DNA of 27,099 nt, from positions 1 through 27,099 of the forward strand of contig CAXIUT010000094.1 of assembly GCA_964035545.1 (NCBI GenBank), in the 5' to 3' direction. The notes beneath the pieces were generated by a model. The model was not told the DNA's origin, made no database searches, and saw nothing but the letters and a program-made list of their open reading frames with translations. Below are positions 1-27,099 of the stretch, in pieces. The translations under genes were made by a program, and so were the position numbers. This DNA comes from Bugula neritina (Eukaryota; Animalia; Bryozoa). Position 1 is the first letter of the stretch; each line of letters begins with the position of its first letter.

Positions 1-69
1 CCCAACCCCAACCCCAACCCCAACCCCAACCCCAACCCCAACCCCAACCCCAACCCCAACCCCAACCCC
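1..69 (+). repeat. Left telomere, (CCCCAA)n
   Basis: Perfect C4A2 hexamer array at the 5' end; Tetrahymena/oligohymenophorean-type repeat. Confidence 0.98.
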
Positions 70-734
70 GACTTAAAGAAATATTTTATTTATTCTATAA
101 TTTTAAAGATTATATTTCAGAAGATTCGATACTTATATTTTAAGAAGTTTTCTTTTTCGGTTATTTTCTTATTTGTATTTTATTTTCAGTTATATTGAAC
201 ACTGTTAAAATTTTATCATTTTGAATTTCAGATTTACATCCGATATATTTATACTGAGGATTAAAGATAGCTTTTCGATGACCTCGATTACTTACTCCAT
301 CATCAATTATTAAACTTAAAATTGTCATTTAAGCATGATTTCTATCTTCTATATTAAAATCAACTCCTATGACTTCTGCATTCCACCCTTTTCTTTTCTA
401 CAATACCTAAGAATCCTAGAACTGAATGAACTATTATCTGAACCCTTATGTCCAAAAATATCATTTTTAACAAGATCTTCAACATGTTGTCTAGCTGATA
501 ACTGTAATCCTTAATGGACTTGAAATGGTTATAAAGTAATTTGTTAAGTTAAAATTGTCTAGTTTCTAACCATAGACTTTTGCCTTAGTTCGTAGCATGA
601 ACTATTTCTTCATTAATTTATATTTATTTTTAGTTGATAAAGCTTTCAAGCTGTTTATCTATGAGGTTGACATAGTATGCTGGATACTGACGAGCAATAT
701 TGATAAATTTTATCATTTAGAGGTGATCGAACAT
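70..734 (-). CDS. CAP/SCP (cysteine-rich secretory/PR-1-like) domain protein, with two apparent 1-nt frame breaks and no stop before the telomere
   Basis: With TAR=Glu it reads FINIARQYPAYY...TNEGKSLW...EGLQLSARQHVEDLVKNDIFGHKGSDNSSFSSRILRY...AEVIG...LIIDDGVSNRGHRKAIFNPQYKYIG, the typical protist SCP motifs (GHxGSD, IDDGVxxRGHR). Frame shifts occur near 551-554 and near 388. The ATG at 734 is inferred. Confidence 0.8.
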
Positions 735-817
735 GTGTATTTATCCTATAGAAGAAATTATAACTTTAGTATTAAGTATAGTTAATTATGAGATAAAACT
801 GAATTGATAGAGTAATA

Positions 818-1350
818 ATGTCAAAATTGTTTTTTATAATATCATCTTAAATACAAAAGTAGTTTGAATAGGATAGGATGTAACAAAAATAACCTATTAA
901 TGGTATGGCATATGACTAATTAAAAAAGTAGAAAGAATTTGCACTTAAAATAAGTACATTTTAATTAATAAAAGAGCAAACAGACTAAATCAAGATTCTT
1001 CTAAAAAAACTATCTATTCTCAAGTAAGGAGTTCTGATTGAACGTTCCAGAAAAAGTTAACTTGAACATTAGCTTTAAAACGTGAAAAAGAAAATAAGCA
1101 AATACTAAGAAGAAAACAGTTTGAAATAAAAGAAATATTAATCACTAAACACTTAAATTAAACAACTCAAAGATGATCTTATTGTTGAAAGAAATAAAAA
1201 ACATGTATTTTGATTTTAAATCAGAAATTCTACGAGGCTTATATCAACAAAGAAACTTAATTTTCGAATTAAACGCCTGAAAATCAAAACTAAGGTCTTG
1301 GTTTAGGTCTATTTGGATTCAGAAAGTTATTTTCTGGTGATAGTTCGTGA
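818..1350 (+). CDS. Hypothetical coiled-coil protein (~165-170 aa)
   Basis: ATG 818; E/K-rich heptad-like segment (LKEGVLIERSRKSELEHELENVKKK). A 20-nt intron at 1205-1224 removes an in-frame TGA; a possible 21-nt intron lies at 954-974. TGA at 1348-1350. Confidence 0.65.
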
Positions 1351-1371
1351 TTATTCTTTTATAATATTATC

Positions 1372-1949
1372 ATGAAGAAGATATTTATACTTCTAGTTCT
1401 TATACTAATAGCAACAAAAGTAAAAACATAATAAACAATCGAAAACTAGGTTGATTAAACTAGTTAGTTTTATGAAAAAATAAGAACTTGTTGTGTATTA
1501 ATATACAAACAATACTAGGAGGATTACAAAGACACGTATGAAAAAACTTTTTCTTAAAAATTTAGTTAAAACCCATCTAAATATAGAAACAGATTAATAG
1601 TTAAGGCTGTTTAATAATGTGAAGCATAGTACAATACTTCTGAGGTAAAAGATAAATATTTTAGTTCGTAGAGAAATGTGAGACAAATAGAGAATAATAT
1701 TTGCAAAATATGGTCGCAAAAATATAAATTTTTGAAATATCTATTTAATATAAATTATCAGACGATCAGAAATAGATTTTGAAGATATTGGATATTTAAA
1801 ATGGAATTATTTTGTTTGGATATAATCTTAAAAAATTACCTAAATCAGCTAAAGTATATTATCTTATTTTCTATACTCTGATCATAGCTTTTGCCTTGTA
1901 TTCAGGTTTAAAAGAAGTAAAACCTGCTCCTGCAGCTAAATAAGATTGA
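1372..1949 (+). CDS. Hypothetical single-pass membrane protein (signal peptide plus C-terminal TM helix)
   Basis: Begins MKKIFILLVLILIATKVKT (signal-like); 20-nt intron 1645-1664; hydrophobic VYYLIFYTLIIAFALYSGL near the C-terminus; TGA 1947-1949. Confidence 0.75.
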
Positions 1950-2017
1950 TTTCATTTAATTATAGTCAAATTTTGTAATATTAGAATAAAAATATTAAAA
2001 CTATCAGATTCTACTTG

Positions 2018-2974
2018 ATGTCACTAGATAAAGTCATACTTCCGCAAGATGAACTTATCGTCAACCAGGCTCTAGTGCCGTAGAATTTCAAAAAATCTTT
2101 GGAATCTAAAACCTTATTGTTTTAACTTTATTATTTAGAGGTTTTTTATAGGAAAATACGGTTCGTAAGAGATACGATCAGAGGTCAGAATGGGATTAAA
2201 AAAAGAGATGGCATGAATATTCTTAAAAGCAGAAATAAAGACATTTGAATGAGATGTATTTAAAGCAGCAAATTAAAGAAAATACGAAAAATGAATACAT
2301 TCAAGTGTACGATAAAATGATAAATGATCGGAAAGAAAAGGAAATCTAGTAAAAATAAAAAAGATTATGGTTATAAAGAAAATTATTAAATGATGGAAGT
2401 TGGCTTCCAGATATGCACGAACAAAAATAGATTTAAAAACAAAAGAAGTAAACTTTTATTGATTTAGAGTACAATATAGCAGATAACTTGAAAAATGTCT
2501 TAAACAATAAGAAAACAAAAGGCTTGAGGAAGCAATGAGAAGAAAAGAACTATATTAAAAGGCTAAGAATTCAATAGAGGAAATAACTAGTTAAAAATAG
2601 CAACAATTGATAAAAATGGAAAAGGTATATTTATACTTATTTAGAGGAATCCTTATTTGAAGAAAAGAGGAGTGAAATAAACTTTATCATGGAGTCAAGG
2701 TAATGAAGAGCACTAAGAAAGTTATAAAAATACACTAACTCCACGATTTGATCATATGATCAAAATTGAAAATCAAAAATATTTTGATAAGAATCGTCAG
2801 GTTCAAGAATACAAATCCTAAAACTAAAAAAAATATTTTTAAAGACAAAATCCATAGAGATATAGTTCAACTTTGAATCATGAGAGTCCTTCTCCTTATA
2901 ACCCGATAACAAACCCTATTCCGTATAATTATCGTAATCCAAATGTGCTAAGATCAATCTCAAGATTGAATTGA
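2018..2974 (+). CDS. Hypothetical charged coiled-coil protein ending in a YNPITNP motif
   Basis: Open after removing three 20-nt GT-AG introns (2119-2138, 2448-2467, 2625-2644); ends ...SPYNPITNPIPYNYRNPNVLRSISRLN-TGA. Confidence 0.75.
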
Positions 2975-3000
2975 TTTTTATAATAATTTCTATTGATTTG

Positions 3001-3752
3001 ATGAATAATTCAGTCAGCACAGTAACAGGTAAAATTAAAGTGAAAGTGGTTTTCTTAGGTAATCAAAGTGTTGGAAAATCAAGCATTATTGATAAATATG
3101 TTAATGATCGCTTCGAATAAACTGCACATGTACCAATATTGTTAATTAGCCTACAGTTGGAATAGACTTTCTGGCTAAAAATATTCTTTACAAAGCTAAA
3201 AACTATCGATTTCAGCTCTGGGATACGGCAGGGCAGTAGAGATTTAAATCTTTGATACCAGGTTACTTGAGAGATGCTCATTGTGCATTAATTATATTTG
3301 ATGTAAGTAGCAAGTCATCTCTAAATAGTGTTGAGAACTGGCTTAATTTGTATAATGAAAATAAGACAGGTGAAGGATTTACTTTACTGATAGGTAATAA
3401 AGTTGATTTAAAGGATATGAGAGAAGTGACTTCGTAGGAGGGAAAGCAAAAAGCTTAAGAACTAGGTGTGATATATTATGAGGTGAGTGCTAAAACGGGA
3501 TAGAATTTATAAGAATTGTTTAGTAATATTGTATAAATTTGTAGTGAAAAGTCACTTGAAGGAGCAAACTTTTCAATTAAAAATAATAAGTCTTTTATAG
3601 CGAATGGAAATGAGATAATTAAGGAAGATGATAATTAAGGTAAAGTAGAAGAAGAAAATAAAAATAAATAAAATAAAGATAAAGAAAAGGATAGTAAATT
3701 AGTTCTTAAGAATTAGAAAAAATAAGGCAAGGATAATAAAAAGTGCTGTTGA
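3001..3752 (+). CDS. RAB6: Rab6-like small GTPase (243 aa)
   Basis: KVVFLGNQSVGKSS, PTVGIDFLAK, QLWDTAGQ[TAG=E]RFKSLIPGYLRD, GNKVDL, EVSAKTG and a C-terminal CC prenylation motif; 20-nt intron 3130-3149. Confidence 0.93.
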
Positions 3753-3875
3753 TATTAAATATTTTCATAATGAGTAATAATTAAACTAATATAAATTTTG
3801 TTAATTTCTGATAAATAATTCTTACTTACCCGCTCATATCCAAAATATATTTGATCATAATCAAATAAAAAATAA

Positions 3876-4808
3876 ATGTGCGGTCGCATTTTCCAAACTC
3901 TGCCTCTTGCCCGTTTGCTCCAGATAGCAAAAACTAAAAACTGTTCAAATGGCGAACTACATACTTCATCTTATAATGTTTGCCCTACAACATATATTCC
4001 CTGTATCAAAGCCAATCGTTTTTATATTGAAGAAAAAGGATAAGATCAAATTTAGAATGAAGATATGGAGAATGAGGATTGTAGAGAATTGGCCTATATG
4101 AAATGGGGAGCTCATACTAAATATAATATGGTTATCAATGGAAGAGTTTAAGAACTTTTAGATAAAAGAATGTTTGCTAGTATCATTTAAAATAGATGTG
4201 TTGTTATTATGGAAGGATATTTTTAGTGGAATTAAAAAAAAGAACCTTTTAGTCTTAAACCTAAAGATGGAGATCATTTTCTTGTAGCTGGTCTCTATAC
4301 TCCTGAAAATTAAATAGTTATCTTGACTAAAGACGCTACACCTTAACTAGCTAAAGTTCATAGCAGAATGCCAGTGATCCTATCTCATGAATAAGTCAAT
4401 TTATGGATGAATCCTAAAAATACTCGTGATATTAAAAAAGTTATTCATCATTCTTTGCTTAACAAGGATAAACAAGTCTGGAAAAATGTAGGAATAGCTA
4501 AAATAGCTCCTTATGTAAGCGATAAAAGTCAAAAATCTGTTAAATGTTTGATGACTTTTGAAGATTATAAAAAATAACTCGACAAAACTGGATTAATGAA
4601 GTACTGGAAGAAAGCTCCTGTAGTCGAGGCAATTCAAAGACCTAATGAAGCAGATCCAGATTAATAGAGTTCAAATAAAAATCTTAAAAAGCTAAATATT
4701 GATGAGATAGAAAGAGATAGGTAAGCCAAAAAAGAAAATTCTTAAAAAATAATTGGATAAGAAAATATTGAATTAGAATAAAAAAAATAGATGAAATAAT
4801 AATAATGA
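3876..4808 (+). CDS. HMCES: SRAP-domain abasic-site protection protein, HMCES/YedK family (310 aa)
   Basis: N-terminal MCGR (Cys2), SYNVCPT, MKWG, NGRV[TAA]E, RCVVIMEGYF[TAG]W and VHSRMPVIL; the Cys/Glu/His triad is present; no intron. Confidence 0.93.
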
Positions 4809-5397
4809 TCTGTTTGACATTCTTTTGTTATATTTAATTTTTTTTTTTCCTATTTTCGATGTAGTTGCAACAAAAGAAAATGAGTTATTAAACAATATAA
4901 GTGAAAAATACAATATTTATCTATGTTTCTAATAGTTAAACAAGATACCATTTTTCGATAAATAAAAATATGTAAATGATAATGATGATTATCTTGAATA
5001 TTATTTTGAAGATAGATATGACATAAACATGAAAAGTTAATATATTTTTATATCAATAAAGAAAAATAAATGAATATCCTTTCTTTTTAGATCTTATTCT
5101 TTTAATATTTTTTTTATCAATGCATCAAAATGTAATTCCTTGAAAAAAAAAAAAGTAAAGTAAAATATTTAAAAAATATTTAAAATAACAAATATTTTTA
5201 TGATTATTTTTATGATTATTTTCGATAGTTTTTTATCATACATCTTTTAAATGTTGAGAAATAAAAAAAGCTTTATTTGTCAAATAAATGTAAAAATAAG
5301 CATTTAAGATGGTAATAATTAATTTATTTTCTATTGATAAATACTTTGGTGTTTTAAATTTGATATTCTCTTATTATTATAAACAGTTTTTATTTGA

Positions 5398-6554
5398 ATG
5401 AAGTTGATATCAAGGATTTAATATCACTCATATAAAATTACTAAAAATATTTTGCTAAAAACAGTGTAGAAAATCTTCGATAGTTATGAATACAAAGTGT
5501 TTAGACTGACAAAGTCGTATATAGAATATTAAGGATTTTTTTTTTATATTAGTTTAAGTTATTGGAACAATAAAATAAAATTCCTTCTTAAACTTTAAAA
5601 AATTCTTTTGCAAAGTCATACTTTTTGGTTATTCTATGCACTCATCATAAAGATTGAACTATTCTGCTTATTATAAGTTACTATATGGCAAATGTTAATA
5701 TGAGAAAGAATTCTATGTTTAAAATCAATCAATAATATCACTTAAATATTGGTAAAATTAAAGGTAAAAAAGACTATAAATATCATTTTCAAATTGAAGA
5801 TTGATTCTCTTTATTGTAACAGAAATGATTAATAAGTTTAGTGTTCTTTACATGTTATATGATTATAATTATTATTTAAAACCTAAGCTCATGAATTTCA
5901 TCACTGTGGCCCAATATATCTATTATGATAACATTTTAGTCCCACAAATGAATAACTCAAGAACTTCCTCTATCATTTAATGTAAAATCATCTAATATTA
6001 TAGATATGGGAAAAGCTCTTCGAATCAGTCTCTAAAAATACCAAAATGAATTAATTCTTATTAAAAATGACAAAAAAGAAGAAAGTATACCTAAGTAGAG
6101 AGTTTCTGAACTTTAGAAAGAAAAAATACTCTAATAAAGCCCTAAGTAAGAATAAAAGAACAATAAATACAAAAAAAAAATTGAAAAGATAGCAACTTCG
6201 AAGTTCTTTTAGATAAAGTCGAAAAAGAAGTCCAAAAAGTCACCAAAATTCTTACCCAATAAGTCATTGAAGATTTCGAACTCATTAAAGCATCAACAAA
6301 AAAATATCAATAGAAATAGTTCTTCAAGGTTTTATAGAATCAAAAAAGATATAAATCGGTCTAGAAGGTCTGGTTTTCATTTAAAAAGACCGGCTGTAAG
6401 TCTTATATCAACTGCTATTTGTCCTTCTTTATAGATTAAAAAAGAAGTTTTAATAGAAAAGAAGGAGAACTTGTTCAGCCGAAGGGTATTTAACTGGAAT
6501 GAAAAGGTCATAAAAATCAAAGACAAGCGTGAAATAAAGATGCTAAAGTCTTGA
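5398..6554 (+). CDS. Hypothetical protein with basic low-complexity C-terminal half; exon structure uncertain
   Basis: TGA-free K/S-rich frame from about 6006 to 6554. Joining it to ATG 5398 needs an intron-like 19-mer (5534-5552, donor GA), an intron or other event over a TGA near 5796, and a 22-nt intron (5982-6003). Confidence 0.4.
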
Positions 6555-7245
6555 GTTTTAGGAGATTGATCTAATTTATGATTTTGATAAATGATTACGA
6601 TTATTATTGCGTCAAATAAAATATCATAAAAATAAATAGTAGAGGTAAATAAACATGAGAGAATCAAGAAATAACCTTTTATTGAATAAACATCTTCTTT
6701 GTTATTAATTATTATTGATTAAACTCTTTTTAGGATAATGATGCTTTCTTTTTTCAACTTTGAAAATAATCAAAGCAAAAACAAACTTTTGTTGATGGTT
6801 TTACATTATTTGTCTTTTTAAGAGATATCTAACAAGGATAGCAGTGTTCTATCAGCTTAATAGTTTTATTTCTGAAAAAGTAGAACTAAAAAATATCTAC
6901 CACTTTTAAATTTATAAACTCTCCAACAACATACTTATTCTGAAAACAGAAAAATATAGGAATAGTAAAACTATTCTCTAACGACTTAATATTGATGTAA
7001 TTATATATATTTTGATTTAAAGACCTTGCTAAAATCCGAACTATCGATATTATAGACTGAAAAAATCAAAAATAATTCAAATTTAATATCAATAGATAGG
7101 CATCTTGAGGAACCTTCATTCAATCGGTAGAGCATATACGAATCACAGCCAAAAGGCCTCTAAATACTTTCCTTGTTTATGTTTTGAATATTTAAATCAT
7201 CAACTTATAATTTATCAACATTATAACATAACTCTTATATAATTA

Positions 7246-8813
7246 TCACTAATTAAAATATTACCTTTTGATTTTATCAATCAAAGATCTCGATATCTCT
7301 TTCATAAGATTCAAATGTAGTTCATAGCTGTCGCTCAGGCTATCAATATCATATATTTTATAAACATTTTAGTTTTATTCCAGCTTCTTAGTGGTTGGCA
7401 GCTGTGATTGCTGCATATAACTCTTCTTAAAATATACTACCTTATGCTCTTAGAACATATTCAAATTTTTACTACTGCTCAGCTTATGTTTAGATATCAA
7501 AATGTAAATACTGTTCTCATAACCTTTACAGTTTTCAGCACATACACGAGTTATCGAATATATTGGATTATATCCTTTAGATGATGACTTTGATTCACTT
7601 TTCTATTTCTTTTCTTCTTTTTTATCATCTTCAGAAGAAGTTCTTTTGGTTGCATGTTTTAAATAAATTGTATAGAATTCTTCATATAAGTGATCGTTTT
7701 TTATTTTACCATCAATAATGGTCTTGTAGTATGAATATTGTTTACCTGATGATGTTGAATCGATGTTCTAAAAGATAAAAAAAATATCACTTTTTATATA
7801 ATTTCTTAAAGTTTCATTAGATATCACTAATTCATTCTCTTCTTCAGTTGATACTGTAGCATTTTTTGTTAGTATCACATTTACATACTTCTTTGAGTCA
7901 TCTCTTTCATCTTTAACTATAGAGTAGGTTTATAATTTTTTATTATAGATTATGTTTAGTTTAGCATGAGCGACTCCTCTGACTATTTTTTATTTTATTT
8001 TGTCAGATTCCTCAAAAAGAACTAAACTTTCACCTATTTATGGTCTTTTGTAACAGTAAATAGGTAATAATTTGTAAAGAGCTGATAAAGAATTAGTTTA
8101 ATGTAGATAATTACCCAAAATAACAGGTAAAATAAAATTATTTATATACTTTTGATCTAAGCCAAGTCCTTAACTAAAATAAGTCAATCCTTATTCTTAA
8201 ATTTACCCAGGAAATGTATTTTTAACCAATCTACCGATAGATAAATGTTCCAAATTATACTTATAGATAGACGATGACTGTTTTGTGTTTTATGCAAACT
8301 TTTTAAAGAAGTCTTGAGCTGCATAGTTAGATAGCCCATAATTATATACAGAATTTAAAAAAGAAGTTTCTATTGAATATATATTGAACTCATTTTTATC
8401 ACTATTGATGGACATTTATCCAAAATATATCCCATATTCTTTGATATAATACTGCAAATTAGTATCATCTAGAAATTTCATCCATTCTTTCTAAACTCCA
8501 CAAAAACTAATCATCTTTTTTTACAACTAATCTCTCTAATCTTCAACAACTACTCCTTGAGGAGGTAATATCAAAGTGATGTTAAAATTAAGAACCTTTT
8601 CACGGTACATTGATTACTATTTTAACTGTTTATCTAGATACGATGTCAATAGGTATGCGTCAATTGAGTCTCCATAGATAACTATATTGTACGTGTAAAT
8701 ATCAGGTTTGTTTATTTTGCTATATTATGAGATAGATACAAGTAGAGGAGAAGAGGAAGGCCGATTGCTATTATACAGAATGTTATGAGGTAGTATTCGT
8801 CTATTATTTTCAT
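7246..8813 (-). CDS. Divergent prenylcysteine oxidase/lyase-like protein with N-terminal membrane anchor
   Basis: TM segment YYLITFCIIAIGLPLLLYLYL, then NIVIYGDSIDAYLLTSYL (degenerate Rossmann start), YGIYFGE, YNYGLS, GLDQKYINNFILPVILGNY and C-terminal IYDIDSLSDSYELHLNLMKEISRSL, collinear with PCYOX1 motifs as recalled. One 1-nt frame break near 8716. Confidence 0.55.
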
Positions 8814-8944
8814 TTTTGATATCTAATTATTGTGAAATGGATATGAAGATGATTTTAGTTAGAATATATAGAATAGTAACTAAAGTTATGATTATTTGTT
8901 TGATTGATAAAGAATTTGTTAAATAATTTTCTTATTAATAAAAT

Positions 8945-9356
8945 ATGTAGTTTGAGTCGACTCAGATCAGTTCGCAAGTTCCTCTACCTCCTCCTGAACC
9001 TAAAATTTAGTATTATTCTATCTTATTTAGACCTATATCTGCTTTCCTACCTTTCGATAATTTTTAATTAGAGAGTTCTTCTCCTTTTTCTTCTACTTAA
9101 ATGCAACAATAACTGCATTCGTTTTCTCTCCAATCTTTTAGTGAGGCAGACACAATGTCAGACATCAAAGAAGAAGACTACAGCATTGAGGCTGAGTCTT
9201 TTGGTTGTAAAAGATCATGGTTTCAACTTGATGAGATTAATTCTCATGAGGTTAAACCAAAATTGCTTTCCAGGTTAGAAAGACCTCAAAGAGTGTAGTT
9301 AATATATTAAATAGACCAACGAAAAGACGTCATTTTTGAAATGGATCTTTTCTTGA
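8945..9356 (+). CDS. Small hypothetical S/P/E-rich protein
   Basis: ATG 8945, open frame to ...RPQRVELIYEIDQRKDVIFEMDL; possible 21-nt intron 9010-9030. The nearest TGA (9354-9356) is one base out of frame, so the end is approximate. Confidence 0.5.
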
Positions 9357-9426
9357 TTGTATTTAACTTCATTATATTATTCAAAAACATTCCTAGATTA
9401 ATATATTAATATCAACTTACTACTCA

Positions 9427-11670
9427 TCATTTCGGAGGTGCAGTCAACTTTTTAACTAAATTCTAAACATCCTTCTTCTTCAAGTCCCTTATCCTTCCCC
9501 CTGGAGATTTAGCTTGTACGTATTTCTTCAACATCAATACCACCATTTACAAATTGAGATTCGGATAGGATATTGATCTCTTCTGAGGATCAAGTAGATC
9601 TTGGATGTTATTCGTTAGCATAAGTGCATAAAACTACCTAAGAGATTTGAATTTATCAAGGATAGCTATATTTCCTACAAAACTTTTTGCACAATAGCGA
9701 TAGATGAAAGAAAGATCTGTATCTAGATTATGAATGATGATAAGATTGATTTCCTTTCTGCTTTTTAGATACTACCAATAAATTTAACACATTTATCTCA
9801 TAGTTTCAATAGTAATTTCCTAATAATTAGGACAATTGATTTATTTCATAAAAACTGTTATATTTCTAACAAACTAAAGCGACCATTCTACAAACTAGTT
9901 ATGACTCTAATTAACTACACTGCTCGACATCGAACTGTAATCCTACATCAAATTTACCAACTTATTTCGAATAACCTATAAAATATTATGAGTCAAGTTG
10001 ACAACCAATTGCTCGTATCGATCATTAGATGTGTTATTGATTACTATTCCATGATATGTTTATAGTTGTCTTAGAATGTATTTGTATATTTTGTTTATGA
10101 AGATTATATTGATCTAGCCTTGAATTATTTCGTAGTGTTGGTCTTTTTTTAGGATTTATTCGCCATATCTTTTGAGGATTCTATCGTAAAGATTATTTAT
10201 TGCCTAAAGGATGGTGTTTTGATTGATATCGCTGGATTATAGTAGTTTTGTTACCTAGTTATACGTTTTCATGAAATATTATAAGATGAAGATAACATAG
10301 CTGGTAAAAGTAAAAGGTTAACTTCCTAAATCAAGCATTTATCTAATAAGTATATTTTTTTAGTGATCTTCAGTTTGATAGTGAGTCATGTTATCATTAG
10401 CTATTTATTTTATAGATATAGACTAGTATGTTTAAATATTTCTATCATTGTGACTTTTAAGCAGACTGGTTATAATAGAGTTGTAGTTTTAATTGCTTTA
10501 ATTGAGTTTTAGAATGTTGAGTAATTTATGAAAAATAAGGAAATGTTCTTTCAAGATGATGATAGAGTTGATATCTTTGAGAATAAAGATCAATGATTTG
10601 ATTTATCTACCTATAAAGATGTACATTTGTGATAGAAATACTTTTTAATCTATTTTAGTATCAAAGAAAGCAGATACTTATCTCTTGACTAACATGAGTC
10701 CAATAAGTAGCGATAGTAAATTAACAAATTATTCTTATTTTTAACATCTATTTTATTCTTAAAATTTAATTAGATAATTTTTAATACTATTTCTTAACAT
10801 CTAGTTGAATATATTTTGATTATTCAATTAAACTATCATGACTTTAACTTTTTTAAGGCTAGACATCTAAACATTGATTCTATATGTTATTTTATTGAAA
10901 TAATCAATAGTTTACTATGAAGTTTTCATGATTCTACTAGAATTTTACTTTTATACAATAGTTGATCTAAAAGATGAGACATTGTTATTCATAATACTAC
11001 TTCTAGACATATTTTATCCAAAAAATATTTGATAAATATTCATCTTTTCTTGAAGATTAGAACTTATTTTGTTAAAACTTGATAAACCTATCTATAACAT
11101 CTTTCCATTATTTTACTACCAAAATAGTTATAAAAGTTTCTTCAGATGTTCTTGGATTTGTTTTTATAATAAAGGAAGTACATTGTTTAGAGGAGTATTC
11201 AACTATGGCTTATTTTTCTTATACTCGTTTATTATTTTAATAGCATTATTGTATTTCTACTATTTTATATTCATTGCTGCCTTTTTAGCCAATTTTACAT
11301 AATTCTATATTATATCATTTAATACCCTATACTCAGCTAGTTTTATTTTTATTTTTTTCATCATTTATAAATTCTTTTAACTCTTCTATATCTGTTGTTA
11401 GTCATATGCATTTAACTTTTGGGCTTTCTAGACATGTTTGCTAAATTACTAGCATTCAGCTTCTAATCTACGATGATAAAATAAGGTTTCGTGATGTTTC
11501 AAATAATGACTGATTACTGAATTGATATTATCTCCAAATAATTCACGTATTTCATGTTATTTTGTATCGATTTAGTTGTCTAAATCTTTCACACAGTCTT
11601 CAGTAGATCTGTTCCCTTCTTGGATAAAATCTTTTACTGTGTTAATTAGTTAGTTCAACTTGTCGCTCAT
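9427..11670 (-). CDS. SEC15: Exocyst complex component Sec15/EXOC6-like (~747 aa)
   Basis: Long helical ORF with start and stop in the same frame. The C-terminus INLIIIHNLDTDLSFIYRYC...FKSLREFYALML...LLDPQKRSISYPNLNLEMVVLMLKKY...KKKDVENLVKKL matches the Sec15 C-terminal pattern as recalled from plant SEC15; the length is appropriate. Confidence 0.7.
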
Positions 11671-11833
11671 TTAATTATTAAAATCATAGATTTAACACTA
11701 TAAGATCTATCATTCTGATATATTGATCATAAAATTAAATCATCAAATACTAAATAAATAAAAACCGCTTAAAATTTAACAACTTCTTAAATTACATCAA
11801 AATTCAGTTTATAGTAATAATTATAAAAAGAAA

Positions 11834-14800
11834 ATGTCCTAAGACTCATATAATCCTCAATAATTTCAATAACTAATCACAACTGCAACAACCTACACAA
11901 CTAAAATATAATCTTTTTCAACAAAAATTTCATAATCTTCAATGTACTACTTATCTCATCTAGATATAACCAGCTAAAATGTCTCAGTCAGGCTCATTCT
12001 GTCCTTGCAGACCAATCAATACCAATAATAAAGAAACTTTTTACTATTAGATTCATTAAAGATACAATGCTACTTGCATCTCTTTCATTTATGTTATGTT
12101 TTTAGGTTAAAATCTTCCCTTGGTTATAAAAACTATCCAAATATCTGAAATTAGGCCAGTAAATCAAATTTCAAGAAATAAGTCGTTTTCTCAAAGGAAC
12201 TAAATAACTATCAACTCCATAAACTTCAGTTCGTAACAATTTTATCAATCTTGTTTAGGATTTTATCAAATGGATGGGCACGTATATTCAATAACATCCT
12301 TATTCTAAAATAAAATTTAGATCTGCTTTTAGAATTCTGCTTTAAAGATTACCTTATCTTAAATCAAGTTCTGTAAGTAAACTCAATTTTTTCAAAACTG
12401 ATGATCCCAAAAGATATCAGGCTTATTATTTGTAAAAGTAAAGTGGGTAGCTATATGGAGAAAGAATAACATAATATATTTAAAATACATTTGATAGCAT
12501 TTAAAAGATAAAAAATGATAATAATTTGGATTTATTTGTTCAAACAGGCGATCAGTATATTCCATATTATTTAGATTCGTTATTGATTCGATAATTAGAG
12601 AATATGATATCTTTTTCAATGATATGGATAGAAAGAAAGCTAGTAAAGGTCTTGTTATGATATAAAAATTGAATTAAATCATGAGAAGTGGAGATGTATA
12701 ACTATGTAATAAAGTAAAAAACTAGCTACTGCCTAAAATAGTGCAATTTGTTCTGATGGTAAATCATCATCAAATAATGTACAAAGGTTAAGAGGCAGGA
12801 ATGATAATGGCTAAAATGTTTTACGGCTGGAAAAAGCAATGTTAATTTTATAAACTTCCAAACAAAAGTTATTAATAGGCTATCGATGTTCTTTAAAGAG
12901 ATGGAATTTATATAGCTAATATGAATATCTAAGATAATATTGAGTAAAATTCATCTTTTGGACTTCTTCAATAAATAAATCAAGATAAAATTTCACAACT
13001 TTAACTCAATTAAAAACATAATATCAAGAAAATACAAATGTGTAAATTTATACCAACTTATTAAAGCTATGTCCCAGCTAAATAAGTTTCTAACTCGATG
13101 TTTCGACCCAATGATTCTAACAATTCTTTGGTAAACAAAAGTACAGATAAGAAGATAGGTTTTCTTGAGGCTTATTCCAAAATACCTCAAGTAATACCAC
13201 CTAAAAACACTTCTGAAGTAAAATAAATTCATTTCCAGCATAGTAATCTATCAGATAAATTTAATTACAGTCCTCAATAACAAAATGGCAAACAACTACT
13301 TATTTCATTTAAAAAAACATAAGAGCAATTGAAATTACCAGAAACATCGAATGTGAGATCAAAGGCATCTTTTTTGAAAGGTAGAGATAAAAATTATATT
13401 GATATTATAGAATAGAAATCAGAATATGTCATAAATTCATAAAATTCTAGAAGGTTAAAAGATGAACCAGCAAATGAAGATAGTATAAAAAAATAAGATA
13501 TTATATATTTACAGGAACAATCTAACAAAATATAAAAGGATCAGGCTAGCATAGTATCAGAATATTATCCTTAAATTAAATATTCAGCTAGTTTTATCAA
13601 AAAAAATTCATTTTAGCCTCAGGAAAGTATCAAAGGGAAAAATACCAAGTAAAAAATAAGAGAATTCGAATGAATATAAATATAAATAAAGAAATAGTTA
13701 ATTAGATTCAATAAGGAAAAGTAAACAGTCAATAAAATATAAATCATAGAAATCATCTTCAATTGATATTAATTTTAAATAAAAACAGTAAATTAAAAGT
13801 AAAATATTAAGTGGAAGTGGAATAAGACATACGTTTAAAAGTAGTTCAAAAGATGAGATGGTTAGATCTCCAATATCAAAAATATCTCATTCTAAAAGCA
13901 TTAAATTGATATAGTTTAATTAAGCATAAAAAAAAGGAGAACAAGGGTATGTGCTACCTTCATCTTCTAAAAGTTACCGATCACCAGAAGTAATTAAAGT
14001 ATAAAAAACAATATCTAAACCTAAATTTGGATTTAAAGTATAAAATTAAACAGAAACATAAGAAATATAAAGTCAATATTCTGATTCAAAGGTAGTTCAT
14101 TCGATAAGTAAGTCATAGAGTATATCAATTGATCCTTCTCTTGCTATTTCTGAATCAATTAAATAGATTCCTGATAATTTTGCTGACCTATTAACTGTTA
14201 GAAAATAGAAAATAAGGGTAAATGAGTATGATAATAAAATAAAAGAGTTGTAGACAAAGATATCTAGAATGAAAGATAAAAAAGATAAAATTATACAAGA
14301 AAGTTAATATCAAAGATTAGTAAATAAATAAGATTAAAAAATAAATGCCTATTCCTCTTGAAATATTAGAATAGTAAAATAAAAAATTATTAAAAGTATT
14401 AAAGCCAATTCGAAACCCAATAAAATAAAAGGGATTTACTACTTATTCTAACGAATTTAAAGGCTAGATAATTAATTTATCAATAGTTCCTCTCAAATAA
14501 TAAATAAAGAAACAAATGGTTTACTTAAAATGCCGTTTGTTTCATAATTAATACCTTTAGATTGGTCTTCAAACTAAAAACAAAATAATATCTCTTTATA
14601 TTACTTTTCTAAAATCAATATAATAATTTTATATCACTATTTAAGAAAATTCACTTCAACTTTCGGAAAATATTGATGCAAGAGTGTACAAAATAGATGA
14701 AGGCAAACAAGTTAAATTCAAAACTCAAATAAAAGGTTATCAACTCTTTGGAAACATTTTTTAATTGGCTAAATTAAACATTCTTCTCAAATTAGATAAA

Positions 14801-15136
14801 AATAGACAATCAAAACACTATACTATACCTCTTCCTTACAACCTATATAACTAGTTTACCTTCCATCCTCCCTCACATGATGTTAAATTTAATAAATGCA
14901 CTGATTGGCATTTCTGCTGTGAATCACTACTGACAAGTAACCATTACTTATAAGACCTTTTTCCTGAAGGATAATACTATGATGGTCTTTACTTAACCAA
15001 AGTATAGCTTAATGAGGAGTTATTTTAATATGGAATAGGAGTAGAAGGTTAGAAATGTAGTGTATATTTTAATAAAAAGCATGAATTAAAACAACTGGGC
15101 ATCCTTAAGTGTATTTTAAGCATAATATCAAGATGA
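11834..15136 (+). CDS. VHS-like N-terminal domain + long low-complexity linker + alpha-adaptin appendage-like C-terminal domain
   Basis: N-term FQELITTAT...KKLFTIRFIKDTML...FINLVEDFIKWMG...FRSAFRILLERLP is VHS-like. C-term LFHNEYLEIGLQT...IDEGKQVKFK...KLNILL...YTIPLPYNLYNEF resembles the AP-2 alpha ear (LFENQLLQIGLKS...VDGGAQVQQ...KLPITLNKFF). 20-nt introns at 11944-11963 and 12555-12574. Two +1 frame breaks (~13635, ~14340) must be bridged for a single gene. Confidence 0.55.
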
Positions 15137-15146
15137 TGAATGACAA

Positions 15147-15812
15147 TCAGATTGTGATTTTTACTATTTCTTTTTTATTTCCTCCTTTTTCAGGATTTAT
15201 CTTGAGCAATGATTCCATGTGCATATTGTTAGCTTCTACACATTTTTTGAAGCTAAACATGTTGCCTCCTACTCCGAAATAGTAAACTTTGTTGGCGAGG
15301 ATTGCATATCCATCTTCTTTCAAACATTATTTTAAACATTTTAACAACTTATGATAGTTCTGTTCATTATAAATCAACTCGCTTCCGATTATGATGTCAT
15401 ACTTTTATGACTAACACTTTATTGCTTCCCAGTCTCCTGAAATAAAAATCATTTTCTAGCATTGTTCATCATTTATTTTCACGGTGGGCTTTGTCAATTT
15501 TTAAAGGACTTATTGATTGTAGTCCTGAAGACAAACTTCACTCGCTCCTAATTTAAGTGCCAAAATTCCAAGCAGGCCATGCCCACAGCCAATTTCCATA
15601 ACTTTTTTGTCTTTAAATAGCTTTTGATGATTAGCCATATATATGGATAGATCAACAGTACACTACCAAAGTTTAAAGCCTCCCTCATACGATCCAGGAA
15701 TGATGTCTACATTGTAAGCATTCATTTGGTTAGTATCAGAGATATATTTGAGCTTGAAGCCATTATCGATAGATAATAATGTTGTCTGGGGTTAAATTGT
15801 TTCTTGTTCCAT
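15147..15812 (-). CDS. METTL18: Histidine protein methyltransferase METTL18/Hpm1-like (221 aa)
   Basis: DIIPGSYEGGFKLW[TAG]CTVDL, VMEIGCGHGLLG (SAM motif I), QDYNQ[TAA]VL, FISGDW, YDIIIGSELIY and ANKVYYFGVGG. Confidence 0.93.
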
Positions 15813-16251
15813 AATGATTATTGAAAAAAAATGATGAAAAAATAATTTTAGAATTATAGTTCGAAACATTTGAAAAAAAGATTAAAATTTACATCTTTTT
15901 GATTTTTTACAATGATAAATGGTTTAAAAGCTTGTATTTCAATTTAAAAGGATAGCTAAAGATAGAAATCTCTAAAAGACTCTGAAAGTAAATAAAAAAG
16001 GTTCATCTTTAATCTTATCTACTTTTTTTTGTTCTCAGAAACCAATAAATAGCATTTAAGACAGCTTCAATATTTTCTGATTGCTCTATCATAACAATAT
16101 ATATAATAAATTCTAAGAAAAGCTAGTCATATTTATTTCAGACTTTAAGTGTTTTTGAGAATTTCACTGCTTTTATTCATAAAAATATTGTGTATAAACC
16201 TCAAATGAGCTCTTTAAATAGTTATTAGAATCAAGTTATAATAATAATATT

Positions 16252-16688
16252 ATGGAACTAAGTTTAAACTAAAAACGGCAATGTCGAAGAGTTTCCATCA
16301 CAGTACTATGAATTCCATCTAGAAACGAAAAAAACTGTTCAGGGATGTGTTTGTAAAGAAAATATCGATTAATAGCTCAGCTAAGAATATTGGTATAAAA
16401 TACTCAACTGCGAAGGCAATAATAAAACGTTTTAAAGAAAATAAACTTAGTGGAAATCATTACGAGTCCTAAGATGAATCTTTTGACATAGAATTTTCAC
16501 CATAATTATTAGTTCAGGATAGAAGAGAAAATGAGAATCCAGAGCCAACTGAGTTGAACTAAAACCAAGAATTATTGAATACAAGCTATGTTTTTTAAAA
16601 CAATTATTATTACTATTGGAACTTTAATGGAGATTACGCTAATCCGAGCTGGTAACCATATATTCTAGTTCCTTTTTGGATGCCTTGA
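16252..16688 (+). CDS. Small helix-turn-helix (homeodomain-like) DNA-binding protein (138 aa)
   Basis: A 20-nt intron at 16303-16322 removes an in-frame TGA. RRVSITKRKKLFRDVFVKKISINSSAKNIGIKYSTAKAIIKRFKE fits the ciliate-expanded HTH pattern (A..lGIkYSTAK.I); acidic/aromatic tail. Confidence 0.8.
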
Positions 16689-17026
16689 AATTCATTGATC
16701 AAAATAAAAATATTTAAAATTTATATATAAAATTTTTGCTTTCCCAATAATAGTATGAACAAAGGTTTTATTTCTAAGATTTTTTTCTTTCTTACAAACT
16801 TTTTAATTCTTGAAAAACATTTTTTAACAAATATTAAGATTTTACATTCTTTTCTTTGTTATAAAAATTATTAAAAATCTTTATAATTGTAGATTTAAAT
16901 TTGTAAGATAAGAAATATATCAGTTCCAAAAAATATTTATTTTGATTAAATATTTTAACATTTTTAATTTTCAATTCACTCACAAAAGTTGTATCTCTAG
17001 AATTATAGGATAGAATATTAATAAAA

Positions 17027-17356
17027 ATGATTAAATTATATCAAACTATCATCTTTAGAGCAAGCAAAGTTTAAACAGCCATCCAACATGCAATTCAAAG
17101 TCATTTGAAACCCTAAAGACTTGAAATAACAAATTAAAGTCATCGCCATTCTCGAGGAACTGATTCTCATTTTAACATCCTTATTGTATCAGATCAGTTT
17201 AAAGATCTTTCCAAAGTCAAACAACACCAACTGGTTTATTCTTCACTTGGAAGTTTAATGAAGTAAGTTCACGCTGTAACCCTGACATGTTACGAAAAAT
17301 AGCCCTAAAATGCAAAAGCTTGGAGTCTTGGTTGTTTTCATTCGAAATAAAAGTGA
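17027..17356 (+). CDS. bolA: BolA-family protein, BOLA1-like (109 aa)
   Basis: LKPERLEITN[TAA]SHRHSRGTDSHFNILIVSDQFKDLSKVKQHQLVYSSL...VHAVTL, with a C-terminal Cys. Confidence 0.92.
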
Positions 17357-17396
17357 TATATTAAACTCTTTGATAGTCATAATATTTTGAAACTTT

Positions 17397-20227
17397 ATGT
17401 AACACGATCCCGAAGAGCATCCTCTATCTGAGCCAGACTTGGGAGGAGATTAAGACATTTTTGATGGAGAAGATGATGACGAGGAAGAAAATCTCATGGA
17501 TGATGATGAAGGTGACGTCGCTTCTTCAGATTCGTAACTGCAAGTATAAGATCCTTCACATGAAAAAGGATAAAACTAAGAATTTAAATAGGAATAAGAT
17601 ATGGATGATCCCATGAGAGAATACTTCTAAAAGTAGACAGCAGTCTTACAATGGCTTGCAGCTAATCCTGGTCAAAAATGGGTAGATAAAGATTTTCCAA
17701 CGAATGGAACTCAGTTCTATTAAGATACTGCAAATCTTCCTACTTGGGGCTTGCTCTTTAAAAATCTAGAGTGGAAAAGACCTGAAGAAATCATTAAAGA
17801 TCCTAAATTCATGATCATAGAAGATTAAAAGGGAAGTAAAATTATTGATATTGATGCTAAACATGGCATGTTCGGAGCTAGTCAATTTATTTCTGGACTG
17901 TCGATTATTGGAACTCGTTCACACCTGATAGATAAACTAATTATCGAAAAAGATTATTTTGATAAAGGTTTTGTTTCCTTCCAATTCTTTAAAAATGGAA
18001 AATGGGTTCAAGTTATTGTTGATACTTTGCTTCCTTATGAAAAAGAACAAAATAACAGAACATGCATCTATAGTTCTTGCACAAATCCTCAATAGTTTTG
18101 GATTCAACTCATGGAAAAAGCCTTTGCTAAACTTCATAGAAATTATCAACGTATTACTAATGTTAGCACTCTTGATGTCCTTGTTGATATGACTGGAGGG
18201 CTCTCAGAACAAGTTGAACTTCAGTTCAAAGGTGATAAAAAAGACCCAGTTGCACTTTGGCAAGGTCTTTATGGATATCTCCAGCAAAAGTTTATTCTTT
18301 CAGCTCTTAACAGTGTTGAATAAAGAGGTTTAAAAGATGCTGAACAAGGTCAACAAGGAATTCTTGAAAATCATCAATATACTATCCTTGATATGAGAGA
18401 TTATCCTAAAGATAATTTAAAATTAGTCCGCTTGAGAAATCCTTGGGGAAATGAGGGAGTATGGACAGGTCCATTTTGTGAATAAGCTGATGATTGGTAA
18501 AAATATAAAGCAGTGAAGGAAGATGTTAAGAACGCACCAAAAACAAAGAAATCAGATGGATCATGGTGGATGTCATTCACTGATTTTTTACTTCAATTTG
18601 ATAAAGTTGCTGTTAACAAAGTATTTTCTGAGAATTGGGAGGTCTATTCAATAGAAAGTCAATGGACACCTAAAACAAACGGAGGTAAATGTCCAATTCC
18701 AAATGAAAAGGGAGGCTAAACTAAATAAAATTTTAAAAATGAACATCTTCAGCCATAAAGTGATGATCGTTGGTTCAATAATCCTCAATTCAGAGTAAAA
18801 ATTCAAAAAGATACTAAAATATATATCAGCTTAATGTTATAAGATCAAAATATCAGTGGACAACCTTACGTTTCTTGCGGATATATGCTTTCTTCAAGCA
18901 AATCAAAAAATGAACGATTCTGGTAACGACCTCCTGAAGCAGATATACTAGCTGAAGTTAACTATCATAATCAAATTCCTCTTCAAAGAGAGATTACTCA
19001 AATGTTTGTTCTTAAAAAAGGATAAAAATCACCAGGAATTTTTATAATAGTTCCTAACATCAATGATATCAAAGAACAGTTCAAAAAAGATTAAAGTAGA
19101 AAATTTTATTTAAGAATCTTTACTCCTGATGCAATAGATGTGACATAAATGCCTGAGACTATTGAACAAACTGTTGATGGAACATGGACTGAACAATTAG
19201 CAGGAGGAAGTAGAAAGATATAAATGAAATAGGATGGAAATAATAAAAAGAAAGGAGATTTCAAAGATAATCCTGCATGGTGCAAAAATCCTCAATATTT
19301 CGTAGTGGTCAAACAACCAACATTAGCTAAAGTTATTTTAAGAAAAGCTGGAACTAAAAAATATAAAGGATGGAAAATAGGTCTTACTGTTTGCAGATAT
19401 TAAGCTCCTGAAGAAAAGAAAATTTAAAAAGAACCTAGAAGAGATAAGAAAAATGCTGGTCACAATATTCAAAGACTTATCCAACAGACAAGTGAATTTC
19501 TTAAGCCTCCAGTGTTAGGTGATGTTTAAAGAAAACTTCAAATCGATACTCATGAAAAATACAAATAATCAGGATATCTTAGTGAAGAAGTATCAGCTCT
19601 TTTCTTCAGATGGAATCCAACTTAAGGCCCTTTTATTCTTATTCCCTCATCTGATGGAGAATAACGAGTATTCAGCTATAAACTCACCATATTCAGCAAC
19701 TCTCCAGTTGAAATGATTAGATTGGATGATTCAAAGAATCAAGTTTTAATGGGAAAATGGGAAAAAGATATTTCAGCTGGAGGATGCCATCTGAATGAAA
19801 AAGAAAAATAAGTATCTCATGTAATTATCTTGTTATTCAGAGAACATGGTCAATGAATCCTAAACTTTTACTTACTTTTAAAGAAGAAGAAATGATGTGG
19901 GAAGAACCCAGTCAACTCAAAATTACTCTTGCTATTGCAGAAAAGAACTGGAAGAAAATGAACCCAAACACAGTTAGTGGTATGATAGGCATATATCTGC
20001 TTGAAAAAAGATAAGGAAAGCTAGTTTATACTCCTGATGTCGTTATTTCTCAGACAAACTTTCTTCCAGTCAAGACAATAACTTTGGAGACCACAGTTGG
20101 TGGAGATAAACCTCTCCTGAAGGGAGGTTATATTATAATGCCCAGCACTTATGATAGAAACATTCAAGGAAGTTTTATTCTTTCAGTGAAGTGCGATCGT
20201 GCTTTCGATTTAGTTCCCACCAAATGA
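17397..20227 (+). CDS. Calpain-like protein (acidic N-term, CysPc, three calpain domain-III repeats), catalytic Cys replaced by Ser (936 aa)
   Basis: WVDKDFP, EWKRPEEI, FFKNGKWVQVIVDTLLP, EFWIQLMEKAFAKLH, DMTGG, GILENHQYTILD and LVRLRNPWG, followed by three W...GG...W..NP(Q/K) repeats; 20-nt intron 19821-19840. Confidence 0.9.
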
Positions 20228-20280
20228 TGATCAATATCATAATTACATCTTATCAGTTATTATAGTAAATACAAATACAA

Positions 20281-22657
20281 ATGGGTATTCTTTAAAGTTG
20301 TGAAGGAGATCCTGGAATGAAGTTTACTCTTGATTAAAAACTATTTCGAGATTCTCAAGGACCTCGTTATTCATCTGATGATTATTTTTTTAAACCATCG
20401 AATGTTAAATTGTTTGGAGATCTACTTTATAAAAAAGGAAATAAAACTTAATTTGTACTTCAAACATTCTATACTAATAAAGGATCAAAAGTTGCTAACC
20501 AATCTTTGAGAATTTACGATTCTGCTCAATAATTTCTCGAGGAAAAAGGATGCAAAATCAAACTATAAACTCCCGTTTCCGATCCAAATATATTTGGCAA
20601 TCAATTTTTGGTCTGTAAAATGAAAGGTCATCACAATTAGATGACAATCAAGTACGTATCTTTCAACAGATACGAATAGGACAAATTTAAATAGGCGCTA
20701 TTTGAAGTCACTATGCTCCAAAAGAGTTTAACATAAGAAAACAATCGTTATGGTTATGTTTATAATTAAGCTTTTGTAGTTTAATCTGGCCTTCATAAAG
20801 ATAACAAAGACAAATGTTTGATAGTTTTAGGATAAAATGCCTCTGCCTCTCTTTCTGAATTGATTCACTACCGTAAAATGTCTAAATCTCCATGGACAGA
20901 AAGTCAATATACTTCTCTATGCTATAATCTTATTAAATGTGTTCATTAATTACATAAAAAAAAATTAGCTCATAGAGATATTCGTCCTTTTAATTTTGTT
21001 TATAATGCTACTAAAAGAAGTTTTATTTTAGGAGGATTGCAGCATGCTACATCTGTTGAAAGTGATCCTAAAACTGGATATAATCTTTGTGGTGTACCAT
21101 ATTATTTACCTCCAAAACTTATCTAAATTGGAAAACGATAAGATTTTTCTTAATATTATATCTATAGTCCTTATAAAGTTGATATCTATGCTCTTGGAGT
21201 CACTTTATTGAACTGTCTTTTTCTCGATCAATTTACATCTCCTCAAATATTGGCCTAATCTTTGAAAAAATACACTCAAAAATGGAATTTCCTTCACAAA
21301 GTAAAATAAATGATTGGAGAGAATCCACCTCGCTTAGACTAAATTTTAGCTTCAGTAGGTACAAGTGAATCATTTCTCGAGTAACGTGCAAGTATAGAAT
21401 CAATGCGTTATAGAATGAAACCTCAAGATAACTAATTTGTTGGTCGTAAGCAATCAATAGCTTAAAGTTATTATAGTATGTTTATGTATGATCAATGGGT
21501 TAGCTAAATTAATGAAGTAGTCAATTATTATGAAATGAATAAATGTTATATGCAGCTAGGAGATGTCTACAAGCAGATAGCTGATGTTTATCATGAACAT
21601 GATGATACTTAAAGTAAATCTTATGATATTTAGAGGAAATGAAATAGTTTTATGGAAAAGCTTGTTCAACTTATTTGTTTATTAGTCAAGAATGTATAGA
21701 TGAGAATAAAACATAGTAAGCTATAAAATATCTTTAAAAAGGTATTGATTGTAATCGAAAAGGATAAAGAGGATCGCCTAATCAATAACTTGCTTATCTT
21801 CTTAATCGTTTAGCTTTGACTTATCATAAAAAGGGTGATTGCGAAATAGCCAGAGCCTTTCAAGAGTAATCTCTAGATATCATTGCCAAGTATCTTTAAT
21901 ATCTATTCAGAGTTTATGGTACAAATACTCATTATTATGCTTAAATGTTAACTGATTCTGCTAAAATTGAATCTTAATTTCAATAATTCAAACAAGCATA
22001 AAATATGCTAAAAGCAGGACTCAAAATCATGGATAAAATAAAAGACTAAACACCTGAACAACATAGAATAAAAATAAAACTACTTGAAGCATTAGGAACT
22101 AATTATAGATTAAAAGCTCTTGAGAGGAGAGAGAAAAGTGATATTTATCGAAAAAAAGGAGAATAAGCTTTATTAGATGCTCTTTAAATAGCTTAAACTC
22201 ATTAAGGAAACATTAGTCCATTAGTTGGTACCATTTTAATGTCACTTGGGAATATTTATTTCGATAGACGTGATTTTGAAAAAGCAAAAAAGACTTACTA
22301 AAAGTATAATTTATTTTATTAAGATCTCTTATCATTAAACAACATACTCAAGGTAAAAGAGAAACAATTGAAGTAGGAGAGTGTTTGACATTTTTAGCTA
22401 ACTCAGAAAAATGTTTAAAATAACTTGATAAGGCAATCAAGCACTATGATTAAGCGATTGAAGTTTATCGAAGAGCATATGGAAATGATCATAATGAAAA
22501 TACTGCAGTTGCTATAGGAAATCTTGGAATAGTATACAAGTAACTAGGTCATAAAGAGCAAGAAAAAGAATATTTATCTCTTGCAAAAACAATTCTTAAA
22601 GATCTTTTAGGATAACAAAGTCCGGATTATCAATATTTTGATCGTCAAAGTCGTTGA
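20281..22657 (+). CDS. Putatively N-acylated pseudokinase with C-terminal TPR repeats
   Basis: Starts MGILESC. Kinase fold with MTIK, HRDIRPFN, GVPYYLPPK and DIYALGVTLL; DFG is replaced by GLQ. Kinesin-light-chain-type TPRs follow (e.g. TAVAIGNLGIVYKELG). Introns 21614-21633 and 22304-22323 (20 nt), probably also 21890-21910 (21 nt). Confidence 0.85.
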
Positions 22658-23241
22658 AAATGATAATTATATGCAATTAATACTATATTTTTAATAACTT
22701 TTAACCTTTTCTTTACAAATCGAAGGTTTATCTTTGATTTTGAATTTAAAAGTGGGTAATTATTTATATTATCATTCGAACATATGGTCCGAGAGTTAAA
22801 AAGCGATAAATTTTTATTCTAATGAAAGAATTTCCTTCTACTTATCAAAATAAAATTATCTAATGCTATTTTTTGTTCTATATTTTTTTAAATTGAGAAC
22901 TCATCGAAGAATATTGGATAGAACATCTTTAACAAATCAATATTATTTGATTATTTAATCATTAATAAACTAATAACTATTATTCTTTCGACTTCTTTTT
23001 CACTCTACATTAGTAATGAGCTTTTGAACATTCTTTAAAAAATAAAACAACCATAAGTCAAAAATCCGGTCATTCAAAAAAATTCTTCTGAAAGCTTAAT
23101 AACTATATTTTTGAAGAGTTGAAATAATTCTTCGTTAAATTTTTCAAAAACTGATTTGATATAAAACTTACTTATTCATTAGTTTATATTTTAGCTTTTT
23201 TTGATATGAATATTATAATTGTATTCGATTAAAACTCTTCT

Positions 23242-23688
23242 ATGGAAATGCAAGCGCTAAATTCTTCGAAATGCTCTTAAGAAAACCAATTTACTTCTAG
23301 AATGGGTTACTTCTCATTTAGACATGAAATGATGAATATTTTGCCTCCTATGAAAAGAACATCTTAGTATATAGTTCACTTATGGAATTAACTATTAAAC
23401 AATTAAAAAAACACTTAAAAGAGCTAGAGTGATAATATTTCAATGAAATATTCAATTTAGCCTTAAAATTAAAACAATTTTGACTAAATACTTTTGAAGC
23501 CAGCAGAAAACTGTGATAATTTAAATATTCAACAATCTTTAAAATCTTAAATCAAAGAGGAAAAGGTTTTAGACACAAAAATAGAACTAGCATAGGTTAT
23601 TATTTAAGATATATCGAGTTCTACTCCAGAAAGTCGTAAAAAGAAGAACATCAAAAAGTTAATCAAACGTGCATCAACCAGATACTGA
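23242..23688 (+). CDS. Hypothetical protein (148 aa), possible degenerate HMG-box-like segment
   Basis: Open ATG-to-TGA frame. SRMGYFSFRHEMM...SEYIVHLWNELLNNEK loosely resembles HMG-box helices; basic C-terminus. Confidence 0.55.
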
Positions 23689-23744
23689 CCCCAAATTAAA
23701 AGTAATGACCTGATTTTATCAAATTATCAACTATAACAATAATA

Positions 23745-24982
23745 TCAATGATTAACTGAGCCAGGCATCTTCCCTTCTTTGAATCTTGTTGTCAGGGGTT
23801 GGGGTTGGGGTTGGGGTTGGGGTTGGGGTTGGGGTTGGGGTTGGGGTTGGGGTTGGGGTTGGGGTTGGGGTTGGGGATAGCGAGATAGTGATGCCTGACG
23901 AATAGGTCTGCTGGTTAGTGGTGAAGAACTTTGTCCTAGTTCATTATTTATAGTTGATAGTGAAGAGGTGTTTTTTGTTTTTTTTCCTTTAGAAGTAACA
24001 AGTTGTGAGGTAGTTCTTTTATTTTTTCTATCAACAAGAGCAACAAGAGTATCAGGGTTGGTTTAACTTAATTTATTCATCTAAGTATAAGATAAAATAC
24101 ATTAGAATGATGATAATCTTCTAAAAGTTGCATTTTTACATCTACTAAGGCATTTAAAATATTTTATTTTACTTGTTCTTTCATATACTTTGTCTTTATC
24201 TTAAACTCATTAAATATCTTCTGTTAACTATTCTCATTATTCATTTCAAAATGTTTTTTCATAGGTAAATTATGAGAGTTTACCATTTTCTTAGTATATT
24301 GATCAGCAACCTGCAAATCAAGTAACTAACTTCTCAGCTTAAAATAATCTTCAAGACTGGTTCCTGAATACTTATTACGAAAAATTACCTGATTATTCTT
24401 TTTCTAGACATGTCGATCCATCTAATTTAAAACTATTGATTTTTTGTTTTAAAATTATTTTTTAAATTAAGAAAATTCCTCAATCAGTTAATTACATTGA
24501 TTTTTTGCATCAGTTCCACTTGTTTTTGTTTTTCTACGACCTGATCTAGAACGTAATCTTCTTTGCTAAGATTTTTTAAGTTCATCTTTAAGTCCATATT
24601 TCTCCTTATCATTGGATCTTTTAATACGTTCCAATTGCTTGACATCTATTCCTGTAGTATTTTTATAACTTTGCAATAGTTTTTGAACTTGCTCTGAAAA
24701 CTCATATAGTTGTTACTAAAATTTGGTCAGCATATTTTGTTCAATACCTGATAAGTAAGAATCGTTAGGATCATTAATTCTTTTTAATAAGTCTAAAATG
24801 GTTGTAAGGTGATGTTGACAATCTGAAGTTGGATTGTAATTGAGATCTAGAGTACATTTAAGAATTGTTTAACGAATATGTTCATGCAGAATTATGTATA
24901 GTTTAGATAGTTCGCCTACTACCTCTTGAGATTTTTGAGATTTTTAGACAAATTTTCGCCATTATCTTTGAGTGTTTTCCAT
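23745..24982 (-). CDS. Hypothetical coiled-coil protein (405 aa) whose last exon contains a telomere-repeat-encoded (PQ)13P tract
   Basis: Exon 1 (24982-24101) was checked codon by codon and has no TGA; 20-nt GT-AG intron 24100-24081; exon 2 reads ...RPIRQASLSRY(PQ)13PLTTRFKEGKMPGSVNH-TGA (23747-23745). Confidence 0.8.
23795..23876 (+). repeat. Interstitial telomeric tract GGGG(TTGGGG)13
   Basis: Perfect 82-bp array in the same orientation as the right telomere, with unique sequence on both sides. Confidence 0.97.
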
Positions 24983-25118
24983 AATAAATTTAATATTTGT
25001 TATTCAATTAACTATTATAATAGTTCTTAAAATTTTGACTTCATTTCTTTGATTAAAGATAATTTAGTCTTTATTTTCGTTCAATAAAAAAAATAATATT
25101 TATAAAATTAGTAAAAAA

Positions 25119-26762
25119 TCATGCAAAATTGCCTTTTTGATTGAAAGAACTAAAATTTCCAGAACCAAATCCTGGAAAACCTCCAAAGCCTCCAAAATTT
25201 TTAGCCTTTGATGATCCTCTGTTTTTTTTATTTCCATTTGTTCCACCTCTCATTCCTCCGAAATTCGATTAAAATCCTCCCAAATCATCTCCTCCTTGAT
25301 TAAAAAACATAGAAAACAATTGAGAAGGATCTATTCCTTGTCCTCCCATATCTTTTCCATTGAAGGTAAACTTAGTATTTCCACCTCCCATGTTTCCCAT
25401 ATTACTTGAACTGAAATAAGTCCCTTGCTGACCCATATCTTGGAATCCATCAAAACCAGTATCACCATCATATTCCATTTGTCCACAGTCGTATTTCTTT
25501 CTTTTCTCTGGATCAGTTAGTACTCCATGAGCTTCAGCTATGTCTTTAAATTTCTTTGCTGCTTCTTCTTGTTCTATGTCGCTTTTGTTTCTATTTCTGT
25601 CTGGATGGAATTTCAAAGCTAAAGATTTATATGCTTTCTTGATTTATGCATCTGTTGATTTCTTTGTTACTCCTAATATAGCATAGTAATCTTTTTTCTT
25701 GGCTTGTCTTTATTTTTTCTGAGCCTCTTATATTTTAGCTTTTAAGTTTATTTTTGGGTCAAGTTCTTGAATTTTACCATAATCCTGGATAGCTGCAGAG
25801 TATTCAGCTCTTTCCATGTTGAGTTCAGCTCTTCTTACTAAAGATTTCATGTAATTTGGGTCTAGTTCAAGAGATTTATTAAGATCTTGAAGAGCTTTGA
25901 TCTTTTATCCTGTTTTCATATAACATAGAGCTCTGTTGGAATAAATAACTGAGTTAAGTTTTTTATTGTAGGGATCCAAATTAAGAGCTTATGAATATTT
26001 TGCTTCTGCTTCTCTATATTTCTTTTCTTTTATCAATTCGTTTCCTTGTTATTTAAAAACTTAACATCTTTTGGCCTTATTAAGAGCTTTTTGACATTTA
26101 GTATTTTATGGGTCTAATCTCATACCATCAGAAAATAGTTTCTTAGCTTTTGTACTATCGCCATTATATAGTTCGATTATTCCTTTCAAATAGTAAAACT
26201 AAGGAGTATTTTAGTTATGCATTGAGGATAGTAATTGACTTGCTTCAGTAGTTTATCCAGTCTTAGCTAAACATTAAACTTTATTGAGTTTCAATGTTTT
26301 GTTTATTGGTATTTTTGTAACCAAATAGTTGATACAAGAAAGAGCTTAAGAATAATCGTTAGATTTATCTCCTGCAAGATATCGATCGTAGTTAGATTTG
26401 AGAGATTATACTTCTTCAAGTTAGTTATTTGATGTAATATTTTTTTAGATGTTTGCATAGGATTTCATGGCTTCAACAGCTTCTTAGAATTTTAATATAT
26501 TGACACATGCTTGAGACTTTTTTTTGTAAACCTTAGCAAACTGAGGATTCAATCGAAGAGCTATATTACAATCTCTAATGCACTCTTCAAAACGATTCAA
26601 GTTGAAATAGCAAAGAGATCTGTTTGAAAAGAATGAAGGATCTTCATAAACTTCGATAGCTTTGGTATAGTATTGAATAGCTTTGTTGTAGTCTTGCGAT
26701 TTGTAGGCTTGATTTCCTTGATCTTTGTATTTTTGAGCAACACTGTTGTATTAGATATCCAT
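25119..26762 (-). CDS. DNAJC7: DNAJC7/TPR2-like co-chaperone (TPR repeats + J domain + G/F-rich tail, 547 aa)
   Basis: [13 protein letters not shown]...[10 protein letters not shown]...FFSNRSLCY; K[TAA]QGNELIK; [11 protein letters not shown]...DA[TAA][17 protein letters not shown]...[21 protein letters not shown]. Confidence 0.93.
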
Positions 26763-26982
26763 TGTTTTGTTTTATTATACTTGTCAGTTTTTTCTAATTT
26801 GATCTATATAAAATAGAGTTTTCTAGAATACTCTTTTTATTTGTTGATTTCTGATAAAAACAATCAAAATAAAAGTTGTTCTTTTTGTTAAATTTTGATA
26901 AACAAGTATTAGTTAGGTGAGTTTTATTCTTACTAAGTATATTATCAAGATAAGATAATGATATATTTTAAAAACAAAAAGA

Positions 26983-27099
26983 GGGGTTGGGGTTGGGGTT
27001 GGGGTTGGGGTTGGGGTTGGGGTTGGGGTTGGGGTTGGGGTTGGGGTTGGGGTTGGGGTTGGGGTTGGGGTTGGGGTTGGGGTTGGGGTTGGGGTTGGG
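26983..27099 (+). repeat. Right telomere, (TTGGGG)n
   Basis: Perfect G4T2 array running to the 3' end of the window. Confidence 0.98.

Follow-up and report, generated by a model that had tools for sequence, protein, structure and literature searches.

The window analyzed in this work is one whole contig (G000:C103) of 27,099 nt that is capped with C4A2 and G4T2 repeats. The C4A2 repeats at 1–69 and the G4T2 repeats at 26983–27099 identify it as a complete macronuclear chromosome of a ciliate with G4T2 telomeres. A further telomeric tract is found inside the chromosome, and the features that bear on it are listed below.

1–69: left terminal telomere, C4A2 repeats, read from the letters
23155–23685, plus strand: open frame with TGA-only stops and a weak coding signal by codon usage
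23600–23794: proximal flank of the probable alternative end, non-coding by codon usage and subtelomere-like
23745–23794, minus strand: claimed 16-codon C-terminal tail and TGA, coding status unsupported
23795–23876, plus strand: internal G4T2 tract of 82 nt, GGGG(TTGGGG)13, perfect in its letters
23877–24062, minus strand: coding stretch ("exon 2") of the minus-strand gene, by codon usage
24080–24982, minus strand: first exon or main open frame of the minus-strand gene, 301 codons with many in-frame UAA/UAG, by codon usage
25122–26783, minus strand: TPR-DnaJ gene, from its sequence, the neighbor on the segment distal to the probable alternative end
26983–27099: right terminal telomere, G4T2 repeats of 117 nt, read from the letters

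The genetic code of the chromosome can be read from conserved residues. In the Rab motif WDTAGQ-E-RF the invariant Glu of switch II is encoded by an in-frame TAG (3237–3239), and in the DnaJ domain of the minus-strand gene at 25122–26783 the Glu preceding IKKAY is encoded by UAA/UAG. The presence of UAR at a conserved Glu in both proteins points to a peritrich-type nuclear code in which UAR specifies Glu and not Gln, and this agrees with the peritrich lineage that was guessed in the initial annotation. The assembly is stated to contain 216 Mb in 321 contigs. The contigs examined are telomere-capped and only 13–98 kb long, which is small in comparison, so the bulk of the sequence must be in a handful of very large records. 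Do these records come from the germline, the host or a different organism?

The flanks of the tract were scored with a codon-usage model that had been trained on 86 long open frames. The model supports the minus-strand frame from 24062 as far as the tract border at 23877, in a stretch whose frame has no ATG, GTG or TTG. The product of the main open frame at 24080–24982 has the look of a coiled coil, and its in-frame UAA/UAG codons leave stop-free pieces of 50 aa or less. On the other side of the tract, the plus-strand frame at 23155–23685 is, judging from its codons, probably the last exon of a gene that converges on the site. The only Pfam match to the gene with the Pro-Gln repeat is Trypan_PARP, which is sub-threshold (16 bits against a cut-off of 100) and is due to the repeat itself.

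In polarity the internal tract matches the right terminal telomere, with G4T2 on the plus strand after 23794. Chance is excluded as the origin of a perfect 82-nt hexamer array in DNA with 28% G+C. The minus-strand frame enters the tract as SLSRY, reads (PQ)13 P, leaves it as LTTRFKEGKMPGSVNH and ends at a TGA (23745–23747). The initial annotation had described the array as GGGG(TTGGGG)13, translated it as (PQ)13P followed by the TGA stop and noted that the tract resembles the terminal tracts in size; the letters of the assembly bear out the first two points, and the lengths (82 nt vs. 69–148 nt at termini) bear out the third. From these observations it had been proposed that telomerase had extended a broken end at a GGGG seed, that the ends were rejoined and that a protein was thereby rewritten.

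The spacing of the two flanks was compared with that in independent data by aligning Logan contigs from four runs to 22000–26000 of the window (4001 letters). One contig from run X2 (record 9, 4517 nt, depth 11) is about 1% diverged from the window and is therefore not the assembly's own consensus. Its letters 1425–3212 match 22000–23787 of the window and its letters 3314–4517 match 23889–25092. Between these anchors there are 101 nt in the X2 contig and 101 nt in the window (23788–23888). The collinearity on both sides means that the flanks are neighbors in real DNA and have not been brought together by a chimeric join, and the equal spacing means that this relative does not carry an allele that is 78 nt shorter. 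Removal of 13 hexamers from the window does leave TAT CCC CTG ACA, as proposed in the initial annotation, but the independent X2 contig does not have the shorter form and the "clean tract-less allele" encoding YPLT is fictitious. Window positions 23788–23888 were masked as a repeat in the alignment, so that the 101 X2 letters were counted and not read. A de Bruijn contig with k=31 cannot cross an 82-nt perfect period-6 repeat that is shared with all telomeres. On the basis of this behavior of the graph, and not of the letters, the 101 X2 letters should be largely unique sequence of equal length.

The contigs from run X1 break on either side of the site, and contig depth goes from about 99 to about 70, a small drop in a noisy measure. 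Both are weakly compatible with a branch between molecules that end and molecules that continue. The X1 contig ends near the tract, at about 23801 and about 23869, are an exact fit to neither an insertion nor a replacement. A search of the same genome for a second copy without the tract, using 23300–24400, returned the window alone, and a metagenome scan with an exact pattern of the two flanks separated by a 90–110 nt gap gave 0 matches.

Similar tracts are found throughout the assembly. The genome was searched for (G4T2)4GGGG with three non-G bases after it. There were 54 matches, 42 forward and 12 reverse, of which about 35 are clear transitions from telomere to unique sequence inside contigs. 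For the mirror pattern there were 531 forward and 271 reverse matches, although natural ends should feed both orientations equally. Twenty of the internal-tract loci were examined in detail. Their tracts are 42–100 nt long, compared with 69–148 nt for terminal telomeres, and lie deep inside contigs of 13–98 kb. Several contigs have two tracts, and in the examined set the tracts of such contigs are always co-oriented. The 42:12 strand bias and the co-orientation follow the direction of the FASTA record or layout, which points to the assembly process and not to biology. The minority orientation makes up 22% of tracts; if the tracts are replacements, these need to have been flipped later, for example by scaffolding, as is seen in contig C188.

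Two of these loci show what happens to the bases at a tract. In contig C41 (L006) a 77-nt tract interrupts a 22-nt tandem array with the unit tagtcaatgatcttatattcaa. The array halts at unit position 4 and restarts at position 16, and 4 + 77 = 81 = 15 mod 22. The phase is kept, which means that 77 of the array's own bases were replaced, whereas an insertion would restart at position 5; agreement of phase by chance would occur in 1/22 of cases. Contig C188 (L021) is a scaffold in which two telomere-capped chromosomes are joined telomere to telomere across N200 (4072–4440). The regions on either side, 1350–4071 and 4441–7160, are 2.7-kb copies that are 97.5% identical and are thus overlapping chromosome isoforms or alleles that were scaffolded end to end. 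Where one copy carries a C4A2 tract of 70 nt, the other has 71 nt of ordinary unique sequence. The flanks are collinear on both sides, and same-length replacement can here be seen directly. Collinearity with equal spacing is thus observed at the present locus (101 nt and 101 nt) and same-length replacement at two other tracts (the array phase in C41; 70 vs. 71 nt in C188), with a polarity that follows the direction of the contig.

The C41 array occupies 12813–13520 of its contig (708 nt), and its 22-nt unit occurs in two variants (...gatctta... and ...gttatta...). Internal C4A2 tracts border it on either side, which suggests a minisatellite that lies between two alternative left ends.

The junctions of the internal tracts resemble those of genuine chromosome ends. 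The base preceding the telomere is A at 23794, in 18 of the 26 internal junctions and in 5 of 7 terminal ones, and the proximal flank of the 26 internal tracts is usually non-coding while the distal flank is often coding. It is this combination of a junction A and a non-coding proximal flank that makes the internal tracts look like ends. The same properties are found at the present tract. It has the repeat of the species and the polarity of an end, it abuts unique sequence internally, its length and junction are like those of a terminus, and the X2 contig represents a collinear read-through molecule. It also lies outside the coding sequence of the retained side, as 23600–23800 is non-coding and the plus-strand frame ends at 23685.

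The 9-mer AAACCAACC, which forms the core of the chromosome breakage sequence of Tetrahymena, was found 7 times in 216 kb. Four of the 7 occurrences lie no more than 301 nt from a telomeric tract, compared with an expected number of about 0.6. These four are at 24054–24065 of the window (minus strand, TAAACCAACCCT), L003 5251, L016 4661 and L017 5146. The 9-mer is a weak candidate for a breakage signal: the sides and strands are mixed, the sample is small and the 9-mer is itself telomere-like.

Taken together, these results make it highly probable that the tract is a telomere tail that comes from a shorter isoform of the chromosome and was written over 82 genuine bases, and that it marks a real alternative telomere addition site near 23795. 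Some copies of the chromosome would terminate near 23794/23795 in an ordinary telomere some 80 nt long, and others would continue to 27099. The addition site would be at about 23794/23795, or up to a few bases farther right if the initial G and T letters of the tract also belong to the genuine sequence, and would sit between two convergent genes. During assembly, a read from the short isoform may have been chained to a read-through read, and its unaligned telomere tail may have been retained in place of the next 82 genuine nucleotides, one base for another. The contig would then read flank-telomere-flank with unchanged spacing, a structure absent from real molecules. In the arc-length rule of miniasm and hifiasm, an overhang at the end of a read is tolerated and the next offset is computed as if the overhang had aligned. 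Such overhang tolerance in a string-graph layout of the miniasm/hifiasm style is a candidate for the assembler step. It would lead to equal spacing, to a tract with the length of one molecule's telomere and to one polarity per direction of traversal, all three of which are observed; the rule predicts exactly a same-length substitution by an unaligned read end, whereas the majority G-type polarity depends on which read's overhang the program keeps. We infer both the existence of molecules that really end at 23795 and the exact step taken by the assembler. The initial annotation had offered, as its second choice, a site of alternative fragmentation at which ending and read-through molecules were merged in the consensus. 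The evidence favors that part, but the telomere replaces 82 bases and is not added to them.

The alternative chromosome end marked by the tract is probably real and of a known kind, since other ciliates are well known to have alternative telomere addition sites (PMC3558436, PMC6937825, PMC9942806). In Oxytricha trifallax, alternative fragmentation produces nested chromosome isoforms from one locus, at sites that are mostly intergenic (Swart et al. 2013, PMC3558436; Lindblad et al. 2019, PMC6937825). The use of a site is often "directional", in that one of the two products is made, and assemblies of Oxytricha merge isoforms, with multi-telomere contigs noted as a consequence (PMC3558436, PMC6937825). 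The chromosomes described here differ from those of Oxytricha in that they are 13–100 kb long and multi-gene, with a G4T2 telomere and a peritrich code. The Oxytricha studies also masked telomeres, which avoided overwriting (PMC3558436, PMC6937825), whereas here the telomere was most likely written over genuine bases. Blepharisma stoltei, whose macronuclear genome is minichromosomal, has alternative telomere addition sites at which telomere-bearing long reads are found at many internal positions, usually as a minority of the reads (Singh et al. 2023, PMC9942806). These sites were found by read mapping and, unlike the present one, are not embedded in the consensus (PMC9942806).

Could the tract instead be a genuine interstitial telomere? 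In that case a break was healed at a GGGG seed and rejoined, and some molecules have a (PQ)13 insert in the protein. The tract is present in the deposited contig, and it is perfect, in frame and stop-free. However, a hexamer repeat gives no stop codon whichever frame is read, and a replacement of the same length keeps the frame automatically, so the continuity of the frame gives no support for a coding insert. At 23795–23876 insertion and replacement predict the same continuity, and across the 26 tracts it is uninformative because the proximal flanks are mostly non-coding. Interstitial telomeric sequences of vertebrates arise when telomerase acts at repaired breaks and inserts short arrays, with microhomology. 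This is the mechanism that the initial annotation had favored, and it gives true insertions that lengthen the locus. In the present case the length is unchanged, as the X2 contig covers the locus in as many bases as the window, with 101 nt between the flanks and no shortening by 78 nt; the repeat cannot be in the X2 contig, the sister tracts in C41 and C188 are replacements and not insertions, and the 42:12 bias toward one FASTA strand, which the tracts follow, is biologically inexplicable. The 16-codon tail after the tract is unsupported as coding (codon-usage score of 0.7 over 15 codons), and among the runs on record as RNA none contains the minus-strand gene. A genuine insertion is therefore very unlikely and the healing of a break does not stand as the explanation of the tract. 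It is slightly less likely still that a fraction of macronuclear molecules has the tract between its flanks and that the gene is expressed with (PQ)13.

A chimeric join, in which a chromosome ending at 23876 was fused to an unrelated segment (23877–27099) by a chimeric read or a mis-scaffold, would give the order unique-telomere-unique-telomere that resembles head-to-tail chaining, and C188 shows that separate chromosomes have been scaffolded together in this assembly. The join in C188, however, has N200 and a G-tract facing a C-tract, unlike 23795–23876, and the X2 contig is collinear over both flanks, so such a join is highly improbable. The germlines of ciliates have internal telomere-like repeats at the ends of transposons, such as Tetrahymena Tel-1 and Oxytricha TBE, and a repeat of this type at the end of a transposon-like element could have been retained in the macronucleus. 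This origin is the least probable, since the tract is perfect and of telomere length, neither an inverted partner tract nor a repeated element accompanies it (the search with 23300–24400 finds only itself) and the equal spacing in X2 counts against it as well.

If the (PQ)13 reading were true, it would mean that telomerase occasionally rewrites coding sequence in this ciliate. A protein rewritten by telomerase would be striking as biology, but the evidence points to an artefact and the (PQ)13 stretch is most likely a translated artefact and not a real protein. With the telomere tail overwriting genuine bases, the tract in all likelihood hides about 27 real codons of the minus-strand gene or its true stop codon. 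The true continuation and stop of the gene would then lie beneath the 82 overwritten nt or a short way past them. The assembly holds dozens to a few hundred such tracts, and each silently removes 40–100 genuine bases. The ends of neighboring genes are often clipped, and gene models as well as findings of a telomere in an exon need to be corrected. The tracts can also be used as markers of real alternative telomere addition sites. Their number suggests extensive heterogeneity of chromosome isoforms in a ciliate with the peritrich code, which is a known phenomenon in a less-studied lineage.

Two minor features were observed elsewhere in the aligned region. At 22036–22130 of the window, contigs from X1, X2 and X3 (two studies) carry a diverged stretch of the same length for 93 nt, which may be a local allelic or paralogous variant common to the three runs. 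At 25448, inside the Gly-rich part of the DnaJ gene, one X1 contig continues in noisy C4A2-like letters on the plus strand (CAACCCCAACCCCCAACCC...); the polarity is wrong for a right-hand end, and the run-on is possibly an amplification chimera.
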